IMG/VR virus record: IMGVR_UViG_3300046692_000091
Location: 186,001-250,000 of that record
Reading direction: 5' to 3' (one strand)
Length of the DNA: 64,000 nucleotides
Part shown: positions 1 through 64,000 of the stretch, one piece after another
Layout: each line of letters begins with the position of its first letter
How positions within the stretch are numbered: position 1 is the first letter of the stretch
Notes under the pieces: model-generated
Told to the model about the DNA's origin: nothing
Databases searched by the model: none
What the model saw: the letters and a program-made list of their open reading frames with translations, nothing else
Translations under genes and position numbers: made by a program

Positions 1-159
1 ACGAAGAAAGTCGATCAACAAACGCTGGCGGAGTATTCGATGTTCACCATCGGTGACTTCGTTATCCTGACTAAAGATGAAGTGATCATCGCCATCAATG
101 GTGATGTTACTCGTCGCAATCGTGTTGATGGTTTCGACACAACTCGGGGGCAGGCATAA
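1..159 (+). CDS. hypothetical protein, 3' part (truncated by window edge)
   Basis: Frame 1 open from base 1 to TAA 157-159, which overlaps the next ATG (TAATG). Confidence 0.6.
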   Translation, partial: TKKVDQQTLAEYSMFTIGDFVILTKDEVIIAINGDVTRRNRVDGFDTTRGQA

Positions 160-455
160 TGCACGTTGTTCGCTTAGCAACAGATCGGTTGGGGGCTAAC
201 CCTATTGGCCAAGTCTGTGAAGCGTCTAAAGTGAAGAAATTGATGTGGTGTCCTAAGGGCACCTCCAACACCATCGCTGACACTGCCGACTACCATGTAG
301 GAATGATGATCGCTTCTGGTTTCATTAACGAACCCACAGCGCTCAACAAGTTCCTGCAGAAGCTGAAACAACCTGCCGGTGAGTATTACGTTCTGTTGTG
401 GAACGTCACGCGCGGTAACTCCGATGCTGTCTTCGAGTTTGACTTTGCTGGGTAA
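159..455 (+). CDS. hypothetical protein
   Basis: 98-aa ORF coupled to the upstream gene and followed by a terminator hairpin. Confidence 0.75.
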   Translation: MHVVRLATDRLGANPIGQVCEASKVKKLMWCPKGTSNTIADTADYHVGMMIASGFINEPTALNKFLQKLKQPAGEYYVLLWNVTRGNSDAVFEFDFAG

Positions 456-478
456 GCCTTCGGGCTTACCTTTATGCC
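451..478 (+). terminator. hairpin terminator-like element
   Basis: GGTAAGCC-TTCG-GGCTTACC followed by TTTATGCC. Confidence 0.8.
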
Positions 479-491
479 ATATTAAGGAAAT

Positions 492-1031
492 ATGATGCCT
501 TTTGTACTGTACATCTGCTGGATGCTTTTGTCTGCTTGGGGTTGCACCCGTATTGCGACCGCGTCATTTGGACCAGGTGATGGGGTAGAACGATTACTAC
601 TCTGGATGTTCCTCTGGCTGGTTTGCCTGGTACTGGTTGGGTACCTGCTGCTTAAAGCTTATCCTGATAAACCCCGTGGTAAGTTCAGCCTGGATCATGT
701 ATCGCTCCGTTATTGGGATGGTATTGGCCAGTACACCGAAGTATTGGATATAGCTCTAACACACAAGGTTTTCGAAGTAGGGGCTTGCGTCAATACCTTC
801 TATGCAATCCTGGAAGATACCGATTATCCAACTCCTACCCGCCGTGGCAGTGTAATGGCTTGCCGACCAGTATGGATTCGTTCTCTGAAAGAAGTAGAGA
901 TCAATAGCCAAACTGATCTGTTGAAGATAACGATCGATAAGGATGGCATGACCAAGGTTAAATACATCGGTCCTGCCACCTGTGTTACAGCTGATTGCAA
1001 ATGGCAATTTACCCCAGGGGAAAAGAAATGA
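492..1031 (+). CDS. hypothetical membrane protein (two N-terminal TM segments)
   Basis: SD AAGGA; two hydrophobic stretches in the first 55 aa. Confidence 0.8.
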   Translation: MMPFVLYICWMLLSAWGCTRIATASFGPGDGVERLLLWMFLWLVCLVLVGYLLLKAYPDKPRGKFSLDHVSLRYWDGIGQYTEVLDIALTHKVFEVGACVNTFYAILEDTDYPTPTRRGSVMACRPVWIRSLKEVEINSQTDLLKITIDKDGMTKVKYIGPATCVTADCKWQFTPGEKK

Positions 1032-1447
1032 ATAACGAAACGTTCTATGTTGTCGAAGTAATTCGCAAAGCCGACAACATGGCGTTTATGTTGTTCGGTA
1101 ATCATTCGAGTGATGCGGATGATAGCTGGTATTTCGATCAGCGACGTATCAGTGATCTGCGTGATTGGGCGCGGTTGGGTTCCATTATCCGTATCGGCGA
1201 CCATATCGACCACAATCAGTGGCTCGTTGATTTTGTTATCCCGCAGATGCGTATGTTGCAAGAGCGTTATCCTCTTAGTGACGACCATCACGGAGAGGGT
1301 GTAAAACATGTTACGCATAAACTTTGTATATACAAGGTCGATATGCGAGCTAGTTTAAATTTACGTTTTAAACCAATGGTGTGTCAGACCTTCCATCTGG
1401 TAGGTGAAGCATTTATTGGCGCAATCAAGCAAGGATATACTACATGA
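1028..1447 (+). CDS. hypothetical protein
   Basis: ATG 1028 overlaps the upstream stop; ORF track 995..1447. Confidence 0.75.
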   Translation: MNNETFYVVEVIRKADNMAFMLFGNHSSDADDSWYFDQRRISDLRDWARLGSIIRIGDHIDHNQWLVDFVIPQMRMLQERYPLSDDHHGEGVKHVTHKLCIYKVDMRASLNLRFKPMVCQTFHLVGEAFIGAIKQGYTT

Positions 1448-1800
1448 GTAACCAAACAATCCAATCGGTAGCAGTTGAAACCAAAACAGACAAACTCGCC
1501 CGTTTGCGGAAAGAGTACATCATCGATCAGTGGCCTACGTTCCTGAAACTTTTCCCTGGGATGTCCGAGTATCGCGGTGAAGGCCCTTTGGAACAAAAGG
1601 CTTTGGAGATGCTGGAGCTGAGCTATACCGCACAAGTATCTATCATCGGTGTGAAAGTACCCGATGAAGATCTACCTGCGCTACAAGCTCGGCCCACCAA
1701 AGACTTCATCAAGCATTTGAAGTCAAGTTACAACCGTTCTAATTTGGCCGATCAATGGCGTCTGGTACGCGATCAGTTCCTGATGGATCTCGAAGAATAA
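1444..1800 (+). CDS. hypothetical protein
   Basis: ATGA-coupled 118-aa ORF ending at a hairpin. Confidence 0.75.
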   Translation: MSNQTIQSVAVETKTDKLARLRKEYIIDQWPTFLKLFPGMSEYRGEGPLEQKALEMLELSYTAQVSIIGVKVPDEDLPALQARPTKDFIKHLKSSYNRSNLADQWRLVRDQFLMDLEE

Positions 1801-1803
1801 GAA

Positions 1804-1830
1804 GAGTCCCTTCGGGGACTCCTTTATTAC
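1804..1830 (+). terminator. hairpin terminator
   Basis: GAGTCCC-TTCG-GGGACTC then CTTTATTAC. Confidence 0.8.
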
Positions 1831-1847
1831 GTTAAGTGGAGTTACAC

Positions 1848-2300
1848 ATGGCAATGTCGAAAGCTGAAATTGCAATGAACGCTAAGTTTCCAACTAGTGG
1901 ACCTAAGTACGTCCCTTGGTATAAAGCACCAAGTAATACTCATGTTCGTACTGACGATATGTTCGATGTTGATCGTCAGGGCAATGGGTTCATTGTAACG
2001 GTATACGAATACCTGAACAAGAAGAAAGAAACCTGTCGTGAAGTGATCCGTGTCAAGCACATGGGTAAGGTTACCATACGTGATCTCGCTACTTGTTATG
2101 GTTGCCACCAAGTGCATAAGCGCGCTATGGAATCACATGACTTTCTTACCGTGTACAATCGCCTGTGTCTGGAAGCACCACTCAGTCGTGTGTATCGCTT
2201 CGATCACAATGGTCTTGCTATTAAGTGTTCTGGTAAAGCCAGTGACTTTGCCGATATGACCGATCTGAGACAAGTCTGGCCGCCGGTGGAATCTGAATGA
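1848..2300 (+). CDS. hypothetical protein
   Basis: ATG 1848 after GGAG; ORF track 1836..2300. Confidence 0.75.
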   Translation: MAMSKAEIAMNAKFPTSGPKYVPWYKAPSNTHVRTDDMFDVDRQGNGFIVTVYEYLNKKKETCREVIRVKHMGKVTIRDLATCYGCHQVHKRAMESHDFLTVYNRLCLEAPLSRVYRFDHNGLAIKCSGKASDFADMTDLRQVWPPVESE

Positions 2301-2710
2301 CATACGAAAGATTTATGACTCAAGTCTATCCCAAGCTTCAGTCGTATTTGCCTGGTGGTGTCAATTACGATTGGCACATGCCTATTCGTACACGGGTGGT
2401 GCTTCTTGAGCAAGCAGCTAAAGAACTTTTGCTTGCCGCTACGGAACTTGGTTGTGACCATGTCGGTCGTCTCAATACCCCACATAAGTACGATAGCTTA
2501 ATCTTTATTGCCCGGTTTGTTAATAAAGGTTGTAATCGTAACGATAAGCATGCTTGGCGTAAGCTCTGTGCAGACTCAGGGTTTGAGGTGCGCAACGAAG
2601 ATTGGTGGGCACCTGTGTTCTGGGGACCAATGAAAGGTTGGGCGGAATTCCGTAAAGCGATACAGGAATACGTTAAGCTTCAACAAAAAATGACTGGTTG
2701 TTATCATTAG
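2297..2710 (+). CDS. hypothetical protein
   Basis: ATGA-coupled 137-aa ORF. Confidence 0.75.
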   Translation: MTYERFMTQVYPKLQSYLPGGVNYDWHMPIRTRVVLLEQAAKELLLAATELGCDHVGRLNTPHKYDSLIFIARFVNKGCNRNDKHAWRKLCADSGFEVRNEDWWAPVFWGPMKGWAEFRKAIQEYVKLQQKMTGCYH

Positions 2711-2741
2711 ATGATCATCAATCCGTCAATAGGTATTACCA

Positions 2742-2948
2742 ATGCTTCAAAGAAAACAAGTCGTTAACCTAGTTAAAGCTGTCGCCGTAAAAGCCCTTAA
2801 AGGTCGGACGCACATTTTGCTGGGTAATGCAGGTGATGAGTTCCGCGTAGTTGCGGAGCATGAGACGATGCCAGGTTATTACTACATGCGTGGTAAGAAT
2901 CCGGAATGTCCGCCAATGTCTCTGCTGCACTTTACTGAAGTTGCATAA
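2742..2948 (+). CDS. hypothetical protein
   Basis: 68-aa ORF followed by a hairpin. Confidence 0.65.
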   Translation: MLQRKQVVNLVKAVAVKALKGRTHILLGNAGDEFRVVAEHETMPGYYYMRGKNPECPPMSLLHFTEVA

Positions 2949-2950
2949 GC

Positions 2951-2978
2951 GCAGCCCTCTGGGGCTGCATTTATTTCG
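2951..2978 (+). terminator. hairpin terminator
   Basis: GCAGCCC-TCTG-GGGCTGC then ATTTATTTCG. Confidence 0.7.
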
Positions 2979-2990
2979 TTAGGAGTTAAC

Positions 2991-3410
2991 ATGCGTTACA
3001 ATAGCCCGTCAAAGCAGAAGTTTACTTTACTCGGTTGGACCATGGGTTGGATCGAATGGCTCATCTTGTTCGGTGTGTTGGCGTACGGAGTTTATGATCA
3101 CTTCGATAAAAAGCCCCCACCACTCACAACTGTTCAAGAAGTCGAATCCGTCTTCTTAGGTAGTGATGATGATAATACAAAGTCTGTTGACGTCTGGTTG
3201 ATGAAATACCAACTGGATTTCGATCGAGCTGATAAGGAATACCAGGATGGCCGGGATCTGCGATTCTTTAAGCATTCCTTTCTGAAGAAGTGTCTTACGG
3301 AAGTGGCGGAGAAGAATGGACCACGTCTATCAGATGCCTGGGTAAGAGAGTGTCTGGAAAAAGCAGACCGTGAAGCATTCGCTGCTCAAGAATACTGGAA
3401 GAAGAAATGA
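2991..3410 (+). CDS. hypothetical membrane-anchored protein
   Basis: SD AGGAG; N-terminal TM segment. Confidence 0.75.
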   Translation: MRYNSPSKQKFTLLGWTMGWIEWLILFGVLAYGVYDHFDKKPPPLTTVQEVESVFLGSDDDNTKSVDVWLMKYQLDFDRADKEYQDGRDLRFFKHSFLKKCLTEVAEKNGPRLSDAWVRECLEKADREAFAAQEYWKKK

Positions 3411-3727
3411 AGAAGCTAAGATGGATACAGCTTGGTATGATCGTAGGCGTGGTATTAATCGCCGCCGGTGTATTTGGCCTTGTGCAGCAAAAGAAAGACA
3501 AGGCCGAGGAGCTCCAAGAATGGATAGCTGAAAATGTCTATCCTGTACTGAAGATTCGTAATCTGCTTACTACCCAATGTACCCTGCAATGGGAACTAGG
3601 TCACTTACGTGAAGTGGGTGGACGTTGGGAACCTGGTGTAGCTCCTGATGATGTCAAAGCCCGTTGTGCAAGCGATGCTGCCAAGGCCGCCCCTCTTCCT
3701 GTTTATACGGACAGCAATAATGAATGA
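3407..3727 (+). CDS. hypothetical membrane-anchored protein
   Basis: ATGA-coupled; N-terminal TM segment. Confidence 0.75.
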   Translation: MKKLRWIQLGMIVGVVLIAAGVFGLVQQKKDKAEELQEWIAENVYPVLKIRNLLTTQCTLQWELGHLREVGGRWEPGVAPDDVKARCASDAAKAAPLPVYTDSNNE

Positions 3728-4001
3728 TAAGGCTACTACTTCTTTCTTCGGCGCTTGCTTTGTCATTGGCTTAGCAGCGTTGAGTGTGGTACTCTGGAAC
3801 AAATACAATCCACCTCAGTTAGACCCAGGTTATCTGGCGTTCCAAGCTGATACGGATAATCGTCTGGCCATTCGTAAGAAGCGTTTGGCCTATGAAGCTG
3901 CATGTATCCACGACGAGCGTCTGTTGGATATTCAATTTGGGAAAGTAGTCTATGACTGTGGTAAGATCTCAAAGCAGGTCTACCCAATGCCAGATGTTTA
4001 A
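3720..4001 (+). CDS. hypothetical membrane-anchored protein
   Basis: ATG 3720 overlaps the upstream gene end; N-terminal TM segment. Confidence 0.7.
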   Translation: MNDKATTSFFGACFVIGLAALSVVLWNKYNPPQLDPGYLAFQADTDNRLAIRKKRLAYEAACIHDERLLDIQFGKVVYDCGKISKQVYPMPDV

Positions 4002-4014
4002 AACCATCTGAAGA

Positions 4015-4023
4015 CTACATTAC
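4015..4023 (+). promoter_or_regulatory. phiKZ-type early promoter-like motif (variant)
   Basis: CTACATTAC, intergenic, 30 nt upstream of an ATG; variant of the CTATATTAC motif repeated in this window. Confidence 0.5.
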
Positions 4024-4052
4024 AATAGTGATAAGAACCTAAGGAGTTGTAA

Positions 4053-4730
4053 ATGGACCAAGTTAAGAGTAACTTTGAAATCGCACGTGGTATCGTTCGT
4101 CGCTACATGGCAAACTTCACTGATTCAACTACTCCACCAAAACTGGTGAAAGGTGGTTTCTTTGCTATGATCGCCTCGGATACTGGGGAGGTCTGGCTTG
4201 GGGAAGCTCAGTCCTTCGCAGCAACTATCACGCGTTTCAGAGCTACTACTGGAAAGCAGATTGCTGATTGCATGGCGCAAGCTAAGCTGCGTGGGGCTAA
4301 GTTAGAACTGTGGCTGTTGACACAACCAACTCGCTTCTCTGCACAGGAGTTGGAAAATGAGCTGTATGAGTGTGACCTGTTGGCTGGACGGAAACGTCCT
4401 AACCGTGAAGGCGCAGGTGAGTTGCTGGTGGTTCGCCATCGTCGCTCGCTGAACTACTTCGTGGTATCCAATCGTCAGGAATCGACGCACGAGTCTGTGC
4501 TATCGCGTTTCCTGTACCGGTTGAATCAAACTGGTGGTGATGTGCACAACAAACGGTTGTCTGATTTCATTACCGAGAACGTTGAGGATGTATTGAATCA
4601 ACGCGGTTTTGATATTACGTTTGTTGCACACTTTGTGGACAATGAAGATCTTTGGTTGAAGCGGCAGGTTTATATCGACGAGTGTCAATCAGGCGAATGC
4701 TTGAACCACCGTAATGTTGACCTGGTTTAA
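4053..4730 (+). CDS. hypothetical protein, possible degenerate GIY-YIG-like fold
   Basis: SD AAGGAG; GGFFAMIASDTGEVWLGE resembles a GIY...GKVYIG pattern; catalytic residues not clear. Confidence 0.5.
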   Translation: MDQVKSNFEIARGIVRRYMANFTDSTTPPKLVKGGFFAMIASDTGEVWLGEAQSFAATITRFRATTGKQIADCMAQAKLRGAKLELWLLTQPTRFSAQELENELYECDLLAGRKRPNREGAGELLVVRHRRSLNYFVVSNRQESTHESVLSRFLYRLNQTGGDVHNKRLSDFITENVEDVLNQRGFDITFVAHFVDNEDLWLKRQVYIDECQSGECLNHRNVDLV

Positions 4731-4806
4731 TTATACTCTCCTTTATTATCTGGTGAGCAAATGCTTCCACAAAAGAAATCCCAAATGTCCAAAAGGTTCA
4801 ATCATC

Positions 4807-5457
4807 ATGAGTGCACACATTGTAGAGATCCATGACCATATCAAAATCCTATTAAAGCGTATTGAAAATTATACGTCAAACCGGCAGTATGGTGAGGGGA
4901 ACATTCCTCACCTGTGCATTAAAGTAAAACACAACAATGGCTTTGCCTGGTTTGGTGTTCACATCCTGGAAGCACCAACCATCAACTGGCCTGTAGAAAT
5001 ACGGGACCAGATTGAGAAAGAAATTCGTGATGGTCTTGATAAGATCTGCGATGTCCAGGAACTGGTTACTGATATGCCTCGTCTGATGGATTCCATCTCT
5101 GACGTGGTAAGTTCACGCAAGCGCCCAACTATCTTTGGTGGGCAAGGCAACGATCTACTGCAACTCCACATGGACGGTAATGTTCAACTCGATATGTATC
5201 GGGATCATCGGAATGGCGATACGCTTTCCTATGGTGGGTTTGAAGGAGAGATTCTGTTGAATGGTCGTTGGTATCCATTCTTCATGTATCACCGTGGGGT
5301 CATCCTGTATAACTACATCGATGCTACTGTAGCTACGGCTATGATCACTCGTGCACTGACTCGTCAGTTCCCTGAGATCTTCGATGAAGACGAACCAGAC
5401 TTCGTACAAGTTGATCACAGTATCGATCGTACTCGGAATAAACGTAAGGAGCTCTGA
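4807..5457 (+). CDS. hypothetical protein
   Basis: Long ORF (track 4714..5457); likely ATG 4807. Confidence 0.75.
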   Translation: MSAHIVEIHDHIKILLKRIENYTSNRQYGEGNIPHLCIKVKHNNGFAWFGVHILEAPTINWPVEIRDQIEKEIRDGLDKICDVQELVTDMPRLMDSISDVVSSRKRPTIFGGQGNDLLQLHMDGNVQLDMYRDHRNGDTLSYGGFEGEILLNGRWYPFFMYHRGVILYNYIDATVATAMITRALTRQFPEIFDEDEPDFVQVDHSIDRTRNKRKEL

Positions 5458-5891
5458 TGTCTCATCTGGTGCTGGTTGAAATCGCACCTGTAGAAACGTC
5501 TCTAGGCTTCTCCCGTTTATCAGGGGAGCCATTGACGTGCCTAGAGTCCTACGCAGACAAGATCACTGATCTATTTACAATTCGTCAATACGGGTATCAC
5601 CCTGAATACGGTGCAACACTCTTTGAGATCATCATCGACTGGGGCGACTCTTATATCAATCCTGGTCCCCTACCTGGGTACCTCGGTGAGATACTAGAAC
5701 CATTGCCGCTCAGGGCAGCTCTTGCTAAACTGCAAAGACAGTATGAGGTAATCTTAGAAGCGAACTGTCAGGTCGTGCGCCACGAGGGCCGGATAACTAG
5801 GTGTTCGTTCAAACCGAAAGGTGAATATCTAGATGCCCCGACCAATTTAGACTGGACGCTCGAAGATCCTCCCAAGCGAGAACTCATTTGA
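5457..5891 (+). CDS. hypothetical protein
   Basis: TGATG-coupled 144-aa ORF with SD AAGGAG. Confidence 0.75.
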   Translation: MSHLVLVEIAPVETSLGFSRLSGEPLTCLESYADKITDLFTIRQYGYHPEYGATLFEIIIDWGDSYINPGPLPGYLGEILEPLPLRAALAKLQRQYEVILEANCQVVRHEGRITRCSFKPKGEYLDAPTNLDWTLEDPPKRELI

Positions 5892-6064
5892 CCGAGAATA
5901 GTGTACAACTATATATGTGGTGATACTGCATGTGTTGTTTCCTTTCTCTTGATCGCTCTTTAACAACTTGTGTGTAACGACTAGCGGGGTTAGATTCCCT
6001 TGCACCTCCTCAGGCGTCTTTCATCGACTGATGCCGTGTCTTGGATTGCCAAGCGCAATAAATT

Positions 6065-6093
6065 GCCTATCCTTCGGGATAGGCTTTATGTTG
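6065..6093 (+). terminator. hairpin terminator-like element
   Basis: GCCTATCC-TTCG-GGATAGGC then TTTATGTTG. Confidence 0.8.
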
Positions 6094-6126
6094 TTTAAGA
6101 CTAACTGACTTAATTGGGGCCACATT

Positions 6127-6582
6127 ATGTATTACAACTTCAGTCACAAAGAACTACCGTTCCAACTGAATACACTGCTGCGCTTTCTCTGCAAGGCTAC
6201 AGTAATGCGTCGTCAGTTTGATGAAGACGAACACGTTTCGTTCACACCTCAAACTTCCGTAACAATGGTTGTGCCGTCACCTGGTAGCTGTGACATCGAA
6301 CCGTATATCATCGCTACTTGTCCAGTAACTGGTTGCAGTCTGCGTTTGACTGTTAAGCTGGTACCTGAGCGCTCACTGGGGACACGTAATGATGCTGTGG
6401 CATACTTACGTCGCACTCTGTGCCGTGAAGCTATCATGGTGTCTGAGCGCGATATCCACAATGTCGAGAAGTATGGTGAGCGTAAGCATTACACCAAGAA
6501 CTTCTTCAAAGAGCTGATCGCGAAATATCAGTATCGCATTGATACCTTCGCATCCTACAACTTCCATGCACGTTACGATTAA
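6127..6582 (+). CDS. hypothetical protein
   Basis: 151-aa ORF. Confidence 0.75.
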   Translation: MYYNFSHKELPFQLNTLLRFLCKATVMRRQFDEDEHVSFTPQTSVTMVVPSPGSCDIEPYIIATCPVTGCSLRLTVKLVPERSLGTRNDAVAYLRRTLCREAIMVSERDIHNVEKYGERKHYTKNFFKELIAKYQYRIDTFASYNFHARYD

Positions 6583-6620
6583 GGCTTTATATGTACGGAC
6601 AATCATTTCAAGGTAACACC

Positions 6621-6842
6621 ATGAGCTTTAAAGCACGACTGAAGTACGAAGCAATAACCATCAGTGTAAGTGTAATCAGTGCACTCTGTTATATGGCCAC
6701 GGTTTTCTGCGTGGTTATGGTGTTTGGTGCAGCTGCTACAAACACGTTGTGGATGGCACCTGTTGCGTTAGCACTGGCTGTTGTCTGTGCGCGTATCGGT
6801 GTTGTTACTCATGGTTATGCTAAACCACGATGGAAACGTTAA
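6621..6842 (+). CDS. small membrane protein (2 TM)
   Basis: Hydrophobic ORF; ATG 6621 after AAGGT (track start 6591). Confidence 0.65.
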   Translation: MSFKARLKYEAITISVSVISALCYMATVFCVVMVFGAAATNTLWMAPVALALAVVCARIGVVTHGYAKPRWKR

Positions 6843-7141
6843 TGGAAATCCCAACAAGGCAAGATCGCATTCAAAGCCTGTATGGTGAGGCTATCGAGAC
6901 GTACTCGGTAGTCTTAAACAAAGCTATCCTGGAGGACAGTGAGGAAACGGATGGTAAGGGTTGTTCTTATATCACTACCCGCTTGAATGCTGACGGAGAT
7001 TATGTGGACTCACGTGTTATCAAATATCTCGATGAGCATTATCGTAAAGCTGGTTGGATCATTGAGCAGCATTCCGATGCAGATAGTGATAAGCAACACA
7101 TCCGTATCTATTTTCTGCAGCAATCCGTTAAGGGTGATTAG
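6842..7141 (+). CDS. hypothetical protein
   Basis: TAATG-coupled ORF. Confidence 0.7.
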   Translation: MEIPTRQDRIQSLYGEAIETYSVVLNKAILEDSEETDGKGCSYITTRLNADGDYVDSRVIKYLDEHYRKAGWIIEQHSDADSDKQHIRIYFLQQSVKGD

Positions 7142-7162
7142 TACTCTGTATGCAATAGTATA
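7141..7162 (+). promoter_or_regulatory. putative ncRNA-associated promoter motif
   Basis: GTACT-ctgtat-GCAATAGTATA matches the ATACT-N6-GTAATAGTATA consensus. Confidence 0.55.
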
Positions 7163-7279
7163 TAGACGAACTGGAATTCCGTAGAACATCTCCCAACTTA
7201 TCACCTACCCGTCGGTGTGTTGGTGCTACGTGAATTCCACCTATTTAATACTGTCCACCTGCGGGTGGGCTTTATGCCG
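7163..7279 (+). ncRNA. putative small RNA (rod-like hairpin plus terminator)
   Basis: Nested helices GGAATTC/GAATTCC, CGTAG/CTACG, CCAAC/GTTGG, CACC/GGTG (7173-7238) between the promoter motif and the terminator GTCCACC-TGCG-GGTGGGC-TTTATGCCG. Confidence 0.55.
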
Positions 7280-7292
7280 CTTTAGGGAACAT

Positions 7293-7469
7293 ATGACTTT
7301 CTTGAAATATTTGGCTCTATTTGGAGTCGTCCTGCTTTTTCAGGGTGGTATGGAATTACGCTATGGTTTACACCATGCTGCGTTTGATACCTGGCAATAC
7401 TGGGTTGGTTCTAGTCTTCTCTGGTTAGTTGTTACGATTGTATTCGATTGGGTGGAGTCAAAGAAATGA
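7293..7469 (+). CDS. small membrane protein
   Basis: ATG 7293 after AGGGA; two hydrophobic segments. Confidence 0.65.
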   Translation: MTFLKYLALFGVVLLFQGGMELRYGLHHAAFDTWQYWVGSSLLWLVVTIVFDWVESKK

Positions 7470-8161
7470 CTTACATTGTTTACGATGGTAAAGCGCTCAT
7501 CTCTGATCGATTAATGCAACAAACCGTAGGGCAGGATGCAATAGGTCGTCAGCCTGTCCATAAATCCGGCTACGTCAATTTGTCCCGCCTAGGTAAAGGG
7601 GTGGACATTTTCTTTGATGATTGTTCCAAGATGATCTTCCCGGAGAAGGGCACGTATAAGGGTCAACGTATCCTGGTATTTGCCGCCTCTGGTTCAGTCA
7701 ACAATCTAGGTGAACTGGCGAATGCTTTAGCTGCAGGTGTAGACTTCGATGCTTATTTAGGGGTTGAAGTAAACATATCTAAGGAGAGTCGTCGTATTTT
7801 CAATGGACGTACATCAGTACTGTTGATTACCGAAGATGGTACGGGACATGCTTTTACTGCGGGTGATAATGGCGTCATTGATGTCACTACAGAATTACCT
7901 CTACATCTTGGTGCGGGCATTGACCCAGTCGGCGGTGTCTATCAGATGGTCGTAGGGCCTATGACAGCGCTGGAATGTTACGTGGTGGCTTCAAACCATA
8001 GTGATCTGGTGAGTCGTAACTTCGACTACTATATCCCTGCCACGCAGACGTACGTGAAAGATCAACGGTTAACACCTCGTCAAGCTACACAGATTCTGGA
8101 GAAGGTTCAGAAACGAATTAACCTGCTTGCCACGGTGAAGTCTAAACCTTACGTCAATTAA
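7466..8161 (+). CDS. putative Ntn-hydrolase (HslV/proteasome beta-like) protein
   Basis: ATGA-coupled start gives MTYIVYDGKALISDR, like phage MTTIxxDGxxxxxD proteins; later SGS and LHLGAG segments. Confidence 0.45.
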   Translation: MTYIVYDGKALISDRLMQQTVGQDAIGRQPVHKSGYVNLSRLGKGVDIFFDDCSKMIFPEKGTYKGQRILVFAASGSVNNLGELANALAAGVDFDAYLGVEVNISKESRRIFNGRTSVLLITEDGTGHAFTAGDNGVIDVTTELPLHLGAGIDPVGGVYQMVVGPMTALECYVVASNHSDLVSRNFDYYIPATQTYVKDQRLTPRQATQILEKVQKRINLLATVKSKPYVN

Positions 8162-8173
8162 CAAGGAAGTAAC

Positions 8174-8305
8174 ATGCTTAACCCAGTACAAGATAGGATA
8201 AAGCGTCGTCAGAATGCAATGCGGCTTGACACCGTCCAACGCTACACAATGAAAGCATTCATTACTATCGTGGTGATAATAGGACTAGTGGAACTGATGA
8301 CATGA
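8174..8305 (+). CDS. 43-aa membrane-tailed microprotein (not in ORF track)
   Basis: SD AAGGAAG; MLNPVQDRIKRRQNAMRLDTVQRYTMKAFITIVVIIGLVELMT; stop overlaps the next ATG. Confidence 0.6.
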   Translation: MLNPVQDRIKRRQNAMRLDTVQRYTMKAFITIVVIIGLVELMT

Positions 8306-8574
8306 ATACGGCAATACCTGGTTGGACAACAATAGGTTTATTCCTAGCTTGGTTCATAAGTCACAGCTTGGTGATCTGGATAGCCTACAGACGAAACATG
8401 GCGATCGACATCAAGAATTGGCAAGGTCCCGATCTAGCGGAATTCGAGAAGAAGATGTTCTTTGCTCAGACTGATCACATCTTGGAGATCTGGTGGTTCA
8501 AAGCACTGCGCGCTGTATTCATTTACGGTAGCATCGCATTCTTCTTTATCTGGCTACACTTCGCTTCACTATAA
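8302..8574 (+). CDS. membrane protein (2 TM)
   Basis: ATGA-coupled; two hydrophobic helices. Confidence 0.7.
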   Translation: MNTAIPGWTTIGLFLAWFISHSLVIWIAYRRNMAIDIKNWQGPDLAEFEKKMFFAQTDHILEIWWFKALRAVFIYGSIAFFFIWLHFASL

Positions 8575-8586
8575 ACAATCTCAGAT

Positions 8587-8595
8587 CTATATTAC
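8587..8595 (+). promoter_or_regulatory. phiKZ-type early promoter-like motif
   Basis: TCAGAT-CTATATTAC; same context as 49531 and near-identical to 52099. Confidence 0.65.
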
Positions 8596-8635
8596 TCTTG
8601 GGCACATACCCCCAATCGAGAACAAGGTAAAAGTA

Positions 8636-8806
8636 ATGTTGAATAACGCTGATATGTACACCCTCGAAATTAAAGACCTGAGCGGCACTGAAGTAACTAC
8701 GGTTACTAAAGCCGGTTGGGAACTGAATGGCGAATACGACTTCTTGATCGTAGGCCAAACCGTGCGCGATTGGCGCATGTACATTGTAACTCCATTCGGA
8801 GCGTAA
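8636..8806 (+). CDS. hypothetical protein (56 aa)
   Basis: ATG 8636 after AAGGT and downstream of the promoter motif. Confidence 0.65.
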   Translation: MLNNADMYTLEIKDLSGTEVTTVTKAGWELNGEYDFLIVGQTVRDWRMYIVTPFGA

Positions 8807-8807
8807 T

Positions 8808-9323
8808 ATGTCGAAGCTAAAGCAGTTGGCAGTGCTGTATGCGAATGAAGACAAATCCATCCCTGTTGAATACTACTCGCACACTGGCACTCTGTTACGA
8901 GGCTCAATCCAGCGCCTCGATGATGATGTTGCTATTGTTGTAACCCGTGATGCGTCAGCGCCTATCCGTGTGAAGATTAATGTCACCGGTATGGCCGGGG
9001 TAGCAAACCCTCAAGAGTGGTGTCTTACTCGTGAGGGGCGAGATCGTTACTGTACCATTGATACTAATGGTGGTGATGAACTACGGCAGCAACGACTGGT
9101 AATGATAACGAATGCGTTTGAGAAAATCAAACGTCATGCTGATGATGTACATTACCATTACGTAGACCAATGGACTGGGTTGTTTGCATCTGACATTGCT
9201 GGCTTCGTATCGTTCAACCTGAATACTCCAGATGTCCCAATCACGGGCTTCTTGGTATTCCTGGATGGACGTATACGCTTCGTTCATGCTGTACCAGTCG
9301 ATGTAAAACTTCGACCGATGTAA
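8808..9323 (+). CDS. hypothetical protein
   Basis: SD GGAG; 171-aa ORF. Confidence 0.75.
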   Translation: MSKLKQLAVLYANEDKSIPVEYYSHTGTLLRGSIQRLDDDVAIVVTRDASAPIRVKINVTGMAGVANPQEWCLTREGRDRYCTIDTNGGDELRQQRLVMITNAFEKIKRHADDVHYHYVDQWTGLFASDIAGFVSFNLNTPDVPITGFLVFLDGRIRFVHAVPVDVKLRPM

Positions 9324-9328
9324 CAACA

Positions 9329-9378
9329 CGGCATAAAGGCTACCCTTCGGGGTAGCCGATATACCTTATTTTTTTTTA
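9329..9378. terminator. bidirectional terminator between convergent genes
   Basis: CGGCATAAA-GGCTACCC-TTCG-GGGTAGCC followed by a T-tract. Confidence 0.85.
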
Positions 9379-11202
9379 CTTCCCGTAGGAACGCAACCAA
9401 CGACCGATGCAAGGATCGAAGTTAGATTTGTATTTCAGGAATTTCAGGAACAGTTCTTCCAAGCGTGGATGTTCACGCAACACCATCGCACTACGAGTTA
9501 CCTTAATGAAGTCTTCAGCTGGGATCACAATAGTTGGATCTTCCAGAACTCTGGCCAGTTCAGGTAGTCGATCGATGTTCTGGAAAGCTTTCCATGCATC
9601 TTCTACATCACCGTAAATCATCTTAGGGATACTATCCTGGGAGATGTTGAACAGTGTGAATGGACCTTCATGTTCACGTAGTGTTACTTCGGTACCATCA
9701 CCGAAACGATTCAACCAACGCTCGTTATTGCAGAACAGATCAACGTAGTGCTCTGTAGCTGTAACATTTCCCACTGCCTCCAGCAAACTACGCATGGCTG
9801 CAATGTTAGGCATGTTTACAATACGAACGCCATTCCCTACGAACAACTCAGGATGGAACTCATCAGCATCTACTTCAACATGTAGAACCATGATTGCTTT
9901 ATCATCACCAGAATCCTTCTCGAATACATAAGCATTCTTACGATACTTAGGATTAGACAGAGTTGGTAGCTCATCAACATTATCCAGGACAGCTTTCTGG
10001 ATAGCACTGATTACCTCTTCTGGGTTTTCAATTTCTTTACCCAGCGTAATATGGATGGTTTTCTTTTCTTCTGCGATTCTAGCCGTCTTGGCAATTTCAT
10101 CAGTAAGGTAATGATCTGGTTTGATATCTACATTCAGATCTGCTTCTGGGTATGCCGAACGGAAGTATCCGATCGTGCACAGTGGCGATGTATCAGTGTC
10201 ATCAACTTTCAGATTGATAGTCATCTTACCTTTAGCTTCACGGACCGTATCGAACGGACCAGCATCGGCACCACAGTCTGGATCTTCACCCTCACCGAAG
10301 ACACCACAGTCATCCAGATCTACACCTTCATCAGCTAAGGCAACTTCGTCATCTTCCAGATCCACGAGACTACTCACACGGTCAGTATGATAACGCGATT
10401 CAACGCCAGTGACAATGATCAATGTATTCGTTTTCTTAGGGAGACCCAATGAACGATCACCTTCTGACAAAGTGGTATCAGCGATGTTAAGTTTGGTGTT
10501 ATATTGCCCTACGCTAGCCAGTAAATCATGGATATAACGGGAGAGCGCTTCTGCACCAGAATTACTATCAAATCCAGTGACAGTAACATGGACGGTATTC
10601 ACATCTGGATCGGCAGCATCCATGTCTTCGATAGGAGCTGGTTCTTTCGATGTCCGAGCAATGATGTCTTTGTACTCAGGCATTTCAGTTACGTCTACTT
10701 GGAACAGGTGCGCTAGAACGCGTGCAGCTGCTATGTTAGCTTTACCATGTTCTATGCCGGAGTCCATGATAGGGCAAGCTGTATTGCAAACCCAGGACCA
10801 CAGATACGATGGGTCAGAAGCCATAGCTACTTTCAATGTATCGAAAGCTTTTGTGATCTCGTTCTGTTCTGGTACCACGGGGAGAGTTTCATCAATAACT
10901 GGGCCGACTACCGAATCTTCCTCGGTCATAGCACGGGCACATTCATGTGGTCCATCCGTGGTATAACTGAAGGTGCTGGTAATAGTCATATCGACGAACC
11001 AATCCATGCCTTTGAATTCATCTACGAATAGACGGAACACACCATCACCCATAGTGCTTACACTGGTGACGTAATTGAACGGGTCGGCTTGCAGATAACG
11101 GGCGACCAGTAGACCGAAATTAACTGATGGTTTGGCTAGAGGACGACTGACTTCTTCAATTGCCCGATGTACTATTTCTAACAGCGTTGTTTGCGATGAC
11201 AT
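9376..11202 (-). CDS. large acidic hypothetical protein
   Basis: Long ORF (track to 11307); likely ATG 11202; D/E-rich centre. Confidence 0.8.
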   Translation of the reverse strand: MSSQTTLLEIVHRAIEEVSRPLAKPSVNFGLLVARYLQADPFNYVTSVSTMGDGVFRLFVDEFKGMDWFVDMTITSTFSYTTDGPHECARAMTEEDSVVGPVIDETLPVVPEQNEITKAFDTLKVAMASDPSYLWSWVCNTACPIMDSGIEHGKANIAAARVLAHLFQVDVTEMPEYKDIIARTSKEPAPIEDMDAADPDVNTVHVTVTGFDSNSGAEALSRYIHDLLASVGQYNTKLNIADTTLSEGDRSLGLPKKTNTLIIVTGVESRYHTDRVSSLVDLEDDEVALADEGVDLDDCGVFGEGEDPDCGADAGPFDTVREAKGKMTINLKVDDTDTSPLCTIGYFRSAYPEADLNVDIKPDHYLTDEIAKTARIAEEKKTIHITLGKEIENPEEVISAIQKAVLDNVDELPTLSNPKYRKNAYVFEKDSGDDKAIMVLHVEVDADEFHPELFVGNGVRIVNMPNIAAMRSLLEAVGNVTATEHYVDLFCNNERWLNRFGDGTEVTLREHEGPFTLFNISQDSIPKMIYGDVEDAWKAFQNIDRLPELARVLEDPTIVIPAEDFIKVTRSAMVLREHPRLEELFLKFLKYKSNFDPCIGRWLRSYGK

Positions 11203-11204
11203 GT

Positions 11205-12122
11205 TTATACCTGTTGTGTTGATTGAGTGGCACGATGTCCACGTAGACGGATTTTGGTAACACCTGGAGCTTCTACCCAAACTGTAGCGACCATGTCCTC
11301 TGTACACTCGGTACGAACGGAATAATCATCAGCAGGGAATTCTTCACCGAGTTGTTTCAGTACGGCAAGCTTAATATTATCTGCGAATTCTACAGCAGTA
11401 CGATCTTGCTCATGTGCTAGGAATGCATCGGTAAATGCACGATTAGCAGCCATGGTTAGAACCAGAGTCTTTTCACTGCGACCACGTTGTGCTTTGGAGA
11501 TCGGCGCAGGATCGATAGATTCTTTCACAGTTGGTTGCATTGGGTGTTCCTGTTCTTCGTAACGTTTGTATTCGATAGAGGCTTCTACTACCATGCCAAC
11601 TCGGACATCTTCTACATTGACACGGAAAGACAAGTCCTTACCGACTCCACCAGTAACATTCACTTCGAAGTCTTCTTCCAGACCATCGTAATGTGCAACT
11701 AGTTCACGGCGGATCTCTTCTTCCGATTTCAGTACCAGTTGATGCAGTGTAAGAGATGCGTCACCAGTCAACTTAGCGAAGACCTTAGACACAATTCCTT
11801 CCAGTACTTCTGCCAGAGTCTGTGATTTACTCTCAGGAGCTGGGCTGAGTTCAGCATAAACAGTTGTGACGTACTTGGCACCATCATGTTCGATAACAGC
11901 ATTCACCTCGAACGTGGACTGTACCCCCTTCCAGTGAATGCAGGTACTGATACCCACACTCTTGCCTGGATATTCTTTGCGCATCATGGCTTGTATGCCA
12001 TCGGCTACTTTCTCACGGAGGATATGATTATCCGATGTAACATCATCACGTACACTTGCAACTACTTCGTTCGTGAAGTCTTGTAGGTTCGTATCGAACA
12101 AAGCTTTTTCTAATCCACCCAT
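11205..12122 (-). CDS. hypothetical protein
   Basis: 305-aa ORF directly downstream of rtcB. Confidence 0.8.
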   Translation of the reverse strand: MGGLEKALFDTNLQDFTNEVVASVRDDVTSDNHILREKVADGIQAMMRKEYPGKSVGISTCIHWKGVQSTFEVNAVIEHDGAKYVTTVYAELSPAPESKSQTLAEVLEGIVSKVFAKLTGDASLTLHQLVLKSEEEIRRELVAHYDGLEEDFEVNVTGGVGKDLSFRVNVEDVRVGMVVEASIEYKRYEEQEHPMQPTVKESIDPAPISKAQRGRSEKTLVLTMAANRAFTDAFLAHEQDRTAVEFADNIKLAVLKQLGEEFPADDYSVRTECTEDMVATVWVEAPGVTKIRLRGHRATQSTQQV

Positions 12123-12125
12123 GAC

Positions 12126-13385
12126 TTAACCTTTTACGCAGAGAATTTGTTTGAGAGTATGGACGATGTCCACGAGTTGTTCTTGTGCAGACATTACGTC
12201 TTCGATGTTCTTGTAAGCTTTTGGTGTTTCATCGATGACAGAGATATCCTTACGACATTCTACACCAGCTGTATCACGGACATGATCTTCCAGGGTGAAT
12301 GTCTTAGCAGCCTGAGTACGGGACATGACTCGGCCAGCTCCGTGTGAACACGAGCAGAAAGAATCACGGTTACCTTTACCACGGACGATGAAAGACTTAG
12401 CGCCCATCGAACCAGGGATAATCCCGAGTGTACCTTTATCTGCGTTCACTGCACCCTTACGAGTTACCAGAACGTTGTTACCGAAGTGGCGTTCTTCTGA
12501 TACGTAGTTGTGGTGGCAGTTGATGGCCGACATATCGGAATCGATTGGCAGACCTAGAGTACGGTGGATAGCACCAAGAGTAGCATGCATCATGATCGAA
12601 CGGTTAAGTGCAGCGAAGCGTTGTGCCCAGGACACGGCTTCGATGTAGTCGTTGTAATATTGCGAACCTTCGGGGAGGTAAGCGAGATCACCATCTGGCA
12701 GATGAATGAAGAAACGTTTCATTTCTTCTTTTGCTTTCGAGATAAAGTAAGTACCGATTGCGTTACCGATACCACGAGAACCAGAGTGCAGCATCACCCA
12801 CACTTGATCGGATTCATCCAGACAGATCTCGATGAAGTGGTTACCTGTACCGAGAGTACCTACATGGTTCCATGCACGAGCTGCAGCTTTCGCCAACTTA
12901 GGATGACGTTCTACAATACGTTCCAGATGCTTACGCAGTTTCTCTGCTTCATCACGGATAGCTTGAGATTGGTGAGTGAACACGGATACCGTACCAAATG
13001 CACCACGATCGTTCTTCCCACCGTTGTCAGTACGGCCATGAGGCACTGAGGCTTCGATAGCGGCACGCAAATGGCCAAGAGAGGTCGGTAGTGCTGTGGA
13101 CTTAAAAGTAAGGCGCTGCGCAGCCATACCACAACCGATATCAACACCTACTGCGGCTGGAATGATTGCGCCTTTAGTAGCAACCACAGAACCCACTGTT
13201 GCACCTTTACCCAAGTGTACGTCGGGCATCACAGCAATGTGCGAATAGATGAATGGGAGGGCAGCAATGTTCTTGAGTTGAGAAATTGCTTCTTTCTCTA
13301 CTGGTACGCCAACGGTCCAGCCTTTGATTGGTTTAGAACCTGGTTCTACTGTATCACCAATCAGTTCAAATGTTTTCTGTTTCAT
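12126..13385 (-). CDS. rtcB: RtcB family 3'-phosphate RNA ligase
   Basis: Motifs MPDVHLGKGATVGSV, VGVDIGCG, GTLGTGNHFIE, MLHSGSRG, CHHNY, IPGSMG, SCSHGAGR, DETPKAYK. Confidence 0.97.
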   Translation of the reverse strand: MKQKTFELIGDTVEPGSKPIKGWTVGVPVEKEAISQLKNIAALPFIYSHIAVMPDVHLGKGATVGSVVATKGAIIPAAVGVDIGCGMAAQRLTFKSTALPTSLGHLRAAIEASVPHGRTDNGGKNDRGAFGTVSVFTHQSQAIRDEAEKLRKHLERIVERHPKLAKAAARAWNHVGTLGTGNHFIEICLDESDQVWVMLHSGSRGIGNAIGTYFISKAKEEMKRFFIHLPDGDLAYLPEGSQYYNDYIEAVSWAQRFAALNRSIMMHATLGAIHRTLGLPIDSDMSAINCHHNYVSEERHFGNNVLVTRKGAVNADKGTLGIIPGSMGAKSFIVRGKGNRDSFCSCSHGAGRVMSRTQAAKTFTLEDHVRDTAGVECRKDISVIDETPKAYKNIEDVMSAQEQLVDIVHTLKQILCVKG

Positions 13386-13449
13386 ATAAAGCCTCACGCG
13401 GATGGAAAGAGGAATTGTTACATACACTGACTTTGCCAGTATTATTAAA

Positions 13450-13477
13450 CGGCATAAGGGTTCCCCGGAGGGAACCC
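13450..13477 (-). terminator. hairpin terminator-like element
   Basis: Minus strand GGGTTCCC-TCCG-GGGAACCC-TTATGCCG. Confidence 0.75.
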
Positions 13478-13491
13478 GAATACTTACAGGA

Positions 13492-13809
13492 CTACTTGTT
13501 ACTCAGATGGCATTGAAGATCTGCCATGACGTCGTCCGCAACCTTACGTCGCCCTAACATTCCTGTTAGTTCTTCAAGGGTGCATTCTTCAGGGTCCCAT
13601 TGACCTTCTAGTCCCATACAGGAGCAGTGTGATCCATGGACTTCATAGTACTTACCATTCTGTTCGTAGAGCACGTAGGCGGACCCACTGTAATCTTCGT
13701 AAGTATAGTCAGCGTGTATGATAGTTACCCCTTCAAGCTCAGACATCCGTACATCAAAACTCAATGCTACGTCTTCAATATCACCTTCGGACCAATCGTT
13801 GTAAAACAT
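13492..13809 (-). CDS. acidic hypothetical phage protein
   Basis: 105-aa ORF with YSGSAYV and GSHCSCMGLEGQW motifs. Confidence 0.8.
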   Translation of the reverse strand: MFYNDWSEGDIEDVALSFDVRMSELEGVTIIHADYTYEDYSGSAYVLYEQNGKYYEVHGSHCSCMGLEGQWDPEECTLEELTGMLGRRKVADDVMADLQCHLSNK

Positions 13810-13924
13810 GTTCTATACCTTTAAGCGTGATTACGATGCTCGTAATCTTCATTTGCTTATTGCGTATAGTCCTGTATAATGTATCTCTACCAGTATTTCT
13901 TTATCTGGATGAGACAGCATAATG

Positions 13925-14222
13925 AGAACCCTAAGGCCCCCTATGCTTAAGTAATCTACAATACCAATGGCCGGCCTGCTCTATCGCCCACCTATAGGGA
14001 GCGATCATTGGTAAATGTAGCGCCACGAGTTGGCAGTATCTTTCCAGTCACGGACACCACTCATCGGGTGCCTCTATGGACCATCAAGATAGTTGAACTT
14101 ATGACTCGGCATCAGAGAGACTGTCACATCTCTAAGCACCATTCGGGTTGAAGCTTGACAGGCTTCGTTTTGTAGGTCTTCCTCCTTGTGTGTAGTAACC
14201 GCGCAACGCTACACTCTGGTCG
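13925..14222 (-). ncRNA. putative ~300-nt structured ncRNA
   Basis: ORF-free; promoter motif at 14223-14244; helices GTGTAG/CTACAC, AGAGA/TCTCT, GGCACC/GGTGTC, TACCAATG/CATTGGTA. 3' boundary approximate. Confidence 0.6.
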
Positions 14223-14244
14223 TATACTATTACGTTCTCAGTAT
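14223..14244 (-). promoter_or_regulatory. putative ncRNA-associated promoter motif
   Basis: ATACT-gagaac-GTAATAGTATA on the minus strand. Confidence 0.7.
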
Positions 14245-14245
14245 T

Positions 14246-15130
14246 TTATTTCAGGAAAGTACCACAACTTGCTTGTACATCAGTACCAACGCGAGGAATT
14301 AGTTTTACACGTGCATTGGGTAATCGGCGTTTGATGTAACGATGTAAGTAATCGATATGGCCTTCTACTGGTTCACGAGAGTAATGCCCTTCTGGTGGAT
14401 TGTACCGAACGATGTTCCAATTAACCTCTAACTGATATCCATCGATCACATCCAGGATAGCTTTAACATCAGCAAGGTTATCATTTTCATGTTCAATGAA
14501 AGCGTAGTGGATCTTCGGAACTTTGCCTGTGTGCAGCTGCCAGTCTTTGAGGATTGCGAATGCATCTCGTGGGTAACCCGCTTTAGGTAACCAACGTTTA
14601 CGAAACCGATCATTCAATGAGTAGACCGAATAATAAATCTCGGGGTATACCTCTGGATCAGTGAACACCGATTCAAGTGACCGGCGACTAAACTCTTCTG
14701 GCATGATAGTAGATATCAGGAACTTTGATTCAAGTCCATATCTGGCTGCACGTTTCTTTAAGCCACGCAAGATCTCATCGGCATTACTTAGAAAGATCTT
14801 ATTAGCTAAAGGTTCGCCTCGTGCCATGAAGTTGAAATGGACCATCTTAGCTGGATGCTTGTCGGCATAGTATCGTAGGACTTCATCTGCTTGCTGCCAG
14901 AATTCTTCAATCGTGGTATCACGTAGTTTATTCTGACCTGTTGCAGTTAACCAGCACATCCGGCAAGCTTGCTTACAACCTGTCTGAGACGACAAGTAAA
15001 CAATGAAGTAGTCATCAACCCGACGTACATATCGTGCCTCTAGCATCCCTGGGTGATCTTCAAAGCGGTGTTCGAAGTTTACTGATTGATCGAGTTGGGA
15101 TACATGTTGTTTAAAGATTAGATTATCCAT
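14246..15130 (-). CDS. RlmN/Cfr-like radical SAM protein
   Basis: SSQTGCKQACRMC (CxxxCxxC), FMARGEPLAN (MGMGEP-like), C-terminal ASCG. Confidence 0.85.
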   Translation of the reverse strand: MDNLIFKQHVSQLDQSVNFEHRFEDHPGMLEARYVRRVDDYFIVYLSSQTGCKQACRMCWLTATGQNKLRDTTIEEFWQQADEVLRYYADKHPAKMVHFNFMARGEPLANKIFLSNADEILRGLKKRAARYGLESKFLISTIMPEEFSRRSLESVFTDPEVYPEIYYSVYSLNDRFRKRWLPKAGYPRDAFAILKDWQLHTGKVPKIHYAFIEHENDNLADVKAILDVIDGYQLEVNWNIVRYNPPEGHYSREPVEGHIDYLHRYIKRRLPNARVKLIPRVGTDVQASCGTFLK

Positions 15131-15516
15131 TAGCTAATAGTCCCTATTTGCCATCCATCCAGACGTAGTGAGATATAACCTTTTCGACCTTCTTCTACAT
15201 ACACTGCAGTTGGTTCATATGCCCGGTAAGCTTTTTGTCGATCGGTAAACCCATTACGAATATCATGCATTGCCATTTCTAATTTGGAACACATTTGTAG
15301 CGTGCTATATGCGCTGTCTCCACGCATGTCATTGAAATATGGCTGTAGTGCTGATCCATAAGCAACTACGGCTTCATTGATTGGTTGTGGACCTTTGTAC
15401 CGGGTTAGCTCAGCTTCATAGGCATCGAACGCTGCTGTCTGTTTACGTCTAGCTATGCCTTGGTTAAGTCGTTCAACCACTGCTCGTTCGCGTGGCCGAA
15501 ATCTGTTTGGGCGCAT
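15130..15516 (-). CDS. hypothetical protein
   Basis: SD AAAGGA; TAATG-coupled to the radical SAM gene. Confidence 0.7.
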   Translation of the reverse strand: MRPNRFRPRERAVVERLNQGIARRKQTAAFDAYEAELTRYKGPQPINEAVVAYGSALQPYFNDMRGDSAYSTLQMCSKLEMAMHDIRNGFTDRQKAYRAYEPTAVYVEEGRKGYISLRLDGWQIGTIS

Positions 15517-15540
15517 TGTATATTCCTTTTGTATGATTGC

Positions 15541-15570
15541 GGGCATAAAGGCTATCCCGAAGGATAACCC
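15541..15570 (-). terminator. hairpin terminator-like element after tRNA cluster
   Basis: Minus strand GGTTATCC-TTCG-GGATAGCC-TTTATGCCC; the G-U pair forms only on the minus strand. Confidence 0.75.
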
Positions 15571-15595
15571 AATGCGAGGGGCTCTAAGGCCAATA

Positions 15596-15671
<76 letters not shown>

Positions 15672-15676
15672 TAATT

Positions 15677-15765
15677 TGGCGGAAGCATAGAGATTCGAAC
15701 TCTAGGGGCTGTTACACCCGACGGTTTTCAAGACCGTTGCCTTAAGCCATCTCGGCCATGCTTCC
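15677..15765 (-). tRNA. tRNA-Ser(TGA)
   Basis: Class II cloverleaf with long variable arm; loop CT-TGA-AA; CCA. Confidence 0.95.
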
Positions 15766-15780
15766 TGTGTTGCTTTTGTA

Positions 15781-15866
15781 TGGTGCGGACAGAGAGACTC
15801 GAACTCTCACGCCCTAAGGGCGCTGGAACCTAAATCCAGTGCGTCTACCAATTCCGCCATGTCCGC
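15781..15866 (-). tRNA. tRNA-Leu(TAG)
   Basis: Class II cloverleaf; CTGGA-TTTAGGT-TCCAG; CCA. Confidence 0.95.
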
Positions 15867-15868
15867 TG

Positions 15869-15890
15869 TATATTATTACACACCAAGTAT
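15869..15890 (-). promoter_or_regulatory. putative ncRNA-associated promoter motif
   Basis: ATACT-tggtgt-GTAATAATATA ends 2 nt before tRNA-Leu position 1. Confidence 0.7.
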
Positions 15891-15897
15891 TTTTTTA

Positions 15898-16629
15898 TTA
15901 GACTACGCTGGGGGTGTAATTATTGGTGTAACGCACGTAGTTACTAATTCTTACATTACCTAGGTAACGAGGAACGTTATTAGCGTTGCTGTTTAGAGCA
16001 CCTAGGTATAACGTAGACAAGTTAGCGAAGTTACTAGCTGGTCCACTCTGGAAGAAACCAGATAATGTTCCACCTGAAACTCCAGGCTGCATGTCTTGTA
16101 GTACGCCGTTAATATAGAATCTTAGGCGGCGATTAGTATCGCAGGTCATTGCGTATTTAGTGACTATATTCGTAAAGGTGTTGAAGGTAACTGCCGGGTA
16201 ACGACACTCTGACTTCGCTCCACTGTTGCTGTTATCAGAGAACATCAATAGATTACCATAACCGGCATCACCAAAGCGCATGGTGAAACCTTTGAGTAAT
16301 GACGAATCTGTCATATAGAATTCGTTTGTCCAAGCCGTAGCATTACCTGGGCGAAGTTCTGACCACTCGATTGTCCAATTGGTACTAGACAAATCCAAGA
16401 GTGGGTTGAAAGCCATGAATAAACGCGAACCACTACCACCAGCTGTAGGCATAGATAGGGTTGGTTTATTATCAATTAGTGTTGTGTTACTCACCACTGC
16501 GCCAGCGGATATTGTGATGGGTCTATTACTAACAGTCTCGGTCACTGTGGCCATGTCAATATACAGGATCACATCACCTGTTTCTGGCGGGACCGAGCTC
16601 GAACTTGGTGATAGTAGTAATTCATACAT
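15898..16629 (-). CDS. LamG/concanavalin A-like lectin-fold protein, probably virion-associated
   Basis: LDLSSTNWTIEW and GNVRISNYVRYTNNYTP signatures; paralog of 18676..19395. Confidence 0.7.
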   Translation of the reverse strand: MYELLLSPSSSSVPPETGDVILYIDMATVTETVSNRPITISAGAVVSNTTLIDNKPTLSMPTAGGSGSRLFMAFNPLLDLSSTNWTIEWSELRPGNATAWTNEFYMTDSSLLKGFTMRFGDAGYGNLLMFSDNSNSGAKSECRYPAVTFNTFTNIVTKYAMTCDTNRRLRFYINGVLQDMQPGVSGGTLSGFFQSGPASNFANLSTLYLGALNSNANNVPRYLGNVRISNYVRYTNNYTPSVV

Positions 16630-16692
16630 GTTGATTATCCTGGTTATATAAACATATAATTAGGTGATAGTCAAAATCCCCTTTGCATAATA

Positions 16693-16725
16693 CAGCATAA
16701 AGCTTCCCCAAAGGGAAGCACTATG
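16693..16725 (-). terminator. hairpin terminator-like element
   Basis: GCATAAA-GCTTCCC-CAAA-GGGAAGC-ACTATG on + strand, just downstream of tRNA-Leu(TAA). Confidence 0.75.
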
Positions 16726-16727
16726 TT

Positions 16728-16814
16728 TGGTGCGGGGAGCGGGATTCGAACCCAGCGAGCCTGTACAGGCGGCGGCTTTTAAGGCCGCTATGTATTCCGC
16801 TCCATCATCCCCGC
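16728..16814 (-). tRNA. tRNA-Leu(TAA)
   Basis: GCGGC-CTTAAAA-GCCGC anticodon arm; variable arm; TTCGAAT T-loop; CCA. Confidence 0.92.
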
Positions 16815-16827
16815 GTGTAACTAAATT

Positions 16828-17668
16828 CGGTCCCAGCATCCAGGATTCAAGCCCTGGTTATCAACGAACACGGGGTCGTTGGTAGATCGCCGCTGGGCGA
16901 GCTTTTCATCCCAATGTACAGCTTGAGCTGGTCGCGGCATTCCGCTAGAGGTCAAACCGTTCCGAAGGGTCTATCTACTTACTCGCCTTACAACGCTTCA
17001 GAGTGATGGAGGGCAAGTAAAAGAATCGGGGTAACCCACTATTCCCTTGGCAGCGGTCATGGTTTAAGATGACTTGCGGAATAGCTCGTTACATGGGTGC
17101 ACTATAGCGTACACGTCGCTGCCTTTCGGCCTTCTCATCGATTACCAGCCGCAGCTAGTTCTCTGTGTATGGCCCAGTAGCCTCTTTACGGGAGTCATCT
17201 ACTGGGAAGGTTACCACTACAGGACTATCACCTTCTATGGCCTGGTATTCCAACCAGTTCATGTAACCAAGACGGACATCTGATCCGTTGCAGCCGAGTC
17301 GTAACGCTTCTTCGGTATGGCGCCTTAGTAGTCAGGACTATCTGACCTTTGGGGTATCATGAGTACGGGCTTCGAGTTTCCCTGATATTCCACTATTCTA
17401 GTCTTTTGTGGAACGTCATTGGGTATCATTCGTAGATCTATACAAGTGTAACTCTGTGCCCTAGTCTGAGGATTAATCAGACACCTGTATTGATCCGAGC
17501 CTATCCCTTCCAGGCTAGGTCTTCACACTCCCACTTCTGGGGGAATGCGTATGTAAAAGTTTGATGGAACGATCCTCTACCTTCATCTATTCGGACTTAG
17601 GCGACCTTTTCAGCACAGTGGGGTGGAGTGCACTTACCCAACATCCTACCATGTCTTTCACATGCTCT
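16828..17668 (-). ncRNA. putative ~850-nt highly structured ncRNA
   Basis: No credible ORF; more than 10 visible helices, a GAAA tetraloop, a repeated loop motif; G-U pairs favour the minus strand. Boundaries approximate. Confidence 0.7.
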
Positions 17669-18343
17669 TTATTCGTGCGTAGTAGACAGCTCAGAGATAA
17701 TGCAGATCGAACCATCTTCAACCGGAGTGGTATCGGAGTAATCAACCTGATTGTAAACACCACCATGGAACTGGAAGGTTTCATATTTCCACGAACTATC
17801 TAGCTTCAGCACTGGGCAGACTGACTTACGACCTTGGCAAAGCACTGACGCCGATACGGAACCAGCAGCTGTGACATGTAAGCTAATCTTGAATGGTACA
17901 CCCAATGGAACGTCTTCTATTAGTGTAAAGTTGTTTATTAGTGCGTCATCGAAGTTAGCTCGGAAACCAGCTGTGATCTTCCCTTTATTCCAGAAGACTT
18001 TCAGTGGCGGAGTTGTAGCATCTTTGACATGGACTTGTGCAATTACCACTTTCTTAGCCGAGTTGACTTTAGTAACAGTCATCTCTTGGCGAGACCAGTG
18101 ATGTGCTGCGCTAGTAAGAGACCAATAAGCTGGTTCTTTCCATTCACAGCGTGTGCGATGTGTACTTTTGCTGGACGCCCCTAATGTGGGCGCAGAGAGT
18201 TGAATAGAACCGTCTTCCAATTGACTGACCACTTCTGGACATCTTACCAAGGCTTCCGAACCGAGGAGCTCCAATGCAACCGGATTCTCATCAGAGACCG
18301 GTAATGGAGTAGCAATCAAATAGTTACTGATATCAACGAACAT
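17669..18343 (-). CDS. polysaccharide lyase family 7 (alginate lyase-like)
   Basis: RTRCEWKE (RxExR-like), IAQVH (QIH-like) and FHGGVYNQ (YFKAGxYxQ-like) in the PL7 order. Confidence 0.85.
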   Translation of the reverse strand: MFVDISNYLIATPLPVSDENPVALELLGSEALVRCPEVVSQLEDGSIQLSAPTLGASSKSTHRTRCEWKEPAYWSLTSAAHHWSRQEMTVTKVNSAKKVVIAQVHVKDATTPPLKVFWNKGKITAGFRANFDDALINNFTLIEDVPLGVPFKISLHVTAAGSVSASVLCQGRKSVCPVLKLDSSWKYETFQFHGGVYNQVDYSDTTPVEDGSICIISELSTTHE

Positions 18344-18361
18344 TTTAACTCTCTTTTGAAA

Positions 18362-18437
18362 TGGCGGGCATCCAGGGAGTCGAACCCCGAACCGACGGAT
18401 TTGGAATCCGTTACTCTGCCAATTGAGCTAGACACCC
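18362..18437 (-). tRNA. tRNA-Trp(CCA)
   Basis: ACGGA-TTCCAAA-TCCGT anticodon arm; G73; CCA. Confidence 0.93.
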
Positions 18438-18444
18438 GAATGAA

Positions 18445-18528
18445 GAAAGGGAACAGGAATCGAACCTGCGTTTCCGGCTTGGTACTTATGGTGGCCACCG
18501 GTGTCCTAGGCCGCTAGACGACCCCTCT
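18445..18528 (-). ncRNA. tRNA-like RNA (Glu-type body) with 18-nt anticodon loop
   Basis: AGAGGGG-TC-GTCT-AGCGGCCT-AGGAC-A-CCGGT-[18 nt]-GCCGG-AAAC-GCAGG-TTCGATT-CCTGT-TCCCTTT-C; no CCA. Confidence 0.7.
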
Positions 18529-18646
18529 CACAAACTTGGTCGGGTTTTTGTTAAACCAGGCTAACCGATATCCCTGGTCCCTATCGAGTAAGCTCTAGGG
18601 GAGTCTTACTCTTACGCTCGTTTGGAGACTTAACGACAGTCTCTCG

Positions 18647-18668
18647 TATACTATTACACTGCCAGTAT
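18647..18668 (-). promoter_or_regulatory. putative ncRNA-associated promoter motif
   Basis: ATACT-ggcagt-GTAATAGTATA. Confidence 0.7.
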
Positions 18669-18675
18669 TTTGTTA

Positions 18676-19395
18676 TTACAACTCTAGTGGGCCAGGAGTA
18701 TAGTTACGTGTATATCTAGCGAAGTTACTAAGTCGAACTCTACCGTGATGCCCAGGAACAGCACGTACCGAACTACCGTTCGAATCACCAAATATAAGCG
18801 AGGTGATATTGATCAGTGCTGTTGGTGTAATCGTTTGCATAATGTAGGTTCCATTAGCTGCACCCTTAGCCAATGGGAGTCTCTGTCCATTACGGTAAAT
18901 AAAGATCTGACCATTCTTACATACAAATGCCCATCTACTCAAATTACTAACTAAGGCAGCTTTAGTGAATTGGGTATTATAACAATCGGCTGGTGCAGAG
19001 GCTGTGTTATCCCCCAAATGGAGTCTGTCTAAGAAACCAGAGTCACCATACCTGAAGAATAGTCCACGGCCAGCTGTTGAACTAGTCATTGAAAATTCAA
19101 GGGCATAGGCAGTAGGGGCGGTGTCGTTTATAGATGACCATTCTAATGTCCAGTTTATTGCACTTAAGTTGAGAGGGGCTGCAAATGTCATCACCTGTTT
19201 AGCTGCAACCGTTGGGTATTGCATACTGCCTTGCCCATCGATTAAATACCCAGCGTCAGCTATTGCTCCACCGGTATTGTTGGTGACGGTACCTAACCCA
19301 GATAGATCGGTGGCGGTAACTGGATCATACAAGAATAACACATCCCCTGTGTCCTCCACTGGTAAACTACCCCCAGCTAATAATGCCTCATACAT
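18676..19395 (-). CDS. LamG/concanavalin A-like lectin-fold protein, probably virion-associated
   Basis: LNLSAINWTLEW and GRVRLSNFARYTRNYTP; paralog of 15898..16629. Confidence 0.7.
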   Translation of the reverse strand: MYEALLAGGSLPVEDTGDVLFLYDPVTATDLSGLGTVTNNTGGAIADAGYLIDGQGSMQYPTVAAKQVMTFAAPLNLSAINWTLEWSSINDTAPTAYALEFSMTSSTAGRGLFFRYGDSGFLDRLHLGDNTASAPADCYNTQFTKAALVSNLSRWAFVCKNGQIFIYRNGQRLPLAKGAANGTYIMQTITPTALINITSLIFGDSNGSSVRAVPGHHGRVRLSNFARYTRNYTPGPLEL

Positions 19396-19434
19396 GACGG
19401 TGTGTCCTTTGGTTTATCAATTCAAACTATTGGG

Positions 19435-19460
19435 CGACATAAGAGTAGCCGAAGCTACTC
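19435..19460 (-). terminator. hairpin terminator-like element
   Basis: Minus strand GAGTAGC-TTCG-GCTACTC-TTATGTCG. Confidence 0.75.
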
Positions 19461-19653
19461 ATCCATAAAGAGTTCCCCAGTTAACAACTTTATTCAGTTG
19501 TTCTTGAGTAGGGATTTTATCTCTGACTCGTTGCTCGCATTCTTTATCGAATTGTTCCATTCTGATACGTGCTTCTTTGAGCCTTTCTTTTTGTTCATCT
19601 GTCAGTGGTTCTAATGCGTTACGTGAGAGTGCTATTAAAGTAGCCAGGCTCAT
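19459..19653 (-). CDS. microprotein paralog 5 (64 aa)
   Basis: ATGA-coupled; MSLATLI...PTQEQLNKVV. Confidence 0.75.
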   Translation of the reverse strand: MSLATLIALSRNALEPLTDEQKERLKEARIRMEQFDKECEQRVRDKIPTQEQLNKVVNWGTLYG

Positions 19654-19832
19654 ATCGTGATCAGCCTATTCAAGAGTTCTTGTGAAGGAGCCGTACGCGC
19701 GTGGCGCTCGTCAATCTCTTTGTTATATCCCCGCATTCTTTCATAGAACGCTATATTCCTTTTCTCACGCTCTTCGGCAGATATTGGTTCAGCTCTTTTA
19801 TTAGCCAGATCTATTAAAGCTTTCAGGCTCAT
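19650..19832 (-). CDS. microprotein paralog 4 (60 aa)
   Basis: ATGA-coupled; MSLKALI...PSQELLNRLITI. Confidence 0.75.
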   Translation of the reverse strand: MSLKALIDLANKRAEPISAEEREKRNIAFYERMRGYNKEIDERHARTAPSQELLNRLITI

Positions 19833-19996
19833 AATGAGATTACTCTGTTTAAGAGTTCTTCTGTAACTACTGAGGCTTTCCATTCCTTGGATAACCGGAT
19901 GTTAGTCTGTCTCATTCTTTCTTGGGCAACGGAAAGGCTTTCTTCATGTGTACCATTGCGCGTACGAGCATCTTCGATGAGTTGTTCAAGTGTCAT
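19829..19996 (-). CDS. microprotein paralog 3 (55 aa; not in ORF track)
   Basis: MTLEQLIEDARTRNGTHEESLSVAQERMRQTNIRLSKEWKASVVTEELLNRVISL; ATGA-coupled on both sides. Confidence 0.75.
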   Translation of the reverse strand: MTLEQLIEDARTRNGTHEESLSVAQERMRQTNIRLSKEWKASVVTEELLNRVISL

Positions 19997-20160
19997 AACG
20001 TACATCTCTTAGCTAAAAGTTCAGGGGTAACTTTCTGCTTCTCGAAGTCTTCAGCACACCGCTTATTAAAAGCAGCCGAACGTTTAGCATGGGCTGCCAT
20101 GCGTTCTTCTTTAGTGCCCATGCTATCTCTTACAGCTTTACACAGTGCCTCTAGACTCAT
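19993..20160 (-). CDS. microprotein paralog 2 (55 aa; not in ORF track)
   Basis: MSLEALCKAVRDSMGTKEERMAAHAKRSAAFNKRCAEDFEKQKVTPELLAKRCTL; ATGA-coupled. Confidence 0.75.
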   Translation of the reverse strand: MSLEALCKAVRDSMGTKEERMAAHAKRSAAFNKRCAEDFEKQKVTPELLAKRCTL

Positions 20161-20342
20161 AACGTACACCTTTTGTTCAAGATCTCAGGAGTCATTTGTT
20201 GATTTTTCAACTGTTGCTCCAGCCTCTGGTCCAGTTCAGACATATATTTCTTTTGATACTCTTGAAACTCTACCTGTGTCATACCCATAGCCGATGCAAT
20301 CCGATCTGCCATTCGTTCAATTAATCCCGGTGTCATTGCCAT
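20157..20342 (-). CDS. microprotein paralog 1 (61 aa)
   Basis: Ends MTPEILNKRCTL; TAATG-coupled to the upstream gene. Confidence 0.75.
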   Translation of the reverse strand: MAMTPGLIERMADRIASAMGMTQVEFQEYQKKYMSELDQRLEQQLKNQQMTPEILNKRCTL

Positions 20343-20605
20343 TAATCCACCTGTATCTGTACATAGACTCTTGTCACACCATGCACGAAGTCATAGTTGC
20401 TTACGTACTGTGCTTCATTCAAAGGCTTAGCACTGATCCATACTTGGATGATATCCTGTCCACACTTACGTAGGATCTTAGATACACGGTTCTGGATACG
20501 TCTACGACCTACTGCAGATATCTTAGGGAACTCACGCTTTAACATGAGTACCATGCGTTCATGGCATTCTTTGCCACGCTGTACTTCTGATGGGGTTCTA
20601 TGCAT
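20342..20605 (-). CDS. small basic hypothetical protein
   Basis: Likely ATG 20605 (TAATG overlap); track ORF 20342..20650. Confidence 0.65.
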   Translation of the reverse strand: MHRTPSEVQRGKECHERMVLMLKREFPKISAVGRRRIQNRVSKILRKCGQDIIQVWISAKPLNEAQYVSNYDFVHGVTRVYVQIQVD

Positions 20606-20859
20606 TAGTGCATCACCATTGAACCTTCGAGATGGCAAGCGCAACGACACAGTTGTGTTTCTGTATCGCCATCAACCACAATCAACAGACTAGGATAGAA
20701 TTGACGTTTAGCAAAAACTAGCTTACCCCATTCTGATTCTGTATCATCTCGTTCAATAGCTACAGCCGTTTCACTAAAGTTCTTTTTTAGGAAAGCTTCA
20801 CTCAGTGTGTGATCTTTATTGAGGTATTGACGTTCACTTCTTGCGCAACAAGGTACCAT
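20605..20859 (-). CDS. hypothetical protein
   Basis: SD AGAGGA; ATG 20859. Confidence 0.6.
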   Translation of the reverse strand: MVPCCARSERQYLNKDHTLSEAFLKKNFSETAVAIERDDTESEWGKLVFAKRQFYPSLLIVVDGDTETQLCRCACHLEGSMVMH

Positions 20860-20883
20860 TGGATATTCCTCTTTTGGATTAGA

Positions 20884-20916
20884 CAGCATAAAGGAGATCC
20901 GAAGATCTCCTTTATT
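20884..20916 (-). terminator. hairpin terminator after tRNA operon
   Basis: AAAGGAGATC-CGAA-GATCTCCTTT on + strand; minus strand reads TTCG loop then TTTATGCTG. Confidence 0.8.
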
Positions 20917-20920
20917 GAAT

Positions 20921-20996
20921 TGGCTCCGAGACTAGGATTCGAACCTAGGACCAACGCATTAACAGTGCGCGGCTCTACCAACTGAGCTATCTCGAA
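20921..20996 (-). tRNA. tRNA-Asn(GTT)
   Basis: GCGCA-CTGTTAA-TGCGT; G73; CCA. Confidence 0.93.
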
Positions 20997-20997
20997 A

Positions 20998-21074
20998 TGG
21001 CTCCATGACCTGGACTCGAACCAGGGACACCTTGATTAACAGTCAAGTGCTACTACCAACTGAGCTATCATGGA
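20998..21074 (-). tRNA. tRNA-Asn(GTT)
   Basis: CTTGA-CTGTTAA-TCAAG; G73; CCA. Confidence 0.93.
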
Positions 21075-21231
21075 ATGTACTGGGATGCCGGGCTTTACCG
21101 GATGATCGTTTTATCTAGACTCCCTCTCATGTCTAGCGATGCTTGTATCCCCAAGGATAGCCTAGGCTTGCAGCGAGCTAACGGTTACCCGTTTGGTGCA
21201 AGAGCTGATCTAGTCTACCGATGGAAATTCT

Positions 21232-21315
21232 TTATCTATCAGCGGGTCTTGAAGCCGCACACGGTCGATGGTATTTAGCCAACGATTGTCCTACCGATTG
21301 GACGATGATAGATAA
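21232..21315 (-). ncRNA. degenerate tRNA-like RNA with extended anticodon arm
   Basis: TTATCTATCA/TGATAGATAA closing stem; D-arm GTCC-AATCGGTA-GGAC; 7-bp arm TCGTTGG/CCATCGA; T-like arm GCGG-CTTCAAGAC-CCGC. Confidence 0.55.
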
Positions 21316-21439
21316 TGAAACGTTTACCTAGACAGTTCCCTAATAACTGATTACCCTGCGCGTCAGGTCGTTCGTTTATTAGGTAGGCGTGTATGCGACG
21401 CCTCGTTTTAGTTCTGCTCCTAAGAGCCTTCTGTCTAGC

Positions 21440-21519
21440 ACGCCCCTACCGGATTTGAACCGATGACCGATCAACGTATGGTTACCGTCGATTGCTCTAC
21501 CTAGCTGAGCTAAGGGGCG
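21440..21519 (-). ncRNA. tRNA-like RNA (Ile2/Met-type body) with 7-bp anticodon stem and 9-nt loop
   Basis: CGCCCCT-TA-GCTC-AGCTAGGTA-GAGC-A-ATCGACG-GTAACCATA-CGTTGAT-CGGTC-ATCGG-TTCAAAT-CCGGT-AGGGGCG-T; no CCA. Confidence 0.75.
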
Positions 21520-21523
21520 ACAA

Positions 21524-21608
21524 TGGTGGGTGCAGAAGGATTCGAACCTTCGAAGTCAGCGACGGGAGATTTACAATCTCCTGGGTTTGGCCACTCCCCA
21601 ACACACCC
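21524..21608 (-). tRNA. tRNA-Tyr(GTA)
   Basis: GGAGA-TTGTAAA-TCTCC; long variable arm; CCA. Confidence 0.93.
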
Positions 21609-21853
21609 GTATCAGCAGCAGCCGGTCCACCCGGTCATGAGGTTTTAACTCTTCTGTGCTGATAGTAAAACATTTGAAATTAGCTATGGAGAAAGGCGAC
21701 TCGTTTTATCTCCTGACTTGTACCCATGCACCCATTATTGATCCACTGGGCGACTCCTTTAGTGTGGATCGGGCTGTACCTTACCGTCGTTGTAAGCTAA
21801 TTTCAAAACTAACGAGGCAGTAGAAGTCCGAAGGACCAATACCACCTCTAAGA

Positions 21854-21930
21854 TGGCGCAACCAGCGGGACTCGAACCCGCGACCTCTTGCGTGACAGGC
21901 AAGCATTCTAACCAACTGAACTATGGCTGC
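21854..21930 (-). tRNA. tRNA-Asp(GTC)
   Basis: CTTGC-CTGTCAC-GCAAG; G73; CCA. Confidence 0.95.
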
Positions 21931-21933
21931 AAT

Positions 21934-22026
21934 AAACTAGTCGCGCTTTAACCCGCGTAAGCTAATAGCCCTGTTATGGCGGGCCGTCCAAATCAAGGGA
22001 GTTGAACCCGAGTTCTCGACTAGTTT
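21934..22026 (-). ncRNA. four-way-junction RNA with T-like and D-like arms in permuted order
   Basis: 10-bp closing stem AAACTAGTCG/CGACTAGTTT; arms GGG-TTCAACT-CCC, GCCC-9nt-GGGC, CGC-GGGTTAAA-GCG. Confidence 0.55.
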
Positions 22027-22033
22027 AAAAAAA

Positions 22034-22111
22034 TGGGGTGAGCTACGGGTCTCGAACCCGTGACCTCCAGGGTCACATCCTGGCACTCTAACCAACTGAG
22101 CTAAGCCCAAC
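22034..22111 (-). tRNA. tRNA-His(GTG)
   Basis: CCAGG-ATGTGAC-CCTGG; G-1:C73; CCA; atypical A32 and U1.C72. Confidence 0.85.
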
Positions 22112-22175
22112 ACTAAACACTGAGACCAATTGTCTTCCGATGCAATCAAGCTTCGTACTACGCCAATCAGTCTCG

Positions 22176-22197
22176 TATACTATTACACAACAAGTAT
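22176..22197 (-). promoter_or_regulatory. putative ncRNA-associated promoter motif
   Basis: ATACT-tgttgt-GTAATAGTATA upstream of the His-Asp-Tyr-Asn-Asn operon. Confidence 0.7.
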
Positions 22198-22283
22198 TAT
22201 TTTACTTTTGGGCAAAGACAACTGTGATTGGGCTGCACTGTTGCGCTGACCCAACCACATATAGTTGTATATAAATCAATTAC

Positions 22284-22766
22284 TTAGTCGAAGAACTTAC
22301 CGGTATGGATATCGTAATGTGACTCAGCAATCCATTTCCAATCAGGCCAACGTTCACGGAAGGCTGCACGAGCTACTACCATCTCTTCTGGAGTCAGTAC
22401 GATGTCATGTTGGATATCTTTGTTCCATGGGAGCTGACTGAATCTACCGGACGATTTGTGGTAGAATAGATATTCCCCACTATCAACAGGCATTGCTACG
22501 GTATTGTTAGGACCCGGCTTAACTGGCTTCTCTACCTTCGGTTTCGGTTTGCCACCCGGTACCTCCACCAACATGAAGACTGTTTGTTTTCGAACGTACG
22601 GCGTGTTGGAAATGAAGTCACTTAGGTTTGGTATGAATCCTGAGCCCGAGAGGCCGTCCAGTTCACTGCTGCTGCAAGCTGAGGTAAGTCCTCGAAGATT
22701 AACGCGTTGTACTTGGACAGCAATTTCTTGATCTGTGCGTTCGACTTGAGTTGATGCTCGTTCCAT
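22284..22766 (-). CDS. hypothetical protein with tail-tube-like N-terminal fragment (start uncertain)
   Basis: Open frame; the 5' part overlaps the upstream gene by about 145 nt. Confidence 0.55.
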   Translation of the reverse strand: MERASTQVERTDQEIAVQVQRVNLRGLTSACSSSELDGLSGSGFIPNLSDFISNTPYVRKQTVFMLVEVPGGKPKPKVEKPVKPGPNNTVAMPVDSGEYLFYHKSSGRFSQLPWNKDIQHDIVLTPEEMVVARAAFRERWPDWKWIAESHYDIHTGKFFD

Positions 22767-23041
22767 GTAAATCCCTCTACTTCCATAAACATGACAAACA
22801 AAGGCTTTTCGGATTCGATAGCCAGTTCTGTAAGTTCTGCTACCGAATACATCCCGATAGCAGCAGGTGTAATAACGAAGACGTTAGCTGAAGCTTCTTC
22901 TTTAGCTCGATCTTCACGAGCCGCATCTTCTGGTTTCCAGTCTGCAACTACTGGATTGAAGTAAGGGACAGTCAGCAAAGGAATCAATTGACTCCGATAG
23001 TCAGGACCAGCGCAGGTACCACCTAGAAATACTTCACTCAT
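22622..23041 (-). CDS. nucleoside 2-deoxyribosyltransferase-like protein
   Basis: VFLGGTC...YFNPVVADW...VITP..IGMYSVAE pattern of the NDT-like family. Confidence 0.7.
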   Translation of the reverse strand: MSEVFLGGTCAGPDYRSQLIPLLTVPYFNPVVADWKPEDAAREDRAKEEASANVFVITPAAIGMYSVAELTELAIESEKPLFVMFMEVEGFTWNEHQLKSNAQIKKLLSKYNALIFEDLPQLAAAVNWTASRAQDSYQT

Positions 23042-23161
23042 CGCTTAGTCACTCGAAAGCCTTTAGCCCATAAATCGACTCGGAAGAAACCACGGTGCTT
23101 ATTAAGGCCACCGCCTACTCGAATCATTTCATTGCCGGCTTCATTGGTTAGGGGGAAGACT

Positions 23162-23677
23162 TCAAGATGTTCGTTGAAGAGATCCCGGATTGGATTGATT
23201 AATAGGTCCACGTTCTAGCTCCGCTTTCTTTGGTTTGACAACCGGTTTAGTCGGTCGTTTAAAGACACGGTAAGCATCGACACCAACTTGGATAACATTA
23301 CGTCTCCAAGCAGCGACTTCCAGAACGCGCATCGCTTCGTATAGAATGCGATCAATTTCTGCTCTGTCGATCTTTACCTGTGTAGGTACACCATTGATGA
23401 CCTGGGTAATTTCGTATCGTTCGCAGAGGAAGTCGTGTAACGTAGTAGCCTGAGAGTATTCCCCTAGCACTGGAATCAGTAGTTGGAATAGGAATGGAAC
23501 AGAAGCACCATCCGTCAGAAAGCCAGTAGGGATATCGACGTACTTATCGGAATCTTCATGTCCGATGTAATAACGAAAACCAGGAACAGCACGGTAATAG
23601 GGCTTACCTAAGATACGGCTGGCTTCTGGATCGAATGTTAATTGTTCTTTCGCTGTGAATCGAGTAAATGTACTCAT
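23162..23677 (-). CDS. DUF1353 family phage protein
   Basis: PTGFLTDGASVP...ATTLHDFLC...DRILYEAM. Confidence 0.85.
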   Translation of the reverse strand: MSTFTRFTAKEQLTFDPEASRILGKPYYRAVPGFRYYIGHEDSDKYVDIPTGFLTDGASVPFLFQLLIPVLGEYSQATTLHDFLCERYEITQVINGVPTQVKIDRAEIDRILYEAMRVLEVAAWRRNVIQVGVDAYRVFKRPTKPVVKPKKAELERGPINQSNPGSLQRTS

Positions 23678-23686
23678 TGTAATTCC

Positions 23687-24619
23687 TTAGAGACTGAATT
23701 CCCAAGCATCTGTTTGACCAGTGCCAGTTTTAATACCGCCGAAATAGAACATGCGATTACCCATGAATCCTGACCCGCCCATACCACGAGCTGCACCGGC
23801 ATTGGCTGCTAAAGCCGTCCATGTGTTAGTTCCAGGAGTGTAGTAATTAGTTCCGGCATAAGGGCCACCACCACTGATAATACCCCACAGTGAGATCAGA
23901 CGATTGTCAAAGGAATGGAAGCAACGACGGCAGCCATAAGCTGCAGGCATATCTGCTAGAGGGGACATTACTCCATTCGTGGTATCGTAAACGTACATCT
24001 TGTTAATGTATACGCTATTGTTACGCCCACCGATGAAATAGATCTTAGTACCAATTGCTGCAACACCTAAGTCTAGACGAGGCGTCTGGCCTGTAATAGT
24101 TAGCTCTGACCAAGTATCATCCAGTGTGTTGTATTTGTATTGGATGAACTTAGATGGGAGCTCTGGAGAAGCAGTGGTCGATGTCATGCCACCGAAGATG
24201 TAAATGTCAGTACCTACAGCACAACCATCCCCGAAAGCATTCGCGCCAGGCATAGATGCTTTAGTTGACCATGTACCAGCAACGAAGTCATAACACTGGT
24301 TTAGTCCAGTTGCTGCTGAACCAGCAGCATTGTGGCCACCGATCACATACATCTTATCTCCAACTACAACTGACGTATGACCGGATCTTGCAGTAGGTAG
24401 AGCAGGCAAGGCTGTCCATGCTGACCCATTCCAACGAGCGAATAATGTTTGTGGTACACTGGAGAAACCACCAATCCAATACAGTTGGCCACCCCATTGA
24501 ACAACATCATGGTGAAAACCAAAACGAGAACCACCCAGCTGTTTCCAAACAAATGCTTCTAAGTTTAATGGTGCCGCTGGCCCCGGTGTAGTCACCTGGC
24601 TTAATAATTGTTCCCACAT
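23687..24619 (-). CDS. Kelch-repeat beta-propeller protein
   Basis: Repeats LYWIGG, MYVIGG, IYIFGG, IYFIGG, MFYFGG with W near the repeat ends; SD AGGAAG before MWEQLL. Confidence 0.9.
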   Translation of the reverse strand: MWEQLLSQVTTPGPAAPLNLEAFVWKQLGGSRFGFHHDVVQWGGQLYWIGGFSSVPQTLFARWNGSAWTALPALPTARSGHTSVVVGDKMYVIGGHNAAGSAATGLNQCYDFVAGTWSTKASMPGANAFGDGCAVGTDIYIFGGMTSTTASPELPSKFIQYKYNTLDDTWSELTITGQTPRLDLGVAAIGTKIYFIGGRNNSVYINKMYVYDTTNGVMSPLADMPAAYGCRRCFHSFDNRLISLWGIISGGGPYAGTNYYTPGTNTWTALAANAGAARGMGGSGFMGNRMFYFGGIKTGTGQTDAWEFSL

Positions 24620-24652
24620 GTCGAATCTTCCTGATTTATAAAACATACGATA

Positions 24653-24682
24653 GCGGCATAAAGGCCATCCCGAGGGACAGCC
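24653..24682 (-). terminator. hairpin terminator-like element
   Basis: Minus strand GGCTGTCC-CTCG-GGATGGCC-TTTATGCCG; pairs fully only on the minus strand (two G-U pairs). Confidence 0.75.
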
Positions 24683-24781
24683 TCTAAGATGTGACAGCTA
24701 CAGAAGGATCGCTTCTAGAGGACTCTGTATCAGAGTACCCGGCGTGTAACTGGTTGGTGTTAAGGCGCGTACGTCCTCAAC
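24683..24781 (-). ncRNA. putative ~100-nt small RNA
   Basis: ORF-free stretch between the promoter motif (24782-24803) and the terminator; hairpins TTGAGG/CCTTAA and ACTCTG/CAGAGT. Confidence 0.55.
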
Positions 24782-24803
24782 TATACTATTACCCAGCCAG
24801 TAT
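24782..24803 (-). promoter_or_regulatory. putative ncRNA-associated promoter motif
   Basis: ATACT-ggctgg-GTAATAGTATA. Confidence 0.7.
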
Positions 24804-24807
24804 ATTC

Positions 24808-25566
24808 TTATTCAGCTTTGAACTCAGTCAATGAATGAGTCAACCATTTCAACAAACCATCTGCGGTAGGTTGCAGGATGTGAGTGAAGGCTTGGTTGTA
24901 ATCATAGAAAGCTGCTTCGAAGTCTTCACCGTATTTGTGGAGCTTCTTGAACATCTGATAAACTTCTGGTGGTGCATTAGTAGCTTCTGCTTCACGATAA
25001 CGTTTACCGCCTTCGTTATAATGCTTACCTTCAACTCCGAATGTTTTCCAGATGCGCATCAAGTGCTCATCCCAAAGTTCTTTCTTAAGCTCTACCAGAT
25101 CTAGGAACGTTTGAGCAATCTTCTTGATCGACCGCTTATCTAAAGGTGGTAGTGTTTGGTTAACACTAGGCTTAGCTATCTCTACTTTAGGAGTAGGGAC
25201 ATGGAAACTGAAATCCACTTCTTTATTGAAGCGAACAGCATGCTCAGGATCTTTCTCCCAACCATGAGCGAAGAGATAACCAATAACCTCGTTGACTGGC
25301 TTAAAGCCTTCTTCGAGGAACTGTTTCCCTTTTGCCTTATGCTCCTGGGCGTCACTACGGATAGTATCGATGATCGAATGATCAAACTTTGTTAGGTTAC
25401 CAGGGAAGGCAACCTTAACGGGTTTGTCAGAAAACGTTTGTTGCTTTAACCAACTATCATTCATGAATGTAGAACTGATAAGCTTCTTGGCATTCTGATA
25501 GTTGTGGTCTCCTACAACAGTAAGGTCTTTAGGCTTACCTCGGAAGAGACCACTTAATGCTTTCCC
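24808..25566 (-). CDS. third module of internal-head-type protein, probably reached by -1 frameshift
   Basis: GKALSGLFRGKPK...FMNDSWLKQQTF aligns with AIKALFKSKPK...LLNDSWLKQQTL; the track start (25623) is a TTG with a non-homologous leader. Confidence 0.75.
   Translation of the reverse strand, partial: GKALSGLFRGKPKDLTVVGDHNYQNAKKLISSTFMNDSWLKQQTFSDKPVKVAFPGNLTKFDHSIIDTIRSDAQEHKAKGKQFLEEGFKPVNEVIGYLFAHGWEKDPEHAVRFNKEVDFSFHVPTPKVEIAKPSVNQTLPPLDKRSIKKIAQTFLDLVELKKELWDEHLMRIWKTFGVEGKHYNEGGKRYREAEATNAPPEVYQMFKKLHKYGEDFEAAFYDYNQAFTHILQPTADGLLKWLTHSLTEFKAE
25504..25566 (-). other. candidate programmed -1 ribosomal frameshift signal
   Basis: In-frame G GGA AAG (25566-25560), spacer CATTAA, stem GTGGTCTC/GAGACCAC enclosing GGTAAG/CTTACT. 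Confidence 0.75.
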
Positions 25567-27407
25567 AACGAACCAAAGTCCTCGTTCGATACTTTCACAC
25601 CAGAGATCGATTTCTGAATCCAATGTAGCAGTGGCTCAGCTAATCCCTCTACTAGATCGTAGTAAGAAAACTGGTCAGTATAGAAGTGTTCGTCGAAGTA
25701 ATCCAGAATGGACTCTACTTCGCTGTGGAGTTGCTTCAGTTCTGATTGCAGTTCACCACGTGTATCCAGGATCAAATGCATGCGTGAACCATCCGGCCAC
25801 TTAGCCCCAGGACCAAGGGACTTCTTACCGTAATCCCAGCGGGCTTGCACTAGTTCGATGATCGCATTGGTTGCATCTTTGATCCCGGCAATATCCAACG
25901 CTGGTAACTCAACTTCAGCATTGTCTTCAGTAAAGTACTGTGGCTCAGAGTAGGCAACATCAAAGTCTAGATTGTCGTAAACTACGGTTTCATTAAAGGA
26001 CTGCACTTGTTCAAGGTTTGCTCCTTTGATGTTGCCACTGACAATCAGATCAACCCCTTGACGAATTGGATTAAACCATTTCTCTGACAACTTAGCATTG
26101 GTTTGAGCAACCTTGTCCAGTTCTTGGAGGATGCGTTTAACGAGCGGTTTATAATCACCCTTCATAGCTGCATCTGGGAACCGTACGGTTACATTACCTT
26201 CAGTAAGGGTTTGCTGTTTAAGCCAGCTGTCGTTCAACAGTGTCTTTTCAAGTTCCTTAAAGTGCTCTTTATCAATGCCGTGTTTAAGATCAAGTTCTTT
26301 AGGCTTGGATTTAAACAGTGCTTTAATAGCATCCACGAAACCTTCGTTAGATACGGTGATCTCTTCATTAGAGACTTTTTTGCCCCCTTTGAAAGAACGT
26401 TCCATGTAAACTACAGCAGCGACACACGCATTTTCGAATTGACGGAAGGCGGCCATCGATTCTGGAATTCTTGCCGGCATTTTACGAACTAACGCTTCCA
26501 ACAAAGTATTCCAAGCTTCGGAATTGTAGGATTCACTGTGACGGTCTTGACGTTGGACTTGGTATTGCGTTTCGTAAAAGTTATCCAGGAGATCATGGAT
26601 TTCATTATTCGTAGAAACGATGCGACTATGGTCTGCTTTCATCGCAGTGATGATAATGGTGGCTAGTTCCGTGGTTTCATCTGGAGACAATGCCGGACGA
26701 GCTTCATCAGTAGCTTTACCAGTAATCAGGTTCGTCTTGGCACGGGTAGGTTTCTTAGCGAGCTCCATCATTGGTTTGATATTAGCCACGGCTGCTTTGG
26801 CATCATCATACATCTTGTCGGTCAGCTTGGTTGGAGTCCAACTAGAAACTAATTTCGAGATCTGTTTAACGACGACCATCTGAGCTGCAATAATAGCTTC
26901 TTGGAAGGAATCGTTAATAGCTGCAGTTTCTTTAATCGAACCTGACAAGTTATCTAGTCCAATACGGTCTGCCAGATCGCCTACTTTAATATTGCCTTTA
27001 ATTGAGGTCTGTTTATTGACCCACTCTTTATTGGCAAAGGTGTTCTCGATGCTTTTGAAGATATGGCTGGCGTTGGCTTTAGCATTACCATCCAATTCCT
27101 CGAAGTCCTTACCGCGGTTATGGAACTTGAAAAACTTACGAACGTCTTCGATGATGCTCTCGTTTGATACTGAGATATCTTCGAACATGTGAGGATCTTG
27201 GATGGTATGCTCGGTACAATGCATCTCATCGTCGTCATTAGTAGAACGACCCCCGCCTGCTGGGGAGTCATCGCCGTGGTGTTGACGGTTGGTATCATCA
27301 CCATCTTCCGTAGGGACTTGTGGACGGTGGCCAGGGTCTTCCCGAGAATCATCTTCATGTAGTGGTGGTTCGCTCTCGGCGGCGCCCATCCATTCGTATA
27401 CGTTCAT
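25554..27407 (-). CDS. phiKZ-like internal head (ejection-type) protein with SNE sites
   Basis: SD GAAAGGAC; acidic leader; four VSNE sites; two homologous modules (TFANKEWVNKQ / TLLNDSWLKQQ). Confidence 0.75.
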   Translation of the reverse strand: MNVYEWMGAAESEPPLHEDDSREDPGHRPQVPTEDGDDTNRQHHGDDSPAGGGRSTNDDDEMHCTEHTIQDPHMFEDISVSNESIIEDVRKFFKFHNRGKDFEELDGNAKANASHIFKSIENTFANKEWVNKQTSIKGNIKVGDLADRIGLDNLSGSIKETAAINDSFQEAIIAAQMVVVKQISKLVSSWTPTKLTDKMYDDAKAAVANIKPMMELAKKPTRAKTNLITGKATDEARPALSPDETTELATIIITAMKADHSRIVSTNNEIHDLLDNFYETQYQVQRQDRHSESYNSEAWNTLLEALVRKMPARIPESMAAFRQFENACVAAVVYMERSFKGGKKVSNEEITVSNEGFVDAIKALFKSKPKELDLKHGIDKEHFKELEKTLLNDSWLKQQTLTEGNVTVRFPDAAMKGDYKPLVKRILQELDKVAQTNAKLSEKWFNPIRQGVDLIVSGNIKGANLEQVQSFNETVVYDNLDFDVAYSEPQYFTEDNAEVELPALDIAGIKDATNAIIELVQARWDYGKKSLGPGAKWPDGSRMHLILDTRGELQSELKQLHSEVESILDYFDEHFYTDQFSYYDLVEGLAEPLLHWIQKSISGVKVSNEDFGSLGKH

Positions 27408-27449
27408 TGTAAGTCCTTTCGGTGTGTGTTGTGATGTATAGGATTGCAA

Positions 27450-27487
27450 CAACATAAGGCTTCCCCGAAGGGAAGCCAATATGCCGT
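27450..27487 (-). terminator. hairpin terminator-like element after nrdB
   Basis: CAACATAA-GGCTTCCC-CGAA-GGGAAGCC-AATATGCCG on + strand. Confidence 0.8.
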
Positions 27488-27494
27488 TAGTTCA

Positions 27495-28718
27495 CTACAT
27501 TGAGACTTGTTCTTTCGGCTGGTAATTATCCAACTTACTCATATCAAAACCTGGGATAGTGAACTCGAATACTGCATGTTCATTACGACGTGTTAACAGG
27601 TTCGTCATGTAGTCGCCTTTCTTCTCTTCCTGTGCAGAAGACTGAGTAGCTGACAACTGAATGTACTTGGTCATGTAAGGCAGTGGATTCTTCTCAGGCC
27701 ACTCAAATGGGAAACCAGCAATCTGTTCGAAGTCCCAGTCAAAGCGGAAGAAAATATCATCTTTAACATTCAAGAATTCTGCTGCGGCTTTAGCGTTGAA
27801 CAGAACCCATTGGATCAGAGACTTAGCAGTAACACCAGTCAGTTCACGACCTTCGGAGAATAGGTACAATGCCCATTCAACTTCAGTGCGGATGATTTCC
27901 CACAGCAGACGAACGATCTTGTCTTTGCATTGTTCGTAAGCAGTACGCCCACGTTCCGTTGCAAGCTCAGCGCGCAATACATGCTGACCGAACTGTGCAT
28001 GGATCTCGAATTCGTCTACAGCGATCTTCTGGACGGCTTTGGTGATCTGTTGGAACATACCGGTACGACCGATAGCGAAAGTTACAGCAAACGATGCCAT
28101 GAACTGAATACGCTCCAGGAAATAGAGTGCAATCAAGAACATGAAAATGTCGTTGTAAGTTTCTTGACAGTTCTCTACTTGACCCAGGCCATACTTGAGC
28201 GAGGTCTCATGAGCCTTAGCCATCACCTCACCGACGATCTTCATTCGGCTATGTGCTTCTTCTACCTTGAGGATCTCTTCACGGATTTCATCAGGGTCAT
28301 CGAACGAGCCACGAACGATCTCTGAATAAGTCAGTGCGTGTACACATTCGTTTTCGGAGATACGATTGTAACCAGTCCAGATCCGTCCATCGGTGATAAC
28401 GTTACCCAGTACGGTCACGATCGAACGAGAAGCTACGGAATCCGCTTCCCATTGCCATGCCAGGGTTTTGATCATCATGTCGTAGACAGACTTCTCGGCA
28501 TTCTTGAATTCGGCGTTACAAGTAAAGAAGTCGAACTCTAGTTCGTCCCAGTCCAAGTTACGTAGTCGTTTGTACAGTGCCCATGCTTCAGGGTGGTTGT
28601 GTGTGATCGAATCCAATAGACCCGGATCTTCACCCAAGATGATGTTGTAGGAACCGTAGTCCCCTTTATTCAGGTTAAAGATTTTTGGTGCGATATCAGC
28701 TACAGTGGCTACAGTCAT
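27495..28718 (-). CDS. nrdB: ribonucleotide reductase class Ia beta subunit
   Basis: WEADSVA, ENECVHALTY, YFLERIQFMASF, DEFEIH di-iron motifs; C-terminal AQEE..GDY. Confidence 0.93.
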   Translation of the reverse strand: MTVATVADIAPKIFNLNKGDYGSYNIILGEDPGLLDSITHNHPEAWALYKRLRNLDWDELEFDFFTCNAEFKNAEKSVYDMMIKTLAWQWEADSVASRSIVTVLGNVITDGRIWTGYNRISENECVHALTYSEIVRGSFDDPDEIREEILKVEEAHSRMKIVGEVMAKAHETSLKYGLGQVENCQETYNDIFMFLIALYFLERIQFMASFAVTFAIGRTGMFQQITKAVQKIAVDEFEIHAQFGQHVLRAELATERGRTAYEQCKDKIVRLLWEIIRTEVEWALYLFSEGRELTGVTAKSLIQWVLFNAKAAAEFLNVKDDIFFRFDWDFEQIAGFPFEWPEKNPLPYMTKYIQLSATQSSAQEEKKGDYMTNLLTRRNEHAVFEFTIPGFDMSKLDNYQPKEQVSM

Positions 28719-28767
28719 TTGTTTCTTCCAATTGGGGATTGAGGGTGGCCGAAGTCACCCGTTCTAT

Positions 28768-31053
28768 TTAGAGGGAGCATGCGCCACTAGCGCAACCAGC
28801 ATCTTCGGTTGTGTTGGAGAATGCAGATACGCCACCATTCAGGTTTGCACTGGCCACAATTTCAACGTTGTGGTAGTAGCGTGTCTTTTGACCACGGTAG
28901 TTCATGTACAACCAATCATCGATCAGTTCGTTCGAGTAGATGTGTTCTTGGCCTGGGAGAATACGACGGAACAGATCTGCAGACAAACCGCCATCCGTCC
29001 ATTTCTGGAAGACACAGTAACCATCGATCTGACGACGTGTTGGGATTTCCCAAGCCAGCTCATATTCGTACTCAGGGTTGTCGCCGTAAGGAGCAGCCCA
29101 TTGAATAGAGATAGCGTTATCGGTCTTGATGATGGTCAGAGCACGAACAGCGTAGAGGGAGTTTGCGCCACCCAGTGCTTTCGACGATGCTTCACCAGGC
29201 ATGAATGCAGCCAGTACCGAGTGAGCAATACCACCTTTAGCGATGATACGTGCACGCAGTGGTTCCCAGTCTTGCAGGTTCTTGAAGCCACCTTCAACGA
29301 TCGTATCAACGTTACGGTTGTAGGTATCCAGTGGGAGCCAGCCTTGTGGCCACTTGGTCTTGTGAATCCATGGAGCAACACCACGTTCATCTGCAATACG
29401 CAGAGAAGCATTGATGAGGCAATACATGTGCATTTCTGCAATGCGGTGCATCTCATGCAAACCTTCTTCGGACGAGTACTTCAGTTTCTTCTTGGCCATA
29501 TGGGTAGCCAGACCCATGATACCGACACCAGCAGAACGACGAGCCTTAGCAGTCATCTCCAGGTGAGGGAAAGCGTACTCGGAGTTGTCGATGCAATAGT
29601 CGATCATCTTCAACGCGTAGTACGTTACTTCTTGATAACGTTCTTGTGTGTGAATGTTGTTCACCACAATTGCAGCCAACGAGCAAGTAGCAATCTCACC
29701 ACGGCCATGGTCTTCTGCGGAGTGCAGGTCTTGCATCGAGTAGTATGGTGCAGTCGGTTGACAGATTTCCAGACACAGGTTCGAAGACAGGATCGGATCG
29801 AGAAACGGGGTGTGACGGTTGATCTCCGTCATGTTTGCCCAGTAGGCCGTACCGGTCTCGATACCTTCATTCAATGCAGTCAGAACGATCTTACGGGCAT
29901 TGACGTAGACTTTCTTGAAGGCTGGGTCTTTCTCATATTTCAGATACAGGTCGATGAACTTACCAACGTCACCACTGTAGAATGCTTCATGCAGATCCGG
30001 AGCGGTGAAAACGTTCCAGGTCATCATCTCTTTGTCGTTTGCTACCAACCACGCAGTAAAGGTGTTGGTCATCAACGCGTAGTGCAGGTCACGGTTCTTC
30101 TTGTCGTCTGTCGACTTAGGGTTACGTAGACGAGAGATGGTTTCTACTTCTGGATCGTACACGTTGTAGTACAACGAGATTGCGCCACCACGACCGTTCT
30201 GAGTGTTAGCACGAACAGCTTTACCCTGAGCAGCGATGTAAGGCAGTTTACCTTGGTGCTTGATCAGACCACCACGAACTGGGTCATTGATCGAACGAGT
30301 GATCAAGTTAACACCGATACCAGCAGCTTTCTGAGTCATCACGTTGGCGATGAAGTCACCTACGGCCAACGATACGCCGTTATCACCCGATGCGAACAAG
30401 CAGCACGAAGCAAAGCCACGGAGTACTGTACCCAGGTTTACATAATTCGGAGTTGGAGCAGACAGTTCACGTTGAGAGAACATCTCGTAGAAGTTACGGA
30501 CGTGTGTCATGCGGGATTCAACCGGCTCTTTCTCGGAGAGGGCCATAGCCATACGCATGTATGTGAACTGTGGAGTTTCGTATTCTTTTTTGGTTACCCG
30601 ATTCATCAGGGAATACTTCTGACGAATGTGGTGTAGTGCAAAGTGTGGCGAATCCATATCCAGATCATGTTTGAGCATCTTCTCAATCTGGGCGTATTCA
30701 CGAGTTGAGTAATCTAACTTCACCATGACTTTGTCTTTACGCATGCGAGTGTGCAACGTCTTCAGCGTTGGAACACCTTCAGTGCCATAGATCTTCTTAC
30801 GAATCAATACAGCATACAGTCGACCTGCTGCAACATAGGCGGACCAGGTACCAATATCCAACAGCTTATTGATCAGTGCTTGTTGGAAATCTTGAGATTG
30901 TACTTTCTCGGGCATTTCTGCTACTACGTCCATTACGACGCCAGCCCAATCGATGTCGATCAGGTTCTTCGAGAACCACTCACCCCAGCCGTTTGCTTTG
31001 TGTGGCATGTACGGTTCTTCGGTACCGTCCATCTTGATAAAAGTCTTGATCAT
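28768..31053 (-). CDS. nrdA: ribonucleotide reductase class Ia alpha subunit
   Basis: APTPNYVN, FASCCL, SSNLCLEI, TCSLAA, C-terminal CASGACSL. Confidence 0.96.
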   Translation of the reverse strand: MIKTFIKMDGTEEPYMPHKANGWGEWFSKNLIDIDWAGVVMDVVAEMPEKVQSQDFQQALINKLLDIGTWSAYVAAGRLYAVLIRKKIYGTEGVPTLKTLHTRMRKDKVMVKLDYSTREYAQIEKMLKHDLDMDSPHFALHHIRQKYSLMNRVTKKEYETPQFTYMRMAMALSEKEPVESRMTHVRNFYEMFSQRELSAPTPNYVNLGTVLRGFASCCLFASGDNGVSLAVGDFIANVMTQKAAGIGVNLITRSINDPVRGGLIKHQGKLPYIAAQGKAVRANTQNGRGGAISLYYNVYDPEVETISRLRNPKSTDDKKNRDLHYALMTNTFTAWLVANDKEMMTWNVFTAPDLHEAFYSGDVGKFIDLYLKYEKDPAFKKVYVNARKIVLTALNEGIETGTAYWANMTEINRHTPFLDPILSSNLCLEICQPTAPYYSMQDLHSAEDHGRGEIATCSLAAIVVNNIHTQERYQEVTYYALKMIDYCIDNSEYAFPHLEMTAKARRSAGVGIMGLATHMAKKKLKYSSEEGLHEMHRIAEMHMYCLINASLRIADERGVAPWIHKTKWPQGWLPLDTYNRNVDTIVEGGFKNLQDWEPLRARIIAKGGIAHSVLAAFMPGEASSKALGGANSLYAVRALTIIKTDNAISIQWAAPYGDNPEYEYELAWEIPTRRQIDGYCVFQKWTDGGLSADLFRRILPGQEHIYSNELIDDWLYMNYRGQKTRYYHNVEIVASANLNGGVSAFSNTTEDAGCASGACSL

Positions 31054-31370
31054 TGCAGTGCCTTGTCAGTCTGTTTGTGGAATTGAGAAGTCAGATACTT
31101 AAACATAGTTTTAGGCTGTCCAGTAATTCTCAATTTGTCCTTTCTGGGAAGATTTTACCTCCCCTACGCATAGTATGTTAACAGCACTGCTAAGAGCAAA
31201 GGAGGGAGGCTTTTATTCTGCTTTATACATCCTTAGAGGCTCTTAGAAACAAACCCCGGTATACCCTTCGCTCTCTTCCTTATTCTTCTTTTAAACCCCT
31301 TCCAAGGGCTTAGGAGTTTAATTACTCTTACACCGTAAGTTATGTATTCAATATATCAACAGGAGCCATA

Positions 31371-31751
31371 ATGGCAATCTACATACCCAAGCCAGAACCC
31401 ATTGAAGTATATCAATGGTTAAAGAATGGTGACATGCCAGGTGATGGTGTGATCAACAACATTAATAGTGGGGCAGTCGTAGGACGACATGTGACTTATG
31501 GTTCATTCACAGGTGGGCAACTCTGTCACACTTGCAGTAAACCAATGAGCACGCATGGTGTCATTGCAAAACGTAGAGGTGATCTGGAGTTCGTTGTCTG
31601 TCCAGGAGATTGGGTAGAATTCCATCGGGACAACAAGAAAAGAATTCTGGGTTATTCTGTTATGCGCGCTAAGGTACTGCATGAACGTTATGTTGACCTA
31701 GCAACTATCCCAATGCCACTTATACCTCAACCAAAAGGAACTGTGAAATGA
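31371..31751 (+). CDS. hypothetical protein
   Basis: SD AGGAG; CHTC and VCPGDW motifs. Confidence 0.75.
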   Translation: MAIYIPKPEPIEVYQWLKNGDMPGDGVINNINSGAVVGRHVTYGSFTGGQLCHTCSKPMSTHGVIAKRRGDLEFVVCPGDWVEFHRDNKKRILGYSVMRAKVLHERYVDLATIPMPLIPQPKGTVK

Positions 31752-32269
31752 ACCAAGACAAACTAATGGCTGACATGCGTGAACTGTTTGACTTCTTAGC
31801 TGAGCCAGGAAAAGAATTTGATCAGAATCTCACCGTAGTGCGTAACGGTAAAGAACTGTCTACTAGCATAGATGCTTTCCGTAACCTCACTACTCTTATC
31901 ATGGGACGTATGTGGGATAAGTTCTCAGGTAAAGCACGTTACCAAACCATGTATGACATCATCATGGGTGAACGTTATTCTGCAGTAGACGGGGAGTGGC
32001 GTCAAGTTGAACATACGTACGCTGTTAATCCAGAATCGCATGTCATTGCTTTGTCTATCCGTCATGTAAATCTGGAGACCCGAGAGGAGCACACCGAAAT
32101 CATTAAGAAACAATATGATCGTGGTGCATATCTCCATATCGTGACATTGCTATTAAGTCTTGATCCATCGCAAGGTACACTGCAACATTTACATCGTGCA
32201 TTTACCATGGATGTTGCCCACACTTATAATCCAAAAACAACCATCGCCTTTTTAGGAAAGAACAAATGA
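31748..32269 (+). CDS. hypothetical protein
   Basis: ATGA-coupled 173-aa ORF. Confidence 0.8.
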   Translation: MNQDKLMADMRELFDFLAEPGKEFDQNLTVVRNGKELSTSIDAFRNLTTLIMGRMWDKFSGKARYQTMYDIIMGERYSAVDGEWRQVEHTYAVNPESHVIALSIRHVNLETREEHTEIIKKQYDRGAYLHIVTLLLSLDPSQGTLQHLHRAFTMDVAHTYNPKTTIAFLGKNK

Positions 32270-33081
32270 ATCCTGTTTATGACATCTTCAATGACATTGC
32301 ACGCCGTATGCTTACTACCGAAGGCGGTGAAGAGTTCATTTCCAATGTAGTTACTCTCCGTGGAGCAACTGGAACAGACTACGAACTGTCTATCAATCAA
32401 GCACAGTTACTGCTGGGTGTATTGAATGGCGACCATGATTTTCTCACTGCATACAACCCACTTGAATTCTTGATCTTCTCTTATCAGTTCCAAGATAAGG
32501 TCAAAGCTAAGTATCTGGCAGTGCAATACCAGATCATCTATGATCATGAAGACGATACTATTTTCGTCTCTGGTGTTATGCGCCACCCAATGACAGTTAA
32601 GACTCATCCGGATTATATTGAAGGTGCACATATTCCAATCGAAACATTCCAGACCACCATCCCTAATGTTGGGTTGTATGGTAGCCTGGCATTGATTAAC
32701 TGTATCGCTGCACAGAACGAGAAGTTCGCTCCAATCAAAGGTAGCTTCGGTGCTTCGTTTGTTTATGAACTGAAAGATGGTCAACAATCCATCAAGAAGT
32801 ATGTGCCTTCAGAACTGGAAGAAGTCGGTATCGATGAATCAGAAATCCAGCAAGCCATTGGTGATGTTGTTAAGAAGCTAGCACCACAGAACTTTAACGC
32901 TGTTCCTAAAACTACCTTCAACGGTATCAAGAATACGTGTTCTCGGGCGGCAGAACCACTGATTGGTGAAGAACTGGAACGTTATGCAGATGAGTTCCGA
33001 CAAGATGTTGGGAGTGATGATTCAGATCCTGGTTTGTACGTAGGTGCCGATGGTCAACCAACACCATTCATTCATCCTTAG
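32266..33081 (+). CDS. hypothetical protein
   Basis: ATGA-coupled 271-aa ORF. Confidence 0.8.
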   Translation: MNPVYDIFNDIARRMLTTEGGEEFISNVVTLRGATGTDYELSINQAQLLLGVLNGDHDFLTAYNPLEFLIFSYQFQDKVKAKYLAVQYQIIYDHEDDTIFVSGVMRHPMTVKTHPDYIEGAHIPIETFQTTIPNVGLYGSLALINCIAAQNEKFAPIKGSFGASFVYELKDGQQSIKKYVPSELEEVGIDESEIQQAIGDVVKKLAPQNFNAVPKTTFNGIKNTCSRAAEPLIGEELERYADEFRQDVGSDDSDPGLYVGADGQPTPFIHP

Positions 33082-33092
33082 AGGCATTAATA

Positions 33093-33575
33093 ATGAAGAT
33101 AGTATTAATTGCTGCATTCAGTAATGATGGAGGGATTGGCCGTAACAATAAGCTCCCATGGAAATGTGCTAATGACATGGCTTACTTCCGTAAGATCACA
33201 GTCGGTGATACACATGCCTGTGTGATGGGGCGTAAGACTTGGGAATCATTACCTCCTAAGAAACTCCCAGGTCGTCTGTGTATCGTCTTGAGTTCACAAC
33301 CAATTGATGATCCACGATGCATTGTTGTTAAGTCTTTTGATGAGGCTAAGGCTACAGCCAAAACACTCGGGTTGAAGAAGCTGATTATTATTGGTGGTAG
33401 TACTCTATTCAATGAATACTACGACAAATGTGATGAACTCCATCTGACCCACATTCATGAAGAAGTAACTGATTGTGATACGTTCTTCAATCCAGTATTG
33501 AAGCCACAACGGTGGCGACTGGTGGAATCCGTGCTACACCCAGATTGTACCATCAATCGGTGGTTGCGTCGATAA
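33093..33575 (+). CDS. folA: dihydrofolate reductase
   Basis: IAAFSNDGGIGRNNKLPW, DMAYFR, VMGRKTWESLP, LPGRLCIVLS, IIGGS, CDTFF. Confidence 0.96.
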   Translation: MKIVLIAAFSNDGGIGRNNKLPWKCANDMAYFRKITVGDTHACVMGRKTWESLPPKKLPGRLCIVLSSQPIDDPRCIVVKSFDEAKATAKTLGLKKLIIIGGSTLFNEYYDKCDELHLTHIHEEVTDCDTFFNPVLKPQRWRLVESVLHPDCTINRWLRR

Positions 33576-33582
33576 CTATTTA

Positions 33583-33611
33583 GCCTACCTTTCGGGGTAG
33601 GCTTTATGTCG
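33583..33611 (+). terminator. hairpin terminator-like element
   Basis: GCCTACCT-TTCG-GGGTAGGC-TTTATGTCG. Confidence 0.8.
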
Positions 33612-33631
33612 CATTTAAACTATTTTAAGGG

Positions 33632-33640
33632 CTATATTAC
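33632..33640 (+). promoter_or_regulatory. phiKZ-type early promoter-like motif
   Basis: CTATATTAC preceded by TTTAAA, as at 45708. Confidence 0.65.
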
Positions 33641-33725
33641 TTTCGTGGATATGCTTGACAAGTATCCTAAATAACGGCATAATGAATGGGTAAACAAGAA
33701 GTTTACTCAACCTAAGGAGTGGTAC

Positions 33726-34307
33726 ATGAAACATCTTCAAAAGTTTTTGGGTTTGGTCCAGGACTTCATCGTAACTGGTGAACGTTATGTGACAGGCATT
33801 TCTACCGTAGGTGGCGTCTACACCTATACTTACGATGATGAGACTCGTGAGTTCCAAGCAGAAGAAGATACCGTTGTCAAGTTCTACTACAACGATTTCA
33901 CCAAGAAGTTAGTTAATAACATGGAAGGTGAAGATATTGAATGTGCCATCGAAGCCATGGCCGATGTACTGGCCGAACTGTCTGGCAAGAATTTCCGTGA
34001 CTTCTTGGGCGGCTATGAACAAAAGCAATCATACGTTCGCCCAAAGAAAGTGAAAGTGAATTATGGTGAGCAGCTTGAAGAACAAATCAAGCGGCTGATC
34101 AACACTGCACCAAAAGGCTTTAACATCGTGATCGATGAATACCGCCTTTGCTTCACTCCGATGAAAGGTTGGTTTACAGTCATCGTTGACAACAAGTACA
34201 TCGCGGGTTATAATGCCATCAGTCTTCAGGGATATCACAATGTCCCAGATGAAGATTACGTGAAGGTAACATCGGTTCTCGACAAAGCAATGAAACTCGT
34301 TGCTTAA
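33726..34307 (+). CDS. hypothetical protein
   Basis: SD AAGGAG; 193 aa. Confidence 0.8.
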   Translation: MKHLQKFLGLVQDFIVTGERYVTGISTVGGVYTYTYDDETREFQAEEDTVVKFYYNDFTKKLVNNMEGEDIECAIEAMADVLAELSGKNFRDFLGGYEQKQSYVRPKKVKVNYGEQLEEQIKRLINTAPKGFNIVIDEYRLCFTPMKGWFTVIVDNKYIAGYNAISLQGYHNVPDEDYVKVTSVLDKAMKLVA

Positions 34308-34358
34308 CTAAGAAAAGGCTCCTCGAAAGGGGAGCCACTTTGGACAAGGAGCTTTTAC

Positions 34359-34610
34359 ATGAATGCAGCTATCGCTCAAGTTAAAGACGGCATCGATACT
34401 CTCGTCGAAGTATTGACCAGTGACCTCAGCACCACACACGACGATTACACAATCGAATACAGCGTTGTGGATCAACGATTCAAGGTCCATAGCTACAAAG
34501 GCATGTTCGTGAGCAATCTGGAAAATGGGTCGGGCTTCTCGACTTATCCAGATGAAGAACTGGTGCATGTACACGCAGCTATTGAAGCTGTGCGTGCAAC
34601 ACGGGTTTAA
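34359..34610 (+). CDS. hypothetical protein
   Basis: SD AAGGAG; 83 aa. Confidence 0.75.
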   Translation: MNAAIAQVKDGIDTLVEVLTSDLSTTHDDYTIEYSVVDQRFKVHSYKGMFVSNLENGSGFSTYPDEELVHVHAAIEAVRATRV

Positions 34611-34662
34611 CGACATAAAGGCTACCCTTCGGGGTAGCCACTATGCCTTATTTTTTTTTTTG
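34611..34662. terminator. bidirectional terminator
   Basis: CGACATAAA-GGCTACCC-TTCG-GGGTAGCC-ACTATGCC plus T-tract; 26 nt identical to the 9329 element. Confidence 0.85.
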
Positions 34663-34667
34663 TTTCG

Positions 34668-36824
34668 TTACATGCTAATCGTTGGGCTGTACCTGTTTGT
34701 ACGTACCTTACGGGAACGTTCATCCTTAACCTGACGGATCATTGCATCGATACCAACACCAGCAGCTTCGTCCATGTTGATGTAACGGGACAATGCACGG
34801 AGCTTCAGTTCGATCTTAGCCGAGACCATCGGGTTCTTCTCCCCTTTCATCTCTTCAATCAATGCATCGAATTCTTTCTTCGCTTTGGATTCGTTATCAT
34901 TGCGATACACTTCAACCTTAGTCAGTTCACGATCAGACAGTTGCGCCTTCGAGAAGATGATGTTAGAATTGATTCCATAGTAAGAAAGGTTCTGGCCTTG
35001 GATACATACCCAGTGCGCCAGCAACATCGAGATTACCAAGTCATCGTGATTACCACGACTGTGGTCAATACGACCATTACGGATAGTCAGCGCCAAGATC
35101 TCTGTAATCAGCAAGTTACAGTGCATACGGCGGGAACCATAATCCATAGAACTCGGAAGAGAAACCATGTACAATGAGTCACGCGAATAACGACCACTAC
35201 CAGCGGTGTTGAAACCGAAGTAACGTTTGAAGCGATCGTAGAACGTAGGTGAACGAGAAGAGATCGGTGTTTGGATATCACGGAACTCTGTTTCCAGAAT
35301 AGTAGCGTCATCCACAATCCGGTTAAAGATACGTTTGAACGGATCGATACCGGCACGGTGCAATGCAATAACCACGTAATCGATAATCGCCATACCCATT
35401 GACTTACGTTCTGGAACGAATGTAATATTAGGATACTTGATCAGGATAGCTGCCAAGAATGCAGAGAGCTGTGGAATGTTAGTTTCATTGTATCGTCCAG
35501 TTGCAACAACATCGTGCGTCTCAACATCAATGATAACCATACCTGTGGAGTCGTTGTCTTTACCTAAGAGTTCAGATGGATCGATACCCATTAGGTAACG
35601 ACTAGCATTCATCCGGGTTTCCATATGCTCACGGGAAATGAACCAACGGATAGTGTAGCCTTCCGAAGTGATCTCTGTCCATACGGGTTCTTTCTCGGAT
35701 TCCTTGATTCGTTTCTTCTGCTCTTGGGTAATAGGAGAACCTTCACCACCAACCGTCCAGATGTTGAAATAATCTCGGTCAGCGATCTCACCGTACTGAG
35801 CAGATTCCCGCAGAGTCTTGAACAGCCATTCATCGGAACGACCTAGTTGACGGTGGTTGAATGCACCGTAGATCAGGGGCTTCAAACCTGACGATGTTTT
35901 CTCAACGACTTTGTGTAGAGTCCTTTGGTCAGCCAAGTCAAACCAAGCTTCTGTCCAAGGTGCACCACCTGTTAAGAACTTGTGTGCGAACTCGCCATCT
36001 CGTGTGGTAATGTTACCAGCAGTTGTAGTGAACACGTTGCCGTATGGTTGACCTTGAGCAGCAGCTTCCTCACGTGCAGCAGAACCAGATGCCAGTGCTA
36101 CTGGCAGAGAGTATTCGATTAAGTTGATGTACGCTAATTCGTCGAAGTGCATGATAGGTACGGTCAAACCTCGACCGAGTTTATCCGCAGCGATCTTATC
36201 GTTACGACCCACCGAAGACTTGTACTTATTACCCAGACGGATACAGGTCATCATGTCTTGGTTGTCAACGTCAGCGAAGTCTTTGGAATGAACATAGCCT
36301 GGCAGCAAGTCCATCATAACTTTCAGACGTTCAATGTTAGCATTCTTCAGTTTCGTATCTTTCGTAATCAGGTTGATTACGGTGTTCTCACCCCAGATGT
36401 ACATCATACCTGTCATCAGTACGTCAGTAGATACGGACTTACCTGTTTGTCGAGGCTGGAGTAGTCCGAAGTCTACGTGGTTAAAGAAAGACCAGAACAG
36501 TGCAATGTTACCTCGGTTAGCCCGGAAAGGAATTGGATTGTTACCAGAGGTAGGAGGGATACGTGCGATCTCTCGGAAGTAGTACCATGGATTATACTTA
36601 GCCTCAAGCATAATCTTCATTTTAGTTGCGTCATCCAAATCCGGTGAATATGGATCGACACCTTGGAGTTCAGGCTGGAACAAAGCCAAACAGAAGTCCG
36701 AGTTCTTGATGCCCATCTTCTTATAGAGGGCGACTAGTTTCAAGAAAGACTCATTCTTAGTTTTAGTATCAGCAATAGCTGAAGGAAACTTTTCCCAGTC
36801 TTCGATAAAGAGAATTACGTTCAT
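34668..36824 (-). CDS. terL: terminase large subunit (phiKZ gp25-like)
   Basis: Walker A LLQPRQTGKS, Walker B MHFDE, nuclease motifs MGIDPS and HDDLVIS; ATG 36824 lies below a terminator at 36916. Confidence 0.92.
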   Translation of the reverse strand: MNVILFIEDWEKFPSAIADTKTKNESFLKLVALYKKMGIKNSDFCLALFQPELQGVDPYSPDLDDATKMKIMLEAKYNPWYYFREIARIPPTSGNNPIPFRANRGNIALFWSFFNHVDFGLLQPRQTGKSVSTDVLMTGMMYIWGENTVINLITKDTKLKNANIERLKVMMDLLPGYVHSKDFADVDNQDMMTCIRLGNKYKSSVGRNDKIAADKLGRGLTVPIMHFDELAYINLIEYSLPVALASGSAAREEAAAQGQPYGNVFTTTAGNITTRDGEFAHKFLTGGAPWTEAWFDLADQRTLHKVVEKTSSGLKPLIYGAFNHRQLGRSDEWLFKTLRESAQYGEIADRDYFNIWTVGGEGSPITQEQKKRIKESEKEPVWTEITSEGYTIRWFISREHMETRMNASRYLMGIDPSELLGKDNDSTGMVIIDVETHDVVATGRYNETNIPQLSAFLAAILIKYPNITFVPERKSMGMAIIDYVVIALHRAGIDPFKRIFNRIVDDATILETEFRDIQTPISSRSPTFYDRFKRYFGFNTAGSGRYSRDSLYMVSLPSSMDYGSRRMHCNLLITEILALTIRNGRIDHSRGNHDDLVISMLLAHWVCIQGQNLSYYGINSNIIFSKAQLSDRELTKVEVYRNDNESKAKKEFDALIEEMKGEKNPMVSAKIELKLRALSRYINMDEAAGVGIDAMIRQVKDERSRKVRTNRYSPTISM

Positions 36825-36915
36825 TCGTAAAGTCCTTGTAGGTATGTTGGGGCCGAACGGTATAAAAGATTTCGACCCCGTCCTTGCCCGGAAACGTATA
36901 GAAGTCATAGAATTA

Positions 36916-36944
36916 CGGCATAAACGGCCACCTAATGGTAGCCG
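36916..36944 (-). terminator. hairpin terminator-like element
   Basis: Minus strand CGGCTACC-ATTA-GGTGGCCG-TTTATGCCG. Confidence 0.75.
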
Positions 36945-36955
36945 AGTATGTTTTA

Positions 36956-38635
36956 TCAGATCAGTTGTTTCAACGGCACGGCAGTCATTGCGAGTTGCAA
37001 ATCGGTACCGACAGTACGACGAATCCATTGAATATAAACCAGTTCGCCATCGTTAGACAGATCATTGTTTACCTTCAGAACATCGTTCCATTGGGACACC
37101 GCGTACTCGTAAACGTTGTGCAGGAAATGCACACGGAAGTGAGTAGGCAGTGGAGCCACAACTTCAGACTCTGGATTGATCAGTGGTTCAGCAGCGTAGT
37201 ACATCTTCTGCAACCACAGTTCCTTAGTCTGCAGGCCTTGGCCTAACCGCAGGTTCCATTGGTTAGTTTCGATGAACTCTACGTTCGCTTTCAGGCCACG
37301 ACCATAAGGAGCGGCTTGATCAGGACGGAACAGGATTTCCCAATCAGCGCCATTCATACCAGCTTGCAACAGCGATACTTGAACGGTCGATACAAAGCGG
37401 ACAGGTTTAAACACGCCATCTACTTCGTTGAGGTTCAATGCGTACGTCAGGTCTTGGATAAAGCCATAGCCTTTCGGATCGAATGGCCGTGAAGTCATAC
37501 CCAGTTGAACCTGAGGAGTAACGTTCCAGTACCGTTCCCGATCTTGGTTGTACAGCCAGAACTCTAAGCGGTAACCCACAGCTTCGTTGACCCAGACTGG
37601 ATACACGAATAGACGACATTCGTAAGCACCTTCAGCCGGAGTAGTCCGAGCAATATAGTTCATAGTGATCTTACGATCAGTGGTTGGGTTAAGACCATAA
37701 GAGATCTCATCCTGCGCCAGTTGATACGTTAGAGTCATGCCGAACTCTTGACCTACTTCGGTTGCTACGTAGTTACGCAGACCCAGTAGTTCCATCGCAC
37801 TACCATTAACGGCCTTACGATCTTTCTTACCATCGCGGTAATGAACCAGACCAGTCATTGGTAGAGATTCAACAGCAACGTTCAGAGGGAACTCAACGAT
37901 CTTAGGATCAGATGCACTGATCCACGAGGAATCAATGGAAATACCTTTAACGTAACGTTTCGATGTATCCGGTTGACGAATAGCTTGCGAGTTCACAACA
38001 ATGAGTTGTGCTACGGACAGTTGTTTACCATTGGCAGCGTAAGCCACCAAAGTAACCCGTTCGCCATCTGGTAGGTCTACCGAAGTATAACCGGCCATAG
38101 GTACGGTGACGCCATGTTCATAAGAAGTGCCAGGCAACATACCTGGGAGCACAGCAACTTCCACAGGAACCTTAGGCCCCAGGTAGTTACCAGAACCATC
38201 GTAGTACTCGGAGATTACTTTACCATAAGTCTCTGAGATATCGCTACCTTTAAAGACTTGGTAAGACTGAACTTCTGTACCATAGAAATGGCAACGGAGA
38301 TCAGGAGTAAAAGTGTGAGGTGTAACAGTTTGATCAAGGAAGATACGGAAAGATTCCGAACTGTAACCTGGACCTGTTGCAATCAATACGTTCTCAGGGC
38401 CATCTGGATCTGGAGCAACTGGATCATGCCAGAGCTCCAAGATCGACATGCCTGTAGATTCGTCTACTTCGATTACACGGAATACGCCTTGATCCCAATC
38501 GCGAACAGCATCATTCACGTTAGGGATAAACTTATTAGTTTCACCAGGGAAACTAACGATCTCCGATCTGTGCCAAGTCCAGAACCCCCGTTGAGGGTCC
38601 AGGAAGGCAGATCGGGTAAATGGGGTGAAGGCCAT
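36956..38635 (-). CDS. virion structural protein (phiKZ gp26-like by synteny)
   Basis: 559 aa between terL and the sheath-proximal genes in phiKZ-like order. Confidence 0.75.
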   Translation of the reverse strand: MAFTPFTRSAFLDPQRGFWTWHRSEIVSFPGETNKFIPNVNDAVRDWDQGVFRVIEVDESTGMSILELWHDPVAPDPDGPENVLIATGPGYSSESFRIFLDQTVTPHTFTPDLRCHFYGTEVQSYQVFKGSDISETYGKVISEYYDGSGNYLGPKVPVEVAVLPGMLPGTSYEHGVTVPMAGYTSVDLPDGERVTLVAYAANGKQLSVAQLIVVNSQAIRQPDTSKRYVKGISIDSSWISASDPKIVEFPLNVAVESLPMTGLVHYRDGKKDRKAVNGSAMELLGLRNYVATEVGQEFGMTLTYQLAQDEISYGLNPTTDRKITMNYIARTTPAEGAYECRLFVYPVWVNEAVGYRLEFWLYNQDRERYWNVTPQVQLGMTSRPFDPKGYGFIQDLTYALNLNEVDGVFKPVRFVSTVQVSLLQAGMNGADWEILFRPDQAAPYGRGLKANVEFIETNQWNLRLGQGLQTKELWLQKMYYAAEPLINPESEVVAPLPTHFRVHFLHNVYEYAVSQWNDVLKVNNDLSNDGELVYIQWIRRTVGTDLQLAMTAVPLKQLI

Positions 38636-38637
38636 CG

Positions 38638-41358
38638 TTAAGTCCTCGTGATATAGATGGAATGTGAAAGATCAGGCATCTCACGGAGACCCAGCTTCAG
38701 TACTCTCACAAAGAAGTCATACTGTTGGATGTCTAATCCTTGCGCCGTCGGATACCAGTGTGGATAGACCATGACATGGTTCTTGTTGTAATCGCGGTTC
38801 AGGATGTCGAAAGGTTTTAGCCATTCGTACTTCTTCACAGCGTTAGCAATATCCATGTCGGTATAGAAGCCATTCACAAGTGGTGGTTTCAGTCTACCAT
38901 TAATCAGGTCGGTAAGAATCTTACAAGTGTAAGCACTGTAGACAAAGTAATGTGTAGTGATCTTATCCGATTCAGGACGTGGGCGACCAGGGAAGTATTC
39001 AGTCATGTAATCACTGACTTGCTTATCCTTAACATCATCAACAGCACGGGCTACACCATCAGGATCATAGACATCCCGGAAAGTAACTTGAGGTGTTTGG
39101 ATCTGATAAGGTGCGCCATTACGCTCATCACCGATTACCATATCGGCAAAGTCTTCATCAAACTGCACATCAGCAAAGTCACGGTAGTGACCATCTACAA
39201 CAATCCGTTGCATCTTGTGCGTGTGGATATCGTAAACATTGTTAGCTGATAGAACTCCGTATTCAACAAAGCCAAACTCGGTAGGTTTATACAGCGTAAA
39301 GTTTGCTGAACAGAATCCAGTACCCCGTGTGATAACTGTGTTGATATCATTCAGGTATTCCAAGTTGTTTAATACGACTTGCGTCTCTTGGAAAGTAGGA
39401 CCTGGGATAATGACGTAGTCAAGGTCTTCAACTAGTGTCCGACCATTACGGCCATCTTCATCTGCTAGGATGATATCTAGTTGCCCGAAAGGAATATCCA
39501 TCAGTTCTTCTGTGAGTTGACCAGACGACATGGATTCATGACGGAAGCTATACTTAATGATACCATCATTCTTATTGAATCGACGGGTATCTAAGAAGAA
39601 GCGATTCGAACGACGGATCAAACCTTGCCATGCCGTATCCTGAACAGTCCAACGGAAAGTCGGAATATCCCCAGTCTCATCTAAGAAGCCCCACTCGTGA
39701 CGATTTGGCAAATCAGTAATATCTTGCCAATCACCAGTAGGTACACCACCCCAGATACGGTTCACATAGACTCTGAACTCATAGCCCCCAGGAAGCTCGA
39801 CAGGATTGACCCCATACACACCTTCCAAATTGTTGCTACCAACGCCTGTGATGGCTTCTACGTATGCACAGGTGCTATTGCGCACGTAGTAACGTGACCC
39901 ACCTGTGTGATAGAACCATTCTAACAACAAACCTTGTGCATCGTACTCAAATACCGTAGTATTCTCCCAGTAGCAATAAGCCAGATCTGCAACGCGGTTA
40001 GTTTGATCTAGGTAGACCTTAGATGGGTTGTTCGCTAACAGATGGGCAGACTCGTGATAACCGAATACGTCACCTGCAAAGTTCTGAGCGTCTTGTTTAG
40101 ACTGATTCGTTTTCGATGGGTCTTGAAATGCAATCGGGTAGACTACATCCGGACTAGCCGACATGAAACGAACGTAAGCTGCTTTCTCCAAATTAGCTGC
40201 ATGCCACAAAGGCATAGAGTCAGCACCAGTCATGGCACGAATAATGTCGGTATCTTTCAAACGGTACAGTTCTTGGATACGGGACGAGTCAGCGATAATA
40301 GGACGTTCATTACCAGACCGACGATAATACATGCGAATGTACATCGGATCATGGGTTGTCCATTTATCTGAAGGCCATCTCGGATCAGTACCTACCCGTG
40401 GATCTTCTGGATGGCTTGCAATCATCGACTGCACACGACCAACTGGAATAGACCAATCACGGTGAGTCAGTTGACGCATCCACTTACCATCGTTGTGATG
40501 ATAATGAATCCCCGAATAACGATTCAAAGCGTTATTGTTTTTACACAAGAACACAGCGATGTCATCATGGAACTCGATCGTGGTAGCCGCTTGTGCTTTA
40601 GGCATGTGGATCAAGTATTTATTCGACGCATCTAATGTCGAAGTGAACGTAGGGTTATTCAGTAGTGGGTATTCAATCATCCGATAGATAGAACTATCGA
40701 GAACCCATTCGCAGTAATCCCCTACACCTGCCGTTACTAAAGAAATCTCTTGCACTAGTCGACCGTTAACCCAGCATAGAGGGAAGCCCCCTTTCTCAGC
40801 TAACAGATCCTGCATCTGTACTTGGAACTGACGGAGTTCGGCAGTTGTATTAGGACGGATGGAATGTGCTTCAATGAAATTACGAGTCGATTGGTCGGAG
40901 CGCTTACTTTGGAAGAAAGCGTTTTGGTAGAAGTGTAGGTATGGTTGTTGCTCATCCAAATCCGGAAATAAAGGAAGGATCTTTACAGCAACCAGTAAGT
41001 TTTGATTGGTGGTCAGCAATACCCAGGTTTGTGCCCGAGAGTACTGAATACCACTGTCAACGTAGACTTCGCCAAGCATCTTGTGATGGATAGCTAATTT
41101 CTCTAGTGACATCCATTGGTTGTAAACCTTTGGGAGAGCCAAGTGGGATGGAACCACCTGACCGATTTGATACACATGGAACCAATCCCGTTCAGACTCG
41201 TAAGGCAGTACATACCGCTCACCATCAACTACGTAGTTACGACGTGTGCCATAACGCGGAGTAAGTTGACGGAGCTTGTATTGAAACTGCCGATCTTGCC
41301 CGAGGTTACACCAAACGTTATCAATCGCGTAGCGCAACAGATAGTCGTTCATTGTCAT
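38638..41358 (-). CDS. virion structural protein (phiKZ gp27-like)
   Basis: 906 aa; N-terminal DYLLRYAIDNVWC..QDRQF typical of this family; synteny. Confidence 0.78.
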   Translation of the reverse strand: MTMNDYLLRYAIDNVWCNLGQDRQFQYKLRQLTPRYGTRRNYVVDGERYVLPYESERDWFHVYQIGQVVPSHLALPKVYNQWMSLEKLAIHHKMLGEVYVDSGIQYSRAQTWVLLTTNQNLLVAVKILPLFPDLDEQQPYLHFYQNAFFQSKRSDQSTRNFIEAHSIRPNTTAELRQFQVQMQDLLAEKGGFPLCWVNGRLVQEISLVTAGVGDYCEWVLDSSIYRMIEYPLLNNPTFTSTLDASNKYLIHMPKAQAATTIEFHDDIAVFLCKNNNALNRYSGIHYHHNDGKWMRQLTHRDWSIPVGRVQSMIASHPEDPRVGTDPRWPSDKWTTHDPMYIRMYYRRSGNERPIIADSSRIQELYRLKDTDIIRAMTGADSMPLWHAANLEKAAYVRFMSASPDVVYPIAFQDPSKTNQSKQDAQNFAGDVFGYHESAHLLANNPSKVYLDQTNRVADLAYCYWENTTVFEYDAQGLLLEWFYHTGGSRYYVRNSTCAYVEAITGVGSNNLEGVYGVNPVELPGGYEFRVYVNRIWGGVPTGDWQDITDLPNRHEWGFLDETGDIPTFRWTVQDTAWQGLIRRSNRFFLDTRRFNKNDGIIKYSFRHESMSSGQLTEELMDIPFGQLDIILADEDGRNGRTLVEDLDYVIIPGPTFQETQVVLNNLEYLNDINTVITRGTGFCSANFTLYKPTEFGFVEYGVLSANNVYDIHTHKMQRIVVDGHYRDFADVQFDEDFADMVIGDERNGAPYQIQTPQVTFRDVYDPDGVARAVDDVKDKQVSDYMTEYFPGRPRPESDKITTHYFVYSAYTCKILTDLINGRLKPPLVNGFYTDMDIANAVKKYEWLKPFDILNRDYNKNHVMVYPHWYPTAQGLDIQQYDFFVRVLKLGLREMPDLSHSIYITRT

Positions 41359-41364
41359 CCCCTG

Positions 41365-42300
41365 TTAAACAAATTGTTCTTTCACTGAGTGACCAACGAG
41401 GTCAATAAAGTTACGAATGTCATTCGCACGACCGACCTTTTCAGCTCGCTCAGTAATTTTGGACTTACGGTATGAGCGATCTGACACTGCCGTATACAAA
41501 ATGGCAATCCAGGTCGGCAGATGTTCTAGTGACATACCGACGTTGTCGGAAGCATTAGTACCATACCACGATGCTTTTAATAGAACGTGGAGATCCGCAA
41601 ATTTCAACTTACCCATGCTCAGCGTACGAGCTTTCGTACTGAGTTCATTTGCCAGTTGTTCAGCATTTTCCAGGTCACCAATAGTGTCCTGCATGTCTGG
41701 ATCAACTAGGTTCAAAACGAAGTCAAGCGGAACTGCAGTGATACGAGAAATGATTGGTGCAAAGCGCACACGATCATGACCTGGTTTACGTAGTTCTGGT
41801 GAGAGCATGGCTTGGTAGTAAAGTGCAGCAATAACTCGCAGCACCATTTCAGATTCTGGACGAAGGGTGTATTTCTGTACGAGAGTACCAGAGATCCAGT
41901 CCATGAAAACTTTGGCAGGGAAATCAGTCATTCGTGCGAAACCACTAGCGCCTTGCATCATTAACTTGTGAGTCAATGCTACTCGTACGCATTGCAGTTG
42001 CCAATCGTTTGCAGCAATCAGCCGTGTTACGCCTGTGCGTTCATCGTAACGCATATACTGACGACCATCCACTACCAATCGTGGTTGGCGTTCGTCGCCG
42101 AGATTTACGATGTGTGCGAAGTTCGGAATGTCGTCGTGTTCTTCACGCGGGGTCACATAGCCAGTGTCGATCAGAGTTTCATTTAATACAGTTTGCATTG
42201 GCGGAAGCGACAAGGTGATTTCAGCCTTGTGGATTGCACGTACATATTCTTCGGGTTTGTTCAGACGACCTAGAGTCGTTTGGTATGGCAGAATGACCAT
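41365..42300 (-). CDS. virion structural protein (phiKZ gp28-like)
   Basis: SD AAGGAG; divergent from the tail sheath gene; ALEH-like SLEHLPTWIAILY motif. Confidence 0.72.
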   Translation of the reverse strand: MVILPYQTTLGRLNKPEEYVRAIHKAEITLSLPPMQTVLNETLIDTGYVTPREEHDDIPNFAHIVNLGDERQPRLVVDGRQYMRYDERTGVTRLIAANDWQLQCVRVALTHKLMMQGASGFARMTDFPAKVFMDWISGTLVQKYTLRPESEMVLRVIAALYYQAMLSPELRKPGHDRVRFAPIISRITAVPLDFVLNLVDPDMQDTIGDLENAEQLANELSTKARTLSMGKLKFADLHVLLKASWYGTNASDNVGMSLEHLPTWIAILYTAVSDRSYRKSKITERAEKVGRANDIRNFIDLVGHSVKEQFV

Positions 42301-42426
42301 TCCGTATCTCCTTTTTAGGGGGTAAAAAATAACTTCGATGGTCAATTATAATTAATATCTATGATTGACCGTTAGTTTACACTCATAACATCGAGTTCAA
42401 AGCTCCATACTTGGGAGAAACAAAAG

Positions 42427-44523
42427 ATGTCTTATACCAACGCTGTCCCTAAGGTAACCTTCAACGGTATCCGGGACTTGAGTCGTCGGGCGTTCCAACG
42501 GCCACCGGTCACGTTCGCTCAACATACTCCACTGCTGCGTCTCTTCACCGAGACCGGCCCAACAGATACCACTTATGTCGGCAACGATGAAGGTGGCTTC
42601 GCAACTATCTACGGTGAAAGCTCGCTCGCTCCGCGCAGCAAGTTTTTCAACCAGCAGTCTCTTCTGGCTCTCCAGTTCCTCAGCGAAGGTAACGGCTTCT
42701 ATGTGAAGCGTCTGTCTCCGGAAGATGCGGGTAACTCTGCACGTATTATCGTAGCACTAGAAATGGTCCACGACTACGTTGATCAGACGATTACGCAGCT
42801 TGGCGGCTTCAACTACCCGAATGCGGTTGGTGATCTGTCGGCAAGTCCTTTAGCTGCTGGTGATAACCAAGTTGAAGGCTACCGTGCACGTATCATTCTG
42901 ATTCGTGATAATGATTCCGAAGTTGGTACTCAACGTATCCTGCCTGGCGAAATGGTTTCGACCATCGACAACTCGCAGTCGACTGTATACCCGCTGTTCG
43001 AATTGCCTGCTGCATTCTTCGGTTCCCAAGGTAATAACCTGGGTATGCGAATCTGGTGTACATCTACCGATGATCCAGATGGCTTCGATGAAGTGACTGC
43101 AGAGCGCTTCAAGACTCGTATGTACCGCGTTCAATTCGTGGAACTGCCAGTCGTAGGCAACACCCCAGTTATCGTGAAAACCGCAATGGACGAAGATTTC
43201 GTTAACGTATCTTTCGATCCGGGTGTTTATTCCGATACCTACAACATGGACTACACTATCGATGACGTACTGATCGATAAGTATTCTGATGACGGTTTTG
43301 AATCCGGTTTGTCCGTTCTCTACTCGCCATTCAGTCAGTGCCATGTTTACCGTGACAACGTTAAGCTGGTTCAGGAATTGATTCTGGCAGCTGAGCAAGC
43401 TGTTAACCCAGCAATCGCCGGTACTGTTACCAGTGCCTCGCAGATCGACTTCCTGACTATGATCGGTGAAGACGGTGATGCTTACCAGTCCATTCAATTG
43501 GAAGGTGCGATGGGTGGTGGTGTTACTCTCGGTAAGAACGCAACCATCTACGCTTCTGGCGGTGATGATGGTACCACTTCTCTCGACGAATACAACAAGC
43601 TTGTTGACATCGAGAACACCAACTTCGGTAAGCTGGGTAATGACCAGTATGAAAACATTGCACACTACCAGTTCGGCGTTCTGTACGATACCGGTCTGCC
43701 AATGGAATCGAAGTTCCGTGCTATCCAGGTTTTGGCTGCTCGTAAAGACGTTCAATACTTCTTCACTACGTTCGTTGATGGTGAGACTCGTCTCCTGTCT
43801 GCATCGGAAGAAGCATCACGTTGCCAAGCACTGATCACTCGTTTGCAAGCTTATCCGGAATCGACTCTGTTCGGTACACCTGTCTGCCGTGCGATGATCT
43901 CGCTGCAAACTGGTAAGCTGATCGGTGGTGGTAATGGTCTGCCTAAGTATGTTCCTCAACTGCTGGACATCGGTGTCAAGTGGGCTCGGTACGCTGGTAT
44001 GGGTACTGGTATCCTGCGTGAAGGTTTCGAGATGGACGTATCTCCGAACAACCGCGTAACACTGGTTAAAGATCAGAACGTTAAGTTCTTCGGCGAACGT
44101 ACACGTGCACAGCTGTGGGCAAACGGTGCAACCTGGTCGCAATCCTACGATCAACGTTCACAGTACTACCCTTGCCTGCGTTCGGTTTACAAAGACGATA
44201 CTTCGGTACTGCTCTCGCCGATCACAGTTAACATCTGCTGCGACCTGATCCGTTTGATCCACAAGGTTCACGCGGACTTCTCTGGTAACGCCTTCCTGTC
44301 GAAAGAACAGTTGGTTGAGCGTACAGATGAGCGAATCCTGGAACTGACCCGTGAGCGCTACGGCGATCGCGTTGACGTTATCCCACGTTCGTACATCTCT
44401 GCCATGGACGATAACAACGGTACCAGCTGGAGCTGTGAAGTGACTGTTGCGGCTAACAACCCGCACACCACTCTGAACTTCAACCTGACTACTATCCGTC
44501 GGGAAGCCAATACCCAGGCGTAA
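42427..44523 (+). CDS. tail sheath protein (phiKZ gp29-like)
   Basis: 698 aa; [39 protein letters not shown]; followed by the tube gene. Confidence 0.9.
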
Positions 44524-44559
44524 GCCTGGGATTGTCCCCATTAGCAAGAGGTCCATAAA

Positions 44560-45429
44560 ATGGCAAAGCGCTATTCAAACCCGTACGCTCCGCGCTCGGG
44601 CTACGGTGCCAACGCTTCTGAGAACATGATGAACTTGGCTCAGGCCGGTACGTTCGTCTTGGCTCCGGACTTGGCTAACCTGGCTGCGAACACACCGTAC
44701 GTGTCTCGTAACCTAATCGCTATTCTGTTAGAAGCACCACGCTTCTTCCGGTATGCGGCTAACCAAAACCAACTGATCGCTTCCCTGAAAGCACTGATCG
44801 AGAAACACTGTCGTACCATCGATGGTCTGAACCGTACAGTTACTGCTGAATTTGCTGACGCTCCTGTTGGCGGTGCTGGTGAAGTTATCTCTGCGGTATC
44901 GAACGTTACTCGTGCTACCTCTCGTCCTTCGTTGGGCGCTTGGGAACTACAAGGTCGTACTATCCAGCACTTCCTGGAATGGTGGATTCTGTATGGCTTG
45001 GGTGATCCGAACACCAAAGTTCCATTGATCGTTTCTGATGGCATGGTCCGTCCTGAACACTACAACCAAACCTTCGCGGGTTGCACTGTACTGTTCATCG
45101 AACCAGATCCTACTATGCAAGACGTTGTGTCTGCTTACCTGTGCACTAACATGCAGCCAACCACTACTGGTGATTGGTCGAACCGTAAAGACGTTTCGCA
45201 GATTGGCCAGAACCTGGAACTGACTATCGAATTCACCGCACTGACCGATACCTCTGCAGGCGTTAAGATGTATGCCCGCGAGATTCTTCAGTCGATGGAT
45301 CTCAGTGGTCTGAACCCTAACGACATGCAGATGTGGACTGAGAAGATCAGTGCCGATGTTGTCAACCAGCGTAACGGTATCACCGATCAGCTTGCTGAAG
45401 GTGCTAACAACCGTCTCGGCATTGCCTAA
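44560..45429 (+). CDS. tail tube protein (phiKZ gp30-like)
   Basis: [41 protein letters not shown]; directly after the sheath gene. Confidence 0.88.
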
Positions 45430-45439
45430 GGAATAAGCG

Positions 45440-45616
45440 ATGGCTACTACGTCACCAGTGCCTAGTACCCCAACGGGTCAAAGGGCACAAGCTGAAAAGA
45501 AACCCTTCTCAGAGTTTCTGGGAGTGGATGTAGCAAATGCTGGTTTCGGCTTTAATGATGACCTAGCAGCCGTTGCTGCCCAGCGCCGTCAAGTTAAGAG
45601 TCAACCACCGAAGTAA
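45440..45616 (+). CDS. 58-aa microprotein after tail tube (not in ORF track)
   Basis: SD AAGGAA; MATTSPVPSTPTGQRAQAEKKPFSEFLGVDVANAGFGFNDDLAAVAAQRRQVKSQPPK; upstream of the operon terminator. Confidence 0.65.
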   Translation: MATTSPVPSTPTGQRAQAEKKPFSEFLGVDVANAGFGFNDDLAAVAAQRRQVKSQPPK

Positions 45617-45657
45617 ATGCTGTAACCACCAATCCCAAGGTGTGAGCCTAGTATTCA

Positions 45658-45686
45658 GCTGTTCCTTCGGGAACGGCTTTATGCTG
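45658..45686 (+). terminator. hairpin terminator-like element
   Basis: GCTGTTCC-TTCG-GGAACGGC-TTTATGCTG; G-U pair on + strand. Confidence 0.8.
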
Positions 45687-45707
45687 CATTTTAAAATTAT
45701 TAAAAGC

Positions 45708-45716
45708 CTATATTAC
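45708..45716 (+). promoter_or_regulatory. phiKZ-type early promoter-like motif
   Basis: CTATATTAC with upstream TTTTAAA. Confidence 0.65.
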
Positions 45717-45747
45717 TTCTGTGCAATCCACCTTAGGAATATAGCTA

Positions 45748-46170
45748 ATGTCTTTTACTCGCAATGAACTAATCGAACAGTACCACAAAAGCCAATTCGA
45801 ATCAAACATCCCGGCACAGTTATTCATACTCTCGGCTGGTTCTGCTTTGGTTATGTATCGCATCCGTGATGTTACGGATGATCTGGATGTTGATACCGAT
45901 GAGGAGAATTACCAGAAGTTGGTAGCTGCGGGTTATCCTGTCATTGATGATGGGTTCCCTCGTGTGCATTTGAATGATTGCACGGATGTGCATCTAATAC
46001 CAACTCCATGGGTAGAAACAATGCCTGTCGATGGCGTGTGGTGTTACACGCTGGAAGATCTGCTTGTGCAATACGTCAAACTGGCTGGGCATCCGGACCG
46101 TAATCCTGGAAAGATAATGCGGGATCTGGAAACTGTAGATAAACTGAAAAAGCTGATCGCAATGCGCTAA
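45748..46170 (+). CDS. putative minimal nucleotidyltransferase (Pol beta superfamily)
   Basis: LSAGSALVMYRIRDVTDDLDV matches the GGxA...R.T.D.D signature. Confidence 0.6.
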   Translation: MSFTRNELIEQYHKSQFESNIPAQLFILSAGSALVMYRIRDVTDDLDVDTDEENYQKLVAAGYPVIDDGFPRVHLNDCTDVHLIPTPWVETMPVDGVWCYTLEDLLVQYVKLAGHPDRNPGKIMRDLETVDKLKKLIAMR

Positions 46171-46229
46171 AGCTAAAAAGACTGGGTTGCCTAATTAGGT
46201 GACCCAATCAATCCACTAAAAGGTTCGTT

Positions 46230-47405
46230 ATGCAAATCAACCAAAGTGTCATGGAAATCCCAGGTGTTATCTCGCGTGATGAGTTGTTCAATCTCCGCAT
46301 GAATTTGCTGCAGTTGTATAAGTCTCGTATTTATGCAATGCAAGAAGTGCCTACGTCGGTATACGGTCTGCAATGTCATTTCCGTGATGATAATGAATTC
46401 CCATTGCACCTGATGTACAACAACGAACTGGTGTTCAGTTTCCATCCTGCCAGTAAGATCATCGACTTCGATCCAGAGCAGATCAATTCGATCATTGGTT
46501 CAGAAGCTCGTTGTGGTAATACAATCGGTTGGACATTGGCTGTATTGTTCGAACAGATCTATCGTGAACAAGCTGGTTTCGATCAACATGCTTATGCCAC
46601 CATGACGACTCATGAAACGCGCCGTAATGCGAGAACATTCTTCGGCCTGTTGGAAAGCGTAGCGCGACTGAGCGCACAAAACCTAGAGGGTGGTCGAGGC
46701 GAAAGACTGGTGCGGCGTGATAATGGTTACGCTATTATCGATGCTGCAGGTATGTTGGTTTTCCACATCACCAAAAGAACTTTCAGTTTTGGTATGGGTT
46801 ATCTCAGTGATACCGATATCGATACTAACATCAACCACATGGTCATGCAGTATCGTCCTTGGGTAATTGATGTTCGTCGTAAGTACTGTGGTGTGTTGGA
46901 TCAATTGGCTGATCTGCTCCGCACTACCTGGCGCGCCAAAGAAGAAATCAATCAGGTGACATCTCGGGCTTTGTGTGGTGCCGATATGCGAGGCATTGAA
47001 CTTAAGCGTGAGTATGCCCATCAGCTCCAAACCGGTAGTGTAATTTGCATTTATGATCATGCCATTACTTTGCAGTATAGCCGTGGGGGTATGCAGATCG
47101 GTACGGCGACATACTACCCGAAGAAGCGTTACCCAATTGTTGATACTACTGTTCTGGATTATCTCCGTGGCATTACCATGACCACGAACCCATTGAAAGA
47201 TGATTTCCAGGCAGCACTGGTCAGCTATTCCAAAATGATTACTGATCAAGTCGTTGGCCAAGTAGAACAAGCCACTCTAACTAAACTGGGCTTGACAATA
47301 GAAACAGGTCGACCTTATTATCAAGCCTTCATGAATGCTCGTGCATCGGGCTATCGTGAAAACTTCGAAGCATTCGCACTTCTCATTAAAAACGTACAGG
47401 GATAA
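46230..47405 (+). CDS. hypothetical protein
   Basis: 391-aa ORF. Confidence 0.8.
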   Translation: MQINQSVMEIPGVISRDELFNLRMNLLQLYKSRIYAMQEVPTSVYGLQCHFRDDNEFPLHLMYNNELVFSFHPASKIIDFDPEQINSIIGSEARCGNTIGWTLAVLFEQIYREQAGFDQHAYATMTTHETRRNARTFFGLLESVARLSAQNLEGGRGERLVRRDNGYAIIDAAGMLVFHITKRTFSFGMGYLSDTDIDTNINHMVMQYRPWVIDVRRKYCGVLDQLADLLRTTWRAKEEINQVTSRALCGADMRGIELKREYAHQLQTGSVICIYDHAITLQYSRGGMQIGTATYYPKKRYPIVDTTVLDYLRGITMTTNPLKDDFQAALVSYSKMITDQVVGQVEQATLTKLGLTIETGRPYYQAFMNARASGYRENFEAFALLIKNVQG

Positions 47406-47410
47406 GACAA

Positions 47411-47752
47411 ATGAAATTCGCTAGCATTGCACTGATCGTAGCTATGGCATTCTCCGCAGCAGCGCAAGCAGAAGTTGTTCAGCAACCAGATATCAATCCT
47501 GATACTTTGGCTGAACTCTTCATGACTTCCACACTGGTTCAGTGTGATGCTAACGCGTGTTGGGATGCCGTAACCAATGTCGACCATGAGATCATCATGG
47601 ATGGCGCAGGCTACGCCGTTGTTTATAGTGATCCAGCTCTGGCCAGGTTGAAACTAACTGTCGACGAGTTTGATCGTTATAAGCCGTATGTACTGAGCCT
47701 CATGATTGGCGTTGCTGCCGAACTTGGTGCACCGGTACAGAAAGACATCTAA
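47411..47752 (+). CDS. secreted or periplasmic hypothetical protein
   Basis: Signal peptide MKFASIALIVAMAFSAAAQA. Confidence 0.75.
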   Translation: MKFASIALIVAMAFSAAAQAEVVQQPDINPDTLAELFMTSTLVQCDANACWDAVTNVDHEIIMDGAGYAVVYSDPALARLKLTVDEFDRYKPYVLSLMIGVAAELGAPVQKDI

Positions 47753-47778
47753 CAAAAAACCCCACCAGGAGTAACACC

Positions 47779-48186
47779 ATGATTGTTGCCGAAAATGTGA
47801 AGATCGTTCTCAACGGTCAAAGCGTGGCCCGTGTAGCACAAATGGCTGAAGAGCTCGGATTCTCCGTGACCTCGGAAGACACCATGCTGGAGTTCATTGC
47901 TGATGCAGTGAACAAAACCAAGGGACTGGTAAACCAACCGAAAACGATAGAGTTATCTGATATCGTAGAGCACGTTATCTACGAGATCACTTACTACTGG
48001 TTCCGTATGAGCAGTCCAAAGAAAGAACGGACCGCCATGATGGATCAGTTATATGCAGACGCCAAGTTTGAATTTCGTTTCCGTCCGAAAGGATCGGCTC
48101 TTTCGTTAGTAGGTGATGACATCACTTTCCCGATTGGGATGTTCAAAGCGATCATGGCTTCTGACGAAGTCCTGGAAAGCAAGTAA
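47779..48186 (+). CDS. hypothetical protein
   Basis: SD AGGAG; 135 aa. Confidence 0.8.
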   Translation: MIVAENVKIVLNGQSVARVAQMAEELGFSVTSEDTMLEFIADAVNKTKGLVNQPKTIELSDIVEHVIYEITYYWFRMSSPKKERTAMMDQLYADAKFEFRFRPKGSALSLVGDDITFPIGMFKAIMASDEVLESK

Positions 48187-48237
48187 CGGCATAAGCCCTC
48201 TCCCGAAGGAGAGGGCACTATGTTGTATTTTTTTTTA
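48187..48237. terminator. bidirectional terminator
   Basis: CGGCATAA-GCCCTCTCC-CGAA-GGAGAGGGC-ACTATGTTG plus T-tract. Confidence 0.85.
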
Positions 48238-49482
48238 TCGAGCGTAGTGGTTCTTAGTCAGCGTTCGAAGAGTAATGTAAAGCATCACACCCGTACGAGT
48301 TGCAGCCAATACAGCTTTGTTACGAATACCAGTAGCATCAGCAACAATCTTCTCCCCTACTTCACGCAGATACAATACCCGTGGATCAGAACTACGTGAT
48401 GCCATTAACTTAGAACGGACTTTCAGAATCAATCCTTCTAAATCATTCGATCGTTGGATTTGTGTACGCTCAGCTTGCATTTGGTCAAACACATACAGCA
48501 GGCATTCTTCAACCATCTTATCGATGTGACCATGCCTTGGTTGTGTGACATTACGACAGATGTACCGTAATGTATCTTCGAATGGCTGAGGTGGCATTGA
48601 GTCAACCATAGCTCGTTCGATAACACCTAGCAGTTCTGGTCGGATAAAGTTAGCTTCGTTAATAACGATTTCCTTACCGTAACGCAGATAAGTTGCAAAG
48701 CCTGTAGTCTTGTCTCTTAGGAACTCATCACCATCAGTAGACATCCCCATCTCAGAAGTAGTGATAACACGACCACCTTCTTTGAGTACCTGGATGTAAA
48801 CCGAATAGATCTTGTTGATCACTTCACGAATACGCGATTGTGTATCTGTCACAATTCGAGATGACCAGTAATCCGTTAACGAGTTCTTCGCCCCGAAAAT
48901 ATGATCACTGTAGTTTGTATCAGAACCGATGATGGATAAGCATCGATCTCGGATCAAGGCATGCCATGAACCTAGGCGACGAATGTCCCACTTGTAGTTG
49001 AGGGACATGAACGTAGCTTCAGCAACTTCCCGCTTAGCGGGATATTGGAAACGACGACTCAGCAACGAGGTAAGGTATTTGATGTGCAAGAGAGTAAACA
49101 ATGCAATCATTGTTTCATCACGTAAGTTACCTGGGAGTTGTGTGTTCTCCATTAACTTACGGCAAAGGAAAGCGGGGATGTGGTTAAACGAATCCGAGTT
49201 CACGTTGTGTGAAGGATCGATAACGTCTAACTTGAGGAAGTCATATTGCAGCAGATCATCGTTAACATGCAGAACTTCATCGTACCACTGCTCACGATCA
49301 GCTGGATGCCAGCGGATAGGGTTAACCCCCAGTAGTGCGCCACCAAAGAAAGCAGAGTGGTCAGCATTCTTATTCATGAAGCGAGTAACGAAGTTGATCA
49401 CACGCATACAAAACGTACGATCTAGTTTAACGTCAGCGAAATGCTTTTCCAGCAATTCGACGATAGTGGTTGTTTCGTGCAT
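48235..49482 (-). CDS. conserved virion protein (phiKZ gp32-like)
   Basis: KNADHSAFFGGALLGV, SLNYKWDIRRLGSW, TRTGVMLYITLR; SD AGGAG. Confidence 0.75.
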   Translation of the reverse strand: MHETTTIVELLEKHFADVKLDRTFCMRVINFVTRFMNKNADHSAFFGGALLGVNPIRWHPADREQWYDEVLHVNDDLLQYDFLKLDVIDPSHNVNSDSFNHIPAFLCRKLMENTQLPGNLRDETMIALFTLLHIKYLTSLLSRRFQYPAKREVAEATFMSLNYKWDIRRLGSWHALIRDRCLSIIGSDTNYSDHIFGAKNSLTDYWSSRIVTDTQSRIREVINKIYSVYIQVLKEGGRVITTSEMGMSTDGDEFLRDKTTGFATYLRYGKEIVINEANFIRPELLGVIERAMVDSMPPQPFEDTLRYICRNVTQPRHGHIDKMVEECLLYVFDQMQAERTQIQRSNDLEGLILKVRSKLMASRSSDPRVLYLREVGEKIVADATGIRNKAVLAATRTGVMLYITLRTLTKNHYAR

Positions 49483-49530
49483 TGGGAGGTCTCCTAAATT
49501 CAAATGATTGGACTGCAATCAATCTCAGAT

Positions 49531-49539
49531 CTATATTAC
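49531..49539 (+). promoter_or_regulatory. phiKZ-type early promoter-like motif
   Basis: TCTCAGAT-CTATATTAC. Confidence 0.65.
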
Positions 49540-49567
49540 TATTGGGATATTCATTGAGGGATTTGTT

Positions 49568-49816
49568 ATGAAACCGATTACGGTTGCTGTTGTTGGTGAT
49601 GACCCACATGCTTTGCGTGTGCTTGCTAAACTCCATGAACTCGATCCCACCAAGATCATTGTCGTAGGTCATGCGCCACAGATCTACGAACGTCCATTTC
49701 AATCTGACCCATTCGAATTCATGTCCCATCATGAAGTTCAGCCTTTGATCTATCCGAAGAAGGAAGTCTTGGCAGTCAGTGAGAAAATGTTGGCTCTACT
49801 AAAACGAGCTGCTTGA
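49568..49816 (+). CDS. hypothetical protein
   Basis: SD GAGGGA; ATG 49568. Confidence 0.7.
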   Translation: MKPITVAVVGDDPHALRVLAKLHELDPTKIIVVGHAPQIYERPFQSDPFEFMSHHEVQPLIYPKKEVLAVSEKMLALLKRAA

Positions 49817-49872
49817 AAATACCTGGCATCATCTAGTATGAATGTCTTATTCACAACAACGAGGAATACCCG

Positions 49873-50769
49873 ATGTGCAATAACTTGGAAGCGCTGCAAA
49901 AGCTGATCGATGAATCTTTGGTTTTGGATGGTGTAACTGACCTGACCCTTACCGGTTGGGCGGATGATGAACGTTATGACAGTCGTGGTACCGTAATCAA
50001 TCGTATCACTACGCCATTTGGTATTGCGGTTGGTGGTGTTTCGATCAGCCCAGGTGGTGGTAGTCGTGGGGGCATGGGTTTTGGTTTCCGTGATACCCAC
50101 GAGCAAGACAAGCCAATTACTATTGATCAAGTTCGTGGTGTACTGGTTACGGCTTTGGCTACTTCGCAAACTGATCAGGGCCGCGTTCTGGCTACTTGCC
50201 TGGCATCGATTGCAGAGAAGCTTACCGCTAATTGCTTCCATCCGGTTTCGTATGATCTGGTTGTTGAAGCAGCCAGTGATCCAACCGTAGCTTTGACCAT
50301 GACAAATGGCATGCAAACCATTCAAATCGACACCAAACCAGTTGAAGCTTTTGCACAAACTGTCAAACTCGATCTGGACGTTCCATACATCCTGGGTCAA
50401 GGTTTCGTGAATGTCTTGGCGGGTGAAGCTGATCGCGGTCATTCCCCTACTGGTCTGTCGACTCTGGTAGACGGTAAATGGGTACGTCATACCGGTATCT
50501 CCAGTTACTCTTTGGGTGAAGAGGAGAAACCAAATGTCGATTCTCTAGAGGTCGAAGAAATTATGGCCTTGGTTTCTGCAGAACGTCGTGAACTTACTAC
50601 CAAGATACTTATTGCCATCATCAAGCAATTGAATACCCTGGGTGGTTTCACTAACATCTATCAGGTCAACATGTCCCAAGGCGAATATCGTGGCGGTAAG
50701 CCTACGGTTGTTGTTCGTTTGGTGAATACACATTTGCGCAAAAACTACAGCTTGGAATTCCGGGCGTAA
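49873..50769 (+). CDS. hypothetical protein
   Basis: SD GAGGA; 298 aa. Confidence 0.8.
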   Translation: MCNNLEALQKLIDESLVLDGVTDLTLTGWADDERYDSRGTVINRITTPFGIAVGGVSISPGGGSRGGMGFGFRDTHEQDKPITIDQVRGVLVTALATSQTDQGRVLATCLASIAEKLTANCFHPVSYDLVVEAASDPTVALTMTNGMQTIQIDTKPVEAFAQTVKLDLDVPYILGQGFVNVLAGEADRGHSPTGLSTLVDGKWVRHTGISSYSLGEEEKPNVDSLEVEEIMALVSAERRELTTKILIAIIKQLNTLGGFTNIYQVNMSQGEYRGGKPTVVVRLVNTHLRKNYSLEFRA

Positions 50770-50776
50770 TAAATTG

Positions 50777-50808
50777 GGGACCTTCGGGTCCCCAGCTATG
50801 CCGTTTTT
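50777..50808 (+). terminator. hairpin terminator
   Basis: GGGACC-TTCG-GGTCCC-AGCTATGCCG-TTTTT. Confidence 0.8.
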
Positions 50809-50848
50809 CTTTTATCCTCTGTAGTCCAACTATTACGGAGCTAACACA

Positions 50849-51616
50849 ATGTACAGACGTTGTGAAAAGCCTGCACCCATTACGACCATTGATCTTAGTG
50901 TGTACGGCGACCCATGTGACATTTATCAAAATATGCTGAACCGTATCGATGCGTTGCGTCGGTTACAAAGTCAGTGGCCTCGATGCGATATTACTCGTTT
51001 CGATGTGCAGTTCCAACTTTCTGATGCCATGACCTATTACTTCACTATTTTGGATAAAGCCAACGGTGAACGGTACGAATGGTCTGTCCGGAAAGAGTAT
51101 CCGAAAGAAAGCCCTGAGCATGCATTTGAGCGAGACTATAACGAATCAGCCCTACGGTATAACTCTGGTGTACGACGTGCTCTGGATGATCACCTAGAAG
51201 CCCTGCAAGAACAATCTCCGAGTGCCTTCTACCGAATGGATGAAACCAATTCAGGTTATCGTGTATTTCGTCCGATTATGGGTGGCTTGGGTGTAGTTCC
51301 TTTTGAACTTACCTTTGGTAGTATTTCAGGTCTAATGCCTATCGATGGAGTTATCCATCCAGAAATTTGGGATTACATCGGGAACACTCCTGGTGAAGCT
51401 GGCCGTGCTATTGCTCGAATGGTTACACGGATGATTAAGCTTGGTGTCGTGTTCGATAAAGCCTCCAGAGTAGTCGTTAAGGATTATCGCAGTATTGTGT
51501 TGGAAGGTTATGCTTACCGCAATGCTGAAACTTACACTGTCGTCAAGCTGACTCTACAAGAGCTCGCTGTCCAAGATGGCGAACTTATTAAGTACCACGA
51601 ATATTTCACGGAGTGA
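50849..51616 (+). CDS. hypothetical protein
   Basis: SD GGAG; 255 aa; CTATTAC upstream. Confidence 0.8.
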   Translation: MYRRCEKPAPITTIDLSVYGDPCDIYQNMLNRIDALRRLQSQWPRCDITRFDVQFQLSDAMTYYFTILDKANGERYEWSVRKEYPKESPEHAFERDYNESALRYNSGVRRALDDHLEALQEQSPSAFYRMDETNSGYRVFRPIMGGLGVVPFELTFGSISGLMPIDGVIHPEIWDYIGNTPGEAGRAIARMVTRMIKLGVVFDKASRVVVKDYRSIVLEGYAYRNAETYTVVKLTLQELAVQDGELIKYHEYFTE

Positions 51617-52041
51617 TTATGATCACTATCGATACAACCTTTGTAGAAATTGCAACATCTCTAGATTGTCCGGTCAATGTAGCTAAAGAAGTTATTCGTC
51701 GTTTGTTCTTAACTTCGATTAGTGTGCCTCTACCAGATGCCTTTCGTGTTAATGTAGCGACAGAAGCTGAATACTCTGGCCAAGTTAACCTGTCATCTGT
51801 TCGTCTGACAGTCCAGAAGCGTGGCTGGACAGGTTCTAAGGTAATAAACAAGGCAACGTTGCTTACTCACATTAGCGAGTCTGCAAAGCACCTTGTAGAC
51901 CTTCAGGTATGGCATGCCTTTAATGGACCTAAAGCACCAGTAGCCACCGGGGTAGATCCAGAACCAGTATGGGTACCACATTATCCACCTCAGGGTATCT
52001 ACGCTGTCTACCCACCTTCGATTGCACCAGAAGCACCCTAA
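51613..52041 (+). CDS. hypothetical protein with Pro-rich tail
   Basis: Overlaps the upstream stop; start at 51613 (GTG) or 51619 (ATG). Confidence 0.75.
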   Translation: MIMITIDTTFVEIATSLDCPVNVAKEVIRRLFLTSISVPLPDAFRVNVATEAEYSGQVNLSSVRLTVQKRGWTGSKVINKATLLTHISESAKHLVDLQVWHAFNGPKAPVATGVDPEPVWVPHYPPQGIYAVYPPSIAPEAP

Positions 52042-52048
52042 CATATTA

Positions 52049-52077
52049 GCCTTCCCGATGGGGAAGGCTTTATGCCG
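52049..52077 (+). terminator. hairpin terminator-like element
   Basis: GCCTTCCC-GATG-GGGAAGGC-TTTATGCCG. Confidence 0.8.
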
Positions 52078-52098
52078 TCACTGCAAAATATTTCAAAT

Positions 52099-52107
52099 CT
52101 ATATTAC
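52099..52107 (+). promoter_or_regulatory. phiKZ-type early promoter-like motif
   Basis: TTTCAAAT-CTATATTAC. Confidence 0.65.
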
Positions 52108-52140
52108 TACTGTGCACTTACTCACCTAAAGGAATTTCTC

Positions 52141-52899
52141 ATGGACAAGTATACTCGCGTCAACTTCGATGACTTGATTGTTCGCGGTGTTACTCATGAA
52201 CAGATCAATCGCGTTGGCTACGATTTCCTCGATTACGAGCATCCTACCATTCTGGATAACAAAGTTGTCATGGAATGGTACTACAGCGAAACGCAGCCGG
52301 GCTTGATGTCCACCAAACGGATCGGTATCATGGCCAGCCGTAAGATCTTGCATTGGTTGGTCTGTGGTCCTGATGATTATCCTGAGTCTGCCTGGGTTCA
52401 TGACCAACTGGCCAAGTGGATCATCTCCGAGGCGCATGCTAAAGAGTCGTGTCTGAAAGGACTCAATAAAGTTACCGAGTTGATGTATCGTAAGCTCGGT
52501 GCCGATATCCGTGGCAAAGAAGCAGTGGCCTTGATTGATGGTCCATTAGGTGTTGTGATCTATCGTGCACCCAAGTGGCGTGAATCGAATGATGATTGTG
52601 GTGAGGACCTCGCTCTTAATAAACTGGAACCACTGCTGTCTGAATATGTCCCAGCAAAAGTACTACCGCATGTAGTTAGCCAAATCAATGCGTACGTCAG
52701 TACCTGGAATGAAATCTACGGTGGCCCAGTTGAACTGTCATCTTTCACCAAATCGGTATTGGCTGGTTCTCACCTCTATGTGGTAGTGGGTAATGCGGGT
52801 GGTGCAGTTGATTTCAAATTCAGTTGGTGTGAAGGGATTGACCGCGATACCCTCAAGCCCTCTGCCCACATCCAATCCATTCTCAAGGACTTCAAATGA
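52141..52899 (+). CDS. hypothetical protein
   Basis: SD AAGGA; ATG 52141 lies downstream of the promoter motif. Confidence 0.8.
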   Translation: MDKYTRVNFDDLIVRGVTHEQINRVGYDFLDYEHPTILDNKVVMEWYYSETQPGLMSTKRIGIMASRKILHWLVCGPDDYPESAWVHDQLAKWIISEAHAKESCLKGLNKVTELMYRKLGADIRGKEAVALIDGPLGVVIYRAPKWRESNDDCGEDLALNKLEPLLSEYVPAKVLPHVVSQINAYVSTWNEIYGGPVELSSFTKSVLAGSHLYVVVGNAGGAVDFKFSWCEGIDRDTLKPSAHIQSILKDFK

Positions 52900-53345
52900 G
52901 TAACTCACAGTTCAAACGTGAAGAAGCGAAGTACCATAACGAGCAGTATGCTTTCAAGCGCTATCGGGAACAACACAATCTTCCTGAGTGGCAGGATGTT
53001 TCACACCACCAGAAAATGCATGACCTGTTCCCAACCGAGGGTGTAGAAGGTTGCCCTAATCTTGATGAGATCGATGAAGTCAAGCTTTCCACGCCTACTG
53101 AGTCGAAGATCAGTGAGCAGCAGGCGGTAGGACGAGCTGATCGTAAGCCTGGCGACGTTGTAGTGCTCGGGGCTGGTCAGACTGGCTTTGGTAAAGCTGC
53201 GCGCCGCATACTGGTCGAGACGGCTTTGGGTAATGTAGCTAAGCAAATCGCTTTCGCTACTCCTGAGATGCTCGGTGAAATGGGGCGTGAGCAAGCACGC
53301 GAACACATGCGTAAAGAGAATGGTCGTTATGGCAAAGGTTTCTAA
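52896..53345 (+). CDS. hypothetical protein
   Basis: ATGA-coupled 149-aa ORF. Confidence 0.75.
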   Translation: MSNSQFKREEAKYHNEQYAFKRYREQHNLPEWQDVSHHQKMHDLFPTEGVEGCPNLDEIDEVKLSTPTESKISEQQAVGRADRKPGDVVVLGAGQTGFGKAARRILVETALGNVAKQIAFATPEMLGEMGREQAREHMRKENGRYGKGF

Positions 53346-53508
53346 GGGGTTATTCCGGCACCTCCGATTCCTTTATCCAACCGCTAACGAAAAACGCTGG
53401 CGTAGCTATTTCACTATTCAGCGCGGTAAGCACAGGAACACAGTAATCTCATCGGGTTATTACGATGGGTGTACCCGTATCATCTCTGACGATCTATTTG
53501 GGATATAA
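53329..53508 (+). CDS. small basic protein (KxSKG motif, copy 1)
   Basis: MAKVSKGLFRHLR; overlaps the upstream gene end. Confidence 0.6.
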   Translation: MAKVSKGLFRHLRFLYPTANEKRWRSYFTIQRGKHRNTVISSGYYDGCTRIISDDLFGI

Positions 53509-53509
53509 C

Positions 53510-53761
53510 TTGGCAAAGATCTCTAAAGGTAAGTTCCGCTGGTTGCGGGATGAGTATGCACATTGGGCTTACATGACCCGTCTACAAAAACCTGTCCGTT
53601 TTAAAGTAACACTGGAGAATAAAGAAATGTTGTCATCTATCCTGGATGAAGATGTTATTGTAGGTGAAGCGATTGAAGTTCGTCAGGTACCAATGACGGA
53701 TGAGATGATCGCAGCGTTGGATTGCCCTAGCCGTGCAGAAGAGCGCACCGATGCCCAATAA
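53510..53761 (+). CDS. small protein (KxSKG motif, copy 2)
   Basis: TTG start 1 nt after the upstream stop: (M)AKISKGKFRWLR. Confidence 0.6.
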   Translation: MAKISKGKFRWLRDEYAHWAYMTRLQKPVRFKVTLENKEMLSSILDEDVIVGEAIEVRQVPMTDEMIAALDCPSRAEERTDAQ

Positions 53762-54023
53762 GATCTCGAAAGGTAAACGTCGTTATCTGCTTTCCTTAGT
53801 TGCTCACGCTGCCGAGGTGCAACGTGTAGATGAATCTGTGGCTCGTTACATCGTGGCGGTGACCCATGGCAAGGTTCCCCTATGGGAAGCACGTAAACGA
53901 GTAGCAGATCAAAAACAAGGTCGTCGTGTAGTGCGGGAAATGTCTACGGGTAATCCTGGGTTGAACCGGCTACTCGATGGTGGATTGCGTCGAGGTGTGT
54001 TCCATGTAATGTCGGGACGCTAA
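53751..54023 (+). CDS. small basic protein (KxSKG motif, copy 3)
   Basis: MPNKISKGKRRYLL; C-terminal STGNPGLNRLLDGGLRRG resembles the RecA/KaiC/RadA N-terminal STGxxxLDxxLGGG segment. Confidence 0.65.
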   Translation: MPNKISKGKRRYLLSLVAHAAEVQRVDESVARYIVAVTHGKVPLWEARKRVADQKQGRRVVREMSTGNPGLNRLLDGGLRRGVFHVMSGR

Positions 54024-54191
54024 ATGAAATCTGATACTCGTACAATCGATCTAGTCGCTAAGGTCCATGAGATCGCAGCTTGTCCTGTAAGAACAGCTCA
54101 AGTACGCGCAGCCATTTCTGGTGCAGCTCGTGATTTGATGTTGGACGAAATCGCGCGGCGCCGCATCAGTAATGGGATTAAAAAGAAGTAG
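54024..54191 (+). CDS. 55-aa hypothetical protein (not in ORF track)
   Basis: ATG immediately after the upstream TAA; MKSDTRTIDLVAKVHEIAAC... Confidence 0.55.
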   Translation: MKSDTRTIDLVAKVHEIAACPVRTAQVRAAISGAARDLMLDEIARRRISNGIKKK

Positions 54192-54336
54192 AACTTCGAT
54201 AGAAGTAATTTATCTATTTAAAAGCATTTTCTTAAAAAGAAATGTATATAAATAGTAATAGTATATGGGGGGGACCCTTTGGGGGGGCCCCGTATACTAT
54301 TTCCTTATACTTAGTAATCATAAAACGGAATTCGAA

Positions 54337-54477
54337 ATGAAGTTGAACCCTACAGTACGTGACCTCAATACCAAGCTGCAAGACGGCTTGGATCGTGGTG
54401 ACAAACTTGAACTCGTCATCTGCAATGACGGTGTTATGTATCTCAAGATGGTGAGTACTGCAATTGAATCTGAATGA
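54337..54477 (+). CDS. 46-aa hypothetical protein
   Basis: ATG 54337 after CGGAA; overlaps the next gene start. Confidence 0.55.
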   Translation: MKLNPTVRDLNTKLQDGLDRGDKLELVICNDGVMYLKMVSTAIESE

Positions 54478-55231
54478 CCTCCGTAACCACATCCGATCTA
54501 ATGTCCTGATGGGTATGCAAGAGATCACTTCTATCCATCGTAACCAAATGTTCGGTTATGCGGATAAACGTGAGAGCGTATCCTTCTTCGCAGCAGAGTA
54601 CAATGTCGAGATGTCCACCCGTGGGACATTCGATACCGTAGCACCAGCCCTGATCTTTGATGACTTCAAACAACGTGATGATCTGGAAGGTACACGTTAC
54701 CTAGAACGCAAAGAAATGTGTGTCGCTATCCATGAACTGATTCGTGGTGCTGGCTATGTATTGGCCAATGTGGTATGGCATGCACATTCTGAAGGCGACA
54801 TGGTACGCTGTGAGTATTACAAGGGTAGTGGCGATGGTTGGACCAGTAGTGAGCTCCGCGTAGTTTACTCCCCAACTGATTACATGCCTGAGGGTGCAAT
54901 CATCCTCCGTGATAAACAACAGAAGCCAATGACAGGTGTATATTACACAGTCGGCTATGAAGAAGGTCAACTGACTTACTTGGGTGCCGCTGAACTAGAT
55001 GGTCGTCCTAATCGTTCGATCAGTATCTCAGCAATCGAAGGTAAAGTCTGGCATGGTACGGACATGCCAAAGAACTGGTTGTTGGAACTCACCGGTTTGG
55101 GTTTGTCTCGCGTAACGTCAATGACCAAGTCTGAAACACAGGAAGGTTGGTGCCGTGAGTATACGGGCAATCTTCGTGAGACTGGCGAAGCTGTAGAAAT
55201 CGTTGTAAAGAACTTCCACTGGCGTGGCTAA
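54464..55231 (+). CDS. hypothetical protein
   Basis: 255-aa ORF. Confidence 0.8.
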   Translation: MNLNDLRNHIRSNVLMGMQEITSIHRNQMFGYADKRESVSFFAAEYNVEMSTRGTFDTVAPALIFDDFKQRDDLEGTRYLERKEMCVAIHELIRGAGYVLANVVWHAHSEGDMVRCEYYKGSGDGWTSSELRVVYSPTDYMPEGAIILRDKQQKPMTGVYYTVGYEEGQLTYLGAAELDGRPNRSISISAIEGKVWHGTDMPKNWLLELTGLGLSRVTSMTKSETQEGWCREYTGNLRETGEAVEIVVKNFHWRG

Positions 55232-55294
55232 AAATACTGTCGCTCCTGGTACTATGTAACACTGACGCAATTCATTCTTGATAAGGTAGAAAGC

Positions 55295-56236
55295 ATGTTC
55301 GATATCAAAACTCGCATTTACTTCTGTGGCGGCGGCTCGACTAACGTTGGAGCTATGTACGACGCTACTGGCGAGCATGTATGTTTCCTCGATTCGTCTT
55401 CAGCTAACCTGCTGACCAATCCCGTCCCTGAAGATCGTTTCTACAAGATCCCTGGTACTGATGGCGCTGGTGGTAACCCTGCTTACATGATGCCATTTGC
55501 TCGTAAGCATGCTCCTGAAATGATTGCCCGGTTCCCAGCTGGCGCTTGCAACATCGTTGTCATCACTGGCGGTGGCGGTAGTGGTAACACCATTGGCCCG
55601 AACATCGTAGACCAACTACTGAAAGCTGGGCTGCCAACTATCGTGATCCTGATTGCCGGTACTGACTCTACTCGTCGTATCCGTAACACCACGAACTGCA
55701 TCAAGAACCTGGAACTGGTTTCTCAGAAACATCAGCTGCCCGTAGTAATGGCAACTGTATCGAACTCGAATGGCGAAGCTCAAGCTGACCAAGAAGTTCT
55801 GTTCCTGCTCGATGCCCTGGTTGCTCTGACCGATCAACAAAACGAACGTCTGGATACCATGGACGTTCTGAACTGGCTGCAATACAACAACGTGTGTGCT
55901 GTTGATCCAGAATTGGTATCGCTGCAAGTCGTAGCTACTCGTGCTGAAGCAACCGCAATCCTGGAACCTATCTCAGTAGCTTCCCTGTATGTTGATGCAA
56001 CCAAAGACGTTCCGTTCGGTACTCCGTTCGTACGTACTGTTGGTATCTGCCCTAATGAAGCCAAGCTGCCTTCGGATCAGCTGCACTTCATCATCAACAG
56101 CGTAGGTATCACTTCGGTAATGGATAAGCTGGAAGAAGAACGTGTGAAAGTAAATACCGTTCAAGCTGGCTTCCGTACTCGTCGTGCTATCGTTACTGTC
56201 GATGACATTAGCGAAGATGGCTTCATCGCTGACTGA
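55295..56236 (+). CDS. phuZ: phage tubulin PhuZ
   Basis: YFCGGGSTNVG, FLDSS..N, GTDGAG, TGGGGSG tubulin signature, acidic C-terminal tail DDISEDGFIAD. Confidence 0.93.
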   Translation: MFDIKTRIYFCGGGSTNVGAMYDATGEHVCFLDSSSANLLTNPVPEDRFYKIPGTDGAGGNPAYMMPFARKHAPEMIARFPAGACNIVVITGGGGSGNTIGPNIVDQLLKAGLPTIVILIAGTDSTRRIRNTTNCIKNLELVSQKHQLPVVMATVSNSNGEAQADQEVLFLLDALVALTDQQNERLDTMDVLNWLQYNNVCAVDPELVSLQVVATRAEATAILEPISVASLYVDATKDVPFGTPFVRTVGICPNEAKLPSDQLHFIINSVGITSVMDKLEEERVKVNTVQAGFRTRRAIVTVDDISEDGFIAD

Positions 56237-56241
56237 TAATG

Positions 56242-56272
56242 GGGGAGCTTCGGCTCCCCTGTTTATTTTTTC
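56242..56272 (+). terminator. intrinsic terminator
   Basis: GGGGAGC-TTCG-GCTCCCC-TGTTTATTTTTT. Confidence 0.85.
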
Positions 56273-56290
56273 GTCTCAGGGTTAAAAGTA

Positions 56291-56530
56291 ATGTCTGTAA
56301 CAATGGCTTCTGTAGTTCTCAGTGTTCACTTGTTCGGTATTGTCAGCACGGAAAAGTTTACTAAGCAATATGACAATTGGAATCAATGTGTTAACTCACT
56401 AGAGATTCATGAAGCGAAGTTCCACAACAAACAGAACATGCAAACCACACTCGACCGAGAACTGGGCTATCTAGCTATCAGTGATCACGACGAGAAGGTG
56501 ATACAGAAGCACCAATGCCAGAAGGATTAA
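56291..56530 (+). CDS. small membrane-anchored protein
   Basis: Hydrophobic N-terminus. Confidence 0.65.
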   Translation: MSVTMASVVLSVHLFGIVSTEKFTKQYDNWNQCVNSLEIHEAKFHNKQNMQTTLDRELGYLAISDHDEKVIQKHQCQKD

Positions 56531-56531
56531 C

Positions 56532-56957
56532 ATGAAAACGATAACATGGCTTAGTAAGCTATGGATGGGTACGATCGATAAGCCCTCCGTGGTTATCTCG
56601 ATTGGTGATCCCGGCGAATCCCTACCCGACTTCGCATGTGACATGATTGATGTATTACGTATTGAAGTCGATGATGTAGATCAAGACCTCGGTCCTGAAT
56701 ACCGGATGTTCGATTGGCTTCATGCTAAGAAGATCCTGGACTTCGAAGAACGTTACAAAGACCATGATATCATCGTACATTGTCATGCTGGTATCAGTCG
56801 GTCTGCTGCAGTTGCATTGTTCCTGAGTAAAGCACGTAAACGATTGTTAGATGTGGCCAAACCATGCAGTGGTGACCATCGTCATTACAACCGCTGGATC
56901 TGGCGTCAACTCGAAATCACTTGGTACGACATTAATCGGAGTAAGACAGATGCGTGA
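56532..56957 (+). CDS. CX5R (protein tyrosine/dual-specificity-type) phosphatase
   Basis: IIVHCHAGISRSAAVA P-loop; VISIGDP and FDW...AKKILDF. Confidence 0.88.
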   Translation: MKTITWLSKLWMGTIDKPSVVISIGDPGESLPDFACDMIDVLRIEVDDVDQDLGPEYRMFDWLHAKKILDFEERYKDHDIIVHCHAGISRSAAVALFLSKARKRLLDVAKPCSGDHRHYNRWIWRQLEITWYDINRSKTDA

Positions 56958-57567
56958 AGCAGCTCGTAATTTCATGATTGACCTGGTAGCAATTTCTTCT
57001 CACCTGCGCATTGCTGTATTCAATGGCAAGAAAGCGCACATGTACGACATTGCAAAATCCACCGGCCTAACCGTGGAACGCATCGAACTGGTTTTGGTAA
57101 AAGCACTGACATCGGATTTCCGTGATCAGCAGCTCGAACTGTTGGCTTCGCAGATCGTCTTCAGCGATGGGGCTAAGTATGCCCGCAATAACCAAGAAGC
57201 ATTGTTATTTGAAGTTCCTTACCCACCTCTGTGGATTATTCATGCTCTAACTAACACTGCATACGCCACTCTTGAAAAATGTCATGAAGTACCACAAAGC
57301 CGTTCTATGATTCGCTCATTCATGGATGCCCAATTCACACAAGCTGTATTCGAGTGGGTTGAATCCAATATCGACAATGCCGTCAGTGTTGGTATGGATA
57401 TCCTGGCTGAGCAAGATAGCGTGTTTCATGAGGTCCCAATGCAGGAAGGGGCATTCCCACTAGAATCATCTGGCCGTGGTCTGGGCTTTACTGCCGAGTC
57501 CGTTCGAGCAACGATTGCCAAATACATGGGCATGAAATCAGACGACGTTAACATCCAAGTAATGTAG
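56950..57567 (+). CDS. hypothetical protein
   Basis: SD GGAG; ATG 56950. Confidence 0.75.
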   Translation: MREAARNFMIDLVAISSHLRIAVFNGKKAHMYDIAKSTGLTVERIELVLVKALTSDFRDQQLELLASQIVFSDGAKYARNNQEALLFEVPYPPLWIIHALTNTAYATLEKCHEVPQSRSMIRSFMDAQFTQAVFEWVESNIDNAVSVGMDILAEQDSVFHEVPMQEGAFPLESSGRGLGFTAESVRATIAKYMGMKSDDVNIQVM

Positions 57568-57574
57568 GTGATAT

Positions 57575-58063
57575 ATGTCAAAGCAGATGGAGCGACTAGA
57601 TACATTAGTTGCTGGAGATCTGGGTTTGGCACAAGCACCAATTACCATGATTCTTAAACATGCTACACGGTTCCCAGATGCCATCGATGGATTCGTCTTT
57701 GCTCTTGAGCATAATGGATTAGTCTACTATGACATCGTGGAAGTGTGGCGTTCGGTAAATGGGATGCGAGTGCGAATTCCTCGATTCAGATCGCATCCAG
57801 TGATCGAGGAAAGACTCAGGCTACGGCAATACAAGCGTTGGTATGTAATGGGGAACGGAAGACTCTTTCCGGTGCAGACTGCCAAGGTTGAAGATCTTAA
57901 AGATCAATTCTATTTCTTAACGGATAGCGACCCTACCTATCGAACTAAAACTGTTCTTACCGAGGAGTGCATGTTCTTGCGTAAGAAGTCTTTGATGTTC
58001 CACCGTCTACCAAGACCTGGTTGGGGCAATCCAATATTACTAAAAGGGAAACAACATGCTTGA
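57575..58063 (+). CDS. hypothetical protein
   Basis: SD AGGTG; 162 aa. Confidence 0.75.
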   Translation: MSKQMERLDTLVAGDLGLAQAPITMILKHATRFPDAIDGFVFALEHNGLVYYDIVEVWRSVNGMRVRIPRFRSHPVIEERLRLRQYKRWYVMGNGRLFPVQTAKVEDLKDQFYFLTDSDPTYRTKTVLTEECMFLRKKSLMFHRLPRPGWGNPILLKGKQHA

Positions 58064-58307
58064 CGATACCGATGACATTCTCGCCTGGGCTAAACGACTG
58101 GCTACTGAAGTTCCTAACTGCATGTGGAACACGGGTAATGGCTTTGTAACTTCCACCCCAATGCAGGTTTGTGTGTGGAATGGCGATGGTACCTTGGCGG
58201 CTAACATCAATGTCACTAACGATGTCGTCGTTATCTGGATGGGTGAAGTAATCGACATCGAACATGAACTCGAAGAAGCACTCGACCAAGCAGTAGGTGG
58301 TGTTTAA
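58056..58307 (+). CDS. hypothetical protein (paralog of 58585)
   Basis: SD AAGGGA; TPMQVCVWNGDG motif. Confidence 0.7.
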   Translation: MLDDTDDILAWAKRLATEVPNCMWNTGNGFVTSTPMQVCVWNGDGTLAANINVTNDVVVIWMGEVIDIEHELEEALDQAVGGV

Positions 58308-58581
58308 CATGCTTGTATCGACACGCGTTAATCCACTCCCGTGGTATAAAACAGGGTGGGCTCTTTGTGGAGGCATGATTCTGTTTGCTTCGGTAATGAT
58401 CACTATAGCGGGAGGTATTATTACCAAAGTAGTGGCATCCGCTACAATACAACAAGATGCTCGCCAACAGCTGCGTGAAGAACGTTACCAGAAATGCGTA
58501 GGCGAAGCAACTCGTGGTGAGAAGGTTACCGCAGAGATCATGCTTGCCTGCACTACAACAGTTAAAGAAATCTTTCGGTGA
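58297..58581 (+). CDS. membrane-anchored protein
   Basis: TM segment; C-terminal Cys pair. Confidence 0.7.
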   Translation: MVFNMLVSTRVNPLPWYKTGWALCGGMILFASVMITIAGGIITKVVASATIQQDARQQLREERYQKCVGEATRGEKVTAEIMLACTTTVKEIFR

Positions 58582-58584
58582 TCC

Positions 58585-59052
58585 ATGACACATTGCGACT
58601 ACATCTGGCAGAAGGCTGCGCTGTTAGCATCACAATACCCAGACGGTAAGCTACTTGTTTACAGCAACGACTCAGCTTTATCGATAACACCAGAAAAAAT
58701 TATTCTTTGGAATAGTGATGGTGAGAATGAAGCACATGTAGATATCTTGAAGAAAGAAGTTATCTGCATGCGTTGTGACCCATGTGATATTGAAGATAGC
58801 ATCACGGGTGCTCTTCACTTAACAGCATATGCAAACCTTATCAAGCAGGCGGAGAAAGATGGCAACAGTTATTCTGAGTGGTGCAGCAGTCTCGCAAGTA
58901 AAGTTGCTGCAGCAGGGGGCTTGGCTCTGGGGGACTCATTACGAGTTCAACCACAAGAACGAGACCATGACAGTGATGCTGCAGAACCGCCGGTGCTACA
59001 TATACGGCGAGCAGCGCAAGGCAATGATTTCCATCCCACGCCGAACCATTGA
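58585..59052 (+). CDS. hypothetical protein (paralog of 58056; 3' end overlaps next gene)
   Basis: TPEKIILWNSDG motif. Confidence 0.65.
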   Translation: MTHCDYIWQKAALLASQYPDGKLLVYSNDSALSITPEKIILWNSDGENEAHVDILKKEVICMRCDPCDIEDSITGALHLTAYANLIKQAEKDGNSYSEWCSSLASKVAAAGGLALGDSLRVQPQERDHDSDAAEPPVLHIRRAAQGNDFHPTPNH

Positions 59053-59122
59053 GGGAATCGAAAACCTCACTGAAGAAGATGTAATCGGTATCCTCCGTGC
59101 TGCCCGTGAGAGACAATGCTAA
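58859..59122 (+). CDS. hypothetical protein
   Basis: SD GGCGGAG before ATG 58859; stop overlaps the next gene. Confidence 0.55.
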   Translation: MATVILSGAAVSQVKLLQQGAWLWGTHYEFNHKNETMTVMLQNRRCYIYGEQRKAMISIPRRTIEGIENLTEEDVIGILRAARERQC

Positions 59123-59307
59123 TGAACTGGCTTACTCCTAATCGAGCATTTTGGTTGCTCCTCGTACTAGCTATGGTTTCCATGACAGGTATGTATTACA
59201 CAAGAAACAGTATGGTACCGATGTGTGATAAACCCGAACCAAAGAAAGACTGTGTGGTTAATCCAATTTATCCATACGGCTCACCGATCAAAGAGTTCTG
59301 TTATTAA
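59116..59307 (+). CDS. small membrane-anchored protein
   Basis: N-terminal TM; three Cys. Confidence 0.65.
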   Translation: MLMNWLTPNRAFWLLLVLAMVSMTGMYYTRNSMVPMCDKPEPKKDCVVNPIYPYGSPIKEFCY

Positions 59308-59353
59308 TGGCATAAGCCCTCTCCCGTAGGAGAGGGCAATATGTCGTTTTTTC
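59308..59353 (+). terminator. hairpin terminator
   Basis: GGCATAA-GCCCTCTCC-CGTA-GGAGAGGGC-AATATGTCG-TTTTTT; near-copy of 48187. Confidence 0.85.
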
Positions 59354-59444
59354 TTTTATTCTAATTCTCTACAGGCCTACATTATTTTCGTGAATAGACA
59401 CCAATAATGGTTGCTGTTTAATAATAACCAACTAAGGAGTTACA

Positions 59445-59684
59445 ATGAAACTATCGAACGAAGAAAAACAAGCATTGAAAAACAGAGCAATTGCATTGAT
59501 CCGTAATGGTACCGGTCGATTCTCTTCCCACCCGTACCAGGTGAATGTCAAGCACACCTCAGTAATGATCCATCACAATGGCATACTGATCGCTGACATC
59601 TACCCTAAAGGGAAAGAGTCAGAATTCCATGCTGCTTACAACATCATCGAAAATGCAATGATCGGTGCCCGTAAGCATGTATAG
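59445..59684 (+). CDS. hypothetical protein
   Basis: SD AAGGAG; CTACATTAT early-type motif at 59377. Confidence 0.75.
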   Translation: MKLSNEEKQALKNRAIALIRNGTGRFSSHPYQVNVKHTSVMIHHNGILIADIYPKGKESEFHAAYNIIENAMIGARKHV

Positions 59685-59685
59685 C

Positions 59686-59733
59686 AACATAAAGCCCATC
59701 CCTTCGGGGATGGGCAATACCTATATTTTTTTT
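59686..59733. terminator. bidirectional terminator
   Basis: AACATAAA-GCCCATCCC-TTCG-GGGATGGGC plus T-tract between convergent genes. Confidence 0.85.
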
Positions 59734-59746
59734 TGCTTCAAGGCAG

Positions 59747-60559
59747 TTAAGGAGCGGCCATGATAGTACGGATGTGATGACGGTTACCTTCCGGATCGTT
59801 AAAGTTCCGAGCGATTTTGCGCCACTTCTTCAGTTGCTCATCGTACAGGTCGTTTGCTTCCGACCATTCATAGATCTTGTCTTTGTAGACACCGAGTTCT
59901 TGACCATATCGCAGTTGAGCATCACCCATCTCTACGAACGTGGTGTTGTAGATCCAAGCCTTAACAGCGTACTCCACTAACTTACTAAAAGCAGGGATAG
60001 CTTGTGGCCGGATGTTTAACAGCTCATCATCATTACCCAAACGGCAAGAGAGATAAGCTGATGGAGATGGTACACTTGACCACCGTACCATAACCGTGTT
60101 GTGATTGATCAAGTTGATGTAAGATGTTTGAGCTACAGCAATACGTCTAGCTGCATCTAACACCTTCATGGTTTCATTAGCCATGGTTGATTTATTGTAG
60201 TTCATGGCATAGCCGGCATTCTGATAACCTAAGATACCGAAGTGGATATCGAAGACCTGAACGATTGGGCGTTGTTGGGTGTACTCATCGGGGATGTAGT
60301 AGACGATGGTATATGGATCTACATATTCCTGTTTGACCGGGAAGTCCAGAGGGATGTAAGTTTTAGTGCCACCGATCAGATCAATGTCAGGCATGATGCG
60401 CCCTTCGATCACTTCTTCTCGAATACGTGCTTCCAATGAGAAAGCAGCACCACATGTGGTTTCTGCCATGTAAATATCTTTATGCCTAAATGCATCATTC
60501 AAAATCTGGTGAGGAATTCGAAATTTAAGATCACTCAGGGCTTTAGTGATGGCGTTCAT
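59747..60559 (-). CDS. conserved jumbo-phage protein, probably virion-associated
   Basis: [18 protein letters not shown]; [15 protein letters not shown]; [10 protein letters not shown]; counter-oriented single gene. Confidence 0.75.
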
Positions 60560-60687
60560 TCTCAGACGTCCTATAAAGCGTTTTAAGAGGTTTTCCTCTG
60601 TAAAGGAATACCAGAGGTCGGTATAATATACGGTGAGGCTTACAAACGATTACACCAAATCTCAAATCTATATTATATTTTTGTATA

Positions 60688-61092
60688 ATGAAGAGGGTAC
60701 AGAAATTGTACGAGAAAGAAGGTGACGTCTTATGTTGGGATATAAGCCACATCATGGGATTGCTCAGAGAACATCCGATTACGTCGTTAGTGGTCTCTCG
60801 GGCTATTCGATTCCATCATCACAATACGAGTGTTGCGATCCCTAATCCATATTGGGATTCGATTATAGATGACTTCATTTGTCATGCTATTAATAGCTTC
60901 GAAGAAGTGATGGTGGCCGAGTTCAATCCACAACGAGTTACACCCCAAGAACATACTTGGTTCAATATGAATCAAGCAGCCCGGAAAGAATTGTGGCTCA
61001 TGCTGCGTCCTCTGGCATACCGCTACGCCGGGTCGATGGTCAATTACGCACGAGTAGGCGGAGTGATCTATATATACGCTCAAACCAATTAA
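60688..61092 (+). CDS. hypothetical protein
   Basis: 134 aa; CTCAAATCTATATTAT motif upstream. Confidence 0.7.
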   Translation: MKRVQKLYEKEGDVLCWDISHIMGLLREHPITSLVVSRAIRFHHHNTSVAIPNPYWDSIIDDFICHAINSFEEVMVAEFNPQRVTPQEHTWFNMNQAARKELWLMLRPLAYRYAGSMVNYARVGGVIYIYAQTN

Positions 61093-61103
61093 ACGGAGAT
61101 CTC

Positions 61104-62027
61104 ATGTCTGACAAAAAGTTTGTACTCCTAGACACCCGACATCAAGTCAAGGTGGTTCTGGATTACTTAACCCATATCCAACAGCAACAACCTCTAGTGG
61201 GTTTGGTGCAACCGACAAAAGGGTTGGCTCTCAATATTGTTCAAACGATCGTAGCTGAGAAGATTGAACAACGTGATAAAGGTATCCCAGATGGTTCGGG
61301 TACTGATTGGGATGTTGCACGAGCAGCAGTGTTGTTCGGTACTACACCGGGACAAGTGTTTCACCGTCAAGTAAAATTCGTAGAGCGTGTTCTGGAACAT
61401 CCACTGATCCATACTGTCTACGACGATATGGATCGCCAGATCAATGCCCATGAAAAGTATACGACCTACAATAGTTGGGAAGTAATCAACACCGGTACAA
61501 TGCTGGGGTTGGCTGAACGTGGGGATGCACGAATCCTACATTGGGAAATGTTGGAAGATGCGCAGGAAGATAAATACGTTACATTGGATCTGACTCGGGT
61601 ATTCGAAGCAGTGCAGGAACAGTTCGTTAAGAACTTCGGTCCTTATCCTGATTCGCAGATCGATGCGATGATTATTGAAACGATGTTGGCCGTGTACCCA
61701 CAACTGGTGCGTGTAGACAAACGTCAAGAAGTAGTTAACTACGACATGGCTGCTGCATACGGCGTACCTAACCTGTCTGTATGGATCGAGAGGTACATTC
61801 GTGAAGTGTTGGTGGCATTCCATGTCCCAGCATTCGAACGTTACTTCACACCAGGTGTGAAATACGAATGTAATTACGCAGTACATCGTCTGACCATTCG
61901 TGAGCATAAAGAAGAAACCATCGAAGTTGATTCTGATGCCGATCTGGCTCGACAATTGGTCCGTGGTGATTACCTGCCTCGTGATGAGCGTGAGCGTGCT
62001 GAAAAGTATCTGATGGAAAATCAATAA
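61104..62027 (+). CDS. hypothetical protein (conserved-core region)
   Basis: SD GGAG; ATG 61104. Confidence 0.8.
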   Translation: MSDKKFVLLDTRHQVKVVLDYLTHIQQQQPLVGLVQPTKGLALNIVQTIVAEKIEQRDKGIPDGSGTDWDVARAAVLFGTTPGQVFHRQVKFVERVLEHPLIHTVYDDMDRQINAHEKYTTYNSWEVINTGTMLGLAERGDARILHWEMLEDAQEDKYVTLDLTRVFEAVQEQFVKNFGPYPDSQIDAMIIETMLAVYPQLVRVDKRQEVVNYDMAAAYGVPNLSVWIERYIREVLVAFHVPAFERYFTPGVKYECNYAVHRLTIREHKEETIEVDSDADLARQLVRGDYLPRDERERAEKYLMENQ

Positions 62028-62028
62028 G

Positions 62029-62052
62029 GCCCCCATGTGGGGCTTTATGCCG
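62029..62052 (+). terminator. hairpin terminator-like element
   Basis: GCCCC-CATGT-GGGGC-TTTATGCCG. Confidence 0.7.
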
Positions 62053-62062
62053 TGAGGTGTAA

Positions 62063-62563
62063 ATGGAACAATATGTGGTACCCTTCGAGAATGCCGTAGC
62101 TATGTTCTCGATACCAGACTTCTATGGTTTTAATGAACCGCAGTATCTGGATGTCATCATGGAGTTTAATGATGAACGGGATAAGCTGACTGATCTAATT
62201 GCCAATGCAATCGTACAAAGGAACGTATACGAGCCTGAGCAGTTCCGTGAGATGATTCACATGGGTTTAGGTTACATGGGGATCGATCCAGACGAAGAGA
62301 CGTTCTATGCGACTATGGTTCAGTTTGTTCGAAGTATCTGTCTGAAGTGTTCCCCCTATATTCTCGGTACAGATCTAAAACTCATTGATGCGATTGAAGA
62401 TGCGGATTGGGTTAACATCATCTACCGAGAAACTTCGGAACCACAACTATGCTCTATACAGCAGCCCAACGATTCGACAAGCTTGCCTGGTTCCCTGGCT
62501 ATAGCAAAGCCCGTAAGTTGTATGGCAATCTCCACCGAGGCAAACCCAATCACAATGAGATAG
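62063..62563 (+). CDS. hypothetical protein
   Basis: SD GAGGTG; 166 aa. Confidence 0.75.
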   Translation: MEQYVVPFENAVAMFSIPDFYGFNEPQYLDVIMEFNDERDKLTDLIANAIVQRNVYEPEQFREMIHMGLGYMGIDPDEETFYATMVQFVRSICLKCSPYILGTDLKLIDAIEDADWVNIIYRETSEPQLCSIQQPNDSTSLPGSLAIAKPVSCMAISTEANPITMR

Positions 62564-62940
62564 GGCCAGGTGGTTTCATGGATGATGTGTTTGAGTGGAT
62601 ACTAGAAGCTCACGCACATTTCCTAGAAACTGGAGAGATCTTACAACTACATCACGTACCTCGCTTGACTCGATATAACAAGCAAGCCCTGGCATATGAG
62701 ATCGAGTTCTTAAAGATAGCCGTGGTTTTATGGAAGCGCTTACCGAGAACGATTGGATCGATCTTCCCCGTCAACTTACAGGGGAATGCAATCTACCTGT
62801 TGTTAGGGTATGATCCTAATCATAGAGACTTATCGATGCCTCCAGAGATCGTGAATGTCACTCCCGAGCAATTCCTACGCCCCAGCAAGAAAGTACGTGG
62901 TGGTAAAAAGGATATGAAAACCACCCAAGGTGCCACATGA
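62449..62940 (+). CDS. hypothetical protein
   Basis: 163 aa; overlaps the upstream ORF tail, so the start is uncertain. Confidence 0.7.
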   Translation: MLYTAAQRFDKLAWFPGYSKARKLYGNLHRGKPNHNEIGPGGFMDDVFEWILEAHAHFLETGEILQLHHVPRLTRYNKQALAYEIEFLKIAVVLWKRLPRTIGSIFPVNLQGNAIYLLLGYDPNHRDLSMPPEIVNVTPEQFLRPSKKVRGGKKDMKTTQGAT

Positions 62941-63446
62941 CCCCATTCGTCCCTGATAACATTGCTGTACGTGTATCCTTCAACTCGGTAAGTATTCCGA
63001 TTAACAAGATGGTCAGCATCTTAGAAGGTACATCCAACAACACACCGTATCCGATGGAAGAAGATTCTATTCGTACGATTCTGTATGAGTGCTTGAATGA
63101 ATACCTACAATTCTCTCTGCCGAATGTACCGAATGGACAAAACTGTTCCTTCGAGCATTACTTAGATGATCGATTCAAAGCTCTGTCAGCCACGCTGAAC
63201 CCTCCTGAGCTAGAAGGCTACCCACCGCCAGATAAACGGATGATGATGTTCCTGAATGTCCAGTGGGCGATCGCAGTGGGTGAACTAGGGCGACAACTCT
63301 TACCGGGTATTCGTGATTTGAATGCACACAACCAAGACGTCGAGCAAATCCACATGTTTAAGTTGGATAACTACCAAACGGGCATGTACGTGTTGTCCGG
63401 CATTCTCTACGATACAGTTGATGCCGAATCGGAAGAGGGGCTATGA
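62937..63446 (+). CDS. hypothetical protein
   Basis: ATGA-coupled 169-aa ORF. Confidence 0.8.
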   Translation: MTPFVPDNIAVRVSFNSVSIPINKMVSILEGTSNNTPYPMEEDSIRTILYECLNEYLQFSLPNVPNGQNCSFEHYLDDRFKALSATLNPPELEGYPPPDKRMMMFLNVQWAIAVGELGRQLLPGIRDLNAHNQDVEQIHMFKLDNYQTGMYVLSGILYDTVDAESEEGL

Positions 63447-63793
63447 GCTATAGCCTCCACACATACGACGTAGGTATGTTTGGAAATATCTATATCCCAG
63501 GGTTCCCGTTAGCATCAATCGGCATAAGCCATTGGATCATCTCCGTTGCTCTACAGAACCTTACTGCAGAAGAGGGTAAGGTAAAGTCGGCAGTAGATGA
63601 GATTGGCTATGCAATGGACCACTATTTGTATAAGCACTATAACACATTCACAGCTGAGGCTCTCCATTATTTTGAAGAGCAATGCATCTGTTATTATGTC
63701 ACGGTGGAAAATTACTTCGCCCAATTCCAATTAGCAGAACATGTCGATACTCCCGAAAAGAATAGAGGGGTAGCTATCGTATTCAAGGACTAA
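63443..63793 (+). CDS. hypothetical protein
   Basis: ATGA-coupled 116-aa ORF. Confidence 0.75.
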   Translation: MSYSLHTYDVGMFGNIYIPGFPLASIGISHWIISVALQNLTAEEGKVKSAVDEIGYAMDHYLYKHYNTFTAEALHYFEEQCICYYVTVENYFAQFQLAEHVDTPEKNRGVAIVFKD

Positions 63794-63794
63794 A

Positions 63795-64000
63795 ATGAAA
63801 CTCAACGAACCACAACTGATTTACTCCGTAATGGATTCGGCAGCAGGCATGAAGTTTGCTGCTCGATTCCTAGATGAGTCCACGCACAACCCCGAGAAAG
63901 ATTCCTGGGAAGAAAATGGAGTCCCTCTACGCAGGGCACTGGTGAATAAGTTCCAAAAGCTAGTGATGGATATATTCTGCGATGAATTATTCATGGAGAC
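63795..64000 (+). CDS. hypothetical protein, 5' part (truncated by window edge)
   Basis: SD AAGGA; ATG 63795; open to the window end. Confidence 0.65.
   Translation, partial: MKLNEPQLIYSVMDSAAGMKFAARFLDESTHNPEKDSWEENGVPLRRALVNKFQKLVMDIFCDELFME

Follow-up and report, generated by a model that had tools for sequence, protein, structure and literature searches.

Structured RNAs of several kinds are found near phage tRNA genes or next to genes of RNA metabolism. Bacterial Y RNAs (YrlA) are encoded next to rtcB in rsr-yrlA-rtcB loci; they have tRNA-like features and a presumed role in RNA repair or quality control. GOLLD and ROOL are large, many-helix "ornate" RNAs of roughly 580-800 nt and unknown function, which lie beside tRNA genes in phages or prophages and form RNA-only multimers (10.1101/2024.12.08.627333). 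Phages also encode tRNAs and anticodon-loop variants that counter host anticodon nucleases. T-box leaders combine several helices and a pseudoknot with a codon-like triplet in a loop and a terminal hairpin upstream of an RNA-metabolism gene. In the jumbo phage phiKZ, many short 5'UTR RNAs arise by premature termination, and 5'UTR-derived ncRNA candidates of 71-196 nt lie between a phage promoter and a terminator (PMC10914365). Here we describe a structured RNA of about 300 nt in relatives of these phages that matches none of the known RNA families searched.

A conserved element between a radical SAM gene and rtcB

We analysed a 64,000-nt stretch (the window), bases 186001-250000 of the 314,814-bp complete virus record IMGVR_UViG_3300046692_000091. 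The record is a jumbo phage whose nearest named relatives are the Pseudomonas jumbo phages Psa21, D6, RVTF4 and, further off, 201phi2-1. All genes around the element are on the minus strand, and a 436-nt gap separates the radical SAM gene from orf105 and rtcB. The features, in window coordinates, are as follows.

14246-15130, minus strand: upstream gene for a 294-aa radical SAM protein distantly like RlmN/Cfr RNA methyltransferases
14222-14248, minus strand: promoter-like motif AAAATACT-N7-GTAATAGTATAC, overlapping the stop codon of the radical SAM gene
13919-14221, minus strand: inferred transcript of the structured ncRNA, about 300 nt, with ends inferred and not mapped
14190-14214, minus strand: P1 hairpin (GUGUAG/CUACAC) with a conserved loop ending in GYGGUU(U/A)
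14174-14183, minus strand: small variable hairpin AGG-AAGA-CCU inside a purine-rich linker
14150-14166, minus strand: P2, a 5-bp stem with a 7-nt loop, CUGUCAA, shaped like an anticodon stem-loop
14143-14149, minus strand: strand after P2 (AACCCGA) that pairs with the P1 loop (14196-14202) in a pseudoknot
14108-14140, minus strand: two-part hairpin P3a/P3b with loop GUGACA
14022-14105, minus strand: central arm with the long-range helix P4 (GUCAU/GUGGC), then P4b, P5a, P5b and the P6 hairpin
13956-14020, minus strand: 3' arm with P9, P8, the P7 hairpin and a mini-hairpin with a palindromic GGCC loop (13970-13979)
13924-13941, minus strand: terminator-like hairpin (GGGGGCC-UUAG-GGUUCUC), followed by (U)UUAUG
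13492-13809, minus strand: orf105, a phage-only protein of unknown function, preceded by a weaker copy of the promoter motif (13874-13897)
12126-13427, minus strand: RtcB RNA ligase

The radical SAM protein scored E = 5e-15 against the NCBIfam RlmN model and E = 1e-11 against Cfr, both far below the curated cut-offs; it falls in PHROG 27142 and matches Pfam Radical_SAM weakly. RtcB was identified by Pfam at E = 5.6e-128. orf105 belongs to PHROG 8792 and a DUF7574-like cluster, which gave no functional clue. A 64-90-nt stretch within it (13572-13661) is 74-81% identical at the DNA level to genes in Serratia phage BF, Erwinia phages, Brevibacillus phage Sundance and Pseudomonas phage HPP-Temi. 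This family is sometimes mis-annotated as "integrase", carries a GSHCSC motif and in Serratia BF sits next to a tRNA pseudogene.

The element lies in a tRNA island, with twelve tRNA genes 1.5-8 kb upstream on the same strand. ARAGORN found 11 of them, none in the region of the element, and no tmRNA. The twelfth (18445-18528, minus strand; 84 nt, 36.1 bits against a gathering score of 29) was missed by ARAGORN and by a first Rfam pass with fast filters, and has an unusually long insert between the D arm and the T arm. All four GUN-anticodon (queuosine-family) tRNAs (Asn x2, Tyr, Asp and His) are clustered at 20921-22110 on the minus strand, 7 kb away from the element; this is the target set of E5-type anticodon nucleases.

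All pairings listed in the original prediction are present on the minus strand, and no ORF of 60 aa or more lies in the gap, so the observation itself is confirmed. GTGTAG/CTACAC corresponds to P1, AGAGA..TCTCT to P3b, GGCACC/GGTGTC to P6, and TACCAATG/CATTGGTA encloses ATCGCTC/GGGCGAT (P8 and P7). On its own the sequence is unremarkable: the minimum free energy equals that of shuffled sequences (z = 0.16 on the minus strand, 0.80 on the plus strand), so that the hairpins alone are no more than chance. A search against Rfam, proposed in advance as a check on the element, returned no family at the gathering thresholds, nor in 13400-14700 at E up to 10. A blastn search with the RNA alone against 50,697 phage records found no match.

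Homologues were reached only through the neighboring genes. D6, Psa21 and RVTF4 have a 319-387-nt unannotated gap at the same place. Loci fetched from IMG/VR through the radical SAM protein and through RtcB, and then searched with nhmmer, gave four more distinct copies, here called L011, L016 (identical to L017 and L018), L009 and L014. Together with the window, these make eight distinct phage sequences, in which the element always lies directly 3' of the radical SAM gene and 5' of RtcB. RtcB follows 0.4-1.2 kb downstream in all eight loci, and orf105 is present in seven; in Psa21 it is replaced by another gene while the RNA stays.

The family is small and phage-restricted. A degenerate pattern built from the invariant core and scanned without regard to context added no member: it gave 39 stretches in IMG/VR, of which only the known loci had a paired P2, 3 stretches in JGI metagenomes, of which one was real and already known, and none in the GTDB genomes. 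The RNA is single copy in its genome, and a model of the 5' core found nothing in nine complete genomes of related or RtcB-bearing phages. 201phi2-1 and Viktualia have the radical SAM gene but no gap and no nearby RtcB. Among relatives without the RNA, two (201phi2-1 and Phabio) lack RtcB and three carry a 63-65% identical RtcB elsewhere; in the related jumbo phages G001, G004 and W01 (our labels), this second RtcB lineage occupies a different genome position, and RtcB therefore seems to have been acquired or moved more than once in this group. Two phages with an 80-81% identical RtcB lack the RNA.

Helices kept by compensatory change

The original prediction had staked itself on covariation among homologues, and comparison of the eight sequences settles the question in its favor. 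RNAalifold on their alignment predicted 37 pairs, 25 of them with double changes. MAFFT and a covariance model could not put P1 and P3 in register; we therefore parsed 13 helices by hand in each sequence and checked them by script, bearing in mind that hand parsing can flatter short helices (P4b, P5b, and P7 in D6). Own partners pair at 552 of 563 positions (98%), as compared to 1837 of 3094 (59%) when the 5' strand of one clade is set against the 3' strand of another. Eighty pairs are G·U, so only the minus-strand RNA can form this fold. In unconstrained partition-function folds most helices have high probability in most homologues, and in L009 all 13 are at 0.86 or above.

Individual helices follow the same pattern. 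P1 has 7 different stem versions in 8 sequences, with 45/45 positions paired against 51% with partners from another clade. P3a and P3b have 8 versions each (38/38 and 44/47 positions paired), and P9, P8 and P7 have 6-7 versions each (46/46, 44/46 and 49/49). The terminal hairpin has 8 versions with 60/60 positions paired, and its G·U pairs work only on the minus strand. P4 shows compensatory G-C to A-U changes, and C-G to G·U in RVTF4. D6 and L016 replace P7 and the GGCC mini-hairpin with one long hairpin; the mini-hairpin, a possible RNA-RNA dimerisation site, is present in the other 6 of 8. The small hairpin in the purine-rich linker is weakly supported: by eye, 3-bp versions occur in 6 of 8 sequences, a 2-bp version in L009 and none in RVTF4.

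Tool-based pair counting was limited to columns in register, namely P2, the pseudoknot and the loop-loop pairs. In P2, 5/5 pairs are compensatory and 100% paired. The P1 loop (G-Y-GGUU) pairs with the strand after P2 (ACC-R); the core 3 bp are paired in 8/8 sequences, and Y-R covaries from C-G to U-A in D6 and RVTF4. With only 8 sequences in about 5 clades statistical power is limited, and the pseudoknot rests on this single covarying pair. For the three interactions together, no shuffle in 500 reached the observed covariation score, and sliding the partner by 1-3 columns dropped pairing from 88% to 27-39%. A long-range pairing of the P1 loop with GGCCG in the 3' arm, suggested by RNAalifold, was rejected because its covarying position is broken in 2 of 8 sequences.

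Contigs from two other metagenomes carry close variants of the element. Of nine changed helix positions, eight keep pairing, including A129-U200 (numbered from window 14227 as RNA position 1), which becomes G-C, and five G·U to Watson-Crick shifts; the A-U to G-C change in one variant, X2, lies in P4b. One change breaks a terminal pair, and the other changes and a 3-nt deletion fall in loops and linkers.

Two of the predicted pairings are not conserved and are probably chance. TGTAGCG/CGCTACA, put forward as an alternative 5' pairing forming a possible pseudoknot or switch, is seen only in the window and L011; in our model CUACA pairs with UGUAG as P9, and the pseudoknot between the P1 loop and the strand after P2 is supported instead. 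GCCA/TGGC fails because GUGGC is the 3' strand of P4. The purine stretch AAGGAGGAAG, described as unpaired, is present in the linker that holds the small variable hairpin but only partly conserved (GGAAG in 6 of 8, absent in RVTF4), and is Shine-Dalgarno-like only in the window. A resemblance of the window's P6 loop to 23S rRNA around A2503 is not conserved in the other homologues and was dropped.

These data bear on whether the element is an RNA gene at all. A conserved DNA-level site, or a small protein gene missed by the ORF cut-off, would be compatible with the ordinary single-sequence folding energy, and transcription is unproven. However, the G·U pairs make the fold work in RNA but not in duplex DNA, and insertions and deletions fall in loops. 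A translated small ORF had been named as something that would overturn the RNA reading; the frames, starts and lengths of small ORFs differ in every homologue, and none is conserved. We consider this alternative very improbable.

Transcription signals

The upstream motif AAAATACT-N7-GTAATAGTATAC is conserved in all 8 homologues, with TATG replacing TATAC in D6, RVTF4 and L016. In the whole 315-kb genome the full motif is found only here, before tRNA-Leu (window 15889), before tRNA-His (22196), and at 18667 and 24802, two sites followed by conserved non-coding sequence. TATAC ends 1-2 nt before the mature 5' end of tRNA-Leu, and of tRNA-Ser in D6; by analogy, we place the 5' end of the RNA near 14221, and its 3' end at the covarying hairpin. 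The motif resembles the phiKZ middle-promoter element AAanTTACc centred near -24, with TATG at the start site (PMC4666361). AAAATACTG is centred about 24 nt before the inferred start, and TATG or TATAC sits at the start; this is a comparison with the published motif only, with no start site mapped, and leaves assignment to that promoter class undecided. A generic scan for sigma-70 promoters and intrinsic terminators called neither the motif nor the final hairpin, as expected for a phage that uses its own RNA polymerases; the hairpin has no long U tract. The same scan called the complement of P2 plus TTTTGT (14149-14167) a plus-strand terminator. No plus-strand gene ends there and the T run is not conserved in the homologues, so this is probably an artefact of the minus-strand hairpin.

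The motif at 18667 is followed by a ~125-nt non-coding leader (18529-18667, minus strand) ahead of the twelfth tRNA, which starts with the hairpin GAGAC-UGUCGUUAA-GUCUC and is conserved by nhmmer in L011, L014 and the related contig L134. The motif at 24802 precedes a candidate ~110-nt ncRNA (24655-24802, minus strand) with a GC-rich hairpin followed by TTTATGCCG; it is conserved in two related contigs (L133, L134) and has no Rfam match. A hairpin plus TTTATGCCG also recurs at other gene ends. Likewise, a hairpin followed by (T)TTATGCCG recurs at intergenic junctions, at window 13918-13923 and at other gene ends (for example L006:1050-1110, in a further fetched locus, and L014:4638-4689). TATG is the phiKZ late-promoter core with the G as the start site (PMC4666361), so these junctions may be terminator-promoter pairs, and the TATG after the RNA's terminal hairpin may belong to the next gene.

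The position of the element suggests another model, a cis-acting leader, T-box-like or riboswitch-like, whose terminal hairpin would control read-through into orf105 and rtcB, perhaps by sensing tRNA-Asp through the GAC triplet in the P3 loop. The RNA lies directly upstream of orf105-rtcB on the same strand and ends in a hairpin, the P3 loop carries GAC followed by a purine as T-box specifier loops do, and phiKZ has its 5'UTR RNAs. Yet no antiterminator is conserved: the best alternative partner of the terminator's 5' strand lies at a non-homologous place in each of the 8 sequences. Promoter-like motifs for orf105 and for rtcB follow the hairpin, the RNA persists in Psa21 without orf105, and Rfam returned no T-box or riboswitch match. 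Together, these observations make a leader unlikely.

Taken together, the interpretation of the element as a ~300-nt minus-strand structured ncRNA with its own promoter motif and no recognisable family is supported, except for the 5' switch. Expression was not examined, as only DNA runs, and no public RNA run, hold the sequence.

Possible functions and relation to described RNAs

We are highly confident that this is a real structured RNA gene of a previously undescribed class. Conservation of the locus, the compensatory changes, the strand-specific pairing, the sharing of the promoter motif with tRNA genes and the absence of a conserved ORF are shown by our analysis, whereas the transcript ends and any function are inferred; it is the RNA class that is new, and no new mechanism has been shown. 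In this view, a separate gene, transcribed from a phiKZ-type middle-like promoter that the phage otherwise places in front of tRNA genes, would yield a stable, compactly folded RNA with a 5' core (P1, its pseudoknot, and the P2 and P3 hairpins with their invariant loops) and two long arms (P4-P6 and P9-P7).

The loops suggest a tentative mechanism. The P2 loop reads C-N-GUCAA in all 8 sequences and in the window matches the phage's own tRNA-Asp anticodon loop, CUGUCAC, at 6 of 7 positions; window positions 14129-14123 in P3 spell AUGUGAC, the anticodon loop of the phage tRNA-His. From established knowledge, which was not tested here, colicin E5-type tRNases cut GUN-anticodon tRNAs and leave 2',3'-cyclic phosphate and 5'-OH ends, which RtcB seals, and E. 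coli RlmN makes m2A37 in tRNA-Asp and tRNA-His among others. The RNA may act in trans in RtcB-linked handling of tRNA anticodon-loop damage by binding a protein that recognises GUN anticodon loops: it could titrate a host anticodon nuclease, or dock the phage's own RlmN-like enzyme or RtcB. Several observations weaken this model. The base at the U33-equivalent position is not conserved (C in D6, A in Psa21), and the P3 loop has 6-8 nt rather than being a 7-nt anticodon loop. Close relatives do without the RNA, which argues against any essential role, and the RlmN-like gene occurs without it. A more speculative and unlikely extension is a counter-defence RNA of a new kind, which would display both anticodon loops to trap or report a host nuclease that cuts GUN-anticodon tRNAs, or would hold damaged tRNA ends for the adjacent RtcB. 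Together with the phage's own GUN tRNAs, it would form a three-part system that supplies tRNAs, decoys the nuclease and repairs the damage.

The strongest rival, possible and only slightly less favored, is that the P2 and P3 loops simply kiss. Their cores, GUCA and UGAC, form 4 invariant complementary pairs in all sequences, including RVTF4, where the rest of P3 is rebuilt, and this alone could explain their conservation. Together with the pseudoknot, the kiss would lock a compact core of an architectural RNA, which would work as a scaffold or as a homo-oligomer, for example through the GGCC loop, for a purpose unrelated to tRNA mimicry. It would then resemble GOLLD and ROOL, which also lie near tRNA genes, although Rfam gave no match to either. 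The kiss is plausible but unproven, as the loop bases do not covary and the flanking loop pair is unpaired in 3 of 7 sequences; D6 and L016 also lack the GGCC hairpin.

A catalytic or processed RNA, self-cleaving or cut and then sealed or circularised by RtcB, appears doubtful. The core is pseudoknotted with invariant nucleotides, and RtcB, present in all 8 loci, joins exactly the ends that self-cleaving ribozymes produce. However, Rfam gave no match to any ribozyme family (hammerhead, twister, pistol, hatchet, HDV-like or glmS) even at E up to 10, no second ribozyme copy or repeat flanks the unit, and nothing in the sequence marks a cleavage site; self-cleavage was not assayed. The element is not an intron: the radical SAM ORF ends at the same stop codon in phages without the RNA, their proteins align to residue 294 of 294, and no group I model matched.

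Large, intricately folded RNAs with no assigned class are rare and have repeatedly led to new biochemistry. This one lies in nucleus-forming jumbo phages (the phiKZ/201phi2-1 group), whose RNA biology is almost unexplored, and its position offers a concrete and testable handle on what RtcB does for a phage; three cultured phages (Psa21, D6 and RVTF4) carry it. If the anticodon-loop mimicry is functional, it would add an RNA decoy or sensor to the tRNA-centred arms race between phages and bacterial defences.

How does this RNA compare with the systems described above? The phiKZ candidates come from the same phage family and are likewise intergenic and bounded by a promoter and a terminator; they are shorter and have no reported covariation-supported fold, and since phiKZ itself was not searched here, homology is neither shown nor excluded. 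T-box leaders are similar in length, helix number, pseudoknot, loop triplet, terminal hairpin and position upstream of an RNA-metabolism gene, but no T-box sequence was found, and this RNA has its own tRNA-type promoter motif. Like YrlA, it is a structured RNA encoded next to rtcB, but it is about three times longer and has a different architecture; the only YrlA (RF02553) hits in the window are weak (34.8 and 24.1 bits against a gathering score of 69) and lie on tRNA genes, Pfam TROVE has no match in the 315-kb genome although control genomes gave matches, and no Ro or archease gene is present. GOLLD and ROOL share the phage context beside tRNA genes, and loop-loop contacts are important in both, that between P2 and P3 being plausible rather than proven. 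They show no sequence or structure match in Rfam and are two to three times larger than this RNA, which is known only from 8 Pseudomonas jumbo-phage sequences and whose multimerisation was not measured. Finally, neither ARAGORN nor the Rfam tRNA model finds a tRNA here, and without an acceptor or T arm the RNA could act only as a mimic, which is not shown; what it has in common with the phage tRNAs that counter anticodon nucleases is its place in a tRNA island and hairpin loops identical or nearly identical to the anticodon loops of the phage's tRNA-Asp and tRNA-His.

What the first reader, a model, noticed from the sequence alone, without database searches (positions are those of the whole stretch)
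14246..15130. RlmN-like radical SAM enzyme lacks the resolving cysteine
Seen: VYLSSQTGCKQACRMC places Tyr at the position seven residues before the first cluster Cys, while the C-terminal ASCG Cys is kept. Known: E. coli RlmN has LCVSSQVGC, where C118 resolves the covalent enzyme-RNA adduct formed via C355, and C118 mutants stay cross-linked to RNA. Known RlmN tRNA targets include Asp and His, both encoded here with A37. Inference: altered chemistry, a different modification, or a covalent RNA-trapping protein.
Basis: partly seen in the sequence, partly recalled or inferred. Interest (0 to 1): 0.6.

Follow-up and report, generated by a model that had tools for sequence, protein, structure and literature searches.

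The report
Phage RlmN-like enzyme with tyrosine swap
A jumbo phage gene encodes a radical SAM enzyme built like the RNA methylases RlmN and Cfr, but an invariant tyrosine sits where those enzymes need a cysteine to release their RNA, and this holds across a large, mostly viral, unstudied family.

Summary
The ORF at 14246-15130 (minus strand, 294 aa) is a radical SAM protein. Its only relatives with solved structures are RlmN and Cfr (model against RlmN-tRNA 5HR7: Z 29.7, rmsd 2.2 A). Tyr45 aligns with RlmN C118 / Cfr C105. Cys289 aligns with the methyl-carrier C355/C338. The protein has only four cysteines, three on the cluster plus C289, so no compensating cysteine exists.

This is not a one-off. 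The Tyr is present in 118/118 close homologues, in 147/148 representatives of 50%-identity clusters, and in 154/154 fetched loci (80 TAC, 74 TAT codons). The family forms one clade on a very long branch from RlmN. It lacks the N-terminal HhH2 RNA-docking domain and is mostly viral. In the five bacterial genomes checked it sits beside a canonical RlmN.

No curated family model and no paper I found covers it. My best reading is an active class-A-type methylase in which Tyr45 replaces the thiol base. The substrate is unknown; RNA adenine is likeliest by homology. A covalent RNA trap is unlikely, because a trap would not need an invariant Tyr. Gene context gives no firm substrate clue. I rate it a new variant of a known kind, of moderate to high interest.

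The parts
14246..15130 (-). ORF of 294 aa: an RlmN/Cfr-type radical SAM enzyme of the Tyr-type clade (PHROG 27142)
14996..14998 (-). Codon TAC for Tyr45, at the position of RlmN C118 / Cfr C105 (the residue that resolves the enzyme-RNA crosslink)
   Evidence: conservation
14954..14977 (-). CX3CX2C motif (C52, C56, C59) that binds the [4Fe-4S] cluster
   Evidence: these columns are invariant in alignment A1
14264..14266 (-). Codon TGT for Cys289 in the C-terminal ASCG loop, equivalent to the methyl-carrier C355 (RlmN) / C338 (Cfr)
14819..14821 (-). Arg104 in the motif FMARGEP. This family-specific Arg (95%) sits where RlmN/Cfr have the Met of MGMGEP
14621..14623 (-). Tyr170, invariant in the family, where RlmN/Cfr have the His of the SLH motif. 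It belongs to a family-specific Tyr-rich set (Y45, Y166, Y167, Y170)
15130..15546 (-). Upstream ORF of 138 aa whose stop overlaps the enzyme's start (TAATG). Function unknown. It is conserved only in the closest relatives
15596..22110 (-). Array of 11 tRNA genes on the same strand, upstream of the enzyme gene. These are all the tRNA genes of this phage genome
12126..13427 (-). RtcB RNA ligase gene, downstream on the same strand

Best explanation
The gene encodes an active radical SAM enzyme from a distinct, mostly phage-borne sister clade of the class A methylases RlmN and Cfr.

Shown:
- It has the RlmN core fold, equivalent to RlmN residues 77-360.
- It has the cluster motif, the SAM-binding motifs, and the mobile C-terminal loop carrying the methyl-carrier cysteine (C289).
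- It lacks the N-terminal HhH2 RNA-docking domain.
- It has an invariant Tyr where RlmN/Cfr have the cysteine that removes the proton from the enzyme-RNA adduct.

Inferred:
- It works by the same ping-pong scheme. One SAM methylates C289. A second SAM is cleaved to the 5'-deoxyadenosyl radical, which takes a hydrogen from methyl-C289. [quoted passage not shown]
- Tyr45, as a tyrosinate, takes and returns the proton so that the C-S bond breaks and the enzyme turns over. The family-specific R37 and R104 may help activate it.
- By homology the substrate is most likely an adenine in a folded RNA loop, such as a tRNA anticodon loop. It must be recognised differently from RlmN, because the docking domain is missing and several nucleotide-contacting residues differ.
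- In this phage the gene sits between the tRNA array and RtcB, which fits a role in tRNA biology during infection.
For: - **Homology and fold.** NCBIfam RlmN and Cfr models are the only sizeable hits. The family profile matches Cfr at 4e-26 and RlmN at 1e-19. HHalign probability is 99.8%. The AF2 model has pLDDT 96.6. Foldseek's top hits are all RlmN-type, ahead of Cfr. VIA-align gives Z 29.7, rmsd 2.2 A over 271 residues to tRNA-crosslinked RlmN 5HR7, against about Z 16 for other radical SAM folds.
- **Catalytic apparatus under selection.** E31, C52, C56, C59, G105, S168, Y170, C289 and G290 are invariant, and Y45 is 99% conserved, across 134 diverse members.
- **The Tyr itself.** It is kept in 154/154 loci with 80 TAC and 74 TAT codons, although Cys is one transition away.
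- **No other conserved Cys**.
- **Mechanism literature.** C118/C105 is now described as the base that abstracts and returns the C2/C8 proton, not as a disulfide partner.
- **A natural Cys variant.** P0234 lies nested inside the Tyr clade on two phage contigs, which suggests the two residues can substitute for each other.
- **Not a replacement for RlmN.** The five bacterial genomes tested each also carry a canonical RlmN.
- **Local context.** The order tRNA array, enzyme gene, RtcB is shared with Psa21 and other relatives.
Against: - No biochemical data exist for any member.
- Ser and Ala at this position trap the crosslink in RlmN/Cfr, and nobody has shown that Tyr can resolve it.
- Several residues that contact the target nucleotide in Cfr differ here: Y97 to R37, W101 to Y41, S103 to I43, M157 to R104, H214 to Y170. 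The target base or carbon may therefore differ.
- The RNA-docking domain, described as crucial for rRNA binding, is absent.
- Gene context does not consistently point to RNA. 201phi2-1 has the gene but no tRNA hit, and CcrColossus and Bajun carry it more than 40 kb from their tRNA arrays. In T4-like lineages it lies between core DNA-metabolism genes.
- I could not inspect the model geometry around Tyr45.
Confidence: 0.5

Rival explanations
1. Same scaffold, different reaction. The clade modifies another position, another base or another class of substrate (DNA, a nucleotide or a small molecule). Tyr45, together with the family-specific tyrosines Y166, Y167 and Y170, would act as a hydrogen-atom or radical relay rather than as a simple base, giving a product other than m2A or m8A.
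For: - The clade is separated from RlmN by a stem of 4.9 substitutions per site.
- It scores 55 bits against RlmN's curated cut-off of 290.
- Many nucleotide-contacting and active-site residues are replaced by residues that are themselves invariant: R37, R104, Y166, Y167, Y170.
- There is no RNA-docking domain.
- The gene occurs in phages without tRNA genes and next to DNA and nucleotide-metabolism genes, including a dCMP-deaminase-like gene that abuts it in L018 and L076.
- The ESM Atlas holds a Bacillota cluster that fuses a deaminase domain to an RlmN-like fold.
Against: - The C-terminal loop (RVGxDVxASCG) closely mirrors the RlmN/Cfr loop whose backbone holds the adenine N1/N6.
- The methyl-carrier Cys is invariant, which argues for the methyl-Cys route.
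- The DNA-gene neighbours are T4-type core genes, between which accessory genes are commonly inserted, so they say little about function.
- Deaminase adjacency is seen in only four of 21 lineages.
Confidence: 0.3
2. A single-turnover covalent trap. Without a resolving cysteine the enzyme stays crosslinked to its target RNA and so disables host tRNA or rRNA, or marks it.
For: C118A/S and C105A/S variants of RlmN/Cfr accumulate the crosslink. This protein has no second cysteine.
Against: - A trap would need only the loss of the base, yet Tyr is fixed in 154/154 loci across synonymous codon turnover.
- The family is also kept in large bacterial chromosomes beside a normal RlmN, where a stoichiometric self-inactivating crosslinker would be costly.
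- A tyrosinate is chemically able to abstract the proton. This last point is inference.
Confidence: 0.08
3. An ordinary RlmN orthologue (23S rRNA A2503 / tRNA A37 C2-methylase), as several database records name it.
For: Sources name close homologues as 'ribosomal RNA large subunit methyltransferase N' or 'adenine C2-methylase RlmN'. The phage encodes tRNA-Asp and tRNA-His with A37.
Against: It scores 55 bits against a cut-off of 290. It has neither C118 nor the N-terminal domain. It belongs to a separate clade. Cellular carriers already have a true RlmN.
Confidence: 0.05

Closest known systems
RlmN (E. coli; PDB 3RFA, 5HR7), dual-specificity 23S rRNA A2503 / tRNA A37 C2-methylase
   Same: It shares the radical SAM core with the beta-strand extension, the CX3CX2C motif, the GEP and S-T motifs, and the C-terminal loop with the methyl-carrier Cys. 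The model superposes on RlmN residues 77-360 with Z 29.7 and rmsd 2.2 A.
   Different: Tyr replaces C118. The N-terminal HhH2 domain (residues 1-76) and the C-terminal helix are absent. The motif is MARGEP instead of MGMGEP, S-x-Y instead of S-L-H, and RYNP instead of PWNP. Identity is 18%.
Cfr (S. aureus; PDB 9P0P; cryo-EM complex in PMC13001441), 23S rRNA A2503 C8-methylase
   Same: Cfr is the best sequence match among solved structures (4e-26 with the family profile). It shares the RYNP motif and the lack of RlmN's C-terminal helix, and C338 is equivalent to C289.
   Different: Cfr has C105, the HhH2 domain and different nucleotide-contacting residues (Y97, W101, S103, M157, H214). There is no evidence that the phage protein touches the ribosome or affects antibiotic susceptibility.
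Other phage RlmN-like proteins: Tunturiibacter phage Tunturi_5 gp170 and Klebsiella phage 05F01 gp104
   Same: Both are short forms without the N-terminal domain, have an HLT/HTT motif after the cluster, and have the C-terminal SCGMF/ACGMF loop.
   Different: Tunturi_5 keeps Cys at the C118 position. 05F01 has Val there and a Cys three residues later. Both are about 25% identical to the window protein and lie outside the Tyr clade.
Spore photoproduct lyase (analogy in chemistry only; from background knowledge, not tested here)
   Same: It is a radical SAM nucleic-acid enzyme in which a Cys and a Tyr together pass a hydrogen atom. This shows that Tyr can take part in such relays.
   Different: It has a different fold subgroup and a different reaction (VIA Z 13.8). 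It is not a relative in any close sense.

Membership tests
RlmN/Cfr class A radical SAM methylases | CX3CX2C motif binding the radical SAM [4Fe-4S] cluster | tested here: met
   C52, C56 and C59 are invariant in alignment A1.
RlmN/Cfr class A radical SAM methylases | Methyl-carrier cysteine in the flexible C-terminal loop (C355 in RlmN, C338 in Cfr) | tested here: met
   C289 aligns with it and is invariant.
RlmN/Cfr class A radical SAM methylases | Second cysteine (C118 in RlmN, C105 in Cfr) that resolves the enzyme-RNA crosslink | tested here: not met
   Tyr45 occupies the position. No other conserved Cys exists.
RlmN/Cfr class A radical SAM methylases | N-terminal HhH2 RNA-binding domain (Pfam RlmN_N) | tested here: not met
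   The model spans RlmN residues 77-360 only. There is no Pfam hit, and only about 8 residues precede the core.
RlmN/Cfr class A radical SAM methylases | RlmN-type core fold with the beta-strand extension | tested here: met
   Foldseek E 1e-16 and TM 0.76-0.79. VIA Z 26-30, against about 16 for other radical SAM enzymes.
RlmN (TIGR00048) / Cfr (TIGR04432, NF000424) equivalogs | Score above the curated family cut-off | tested here: not met
   55 bits against a cut-off of 290, and 40-44 bits against cut-offs of 530-550.
RlmN/Cfr class A radical SAM methylases | C2 or C8 methylation of A2503 (23S rRNA) or A37 (tRNA) | not testable with these tools
   This needs enzyme assays and nucleoside mass spectrometry.
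PHROG 27142 ('Fe-S-cluster redox domain-containing') | Full-length match to the family profile | tested here: met
   E 2.4e-149, residues 2-294 on profile positions 2-300 of 300.

The most novel reading that the evidence does not exclude
The Tyr-type clade is a third functional branch of the class A radical SAM methylases. It would turn over without a second cysteine, using a tyrosine (perhaps a tyrosine network) to resolve the methylene-bridged adduct. It would install a nucleic-acid modification that phages use during infection, for example on tRNA anticodon loops in the conflict with host tRNA-targeting defences. If so, nature has already run the 'C118 to Tyr' experiment, and it would settle that crosslink resolution needs a base rather than a thiol or disulfide.
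Probability: 0.3. Interest if true: 0.8.

Novelty: new variant of a known kind. Interest (0 to 1): 0.6.

Why it matters
RlmN and Cfr are the textbook case of methylation through a protein-bound methylene radical, and the role of the second cysteine has been debated (disulfide partner or general base). A natural clade of thousands of sequences has replaced that cysteine with an invariant tyrosine while keeping the methyl-carrier cysteine. That gives a direct, testable handle on the question.

The clade is also one of the few candidate nucleic-acid-modifying radical SAM enzymes that are mainly viral, so its product could be an unrecognised phage-made RNA (or DNA) modification.

On the practical side, a Y45F or Y45A variant could serve as a mechanism-based trap to find the substrate. 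Database labels such as 'RlmN' or 'Cfr family' on these genes are over-annotations and should not be read as rRNA methylase or resistance functions.

Tried and rejected
1. **AbiEii toxin neighbour.** My ORF clustering first suggested an AbiEii gene in 20 loci. Checking distances showed that the cluster consists mostly of spurious antisense ORFs lying over the enzyme gene in GC-rich genomes, with one or two real AbiEii genes attached. I rejected it.
2. **General linkage to tRNA genes.** tRNA genes lie within 5 kb in 6 of 21 viral lineages and inside tRNA arrays in several. Against that, 201phi2-1 has no tRNA hit, and CcrColossus, Bajun and others carry the gene 25-140 kb from their arrays. This is suggestive at best, not a rule.
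3. **Domain fusions.** Long upstream ORF extensions in GC-rich genomes, and the representatives with N-terminal extensions, carry no Pfam domain.
4. **The upstream 138-aa ORF as a stand-in for the missing HhH2 domain.** It has no Pfam, NCBIfam or PADLOC hit and is conserved only in the nearest relatives. I did not pursue it and ran no complex prediction.
5. **Defence-system libraries.** PADLOC gives no hit for the enzyme.
6. **Expression.** The only strong holder is a rhizosphere metagenome, and no RNA runs exist.
7. **Literature.** Eight full-text searches found no paper describing a Tyr-type RlmN/Cfr relative or a phage RlmN-like enzyme.
8. **Rfam.** It finds only tRNAs in the window.
9. **Model geometry.** The model's coordinates are not exposed to scripts, so I could not measure distances around Tyr45.
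10. **LRR and sulfotransferase-like neighbours in Planctomycetota and Myxococcota.** These are real but say nothing about the substrate.

Full report
**What is there**

The window is part of a 314,814-bp virus record, at positions 186001-250000. The best holder among public runs is a rhizosphere metagenome. Its nearest named relatives are the Pseudomonas jumbo phages Psa21, D6, 201phi2-1, Phabio, RVTF4 and Viktualia. From background knowledge, not tested here, these are phiKZ-like, nucleus-forming phages.

The ORF at 14246-15130 on the minus strand encodes 294 aa. Tyr45 (TAC, 14996-14998) lies seven residues before C52, and C289 is encoded at 14264-14266. The protein has four cysteines in all: C52, C56, C59 and C289.

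**Is it RlmN-like, and is the Tyr at the C118 position?**

- Pfam sees only a sub-threshold Radical_SAM match.
- NCBIfam's best hits are RlmN (TIGR00048, 55 bits against a cut-off of 290) and the Cfr models (40-44 bits against cut-offs of 530-550).
- Against PDB sequences, the single protein finds Cfr (4e-9) and RlmN (1e-3).
- A profile of 134 family members finds Cfr at 4e-26 and RlmN at 1e-19.
- HHalign against five cellular RlmN-type proteins gives 99.8% probability.

All these alignments are gap-free through the xSSQxGC motif. They place Tyr45 on RlmN C118 / Cfr C105 and C289 on C355/C338.

An AlphaFold2 model built on the family alignment is very confident (pLDDT 96.6). Foldseek ranks RlmN-type structures first (E about 1e-16, TM 0.76-0.79), followed by Cfr. 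VIA-align gives Z 29.7 and rmsd 2.2 A over 271 residues to tRNA-crosslinked RlmN (5HR7), with model residues 1-294 covering RlmN 77-360. Unrelated radical SAM enzymes reach about Z 16.

The protein is therefore the RlmN core without the N-terminal HhH2 domain and without RlmN's C-terminal helix. I could not read the model's coordinates, so the equivalence of Tyr45 and C118 rests on sequence and fold alignment, not on measured distances.

**It is a family trait**

- The word-index search found 2,553 proteins at E <= 0.001. All 118 of the best 120 that contain the cluster motif have Tyr at this position.
- The exhaustive search of 50%-identity representatives found 306 clusters at E <= 1e-30. 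Of the best 150, 147 of 148 with the motif have Tyr and one (P0234) has Cys.
- In 154 loci fetched from viral contigs, species-representative genomes and phage records, the residue is Tyr in all, encoded 80 times by TAC and 74 times by TAT. Cys is a single transition away, so the residue is under purifying selection.
- In alignment A1 the invariant residues are E31, C52, C56, C59, L61, T62, G105, S168, Y170, C289, G290 and F292. No other column is mostly Cys. A quarter of members have Cys at position 44, next to the Tyr, but the window protein has Val there.
- A maximum-likelihood tree puts all Tyr-type proteins in one clade (SH-aLRT 100) on a stem of 4.9 substitutions per site from canonical RlmNs and two Cys-bearing paralogues. 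P0234 is nested inside, so its Cys is secondary. P0234 occurs on two phage-like contigs, so it is not a lone read error.

**Where the family lives**

ESM Atlas clusters that match the protein are about 75% viral. Named phages carrying it include the Pseudomonas jumbo phages above, Caulobacter phages CcrColossus and CcrPW, and eight Brevundimonas phages.

It also occurs in bacterial DNA: Planctomycetota and Myxococcota chromosomes, Pseudomonas megaplasmids of about 1 Mb, and Nocardia, Achromobacter, Acetobacter and others. In the five such genomes tested, a canonical RlmN above the curated cut-off is also present. The Tyr-type protein is thus an extra paralogue, not a replacement.

**Differences from RlmN/Cfr beyond the Tyr**

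I used the Cfr-rRNA cryo-EM description and the alignments to map residues onto the family.

| Cfr residue | Role in Cfr | Family equivalent (conservation) |
|---|---|---|
| E91 | not looked up | E31 (100%) |
| M95 | van der Waals contact with A2503 | V35 (97%) |
| Y97 | H-bond to ribose 5'-O | R37 (99%) |
| W101 | inserts into the RNA U-turn | Y41 (66%) |
| S103 | H-bond to the A2503 ribose and the U2504 phosphate | I43 (I 58%, V 17%) |
| S153 | H-bond to the A2503 ribose and the U2504 phosphate | N100 (83%) |
| M157 of MGMGE | Met of the MGMGE motif (role not looked up) | R104 (95%) |
| T210-F211 | T210 H-bonds the U2504 base (O4) | Y166-Y167 (94%, 97%) |
| H214 of SLH | His of the SLH motif (role not looked up) | Y170 (100%) |
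| N288 | H-bond to the A2503 phosphate | N239 (96%) |
| F330, A336 | backbone holds adenine N1/N6 | V281, A287 (94% each) |

The C-terminal loop as a whole is closely mirrored (RVGxDVxASCG). The catalytic scaffold and the adenine-holding loop are therefore kept, while a set of active-site and nucleotide-contacting residues has been replaced by other, equally conserved residues. Many of those replacements are Tyr or Arg.

**Mechanistic reading**

A review and the 2026 Cfr structure preprint both describe C118/C105 as the residue that abstracts the C2/C8 proton of the radical adduct and later returns it. This triggers C-S fragmentation. Ala or Ser at this site traps the crosslink. A tyrosinate could in principle do this job, and the family-specific arginines may lower its pKa. 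Both points are inference.

Strict conservation of Tyr argues for a catalytic role and against a mere loss of function. That is why I rank a turnover enzyme above a covalent trap. The other replaced residues and the missing docking domain leave real room for a different target or product.

**Gene context**

In the window, the order on the minus strand is as follows:

1. eleven tRNA genes (22110 down to 15596; these are all the tRNA genes of the genome);
2. a 138-aa ORF whose stop overlaps the enzyme's start (TAATG);
3. the enzyme gene;
4. a 436-bp gap;
5. a 105-aa ORF;
6. RtcB;
7. two conserved proteins of unknown function.

Psa21 and several metagenomic relatives share the order tRNA array, enzyme, RtcB. 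Elsewhere the neighbours differ:

- between UvsX-like and UvsY-like genes, or after gp47/gp46-like genes, in T4-like contigs;
- after an NAD-dependent DNA ligase, near PARP-like and Dam genes;
- inside tRNA arrays in several unrelated contigs.

tRNA genes lie within 5 kb in 6 of 21 viral lineages. That is more than the roughly 5-15% I estimate for a random gene, but the test is rough. There are also clear counter-examples: 201phi2-1 has no tRNA hit, and CcrColossus and Bajun carry the gene far from their arrays.

In about 30 Planctomycetota and Myxococcota loci, the gene is divergently adjacent to an LRR protein with a TIGR02996 domain and a sulfotransferase-like gene. This tells nothing about the substrate. 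An apparent AbiEii association was an artefact of antisense ORFs.

**Known or new?**

No curated Pfam or NCBIfam model covers the clade. PHROG 27142 names it only 'Fe-S-cluster redox domain-containing'. Sources label members RlmN, Cfr family or hypothetical. Eight full-text searches found nothing on a Tyr-type RlmN/Cfr or on a phage RlmN-like enzyme. I call it a new variant of a known kind.

**Verdict**

The best explanation, at confidence 0.5, is an active class-A-type nucleic-acid methylase in which Tyr45 replaces the thiol base, acting most likely on RNA. Altered chemistry or a different substrate stands at 0.3, a covalent trap at 0.08, and an ordinary RlmN at 0.05.

No alternative genetic code was used.

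Noticed in passing
window 15596-22110 (minus strand): All 11 tRNA genes of the 314.8-kb phage genome lie in one 6.5-kb array just upstream of the enzyme gene: Thr x2, Ser, Leu x2, Trp, Asn x2, Tyr, Asp and His. Ten of the eleven have A37; Leu(TAG) has G37.
   Followed up: yes
window 9376-13427 (minus strand): RtcB (433 aa) is followed by two proteins of 305 and 643 aa with no Pfam, NCBIfam, PHROG or PADLOC match. The three genes travel together in eight related phage loci, which may mark an RNA-repair module with unknown partners.
   Followed up: partly
window 13810-14245: A 436-bp stretch between the enzyme gene and the next ORF has no ORF over 52 aa and no Rfam match. Folded as RNA on the minus strand, its energy z-score is -2.07 (3 of 100 shuffles fold as well).
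   Followed up: partly
window 15898-16629 and 18676-19395 (minus strand): Two paralogous proteins of about 240 aa are interleaved with the tRNA genes. Both match the C-terminal part of PHROG 3545, and a weak Laminin_G_3 (concanavalin-like) Pfam hit was obtained for the first; the second was not scanned against Pfam.
   Followed up: partly
window 13492-13809 (minus strand): A 105-aa protein (PHROG 8792) with a Cys/His-rich motif (HGSHCSC) sits between the enzyme gene and RtcB. The same family follows the enzyme gene in six relatives and appears in the tRNA array of the unrelated contig L038.
   Followed up: no
L058, L067, L080 (about 1-2 kb upstream of the enzyme gene): ARAGORN calls tRNAs with a CTA anticodon here (amber-suppressor type, labelled Pyl). 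These large phage contigs may read TAG as a sense codon.
   Followed up: no
L084-L137 (about 30 Planctomycetota and Myxococcota loci), 0.5-3 kb upstream of the enzyme gene: A conserved arrangement across two phyla: a sulfotransferase-like gene and an LRR protein with a TIGR02996 domain, both transcribed divergently from the Tyr-type enzyme gene.
   Followed up: partly
L170:2863-3792 (Klebsiella phage 05F01 gp104): Another short phage RlmN-like protein has Val at the C118 position and a Cys three residues later. It lies between an ADP-ribosyltransferase gene and an anaerobic ribonucleotide reductase gene. Tunturi_5 gp170 (L171) keeps the Cys.
   Followed up: partly
ESM Atlas structural hit; L018:8873-9226 and L076:7559-7996: A Bacillota cluster of 491-aa proteins joins a cytidine/adenosine-deaminase-type domain to an RlmN-like fold. 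Small dCMP-deaminase-like genes directly abut the Tyr-type gene in two unrelated phage contigs and lie within about 1 kb of it in two more (L027, L052).
   Followed up: partly
alignment A1, column of window residue 44: A quarter of family members have Cys immediately before the invariant Tyr (xCYLSS). The window protein has Val. On a beta strand this side chain should face away from the Tyr, but I could not check this on the model.
   Followed up: no
L112, L114, L153, L168 (Pseudomonas megaplasmids of 0.9-1.1 Mb): The Tyr-type gene sits in long same-strand runs of hypothetical genes of 350-450 aa on non-mobilizable megaplasmids.
   Followed up: no

Follow-up and report, generated by a model that had tools for sequence, protein, structure and literature searches.

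A structured RNA family preceding tRNA-Leu in Pseudomonas jumbo phages includes a module resembling the uL4/uL24-binding site of 23S rRNA

The 854-base gene-free stretch located in front of a tRNA-Leu(UAA) gene on a 314,814-bp viral contig encodes a conserved, structured non-coding RNA. It belongs to a previously undescribed family that is restricted, as far as searched, to Pseudomonas jumbo phages of the Psa21/Phabio/D6/RVTF4 group, with reduced relatives in 201phi2-1-like phages. The RNA is built of modules that occur separately in relatives, and one of them resembles the three-way junction formed by helices H18, H19, and H20 of 23S rRNA. Coordinates are given in the window, which is the whole 64,000-nucleotide stretch of DNA that was analyzed (Table 1). 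Loci denoted by L and a number are homologues or more distant relatives of the RNA identified in the searches.

The stretch is ORF-poor, with 15-19 stops per frame on the minus strand and 9-13 on the plus strand, and the longest stop-free run is 71 codons. It is positioned between an alginate-lyase ORF and tRNA-Leu(UAA), the latter identified by ARAGORN and Rfam and located inside an 11-tRNA cluster. The original prediction listed a series of helices and a repeated 10-mer on the minus strand, and all of these motifs are present there. The 10-mer GATAGTCCTG occurs exactly twice in the whole window. Single-sequence folding of the stretch is only modestly better than that of shuffled sequences (z = -2.9 on the minus strand and -2.2 on the plus strand, 20 shuffles), and the decisive support for the structure is comparative. 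Most of the originally listed helices covary. The GAAGGT/ACCTTC pairing is probably not the conserved one, since it competes with a three-way-junction fold supported by D6 and RVTF4, which have no ACCTTC partner.

Table 1. Positions of the RNA, its structural elements, and the flanking features in the window
Feature	Position	Strand	Description
Upstream ORF	17669-18343		Alginate lyase
Complete RNA-encoding stretch	16815-17668	-	854 nt
Leader hairpin	17650-17664	-	CAUGU-GAAAGA-CAUG (CATGT/ACATG), directly after the stop codon of the upstream ORF
5' domain	17271-17648	-	About 380 nt
Helix A	17611-17648	-
Helix B	17571-17606	-
Helix B2	17525-17548	-
Helix C	17500-17519	-
AGCCT/AGGCT	17498-17516	-
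Helix D	17464-17482	-
TCTGA/TCAGA	17465-17481	-
Helix E	17367-17461	-	Multi-helix
E-F core	17326-17465	-	Conserved core of the 5' domain
Hairpin E3	17384-17417	-
Kissing-loop partner 1	17399-17403	-	GACUA in the apical loop of hairpin E3
Helix F	17330-17347	-
GTCAG/CTGAC	17331-17346	-
10-mer, first copy	17333-17342	-	GATAGTCCTG
Kissing-loop partner 2	17336-17340	-	UAGUC in the loop of hairpin F
Helix G	17294-17315	-
Helix H	17272-17288	-
23S rRNA-like module	17209-17268	-	Closing stem GGUUAC/GUAACC; H19-like CUGGU-UGGAAUA-CCAG; H20-like AGG-UGAUAGU-CCU
CTGGT/ACCAG	17242-17257	-
10-mer, second copy	17220-17229	-	GATAGTCCTG, in the H20-like hairpin
GAAGGT/ACCTTC	17206-17235	-	Alternative pairing
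Variable linker	17032-17208	-	Lineage-specific, three hairpins
Linker hairpin	17173-17206	-	CCCAGTAG/CTACTGGG
Linker hairpin	17118-17155	-	GCTGC/GCAGC around GCC-GAAA-GGC
Linker hairpin	17039-17084	-	CTATTCC/GGAATAG around GTCAT/ATGAC
3' domain	16824-17031	-	About 200 nt
Hairpin of the 3' domain	16979-17020	-	TTACTTGCC/GGCGAGTAA
C-rich loop motif	16995-17013	-	CCCUCCAUC-N3-CUGAAGC, apical loop of the 16979-17020 hairpin
Long-range helix	16882-16978	-	GUAGAU/AUCUAC
Terminal hairpin	16862-16881	-
Terminal hairpin	16840-16857	-
tRNA-Leu(UAA)	16728-16814	-	Abuts the 3' end of the RNA with no spacer
Terminator-like hairpin and U-tract	16702-16719	-	Probable end of the transcription unit, consensus scan only

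About 12 homologues of the RNA exist, several of them closely related, and all are in Pseudomonas jumbo phages (Psa21, D6, RVTF4, Phabio, and IMG/VR contigs). Direct abutment to tRNA-Leu(UAA) is found in every homologue that has a 3' end, even though the tRNA-Leu sequence type itself has been swapped between phages. A scan of metagenomes added only one true homologue, L153, and the 3' motif has 0 hits in 185,579 species genomes. No protein partner is conserved nearby. The alginate lyase (PF08787, E=6.5e-39) is present in only some relatives, the upstream ORFs of L069 and L059 are unrelated, and other neighbors are LamG-like paralogues.

The 5' domain (nhmmer E=3.6e-110) has a consensus fold of -48.6 kcal/mol, calculated by Alifold from 10 sequences, against -15.8±4.0 for column shuffles, and contains 24 compensatory pairs against 5.4±2.4 (maximum 12). 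The 3' domain (nhmmer E=1.4e-60) has a consensus fold of -17.7 against -7.7±2.9, and contains 13 compensatory pairs against 0.7±0.8 (maximum 3). The consensus folds are better on the strand that encodes the tRNA than on the opposite strand, where they reach -31.4 for the 5' domain and -14.9 for the 3' domain. In helix B, GGUC pairs with GAUC, as supported by L110, rather than with GACC. The leader hairpin, which may or may not belong to the mature RNA, is kept in L043 and replaced by a different 5' extension in D6, L051, L110, RVTF4, and L055.

The E-F core is the part of the 5' domain retained in the most distant relatives. A covariance model of the core scores 151.9 bits in the window and also finds L059 (68.8 bits, E=2e-15) and Viktualia (25.9 bits, E=1.8e-4), which were not used to build it. 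In the core alignment, 95.1% of cells are paired, against 78.7% in shuffles and 29-48% in slid controls, and 16 of 26 pairs change on both sides, which 0 of 500 shuffles reach. The apical loop of hairpin E3 pairs with the loop of hairpin F. All five positions of this kissing interaction covary across four versions, GACUA/UAGUC, GAUCA/UGAUC (L110, RVTF4, and L055), AGUCG/CGACU (L059), and CAUCG/CGAUG (Viktualia), and 12 of 12 sequences keep five Watson-Crick pairs. The two copies of the 10-mer have different explanations: one is a kissing-loop partner, whereas the other is the H20-like loop of the 23S rRNA-like module.

The variable linker is absent from D6 and L110 and differs in Psa21, L051, and RVTF4. 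Its hairpin stems covary between the window and L043 or RVTF4, as judged by eye. The C-rich loop motif of the 3' domain is identical in all 10 members that have this domain. The same loop, sometimes as CCUUCC, is located in hairpins with different, covarying stems in the short tRNA-linked RNAs of L059, L006, L069, 201phi2-1 (short RNA at 302416-302633), and Viktualia. The 3' domain is the only part of the RNA present in Phabio.

The inserted module between the 5' domain and the linker has the layout of the H18(top)-H19-H20 junction of 23S rRNA. In E. coli, the corresponding nucleotides 281-359 are the primary binding site of uL4 and uL24 (PMC6426284). The orthologous module of L043 matches the Rfam bacterial LSU model at positions 330-384 (37.7 bits, E=2.3e-8), and that of RVTF4 matches the archaeal LSU model (E=6e-4). 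The window copy itself gives no LSU hit at E<=1, but is near-identical to widespread bacterial 23S sequence across the junction and the H20 loop. A 23-nt pattern taken from the module has more than 120 exact matches in bacterial genomes, where about 0.3 are expected by our estimate, and the one match compared with E. coli rRNA lies in a 23S gene. A blastn comparison with those loci gives 88% over 43 nt, for the window copy, and 96.6% over 29 nt, and no other part of the RNA hits. D6, L043, and E. coli 23S 286-354 all fold as the same junction, whereas the minimum-energy fold of the window copy prefers the alternative GAAGGU/ACCUUC pairing. The closing stem, compared among the window, D6, and RVTF4, and the H19-like stem differ in sequence from 23S rRNA and covary, and the H19 loop is UGGAAUA rather than UGGAAAG. 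The module is absent from Psa21, L110, L051, L069, and Phabio, and so it cannot provide the core function of the family.

A derivation of the whole RNA from rRNA is rejected, except for the module. The stretch shares more 8-mers with E. coli 23S rRNA (67) than any of 288 other pieces of the window (36.6±7.8); however, 16S pieces share about 50 with 23S, and the similarity is thus partly generic. Several blastn hits to E. coli rRNA with E≈2 are not collinear, and a comparison with 120 diverse rRNA operons hits only the module.

Sequences related to the RNA are present in wastewater RNA-seq libraries, which suggests that it is expressed. A 553-nt contig related to the 5' domain and a 284-nt contig related to the 3' domain have equally high depths of 1718 and 1727, whereas longer contigs carrying flanking sequence have depths of 30-207, and the ORFs flanking the RNA in the window have a depth of 0. 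These contigs come from relatives that are 80-90% identical, and the metagenomic libraries may contain DNA. In 201phi2-1, tRNA-Leu is driven by a middle promoter, and an sRNA lies immediately upstream of the tRNA (PMC11512511). A scan for sigma-70 promoters was uninformative, with fewer sites than in shuffles.

We consider it more likely than not that the stretch gives rise to a stable RNA that is transcribed together with the phage tRNAs and accumulates to high abundance, like GOLLD and ROOL. Its 3' end may be produced when RNase P cuts the 5' end of tRNA-Leu, and its 5' end by tRNA 3' processing or endonuclease cleavage. Our best guess for its function is a scaffold or decoy that engages the host translation apparatus. 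Binding of uL24 and/or uL4 by the 23S rRNA-like module is a tentative part of this proposal, and pairing of the invariant CCCUCC loop with purine-rich, Shine-Dalgarno-like sequences is more doubtful still. There is precedent for non-ribosomal RNAs that bind ribosomal proteins, as r-protein operon leaders appear to mimic rRNA sites, and OLE RNA is associated with bS21 (PMC12054373), although these are cellular regulatory or stress RNAs. A large phage-encoded RNA carrying the uL4/uL24 site was not found in the literature searched.

It is possible that the stretch contains two or three independent RNAs in tandem, the 5' core, the rRNA-like module with the linker, and the 3' domain, each released by processing and having its own role. 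L069 has only the 5' domain before tRNA-Leu, the core of L059 is followed by its own terminator, and 201phi2-1, L006, and L059 carry the CCCUCC hairpin in a separate RNA of about 230 nt that ends in a terminator. Furthermore, the 5' and 3' parts assemble as separate contigs in the RNA-seq libraries. However, the two contigs have the same depth within each library (1718 and 1727; 640-694 and 579), as expected for one molecule, and the break falls in the variable linker, where the assembly of mixed strains would break anyway. No terminator or tRNA separates the parts in the window. Nevertheless, a single indivisible RNA of about 850 nt is not demonstrated.

Another reading, which we regard as unlikely but not excluded, is that the RNA forms a homo-multimeric cage or ring held together by kissing loops, like GOLLD or ROOL, or is even a very divergent member of one of those families. 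The original prediction proposed a GOLLD-like RNA or a new class, and the latter is supported. The RNA resembles GOLLD in its size (700-850 nt, against about 800 nt), its location next to tRNA genes in a phage, its layout of a conserved 3' region, a variable linker, and a separate 5' part, and its covarying kissing loops. In ROOL and GOLLD, such kissing loops were first read as tertiary contacts and turned out to be intermolecular bridges, and the kissing interaction described here could similarly be either intramolecular or intermolecular. Membership of GOLLD or ROOL is not supported, because Rfam 15, which should include models of both, gave no such match at gathering score in the window or at E<=10 in positions 16600-18500 and in six homologous loci, although no known GOLLD or ROOL sequence was run as a positive control. 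The hosts also differ, as GOLLD occurs in Lactobacillales or marine prophages and the RNA described here in lytic Pseudomonas jumbo phages, and the 5' core is the part best conserved across clades. The 5' and 3' parts of ROOL are intertwined, whereas here they are separable, and their occurrence alone in some phages does not fit one obligatory cage subunit.

Equally speculative is the possibility that a nucleus-forming jumbo phage produces the RNA in abundance to capture uL24 and uL4, the two earliest 50S assembly proteins, either to shut down new host ribosome assembly or to build a phage-specific ribonucleoprotein or multimeric RNA particle, held by the kissing loops, that acts on translation. 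If so, it would be the first phage-encoded rRNA decoy for ribosomal proteins and a third, unrelated class of giant tRNA-linked phage RNA.

It is improbable that the RNA is a cis-acting leader serving the folding, processing, or export of the tRNA-Leu precursor. The invariant adjacency to tRNA-Leu(UAA) is consistent with this role, as is the retention of the G/H hairpins (GCUGCAACGGAYYAG..UCCGUC) directly upstream of tRNA-Leu in the distant clade of 201phi2-1, L069, and Viktualia. However, 700-850 nt with about 100 conserved base pairs is far more than any known tRNA leader, the 3' motif also occurs away from tRNA-Leu, and contigs of the RNA reach only about 22 nt into the tRNA at high depth, which suggests that the RNA persists on its own.

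A group I or group II intron or another ribozyme is very unlikely. The Rfam searches gave only weak hits to group-II-D1D4-4 (13.9-16.6 bits against a cut-off of 49, E=0.32-1.6), caused by the GGUGAnAGUCC motif, and no group I or group II domain V/VI match at E<=10. The R/S-like motifs noticed by eye (CAGACUAGGGC and AGAUAGUCC) are explained by the kissing hairpin loops and the H20-like loop. Homing HNH genes lie nearby in Psa21 and D6, but the RNA lies between complete genes, without flanking exons. A decayed gene, a 3' UTR of the upstream ORF, which precedes the region in the window, Psa21, and L055, or a captured rRNA fragment is contradicted by the excess of compensatory changes, the stops in all frames, the presence of the RNA without the ORF in D6, L051, L110, and RVTF4, and the restriction of rRNA similarity to 50-60 of 854 nt.

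The RNA lacks the enrichment in GGA motifs of a CsrA/RsmA sponge similar to RsmY/RsmZ, as it contains 16 GGA motifs against 16.1 expected from its composition, and the motif is not enriched in any family member. Non-tRNA stable RNAs are also encoded in the tRNA cluster of phage T4 (RNAs C and D, about 120-140 nt), and phage K has lncRNAs next to tRNA genes. The family described here occurs in cultured, genetically tractable Pseudomonas phages, and the relatives with only the 5' core, only the 3' domain, or with and without the rRNA-like module constitute a natural deletion series. The module provides the first directly testable biochemical hypothesis for a large tRNA-linked phage RNA of this type. 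Several deposited genomes leave the region blank or place small hypothetical CDSs on it.

The stretch lies on the minus strand between an ORF of 224 amino acids and the gene for tRNA-Leu(UAA), inside a cluster of 11 tRNA genes that are all on that strand. Every inverted repeat listed in the original prediction, which had proposed a densely base-paired RNA free of ORFs, is present at its stated position, and the 10-mer GATAGTCCTG occurs exactly twice in the 64-kb window. All six frames are broken by 9-19 stops, and the longest stop-free run is 71 codons. The folding of the single sequence gives only a modest signal, with z=-2.9 on the minus strand and -2.2 on the plus strand relative to 20 shuffles. 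Therefore, the single sequence does not prove an RNA, whereas the comparative data do.

The window is part of IMG/VR contig 3300046692_000091, which has a length of 314,814 bp and comes from a rhizosphere metagenome. BLAST and motif scans identified the stretch in the Pseudomonas phages Psa21 (Tepukevirus), D6, RVTF4, and Phabio (Phabiovirus), in the IMG/VR contigs designated L043, L051 (identical to L044 and L024), L110, L055, L019, and L069, and in the metagenome contig L153. In every case the RNA ends at, or within about 45 nt of, tRNA-Leu(UAA), and it mostly begins after tRNA-Trp, sometimes with tRNA-Ser in between. The upstream ORF, identified by Pfam as an alginate lyase (PL7, PF08787, E=6.5e-39), is positioned between tRNA-Trp and the RNA only in the window, Psa21, and L055, and is absent from D6, L051, L110, and RVTF4. 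Paralogous ORFs of about 240 amino acids with a weak ConA/LamG-like signal flank the tRNA units, and several paralogues occur at the same loci in D6, RVTF4, and Psa21. No neighboring protein is consistently associated with the RNA. The 3' motif has no match in one genome each of 185,579 bacterial and archaeal species. In D6 and Psa21, a remnant resembling the 5' half of a tRNA-Leu (GCCGGAGUGGUGAAAUUGG...), of the RVTF4 tRNA-Leu type, is located between the large RNA and the intact, differently sequenced tRNA-Leu(UAA), which suggests that the tRNA gene was replaced by recombination. HNH endonuclease genes lie just downstream.

Coordinates of the RNA, its parts, and associated features
Feature	Sequence	Coordinates	Strand
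Radical-SAM ORF	window	14246-15130	minus
ConA/LamG-like ORF	window	15898-16629	minus
Terminator-like hairpin	window	16702-16719	
tRNA-Leu(UAA)	window	16728-16814	minus
Whole stretch	window	16815-17668	minus
3' domain	window	16824-17031	minus
First hairpin of the 3' domain	window	16979-17020	minus
Variable linker with three lineage-specific hairpins	window	17032-17208	minus
Inserted three-way-junction module	window	17209-17268	minus
5' domain, helices A to H	window	17271-17648	minus
E-F core of the 5' domain	window	17326-17465	minus
Leader hairpin	window	17650-17664	minus
Alginate-lyase ORF	window	17669-18343	minus
Match to the tRNA model with insertion	window	18445-18528	minus
ConA/LamG-like ORF	window	18676-19395	minus
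tRNA called Thr(GGU)	window	21440-21519	minus
tRNA called Ile, counterpart of the previous	L043	10219-10292	
Tandem partial duplicate of the 5' domain	L043	6272-6377	minus
tRNA-Leu remnant	L002 (D6)	about 3095-3139	
tRNA-Leu remnant	L001 (Psa21)	about 3386-3431	
Separate RNA with the C-rich loop	L158 (201phi2-1)	5001-5266	
Separate RNA with the C-rich loop	L059	about 830-1050	
Separate RNA with the C-rich loop	L006		
Separate RNA with the C-rich loop	L069	3540-3750	
Separate RNA with the C-rich loop	L159 (Viktualia)	4500-4940	

The RNA is structured and is located on the tRNA strand. The RNAalifold consensus energy of the 5' domain, calculated from 10 sequences, is -48.6 kcal/mol, compared to -15.8±4.0 for column-shuffled alignments and -31.4 for the opposite strand. 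The corresponding values for the 3' domain are -17.7 kcal/mol, -7.7±2.9, and -14.9. Compensatory changes were found in 24 pairs of the 5' domain, compared to 5.4±2.4 (maximum 12) in shuffles, and in 13 pairs of the 3' domain, compared to 0.7±0.8 (maximum 3). A covariance model of the E-F core recovers two relatives that were not used to build it, L059 (68.8 bits), a member of a second clade of phages described below, and phage Viktualia (25.9 bits, E=1.8e-4), and finds only one copy in the window. In the model-fitted alignment of 12 sequences, 95.1% of cells are standard pairs, in contrast to 78.7% in shuffles and 29-48% when the partners are slid. Furthermore, 16 of 26 pairs change on both sides, which none of 500 shuffles reaches.

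The loops of hairpins E3 and F form five Watson-Crick pairs in all 12 sequences, and they do so through four different sequence versions: GACUA/UAGUC, GAUCA/UGAUC, AGUCG/CGACU, and CAUCG/CGAUG. This kissing interaction explains one copy of the 10-mer. The first hairpin of the 3' domain presents the invariant loop CCCUCCAUC-N3-CUGAAGC. In D6, L051, L110, RVTF4, and L055, where no ORF precedes the RNA, the 60-75 nt before the 5' domain form a conserved 5' extension, composed of a small hairpin followed by GCAAGUCCYCUGGYCUAACCCGCCWUGGGCA, with signs of covariation. The window and L043 lack this extension.

The RNA is modular. Phabio has only the 3' domain, whereas L069 has only the 5' domain, with tRNA-Leu 23 nt later. 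D6 and L110 lack most of the linker, and L043 has a tandem partial duplicate of the first ~100 nt of the 5' domain directly upstream of the full copy (nhmmer E=5e-9). A second clade of ~320-kb phages comprises L059, L006, L069, 201phi2-1, and Viktualia. In these, the C-rich loop motif, CC(C/U)UCCAUC..CUGAAGC, is located in a hairpin with a different stem, in a separate conserved RNA downstream of a tRNA, sometimes with a small ORF in between. The copies read to their 3' end (L059, L006, L069, 201phi2-1, and Viktualia) finish in an intrinsic terminator, and the RNA is about 230 nt long in L059, L006, and 201phi2-1 but longer in Viktualia. It is unannotated in 201phi2-1 and overlaid by small hypothetical CDSs in Viktualia. 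A reduced 5' core, or only hairpins G and H, precedes tRNA-Leu in this clade. Therefore, the 854 nt may be one RNA or a tandem of independently functional RNAs.

The inserted three-way-junction module resembles 23S rRNA. Weak hits to the group-II-D1D4-4 model and a local LSU rRNA hit pointed to the motif GGUGAnAGUCC. The L043 orthologue of the module matches the bacterial LSU model at positions 330-384 (37.7 bits, E=2.3e-8), and that of RVTF4 matches the archaeal LSU model (E=6e-4). RVTF4 aligns to E. coli 23S 298-339 at 76% (E=4e-5), and the window and L043 copies align to the same place. However, the copy in the window gives no LSU hit at E<=1, and its minimum-energy fold uses the alternative GAAGGU/ACCUUC pairing. 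A 23-nt pattern taken from the module has more than 120 exact matches in bacterial genomes, whereas by our estimate about 0.3 are expected by chance, and the one hit compared with E. coli rRNA (locus L227) falls in a 23S gene at the expected position. Against those 120 rRNA loci, only RNA positions 409-457 (window 17212-17260) hit, with 88% over 43 nt and 96.6% over 29 nt, and nothing else in any family member hits. The closing stem covaries, with GGUUAC/GUAACC in the window, GAGUUACAC/GUGUGACUC in D6, and CUUACGUGA/UCACGU(G)AAG in RVTF4, and the H19-like stem covaries as well. D6, L043, and E. coli 23S 286-354 fold into the same junction. E. coli 23S 281-359 (H18/H19/H20) is the primary binding site of uL4 and of the assembly initiator uL24 (PMC6426284). 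The module is missing from Psa21, L110, L051, L069, and Phabio.

Contigs from wastewater RNA-seq were compared with positions 15500-18500 of the window at 80% likeness or more. In run X14, a 5'-domain contig of 553 nt has a depth of 1718 and a 3'-domain contig of 284 nt has a depth of 1727. In run X15, the depths are 640-694 for the 5' domain and 579 for the 3' domain. Longer contigs that include flanking sequence have depths of 30-207, and the flanking ORFs of the window have a depth of 0. This suggests, but does not prove, an abundant, stable RNA in relatives, because the data are contigs, the libraries may contain DNA, and the sequences are from relatives rather than from this phage. In run X10, a very high summed depth of about 15,700 at window 17217-17317 comes from many short contigs with unrelated flanks, which are probably rRNAs of other organisms matching the 23S-like module. 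In 201phi2-1, tRNA-Leu is transcribed from a middle promoter, and an sRNA lies immediately upstream of the tRNA (PMC11512511).

We infer that the RNA is co-transcribed with the tRNAs, released by RNase P at the 5' end of tRNA-Leu, and accumulates as a stable RNA. We hypothesize that it engages the translation apparatus. It is possible, although doubtful, that the rRNA-like module binds uL24 or uL4, and it is less likely still that the C-rich loop, which resembles an anti-Shine-Dalgarno core, pairs with purine-rich sequences. The kiss may be an intermolecular bridge, as in ROOL and GOLLD. Besides the tandem of independent RNAs, a GOLLD- or ROOL-like cage and, less probably, a cis-acting tRNA leader were considered as alternatives. 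A ribozyme and non-functional sequence are highly unlikely. By context, size, and layout, the RNA is most like GOLLD and ROOL; however, membership in these families, and in group I or II introns, is not supported by searches with the Rfam models. The genome papers on Psa21, D6, and Phabio, the 201phi2-1 transcriptome paper, and searches for large phage RNAs or rRNA mimics gave no description of this RNA. We consider it a new family among the large tRNA-linked phage RNAs, and its embedded ribosomal-protein site is, as far as we could find, unprecedented.

Right next to tRNA-Trp, the Rfam tRNA model matches (36.1 bits) a sequence with a ~20-nt insertion in the anticodon-arm region, which was not called by ARAGORN and may be an intron-containing or degenerate tRNA. 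An 80-nt tRNA that ARAGORN calls Thr(GGU) aligns to the tRNA model with 12 nt where the anticodon loop should have 6, whereas its counterpart in L043 is 74 nt long and is called Ile, and the anticodon assignment is doubtful. A radical-SAM ORF lies next to the tRNA cluster, and its Psa21 counterpart is annotated as rRNA large subunit methyltransferase N (RlmN-like), an enzyme family that acts on 23S rRNA and tRNA.
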